This document shows positions 1 to 10,567 of a stretch of 10,567 nt of DNA, piece after piece. The notes below the pieces were generated by a model, which had not been told where the DNA came from, searched no databases, and saw only the letters and a list, made by a program, of their open reading frames with translations. This DNA is from an uncultured Flavobacteriales bacterium. GTDB lineage: Bacteria; Bacteroidota; Bacteroidia; Flavobacteriales_E; Vicingaceae. Both the position numbers and the translations under genes were made by a program. The DNA lies in assembly GCA_937925525.1 (NCBI GenBank), contig CALALS010000009.1, positions 1-10,567 of the forward strand. Direction: 5' to 3'. Within the stretch, counting starts at the first letter, position 1, and each line of letters opens with the position of its first letter.

Positions 1-177
1 TATACTTTTTCAGATCGCATAGAATCTAAATACCTATTTTCTAGGTCTTCATTGCCATTGGCGAATGCTTTTGCATCGCTTTCAACACCTGAAGCTACAA
101 ACGTAAATGATAACTGATAAATACAGGCTAACGCTAGTAGAATGGTGAAAAGCCAAATAGCTCCTTTGTTTTGCATT
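1..177 (-). CDS. secDF: Partial CDS (first ~59 codons; the gene continues beyond the window start): N-terminus of a SecDF-like protein-export membrane protein
   Basis: The reverse-complement translation from the ATG at 177..175 is MQNKGAIWLFTILLALACIYQLSFTFVASGVESDAKAFANGNEDLENRYLDSMRSEKV..., with no stop before the window edge. It has one N-terminal hydrophobic TM segment followed by a polar periplasmic-type region. The start 'MQNKG...YQLSFT' matches my recollection of Bacteroidota SecDF N-termini. It is absent from the ORF track because it runs off the edge. Confidence 0.5.
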
Positions 178-202
178 ATTGTAGGTTTAAAATTAAAGGC
201 TG

Positions 203-234
203 CAAATATAGAAGTATAAAATATATTTCCCAAA
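203..234 (-). promoter_or_regulatory. Putative Bacteroidota sigma-A promoter for the secDF-like gene: -33 TTTG at 234..231 and -7 TAtaTTTG at 210..203, both on the minus strand
   Basis: On the minus strand, TATATTTG matches the Bacteroidota -7 consensus TAnnTTTG. A TTTG lies about 20 nt upstream of it. The -7 element ends about 25 nt upstream of the ATG at 177. This is a motif match only. Confidence 0.3.
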
Positions 235-305
235 GCTTTTTTTTATAGGTATTAAGAGCCTAATTTTCTCCTTAATTTCTTTCAAAAAACTCCATTATTA
301 TTTAG

Positions 306-313
306 TAACTTTG
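306..313 (+). promoter_or_regulatory. Possible -7 element (TAACTTTG) for paralog 1, implying a very short or leaderless transcript
   Basis: TAACTTTG matches TAnnTTTG 6 nt before the ATG at 319. I found no convincing -33 TTTG at the expected spacing, so this is weak. Confidence 0.2.
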
Positions 314-318
314 AACCT

Positions 319-2568
319 ATGTTTAAAAAAATAGGCTTTGCCTTCATAGCGCTTAGTTTTTCAACCCTCTCTAACGCACAATTTTTAGTTCACTCTAATT
401 CCATTGAAGTATTAGATTCTATTGGAAACAAACTGAACCATGCATGGGTTGGTGGTTTAAATTCTGTTCAGTTCTCTGAAATTGATTTAGATCTTGATGG
501 AAAAAAAGACTTGTTTACATTTGACAGAAGTGGTAATAAAATAAGAACTTTTAGAAATAACGGAGCCCAAAATACCGTAGATTATGTTTATGCGCCCGAG
601 TTTCATAATAGTTTTCCAAAAATGCACGATTGGGTTCTCTTAAGAGATTATGATTGTGACGGAAAAGAAGATATTTTCACTTATTCAAACGGTGGCTTTT
701 CTGTATACAAAAACACCTCAACGCCAGGAAATTTATCATTTGTAAAAATTAGTGACCTTGTTTTTTCTGACTATTCAAAAAACTCTACTCCGCCTCAAAT
801 GGCAAACCTATATGTTAGTTCAACTGACATTCCAGCTATAGATGATATTGATGGAGACGGAGACCTGGATGTAATAACTTTTTCCATTTTTGGTAGTTAT
901 GTGGAATACCACAAAAACATGAGTAAAGAACTTTATGGAATTTGCGATAGCTTAACGTTTAAACTAAAAAACAATTGTTGGGGTTTTTTTAGTGAAAATT
1001 TTTCTAATAACTCGGTAACATTGTCAGACACTTGCCCATCTAACGTAGTAAATCCTGAAAAAATAATAATGGGTGGTAATAAACATGCCGGCTCTACCCT
1101 TCTTACCCTTGATTTGAACAATGATGGTTTAAGAGATTTGGTTTTAGGAGATGTTAGCTTCAAAAATATGACCGCATTAATTAACGGTGGAAGTATTAAC
1201 AATGCTTACATGACCTCACAGGATAGTGCTTTTCCTAAGAACAACACCAACACCCTACCCGTAGATTTACAACTTTTTCCCGCTGGCTTCTATCTGGACA
1301 TTAATAATGACGGAAAAAAAGATTTAATAGTGAGCCCGGGTACTCCAAACGGTAGTGAAAACACCAAATCTTGTTGGTTATATACAAACAGCAATATCAC
1401 CAGCCAACCTAACTTTAATTTTTCAAGAAACAACTTCCTACAAGGCGAAATGATGGAGCATGGAGAAGGAAGTTACCCGGTTTTCTTTGACCACAACGGA
1501 GATGGACTAATGGATTTACTAGTAGGTAATTTTGTTTATTATGTTGATAATGCTTTTCCAAAATCGGCTATAGCACTTTACGAAAACATTGGCACAGCTT
1601 CACAGCCTAAGTTTCAATTAAAAACAAGAGATTATGCAGGAATAGCCAAAATTAGCCTTAACACTTTTAGCAATATGCCTACCTATGGAGTTTGTCCAAC
1701 TTTTGGTGATGTTGACGGAGACGGAGACCAGGATATGATTGTGGGTGATTACAACGGTAAAGTTCATTTGTTTACCAATACAGCAGGAGCCGGAAATACA
1801 GCCAACTTTGTTTTATCCCAAGCAGATTATCAGGGAATTGATGTTGGAAATTATGCAAAACCTCAACTGTTTGATATTTCAGGTGATAGTTTGCTAGATT
1901 TAGTAATTGGTAACCAAGCCGGAAAAATTGAATATTATAAAAATATTGGTACTAAAACCTCTCCTAGTTTTTCTCTACAAACTCAAAACTTGGGAAATGT
2001 AAATGTTACTAAAGTTGGAAATGTAAACGGGTATAGCCGCCCGTTCTTTTTCAAAAATGGAAGCCAAACAGAACTACTTTGCGGCTCATTGTCAGGTCAA
2101 ATTTTTCACTTTAATAATATTGATTCTTCAAGCTCTTCAACTTATAACATTATTGACACTAGTTTTTATGGAATTAATGAAGGAGCCAGAACAAGTATTG
2201 TAGGTGCTGATCTCAATAATGATGGTTTAACCGACTACGTTTTAGGAAATTACTCCGGAGGAAATAGTCTTTACATGGGGAGTAACGTTACTGATATTAA
2301 AGAAAGCTATTTTACTGATTTGAATTTAGAATTAACCATCTACCCCAATCCTACCAATGACAAGGTAACTATTTTATTCGCTAACCCCTATTTAACCAAG
2401 TTTGACATAAAGCTATTCGACCTTCAAGGAAAAGAGGTTTATTCAGAAAAACATAATTCAAACAATATTCAAATAGATGTAAGCAACTTGACTAAGGGTG
2501 TGTACGTCTTAAAAATAAACTCACTTGAAACCCCTGCATCATCCTATGATAAAATCATTAAATATTAA
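319..2568 (+). CDS. Secreted FG-GAP/VCBS-like repeat protein (beta-propeller-type, calcium-binding motifs) with a T9SS type A C-terminal sorting domain; paralog 1 of 3
   Basis: 749-aa ORF with signal peptide MFKKIGFAFIALSFSTLSNA|Q. It carries about 9-10 FG-GAP-like blades with DxDxDG-type loops, for example IDLDLDGKKDLFTF, DYDCDGKEDIFTY, IDDIDGDGDLDVITF, FGDVDGDGDQDMIVGD, ADLNNDGLTDYVLGN. The C-terminal ~78 aa (nt 2332..2565) are LTIYPNPTNDKVTILF...KGVYVLKIN, which is typical of a T9SS type A sorting domain (Por_Secre_tail). Confidence 0.88.
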   Translation: MFKKIGFAFIALSFSTLSNAQFLVHSNSIEVLDSIGNKLNHAWVGGLNSVQFSEIDLDLDGKKDLFTFDRSGNKIRTFRNNGAQNTVDYVYAPEFHNSFPKMHDWVLLRDYDCDGKEDIFTYSNGGFSVYKNTSTPGNLSFVKISDLVFSDYSKNSTPPQMANLYVSSTDIPAIDDIDGDGDLDVITFSIFGSYVEYHKNMSKELYGICDSLTFKLKNNCWGFFSENFSNNSVTLSDTCPSNVVNPEKIIMGGNKHAGSTLLTLDLNNDGLRDLVLGDVSFKNMTALINGGSINNAYMTSQDSAFPKNNTNTLPVDLQLFPAGFYLDINNDGKKDLIVSPGTPNGSENTKSCWLYTNSNITSQPNFNFSRNNFLQGEMMEHGEGSYPVFFDHNGDGLMDLLVGNFVYYVDNAFPKSAIALYENIGTASQPKFQLKTRDYAGIAKISLNTFSNMPTYGVCPTFGDVDGDGDQDMIVGDYNGKVHLFTNTAGAGNTANFVLSQADYQGIDVGNYAKPQLFDISGDSLLDLVIGNQAGKIEYYKNIGTKTSPSFSLQTQNLGNVNVTKVGNVNGYSRPFFFKNGSQTELLCGSLSGQIFHFNNIDSSSSSTYNIIDTSFYGINEGARTSIVGADLNNDGLTDYVLGNYSGGNSLYMGSNVTDIKESYFTDLNLELTIYPNPTNDKVTILFANPYLTKFDIKLFDLQGKEVYSEKHNSNNIQIDVSNLTKGVYVLKINSLETPASSYDKIIKY
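2332..2565 (+). other. T9SS type A C-terminal sorting domain of paralog 1
   Basis: The YPNPxxxxxxI...G(K/V)Y motifs are conserved at the C-terminus: LTIYPNPTNDKVTILFANPY...LFDLQGKEVYSEKH...LTKGVYVLKINS. Confidence 0.7.
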
Positions 2569-4846
2569 GTACCAACTTCTATTTGTTTCTTTTTTCATTA
2601 CGGCTTCCTTAAGCGCTCAAACTATTTTTAAAAGAGTTGACAGTATTAAAGTTGAAACTGCTACAAATGGTGTGTTTTATAAAAATGCTTGGGCAGGAGG
2701 GCTAAATTCTATTCAATTTTCTGAAATAGACCTTGATGGAGACGGTAAAAAAGATTTGTTTGCATTTGACAGAACAGGAAACAAAATCAAAACATTTTTA
2801 AACAAAGGTACTCCGGGTACAACCAATTATGTTCATGCCCCTCAATACGAAGACAAATTTCCACCTATTGATTCTTGGGTTTTACTGAGAGATTATAACT
2901 GTGACGGTAAAAATGACATCTTTACTTATTACCCTGGAGGAGTGAGTTTATATAAAAACATTAGCACTCCCGGTAATTTGGCCTTTGTTCAGGTCACTAA
3001 ATTAATACAGCATTACAATCCAACCGTAACTGTTCCCTACTCACAGATTTATTGCACTTCTATTGATCAGCCTGCAATAGATGATATTGATAACGATGGT
3101 GATCTAGATATTATAAACTTTGGGCAATTTGGAAGTTTTGTAGAGTATTACAAAAACTATTCAATGGAAACCTATGGGATTTGTGACAGCATTAATAAAT
3201 ATGAAATGAAAAATAAGTGTTGGGGGTGGTTTTATGAGGGAGGGGTTAGTTTTAATATGACGCTAAATATGCCAAAAGGAAATTGCTGGAATAATGTACC
3301 AAACCCTGAAAGAACTGCTAACGGAGGAAATAAAAACCTTAAACATGCCGGCTCAACACTACTTACACTTGATGTAAACGGAGATAGCGTTAAAGAATTA
3401 GTAGTTGGCGATGTATCTTACAATTACATGACCATACTGCATAATGGAGGAAGAGTGGACAGTGCTCACATGACCTCAGACGACACCCTATTTCCAAAAA
3501 ACCAAGGAAATACTGTTCCGCTTGGCTTAGACATTTTTCCTGGTGCCTATTACTTAGATATTAATAACGATAATAAAAAAGATTTACTCTTCTCTCCATT
3601 TTATATTACCCAAATTGCCGGTCAAACTTATGTGCAGAATTATGAAAGCGTATGGAATTATACCAATAGCGGTACAAATAATTTACCTAGCTTTACTTTT
3701 CAAAGTAAAAACTTTCTTCAAAAAGATATGATAGATTTAGGCGAAGGAGCCTATCCTGTATTTTTTGATTATGATAGTGATGGCAAAAAAGATTTAGTAG
3801 TAAGTAATTTTGGTTATTATGACTCTTCCGGCTATTATAAATCACAGTTAGCACTATATAAAAACACTGGATCTGCCACAGCTCCTCAGTATAAATTAAT
3901 TACAAAAGACTATCACGGGCTATCCAGCCATATTTTAAATACAGACTCCATGACCCGAACACAAGCCATTTACCCAACCTTTGGCGATGTTGATGGTGAT
4001 GGTGATAAAGATATGATTGTAGGTGAATTAACTGGCCGTTTGCACCTTTACACCAACACACCATTTATGGGAATAGCTTCCTTTACTTTAACCAAAACTT
4101 TTGTTGACTCTATAGATGTTGGCGATTTTTCTACCCCACAACTAATAGATTTAGACAGGGATGGTAAAATAGATTTAGTAGTGGGTGATATTTGGGGTAG
4201 ATTAAAGTATTATAGAAATATTGGAACCACTACCGTTCCGAAATGGAGTAAAGTTGCAGATACGCTTGGTGGGGTGAATATGTCTAAACCACCATATTTT
4301 TATTTAGGATATAGTGTACCGCATATATTTGATAATGGAGGAAGCTATGAAATGCTTGTTGGTTCTTCTTCTGGAGATGTTCACCATTATGATAACATTG
4401 ACGGAAATTTAGCCGGTAACTTCAATTTAAAAACCATAAATAAAATGGGCTTTTATGAAGGTATTAGAACTGCTCCTGCAGTTTACGACATTGACAGTAA
4501 TGCCCTTTGGGATTTTGTAGTGGGGAATTATGCCGGTGGTATAAATTTATACATGCAGGATATTTTAACCACATCTGATTTAACAGACGCATCCAACACA
4601 AAATTTGATGTTATTGTTTACCCTAACCCTGCAAATAATTCGATTAACATCATGCTTAATCAAAAGACTATTAGTAGCTACGACATTGATGTATTCGATA
4701 TCAATGGAAAATTGTTATACCAATCACAAAACCAATACGGCAATGTAGAAATTGACATCAGTACCTTTCCTAAAGGTATGTATATTATAAAAGTAAATTC
4801 ACCTCAAACATCATTTAGTAAACATGAAAAATTTATTAAACAATAG
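2546..4846 (+). CDS. Secreted FG-GAP/VCBS-like repeat protein with a T9SS type A C-terminal sorting domain; paralog 2 of 3. The start is called at the ATG at 2546; the ORF track's 2525 is a TTG.
   Basis: The ORF track gives 2525..4846, but the codon at 2525 is TTG. The first ATG (2546) gives a signal peptide MIKSLNIKYQLLFVSFFITASLSA|Q. It also reproduces the junction geometry of paralog 3, a 23-nt overlap with the upstream stop. The repeats include IDLDGDGKKDLFAFD, DYNCDGKNDIFTY, IDDIDNDGDLDIINF, FGDVDGDGDKDMIVGE, IDLDRDGKIDLVVGD. The CTD (4607..4843) is DVIVYPNPANNSINIML...KGMYIIKVNS. Confidence 0.88.
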   Translation: MIKSLNIKYQLLFVSFFITASLSAQTIFKRVDSIKVETATNGVFYKNAWAGGLNSIQFSEIDLDGDGKKDLFAFDRTGNKIKTFLNKGTPGTTNYVHAPQYEDKFPPIDSWVLLRDYNCDGKNDIFTYYPGGVSLYKNISTPGNLAFVQVTKLIQHYNPTVTVPYSQIYCTSIDQPAIDDIDNDGDLDIINFGQFGSFVEYYKNYSMETYGICDSINKYEMKNKCWGWFYEGGVSFNMTLNMPKGNCWNNVPNPERTANGGNKNLKHAGSTLLTLDVNGDSVKELVVGDVSYNYMTILHNGGRVDSAHMTSDDTLFPKNQGNTVPLGLDIFPGAYYLDINNDNKKDLLFSPFYITQIAGQTYVQNYESVWNYTNSGTNNLPSFTFQSKNFLQKDMIDLGEGAYPVFFDYDSDGKKDLVVSNFGYYDSSGYYKSQLALYKNTGSATAPQYKLITKDYHGLSSHILNTDSMTRTQAIYPTFGDVDGDGDKDMIVGELTGRLHLYTNTPFMGIASFTLTKTFVDSIDVGDFSTPQLIDLDRDGKIDLVVGDIWGRLKYYRNIGTTTVPKWSKVADTLGGVNMSKPPYFYLGYSVPHIFDNGGSYEMLVGSSSGDVHHYDNIDGNLAGNFNLKTINKMGFYEGIRTAPAVYDIDSNALWDFVVGNYAGGINLYMQDILTTSDLTDASNTKFDVIVYPNPANNSINIMLNQKTISSYDIDVFDINGKLLYQSQNQYGNVEIDISTFPKGMYIIKVNSPQTSFSKHEKFIKQ
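4607..4843 (+). other. T9SS type A C-terminal sorting domain of paralog 2
   Basis: VYPNPANNSINIML...VFDINGKLLYQS...FPKGMYIIKVNS. Confidence 0.7.
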
Positions 4847-7118
4847 CATTTTAGTCATTCTGTTAATTACTATTGTTTCTGTTACTGAAGCGCAAACCGT
4901 TTTTAATAGAGTTGACTCTGTTAAGGTAGAAACTGCCATAACCGGCATATTTTATAAAAACCCATGGGCAGGTGGTTTAAACTCTTGCCAACTATCTGAC
5001 GTTGATTTAGACGGAGACGGTAAAAAAGACCTTTTTGTTTTTGAAGCATCGGGTAATAAAATCAGAACTTTTTTAAACAAAGGAACTGCAGGAACAACTA
5101 ACTACGTACATGCACCTCAATACGAAACTCAATTTCCTCCGGTATATGGTTGGGTATTGTTTAGAGATTATAATTGTGATGGGAAAAATGATATGTTCAC
5201 ATACTACCCAACTGGCTCTGGTATTAGCTTATATAAAAATGTTAGTACACCCGGAAATTTAGCTTTTGTACAAGTAACTAAATCATTACGCTCTTACAAC
5301 CCTGCTACAATGGTAACCTCTAATATTTATGCTTCGGTGAGTGACCTACCAGCAATTGATGATATTGATAATGACGGAGATTTAGACATTTTAACTTTTG
5401 GCTTTGTAAGTAATTATGTTGAGTATTATAAGTGTTTTTCAAAAGAAAGTTATGGTATTTGTGATAGCACCAACTTTCAGCTTAAAAATAAATGCTGGGG
5501 ATGGTTTTATGAAAGTGCTAACAGCTTTAACATGAATTTAAACATTCCTAAAAATAGCTGTAGCGGAAATGTACCAAACCCTGAAAGAACATCTAATGGC
5601 GGTAATGAAAAAGGCGGCAACAAACACGCTGGCTCAACCCTTTTAACACTTGATTTGAATGGCGATACCGTTAAAGAATTAATTGTAGGAGACGTTGACT
5701 CTAAGTATGTTGTGGCATTGATTAATGGAGGTAAAAGAGATAGTGCGCATATCGTTTCGGAAGACACGCTTTTCCCGAAAAACCATGTTTCTACCAGTAA
5801 ACTGAATTTACCTGTTTTTCCCGCAGGATATAGTATTGATGTAAATAATGACAACAAAAAAGACTTATTGTTTGCTCCTTTTATTTTAACCGCCACTTCA
5901 GCAAAAATTTATGCCGAAAATGCCAACAGTATATGGCATTATAGAAACAACGGTACCAATAATCTACCCAACTATGTTTTACAAAGTAAAAACTTCTTGC
6001 AAGGAAACATGATTGAAGTGGGCGAAGGAGCCTATCCGGTTTTCTTTGACCATAATGGTGATGGTTTAGAAGATTTAATTGTAAGTAACTTTGGTTATTA
6101 TGACTCTACAGGTTATTACAGGTCTTCATTGGCGCTTTATCAAAACACCGGAACAGCTAACAATCCTAAGTTTAAGCTAATTACAACCGACTACATGGGA
6201 TTATCTACACATATACTAAATATAGATTCTATGAAACGTACTCAATCTTTGTACGCTACGTTTGGTGATGTAGATGGTGATGGAGATAAAGACATGATTG
6301 TTGGAGAACTAACCGGTAAAATTCATTTGTACACCAATACTCCTACTATGGGAGTAGCTAATTTTAGCTTAACTAAAACCTATGTAGATTCTATTGATGT
6401 GGGCGATTATTCTGCGCCTCAATTAATTGATTTAGACCGTGACGGAAAAATAGATATTGTAATTGGAAATAGATGGGGAACTTTGGCTTTTCATAAAAAC
6501 ATTGGAACCACTTTAGTACCCAAATGGAAATTGGTAAAAGACACTTTAGGTGGAATTCAAATGAAAAACCCTCCAAGTTATTTCTTAGGATTTGCTGTGC
6601 CATGCTTTTTTGACAATGGAGGACAGTATGAATTATTGGTTGGAGGAATGGAAGGAAACGTAAGGCATTACGACAACATTGATGGAAACGTTTATGGGGG
6701 TTATAGCCTAAAATCTAATAACGTAATGGGATTTTATGAAGGAATGAAAACTGCTCCTGCCGTTAATGATATTGATAATGATGGGCTGTGGGATTTTGTG
6801 GTAGGAAATTATGCAGGTGGTGTAAGCCTTTACAAACAAGATTTAATTACCAATGCTGTTTGGGAGAAAGAAGTAAACGGACGAAATGATTTTGCTATTT
6901 ATCCAAACCCTACCGATAATAACTTTACCATTTCATTAAACTATTACCCAACAACAGAAGTAGTGGAAGTTTACAACTCTTTAGGAATGTTGGTAGAAAA
7001 AAAACTCATCATGCAAAAGCAAACAGAAATAAATACTGCAGGCTGGGAAAGAGGAGTATATATCATTTCTATTTCGGGTAACGGAAAAAGTAAGTTTAAG
7101 AAACTGGTAAAAATGTAA
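4824..7118 (+). CDS. Secreted FG-GAP/VCBS-like repeat protein with a T9SS type A C-terminal sorting domain; paralog 3 of 3
   Basis: 764-aa ORF with signal peptide MKNLLNNSILVILLITIVSVTEA|Q. By eye it is about three-quarters identical to paralog 2 over the N-terminal ~130 aa and clearly more diverged from paralog 1. The repeats include VDLDGDGKKDLFVFE, DYNCDGKNDMFTY, IDDIDNDGDLDILTF, FGDVDGDGDKDMIVGE, IDLDRDGKIDIVIGN, NDIDNDGLWDFVVGN. The CTD (6888..7115) is DFAIYPNPTDNNFTISL...RGVYIISISG. Confidence 0.88.
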   Translation: MKNLLNNSILVILLITIVSVTEAQTVFNRVDSVKVETAITGIFYKNPWAGGLNSCQLSDVDLDGDGKKDLFVFEASGNKIRTFLNKGTAGTTNYVHAPQYETQFPPVYGWVLFRDYNCDGKNDMFTYYPTGSGISLYKNVSTPGNLAFVQVTKSLRSYNPATMVTSNIYASVSDLPAIDDIDNDGDLDILTFGFVSNYVEYYKCFSKESYGICDSTNFQLKNKCWGWFYESANSFNMNLNIPKNSCSGNVPNPERTSNGGNEKGGNKHAGSTLLTLDLNGDTVKELIVGDVDSKYVVALINGGKRDSAHIVSEDTLFPKNHVSTSKLNLPVFPAGYSIDVNNDNKKDLLFAPFILTATSAKIYAENANSIWHYRNNGTNNLPNYVLQSKNFLQGNMIEVGEGAYPVFFDHNGDGLEDLIVSNFGYYDSTGYYRSSLALYQNTGTANNPKFKLITTDYMGLSTHILNIDSMKRTQSLYATFGDVDGDGDKDMIVGELTGKIHLYTNTPTMGVANFSLTKTYVDSIDVGDYSAPQLIDLDRDGKIDIVIGNRWGTLAFHKNIGTTLVPKWKLVKDTLGGIQMKNPPSYFLGFAVPCFFDNGGQYELLVGGMEGNVRHYDNIDGNVYGGYSLKSNNVMGFYEGMKTAPAVNDIDNDGLWDFVVGNYAGGVSLYKQDLITNAVWEKEVNGRNDFAIYPNPTDNNFTISLNYYPTTEVVEVYNSLGMLVEKKLIMQKQTEINTAGWERGVYIISISGNGKSKFKKLVKM
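6888..7115 (+). other. T9SS type A C-terminal sorting domain of paralog 3
   Basis: IYPNPTDNNFTISLNYYP...VYNSLGMLVEKK...WERGVYIISISGNG. Confidence 0.65.
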
Positions 7119-7195
7119 TTTTTTTCTTTTTATCGTTGGTAGAATACTCTTTATAGTGTTTTTCTTACTATATTTATTTCCTTAAACTACCAACT

Positions 7196-7783
7196 ATGAT
7201 TCTTCTTGACTTTTCTTCCTGGTGGGCAGAAAAAACTACTTTCGAACAGGTGTACTGGTTAATCGCCATTCCTTCATCATTAGCTTTACTAGTAACACTT
7301 ATTATGACATTTGTAGGCGGTGACTTTGAAGATGGCGGAGTAGATGAAGATATAGCGGGAGATGACGGTGCGGGCTTTCAATTTTTTACCTTAAAAAACT
7401 TAATCGGATTTTTTACCCTTTTTGCATGGTCAGGTTTGGCATGTATAAAAGGCAATATGTCTGTTCCCGTTACCATTATTATTTCTTCCGTGTGTGGCTT
7501 GATTATGATGACACTTATGGCAAGTATCTTTTTCTTCATGTCTAAACTTACTGATGACGGCACACTTAAAATGGCAAATGCCGTAAATAGAATAGGAAAA
7601 ATATATTTACCGGTAATGGCAAACAGAGGCAACATCGGGAAAATTCAAATTAACATTCAAGACAGTGTTAGAACACTTCAAGCCATGACAGATGATGAGG
7701 AAGACCTACCGTTTGGAGCAGTAGTTACCGTTATAGAAGTTATCAATGGAAATATTTTATTAGTTACAAAAGTTAAAAAATAA
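7196..7783 (+). CDS. NfeD-like / YqiJ-like inner-membrane protein (OB-fold C-terminal domain), the usual partner encoded upstream of a flotillin/SPFH gene
   Basis: 195 aa. Hydrophobic helices lie at ~18-40, ~68-85 and ~93-116, separated by an acidic loop (GGDFEDGGVDEDIAGDDGAG). The C-terminal ~70 aa (IGKIYLPVMANRGNIGKIQI...GAVVTVIEVINGNILLVTKV) has the beta-rich pattern of the NfeD C-terminal OB-fold. The stop codon ends 2 nt before the flotillin start (7783/7786), which is the classic NfeD-flotillin operon arrangement. Confidence 0.75.
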   Translation: MILLDFSSWWAEKTTFEQVYWLIAIPSSLALLVTLIMTFVGGDFEDGGVDEDIAGDDGAGFQFFTLKNLIGFFTLFAWSGLACIKGNMSVPVTIIISSVCGLIMMTLMASIFFFMSKLTDDGTLKMANAVNRIGKIYLPVMANRGNIGKIQINIQDSVRTLQAMTDDEEDLPFGAVVTVIEVINGNILLVTKVKK

Positions 7784-7785
7784 GT

Positions 7786-9189
7786 ATGGGACAATTTGTT
7801 ATTATAGGAATATCAGCAGGAATTTTATTCCTATTCATCTTAATTTATTCAATGTTCAGAAGGTACAAACGTTGTCCCTCAGATAGAATATTAGTAGTAT
7901 ATGGTAAAGTAGGTTCAGGAAGTGATGGTTCTCGTTCTGCAAAATGTATTCACGGTGGTGCAGCATTTATCTGGCCTATCATTCAAGATTATGAGTTCTT
8001 AGACTTAACTCCACTTTCTATTGACATAGACCTGAAAGGAGCATTAAGTAAACAAAACATTCGGGTTGATGTTCCTTCACGTTTTACTGTGGGTATTTCT
8101 ACCGAGCCGGGCATTATGACCAATGCCGCAGAACGTTTATTAGGTCTGCAACAACAACAAATTTATGACCTTGCCAAAGACATCATTTTCGGGCAACTGC
8201 GTTTGGTAGTAGCCACTATGGATATTGAAGAAATCAATAACAACAGAGATAAATTTTTATCTAACGTAACCGCAAACGTTGAGGCTGAGCTTCAAAAAAT
8301 AGGGTTGAAACTGATTAACGTAAACGTTACCGATATTAAAGACGAATCGGGTTATATAGAAGCTTTGGGTAAAGAAGCTGCCGCAAAAGCCATAAACGAT
8401 GCCAAAAGAAGTGTAGCAGAAAAAAACAGAGACGGTTCTATTGGTGAGGCTAACGCCATGCAGGACCAAAGAGTGCAAGTAGCCAATGCCGATGCCAAAG
8501 CTGTAGAAGGAGAAAACTTAGCCAAAATTCAGATTGCTAATTCAGAAGCATTAAGAAGAGAAAAAGAAGCAGAAGCTTTAAAGCTAGCCACCGCAGCAGA
8601 AAAAGTACAAGCCGCAAAAGCATTACAAGAAGCTTACGCAGCAGAGCAACAAGCAGAAGACGCCAGAGCGGAAAAAGAAAAAGCAAGCCAACAAGCCGAC
8701 ATCATTGTTTCGGTAGAAATTGAAAAACGTAAAATTGAAATTCAGGCAGAAGCAGAAGCAGAAAACATCAGAAGAATTGCAAAAGGTAAAGCAGACGGTG
8801 TTTTGTTTGAAAAAGAAGCAGAAGCAAAAGGTATTTTTGAAGTATTAACCAAACAAGCAGAAGGCTTAAACCAAATTGTAAAAGCTGCGGGTAATGATGT
8901 AAATGGTGCTGCATTATTAATTATTGCAGACAAACTACAAGACCTTGTTAAACTACAGTCAGAAGCTATTAAAAACATTAAAATTGACAAAGTTACGGTT
9001 TGGGATGGCGGTAACGGTGGAAAAGACGGCAAAACCTCAACGGCTAATTTCTTATCGGGCATTTATCAATCCGTTCCTCCGTTAGACGAAGTATTTAAAA
9101 TGACGGGCATGGAGTTACCTAAATACCTAAAAGGAGAAAAGAAAGACGAACAACAAGCAGACACAGAACCCGACAACAAAACTGAATAG
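7786..9189 (+). CDS. Flotillin-family SPFH (band 7) domain protein (YqiK/FloT-like)
   Basis: 467 aa. It has an N-terminal TM anchor (FVIIGISAGILFLFILIYSMF) and then an SPFH domain (RILVVYGKVG...IWPIIQDYEFLDLTPLSIDIDLKGALSKQNIRVDVPSRFTVGI...). A long Ala/Glu/Lys/Gln-rich coiled-coil region with EA-type repeats (AEAEAENIRRIAKGKADG..., EAEALKLATAAEKVQAAKALQEAYAAEQQAEDARAEKEK) is characteristic of flotillins. The C-terminus ends in an acidic tail. Confidence 0.9.
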   Translation: MGQFVIIGISAGILFLFILIYSMFRRYKRCPSDRILVVYGKVGSGSDGSRSAKCIHGGAAFIWPIIQDYEFLDLTPLSIDIDLKGALSKQNIRVDVPSRFTVGISTEPGIMTNAAERLLGLQQQQIYDLAKDIIFGQLRLVVATMDIEEINNNRDKFLSNVTANVEAELQKIGLKLINVNVTDIKDESGYIEALGKEAAAKAINDAKRSVAEKNRDGSIGEANAMQDQRVQVANADAKAVEGENLAKIQIANSEALRREKEAEALKLATAAEKVQAAKALQEAYAAEQQAEDARAEKEKASQQADIIVSVEIEKRKIEIQAEAEAENIRRIAKGKADGVLFEKEAEAKGIFEVLTKQAEGLNQIVKAAGNDVNGAALLIIADKLQDLVKLQSEAIKNIKIDKVTVWDGGNGGKDGKTSTANFLSGIYQSVPPLDEVFKMTGMELPKYLKGEKKDEQQADTEPDNKTE

Positions 9190-9240
9190 AAATTTGAAGT
9201 GTTGAAGGCTAAGTTTTAAGTGTTAAATAAAAACTTCTCC

Positions 9241-9252
9241 CTTGAGAGATGG
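9241..9252. repeat. Left arm of an imperfect inverted repeat (CTTGAGAGATGG) flanking the small minus-strand ORF
   Basis: The reverse complement of 9565..9578 is CTTGCGAGAGATGG. This equals CTTGAGAGATGG with a 2-nt insertion (CG). The arms lie about 320 bp apart and enclose the ORF at 9283..9543. Confidence 0.4.
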
Positions 9253-9282
9253 AGAGAGTGATTAATTTCTAGTGCCTATTTC

Positions 9283-9543
9283 CTAATTCTTAGTTGTAGT
9301 TCTGATTTCAGACAATGTTTTAATACCTAAGGACTCCATATAAAGAATCAAACATGAAATAGACTCACCCTCCCAAGCATTTTCATAAATATTAAAGTTA
9401 CTCTCGGCTTTTTTCAAATCTTTAAGGGTCGTCTTATTTAAATCTATTTTTAAATAAGATGAAACTTCTCTCAAGTATTCCTCTATTCCTTCACACTCCC
9501 TTGGCCAACTTGAAATAGCCTCATTTAATAAATTATTTTCCAT
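9283..9543 (-). CDS. Hypothetical small acidic protein (86 aa) with no recognisable domain
   Basis: It is the only ORF of appreciable length (86 aa) in the 9190..10112 non-coding gap. The product is MENNLLNEAISSWPRECEGIEEYLREVSSYLKIDLNKTTLKDLKKAESNFNIYENAWEGESISCLILYMESLGIKTLSEIRTTTKN, Glu/Lys-rich with no TM segment or obvious motif. It is convergent with the flotillin gene. A coding call cannot be confirmed from sequence alone. Confidence 0.4.
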   Translation of the reverse strand: MENNLLNEAISSWPRECEGIEEYLREVSSYLKIDLNKTTLKDLKKAESNFNIYENAWEGESISCLILYMESLGIKTLSEIRTTTKN

Positions 9544-9564
9544 AAATTTTATCTCGTTATACCC

Positions 9565-9578
9565 CCATCTCTCGCAAG
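9565..9578. repeat. Right arm of the imperfect inverted repeat (CCATCTCTCGCAAG, rc CTTGCGAGAGATGG)
   Basis: See the left arm at 9241..9252. It lies 22 nt upstream (in minus-strand orientation) of the small ORF start at 9543. Confidence 0.4.
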
Positions 9579-9658
9579 CGTCCGCTTGTGAGTAAAAATA
9601 GCAATAAATTAGTTTACTTCAGCTTTAGTTTCCACTTTTAGAAGCACTGACTAAAACC

Positions 9659-10078
9659 ACTTAAGCAAGGTACTACAGAACTTTACACAAGTGTTGAACA
9701 ACTTTACCTGCTTTTACAACAACTTGAGATAGGCATACAATGACTTATCCGACTTATTCCGTTACTTACGCTTGATTTACAACCACTTGAGATGGATGTC
9801 CAGCTACTTACGCTGTATGTACATAAACTTACCGGACTTGTTCATTAACTTACGCTTGATGTTTTTTGACTTACGCTACTTCTAACACAACTTACCCTGC
9901 TTCTTTTGCAGCTCACGCTGTTTGTATTTTGACTTACGCATGAGATATTTTAACTTACGCTTTATGTTTTTGAACTTACGCTGCTTCTCGCATAACTTAC
10001 CATGCTTGTATTACCACTTACGCTGCTTACTCCGCAACTCAAGAGCCTTGTCATTTAACTAAAAACAGATGTAATAAC
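9659..10078. repeat. Non-coding tandem array of ~20 units with an exact 21-bp period; conserved 5' half (consensus ACTTACGCTG) and variable 3' half
   Basis: Unit starts fall at 9659+21k for k=0..19, each beginning ACT(T). The fully conserved core ACTTACGC(T/A) occurs at 9764, 9806, 9848, 9869, 9932, 9953, 9974 and 10016. Variants ACTTACC(G/C/A), ACTTATCC, ACTTGAGAT and GCTCACGCTG occur at the other positions. The only length deviations are a compensating +1/-1 pair, at units 9890 (22 bp) and 9912 (20 bp). More degenerate ACTT-phased units extend upstream to ~9616. There are stops in all six frames. Confidence 0.85.
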
Positions 10079-10112
10079 ACCAAAGGGAAACAACAGAAAA
10101 CAAAAGGCTTTT

Positions 10113-10567
10113 TTAATACACCAAAAGCTCTTGCAGTTTTTGCTCAAAGCGTTTGTTAGGCATAAAGTTTTCTTCTAATTGGTTAATAAACGGTATGGGC
10201 GTATCCAGCGCACCCACTCTCACTACCGGAGCATCTAAGTTTTCAAAGCAGTGTTCGTTTATCAAACTAGCAATGTCGGCACCAATACCACCCGTTAAGC
10301 TATCTTCGTGCAATACAATGGCTTTGCCTGTTTTGTTTACAGAGGCATAAATGGCTTCGGTATCTAATGGAGCCAGTGTGCGCAAATCAATTAAATCTGC
10401 AGAAATGTTGGGGTTTTCATTCAAATAACTCAATGCCCAATGCACGCCCAAACCATAAGTAATTATGCTCACATCTGTTCCTTCTTTTAAAAGCTTGGCT
10501 TTACCAAACGGTAAGGTATAATAATCATCAGGAATTTCTTGGGTAACGCTTCGGTAAAGTGCTTTAT
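10113..10567 (-). CDS. Partial CDS (3' portion; the gene continues beyond the window end): 2-oxoacid (pyruvate/branched-chain alpha-keto acid) dehydrogenase E1 component, transketolase-like C-terminal domain (beta subunit or fused alpha/beta)
   Basis: The minus-strand translation is open to the window edge: ...PDDYYTLPFGKAKLLKEGTDVSIITYGLGVHWALSYL...ADLIDLRTLAPLDTEAIYASVNKTGKAIVLHEDSLTGGIGADIASLINEHCFENLDAPVVRVGALDTPIPF... This matches the conserved E1-beta / transketolase C-terminal domain pattern (DVTIITYG, IDLRTLxPLD, GGxGAEIAAxIxExxFxxLDAPVxRV). The 'M' in the ORF track is an internal GTG (Val) codon. Confidence 0.85.
   Translation of the reverse strand, partial: KALYRSVTQEIPDDYYTLPFGKAKLLKEGTDVSIITYGLGVHWALSYLNENPNISADLIDLRTLAPLDTEAIYASVNKTGKAIVLHEDSLTGGIGADIASLINEHCFENLDAPVVRVGALDTPIPFINQLEENFMPNKRFEQKLQELLVY

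Follow-up and report, generated by a model that had tools for sequence, protein, structure and literature searches.

A 21-bp phased repeat array after an E1 dehydrogenase gene as a probable copy of a dispersed satellite family in an uncultured Flavobacteriales bacterium

What is a run of 20 units of exactly 21 bp, two helical turns each, doing between two genes of a bacterial chromosome, how did it get there, and what keeps its register? The array lies directly after the stop codon of an E1 2-oxoacid dehydrogenase gene, in a stretch of 10,567 nucleotides from an uncultured Flavobacteriales bacterium (here called the window). The answer that we consider probable is a small family of non-coding satellites (minisatellites), dispersed and specific to the lineage of this bacterium, of which the array would be a single copy.

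Register, consensus and extent of the array

The body of the array (9659-10078) consists of 20 units, each exactly 21 bp long and starting at 9659+21k (k = 0 to 19), and the register proposed in the original prediction is therefore borne out. Identity at lags of 21, 42 and 63 is 0.54, 0.50 and 0.51 in the autocorrelation, compared with a background of ∼0.26. Within the array body, the lag-21 identity comes to 0.566, whereas 2000 shuffles gave 0.270 ± 0.022 (z = 13.3) and never more than 0.378 at any lag. The autocorrelation is at background at lags 7 and 14, and the array is thus without a 7-nt sub-period; a weak 9/12 sub-period is seen as bumps at lags 9 and 12, with CTTA at unit positions 2-5 and CTTG at positions 11-14. 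A check of period and unit count had been suggested with the prediction: autocorrelation returns the period of 21 bp, whereas TRF detects just 9915-10028, the more homogeneous stretch of the array. An identical array is present in an independent assembly (ERZ869938, NODE_4916), and it is therefore not an assembly artefact.

The unit consensus is ACTTACGCTGCTTGTACTACA. Read on the plus strand, a unit is made up of the core ACTTACGCT and 12 variable nucleotides among which T13 and T15 are conserved; read on the minus strand, along which both flanking genes run, it is nnnnnnAnAnnnAGCGTAAGT. ACT opens 19 of the 20 units and ACTTA 13 of them; within the array body, ACTT is found in register 17 times and at offset +9 another three times. 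Positions 1-5 match the consensus in 16-20 of the 20 units and positions 6-9 in 12-13, with C2 as the best-conserved base (20/20). T13 and T15 are each found in 18 units, while the other positions match in ∼8-10, close to random, and the mean match of a unit to the consensus is ∼64%. These counts agree with the predicted architecture of a conserved core joined to a variable half.

One compensated +1/−1 slip had also been described, but there is no slip inside 9659-10078, and irregular spacing is confined to the low edge. There, degenerate out-of-register relic units (9612-9658), with ACTT at 9616 and 9634 and spacings of 18 and 25, bound the insert on the side that is downstream as the genes read. 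At the opposite, upstream edge (10079-10112), degenerate units that begin ACCAAAGGG and ACAAAAGGC (ACCAA and ACAAA; k = 20 and 21) stay in register and run on to the E1 stop codon at 10113-10115. The repeat-derived insert is accordingly taken to be 9612-10112, a total of 501 bp. The flanks are as first claimed, both on the minus strand: the 3′ end of the E1 gene (Transketolase_C; 10113-10567), directly after whose stop codon the array lies, and, downstream of the array, ORF86 (9283-9543), the product of which is a hypothetical helical protein of only 86 aa. Besides E1 and ORF86, the genes of the window are three FG-GAP/T9SS genes, a 195-aa ORF and a flotillin gene.

The array is also non-coding, as had been stated, every one of the six frames being interrupted by 5-19 stops. 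A scan for sigma-70 promoters and terminators gave few consensus matches, the sigma-70 consensus being uninformative for Bacteroidota. By eye, the Bacteroidota −7 motif TAnnTTTG is represented only by scattered near-matches.

Empty sites in relatives and a second array after ftsZ

A conserved structure particular to this locus is contradicted by two relatives in which the E1 site is empty: with 89-96% nucleotide identity in the flanking genes, they have 7-9 bp where the window has its 501-bp insert. In the sister genome GCA_030426475.1 (L003), E1, ORF84 and a convergent flotillin gene are collinear with the window at 89-91% nucleotide identity, and the spacer between E1 and the ORF is 80 bp long and has no array. 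The other relative (L237; Ga0118733), at 93.7-95.6% identity, reads E1-TAA-AACAAAT-TAATTTATTGCTATTTTTACT. The window keeps this same 21-mer at 9591-9611 (minus strand) as the original E1-downstream sequence, which in the array-less relative lies 7 nt after the E1 stop and which marks the insertion boundary; in place of AACAAAT, the window has its 501 bp of unit-derived sequence. The window holds only the Transketolase_C end of E1, and the relatives show the full E1_dh/Transket_pyr/Transketolase_C gene. For a closer relative (L243), the contig stops 8 nt short of where an array would begin, and the E1 array site lies outside it. On this comparison of filled and empty sites, the window array is recently inserted, its close relatives being without it.

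The gene that follows the 21-mer differs between these genomes: it is ORF86 in the window and ORF84 in the sister, whereas L237 has an unrelated 346-aa ORF there and L243 a gene for Imm8 immunity, and the gap between E1 and flotillin is therefore a flexible islet. Among 5.8 billion proteins, ORF86 has a single close homologue, in the sister genome, whose ORF84 is 87% identical to it; six further homologues are remote. Its predicted model is an all-helical small bundle (pLDDT 80), for which no fold match, including to a DNA-binding fold, was found in the PDB. Since the sister keeps ORF84 and has no array, ORF86 is not functionally tied to the repeats.

Nor is the array single-copy, a homologous one being found in the same lineage. 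A scan of metagenomes with the pattern ACTTACGC-N13-ACTTAC-N15-ACTTACGC returned 86 loci, nearly all of them unrelated homogeneous or coding repeats. One contig (L206; ERZ869936 NODE_1768, from a sibling assembly and with similar coverage) carries an 18-unit array at 5805-6182, in which register, core and T13/T15 are the same as in the window array. BLAST similarity between the two is limited to the arrays, their flanks being non-homologous. The second array begins 15 bp past the stop codon of ftsZ, at the end of an ftsA-ftsZ cluster, and is followed by a 230-aa hypothetical ORF (ORF230). Both arrays have the same orientation relative to their flanking genes and both lie directly after a stop codon; their first and last units are homologous, as is the junction TAAAACC|ACTTA at the low edge of the window insert. 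The FtsZ of this contig falls into a cluster of at least 90% identity that includes the FtsZ of GCA_030426475.1. As judged from this protein, the contig is of the window's lineage, and it probably comes from the same genome as the window array.

Like the E1 site, the ftsZ site is empty in relatives, namely in L228 (97.8% identity over 7.6 kb) and in L234 and L227 (90-91%). By parsimony, this speaks for gain at two sites and not for loss in the contigs of five relatives. In the filled site, the ftsZ stop is separated from the ftsZ terminator hairpin, which has been retained, by ∼1.3 kb comprising the array, a hairpin with a 13-bp stem and ORF230. The 13-bp-stem hairpin, situated after the array and before ORF230, is strong (z = −3.8), and the window array has none comparable. 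Neither ORF86 (E ≤ 0.01) nor ORF230 (E ≤ 0.001) matched a Pfam family, nor did the 346-aa ORF at the thresholds used. For all three ORFs, significant matches in PADLOC, PHROG and NCBIfam were absent; ORF86 and ORF230 are unrelated, having no similarity to one another, and neither matches ToxN/AbiQ. Both copies of the array border hypervariable cassettes, which after E1 consist of ORF86, the 346-aa ORF or Imm8 and after ftsZ of T9SS cargo genes.

No insertion mechanism shows in the ends of the inserts. Terminal inverted repeats and a transposase for the arrays were not found, and neither filled site has a clean target-site duplication (n = 2). In the ftsZ array, the sequence past the last unit on the ftsZ side amounts to at most 15 bp, and neither copy has a visible leader or tail. 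Just past the stop codon, both empty sites have TTAAAACAAA, which, with two sites, does no more than hint at a target preference.

The family is known from these two copies, with ∼100 kb of related sequence scanned for periodicity and 133 kb for the core 8-mer. No 21-bp periodicity was found outside the two arrays in the ∼100 kb of related genomes. A recurrence of the core motif elsewhere had been put forward as a test of the prediction; in the 133 kb, which include the window and the ftsZ contig, the core 8-mer is absent outside the arrays, though only ∼2-4 copies would be expected by chance.

Turnover and constraint of the units

The two arrays are not equally similar along their length. Window units 9, 10, 11 and 13 are alike with units 9, 10, 11 and 12 of the ftsZ array at 19, 20, 21 and 20 of 21 positions, respectively, which defines a central block (units 9-13; 9848-9952). 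Unit 12 of the window is missing from the ftsZ array by an exact 21-bp deletion that left a hybrid unit. Other units of the two arrays match at only ∼14/21. Within the window array, units 9 and 14 agree at 18 of 21 positions, units 10 and 15 at 17, and units 4 and 8 at 15; these close pairs indicate higher-order duplications of 4-5 units, and the same pattern is seen in the ftsZ array. Both arrays have degenerate edges and a more homogeneous centre. The unit-exact indel, the shared central block, the higher-order duplications and the decayed edges are the signatures of satellite unequal recombination and gene conversion. The original prediction had denied that the array is a neutral slippage satellite. 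This holds in so far as the core is constrained and slippage of a simple, young kind does not describe the array, but not for its behaviour, which is that of a satellite in the unit-exact deletion, the higher-order duplications, the degenerate edges and the near-identity block between arrays.

The units within the arrays, with a mean match of ∼64%, have diverged far more than the host flanks have from array-less relatives (2-10%). This suggests that, instead of growing up in place once inserted, the arrays arrived already diversified, which in turn implies that further source copies may exist in the genome or in the population.

Superimposed on this turnover is a constraint on parts of the unit. 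In 20 nearest-neighbour unit pairs from both arrays (at least 15 of 21 positions alike), positions 1-9 hold 18 of 80 mismatches where 34 would be expected (binomial p = 1.1 × 10⁻⁴, a value that is indicative only because the pairs are non-independent). T13 and T15 are likewise spared mismatches, and the information profiles of both arrays coincide. Not one non-unit indel occurs in 38 units, although indels are present at the decayed low edge; both the sequence of the core and the length of the unit thus seem to be kept. The slower core, together with the lack of any non-unit indel in 38 units, would make each unit a constrained recognition site, and a protein that reads such a site every two helical turns is plausible.

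A sequence of events consistent with these observations can be proposed. A 501-bp block, nearly all of it 21-bp units, stands in place of 7-9 bp directly past the E1 stop codon, and blocks that were pre-formed and already diversified would have arrived at both the E1 and the ftsZ site. Ectopic recombination or gene conversion between copies would then homogenise the centres of the arrays, and much of the perfect register may stem from whole-unit recombination. One site per two helical turns would most probably be read by a sequence-specific DNA-binding or recombination protein. Such a recognition site may serve the element's own spread or maintenance, and not host housekeeping. ORF scans near either copy yielded no candidate for the binding protein.

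Known repeat families and rival explanations

No described element had been recognised in Bacteroidota when the array was first noted, but a similar one exists, and the array belongs to a known if rare kind, that of dispersed satellites, with an analogue already described in the phylum. Nearest to it among described repeats is BrickBuilt of Porphyromonas gingivalis, an intergenic dispersed minisatellite of 23-nt units, whose arrays have up to ∼23 units with 0-6% indels and which is present in 19 copies per genome (Klein et al., 2015; PMC4596501). The second half of the BrickBuilt unit holds most non-conserved sites, and the presence of the element varies among related strains and species (PMC4596501). 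It is the best-studied example in Bacteroidota, with no established function or transposition mechanism. The arrays described here resemble BrickBuilt in their host phylum and in being strictly intergenic and dispersed, spacerless tandem direct repeats with units of about two helical turns (21 vs 23 nt), in which a conserved first half is followed by a variable second half and whose presence differs among relatives. They differ in that the whole insert is unit-derived and in that no leader, tail or IS5-like terminal inverted repeats were found; furthermore, there are two known copies, no non-unit indels and no sequence similarity to BrickBuilt. As with a MITE, dispersed intergenic copies have homologous ends (two loci filled, five contigs of relatives empty). 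In the structure of these ends, however, they fall outside the MITE definition of the BrickBuilt type: the 501-bp insert runs out in degenerate units, and 9540-10115 contains no inverted repeat of at least 10 bp (7-bp seed).

Dispersed non-coding satellite families are reported to be rare in prokaryotes and have no known transposition mechanism; in 261 reference genomes, clear long-unit dispersed satellites were found only in Leptospira interrogans and Methanocella conradii (Subirana and Messeguer, 2019; PMC6749651). Like these, the present arrays are related, head-to-tail and non-coding, and lie at unrelated intergenic sites. The Leptospira and Methanocella units are 37-69 nt long and usually more homogeneous, in contrast to the 21-bp core-plus-variable units with high internal divergence found here. 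Intergenic direct repeats of heptamers (TAACTGA-type) have been described in Beggiatoaceae, Cyanobacteria and some Bacteroidetes, and their author suggested an association with local gene rearrangement (MacGregor, 2015; PMC4679880). With these the present family shares the occurrence of an array in one strain where the closest relative has the same neighbourhood and a short repeat-free spacer. Heptamer repeats, however, have 7-nt units and are found mostly just upstream of start codons, in sense orientation, whereas the 21-nt units here come directly after stop codons.

BOX elements of Streptococcus pneumoniae are modular, dispersed and intergenic (boxA-boxB(n)-boxC), lack a transposase of their own, have boxB units of ∼45 bp and fold stably as RNA or DNA. 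Tandem internal units in varying number and end modules distinct from them are common to BOX and to the arrays, which, unlike BOX, have no secondary structure. Direct repeats phased at ∼2 helical turns are also known from plasmid iterons and partition sites (P1 incA, R1 parC), where 2-12 copies lie beside the gene of the binding protein (rep or parR) and where several sites would permit cooperative binding, and LytTR-type operators consist of 9-bp direct repeats separated by 12 bp in the promoters of response-regulator regulons. A 9-bp core and a 12-bp spacer would add up to the 21 bp of our unit, and the weak 9/12 sub-period recalls the LytTR spacing too, a likeness of geometry only, which we regard as a lead. 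Unlike all of these binding sites, the arrays have no binder gene adjacent, have 18-20 copies, are chromosomal, follow stop codons and are dispensable in relatives.

Further classes were considered and rejected. A CRISPR array had already been discounted, rightly: the core is 9-10 bp and the 'spacers' 11-12 bp, compared with CRISPR repeats of ∼23-50 bp and unique spacers about as long, the variable halves of different units are related to one another, and the window has no cas domains. A Pfam scan of the ORFs in the 10.6-kb window found no rep, par, cas or recognisable DNA-binding gene, and the ORF scan beside the ftsZ array no rep, par or DNA-binding gene. An origin in plasmid or phage iterons does not fit the neighbours (E1, flotillin, T9SS proteins and ftsA/ftsZ, with no rep gene); BLAST against 72,556 plasmids and 50,697 phage records gave no match, and a pattern scan of viral contigs returned unrelated repeats only and not the array family. 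Likewise, no parA, parB or parR family is present among the scanned ORFs of the window or beside the ftsZ array, as would go with a partition site of the parC/parS/sopC type. Structured non-coding RNAs were rejected as well, there being no Rfam match for the array at E ≤ 1 and no fold better than shuffles on either strand (z = −0.85 and +0.09); ARAGORN found no tRNA in the array. Type III toxin-antitoxin systems have a few repeats of 34-45 nt, against 18-20 units of 21 nt here, the downstream ORFs have no match in Pfam, PADLOC or NCBIfam, and the sister keeps ORF84 without repeats. A gene or pseudogene for heptad repeats was rejected on the interruption of all frames in both copies and the lack of 3-periodicity.

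Some other explanations deserve to be weighed against the satellite reading. In line with the original prediction, the array may act at the level of the host, its 20 sites on one helical face nucleating a cooperative nucleoprotein structure that serves, past the stop codon, as a transcriptional roadblock or insulator, as a centromere-like or titration site, or as a regulator of the downstream ORF. We think this unlikely while giving it real weight, as the exact 21-bp phase over 20 and 18 units, the constrained core with T13/T15, the weak 9/12 sub-periodicity and the shared orientation and position after a stop codon are all as it would have them, and T-tracts at unit positions 15-17, which recur in six units, could give in-phase bending. 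Yet the same sites are empty in relatives at 90-98% identity, so that the array is dispensable for expression of E1, ftsZ and ORF84/86; neither copy adjoins a rep, par or DNA-binding gene, the downstream ORFs are mutually unrelated, the model of ORF86 matches no DNA-binding fold, and the core motif was not seen elsewhere in the 133 kb. Alternatively, the element could work as RNA that is co-transcribed with the upstream gene, with the motif GCGUAAGU acting as a sponge for a protein or sRNA, as a processing or stability element, or as a type III antitoxin-like RNA for the downstream ORF. The equal sense orientation at both loci, the insertion upstream of the retained ftsZ terminator hairpin and the strong hairpin between the ftsZ array and ORF230 would agree with this, as would a sense RNA that is unstructured and purine-rich and whose motifs would thus be accessible. 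An RNA sponge, however, has no need of an exact 21-nt register, neither an Rfam match nor a consensus structure was found, and the window copy is without a comparable hairpin. Moreover, the sister keeps ORF84 in the absence of the array, where a toxin without its antitoxin would not be tolerated, and ORF86 and ORF230 are mutually unrelated and without ToxN/AbiQ, PADLOC or Pfam match; we therefore regard an RNA-level role as decidedly unlikely.

Birth in situ by replication slippage, giving a neutral minisatellite with neither constraint nor mobility, would account for the degenerate edges, the more homogeneous centre and the whole-unit changes. It is largely refuted by the homologous array at an unrelated locus, homologous down to its first and last units, and sits badly with an internal divergence far above that of the flanks from array-less relatives, with a core depleted of mismatches, and with the freedom of the body from non-unit indels that the relaxed low edge does have; it is, in our estimate, highly improbable. 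Hardly credible is the decayed remnant of a gene encoding 7-residue (heptad) repeats. Twenty-one nucleotides do make seven codons, and one plus-strand frame of the window array, with five stops the least interrupted of the six, reads N-L-R-x-[FLM]-x-x and has T13 as a second codon position. Against this, the two arrays have 3-19 stops in every frame, at differing places, conservation among array units has no 3-base periodicity, the invariant C2 would be a third codon position, and the least-interrupted frame of the window is antisense to both neighbouring genes; in relatives the array is absent and not intact, and an intact ORF with this repeat was seen in none of them.

The satellite reading itself would change no major view if the family is only selfish, and the arrays would still be a strain-level marker. 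A bolder version, to which we give little credence, would have them as portable nucleoprotein modules with a function. On their 18-20 sites, phased every two helical turns, a sequence-specific protein peculiar to the lineage would polymerise, and the modules would mark or drive the exchange of cassettes at flexible islets that follow conserved genes. If true, Bacteroidota would have in them a recombination or insulation site of a new kind and not a passive satellite. In either case, the family combines three useful properties, namely strictly phased units whose core is under constraint, sites that are cleanly filled or empty at 2-10% divergence, and insertions directly after the stop codons of essential genes, beside hypervariable cassettes. 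With these, it lends itself to the study of how such arrays are moved, which factor reads the core and whether cassette turnover is promoted.

A loose genome scan for ACTTA repeated five times at 21-bp spacing returned at least 120 loci; among the matches listed, most are 7-bp microsatellites and unrelated 21-bp repeats. Core-plus-variable arrays of other Bacteroidota are also among the matches listed (L005, L030, L039, L048 and L089), in gene contexts so heterogeneous that we claim no phylum-wide class for them.

Variable gaps beside E1 and ftsZ

Between the flotillin and E1 genes (9190-9611 in the window) lies a flexible islet, whose content differs between the window, its sister genome GCA_030426475.1 (L003) and two other relatives, L237 and L243. 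The window carries ORF86 here and the sister genome its counterpart ORF84, while L237 has an unrelated 346-aa ORF and L243 an Imm8 immunity gene; the contig of L243 stops 8 nt before the position at which the array starts in the window. The ftsZ-yqeY gap (4970-6200 in L206, the contig of the same lineage with the homologous array) is likewise hypervariable within the lineage of the window and L206. It is empty in L227, holds a 596-aa T9SS protein gene in L228 and L234, and in L206 contains the array, ORF230 and a gene for a 1359-aa T9SS protein, with the ftsZ terminator hairpin kept downstream of the insert.

Immediately after the L206 array, between it and ORF230, lies a perfect hairpin on the minus strand with a 13-bp stem (CACCAUUGGUUAA...UUAACCGAUGGUG; L206 5760-5795), and the spacer that contains it has a z of -3.8. 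A counterpart of this hairpin is absent at the window copy of the array.

Tandem T9SS paralogues in the window

Three tandem paralogous genes of 749, 773 and 764 aa occupy 319-7118 on the plus strand of the window, and each encodes FG-GAP repeats together with a C-terminal T9SS sorting domain. Their pairwise nucleotide identity is ~64-70%, and genes 1 and 2 overlap slightly.

Other repeats

Five near-identical units, ACTTACGCTTTTTGTATTTGA, are found in L182 (AUXO018200744.1, 513-617), and match unit 14 of the window at 18 of 21 positions. A small hairpin lies at the end of this array, and its flanks are GC-richer and unrelated. This array could belong to the window family as a young, distantly related member, or the likeness could be coincidental. 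Among the matches listed from the loose genome scan (five ACTTA at 21-bp spacing), non-coding 21-bp arrays with an ACTTA core and a variable remainder occur in various Bacteroidota MAGs (L005, L030, L039, L048, L089), often in divergent promoter regions. As these contexts are unlike those of the window family, we claim no common class.

The Tannerellaceae MAG Cf509_bin38 carries the same 42-bp (2 x 21) satellite at two loci (L040 and L084), with palindromic units ACTTACGTCTTTAAAGACGTG / ACTTACGTCTCAAGACATGTG and 17-18 units of 21 bp per locus; this is a further dispersed satellite in Bacteroidota. Common among the matches listed are (ACTTAnn)n heptamer microsatellites (L008, L022, L038, L047, L065, L073, L111, L113 and others), notably in Bacteroidota and cyanobacterial MAGs, which resemble the heptamer repeats treated by MacGregor (2015). 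Finally, a 21-bp repeat, ACTTACGCAAGGAATATGAGG, recurs in 3-6 copies across many unrelated metagenome contigs and four IMG/VR viral contigs (L125, L126, L135, L143, L155, L157, L166, L172, L211-L213, L216 and others), and is probably phage-borne and coding or regulatory.
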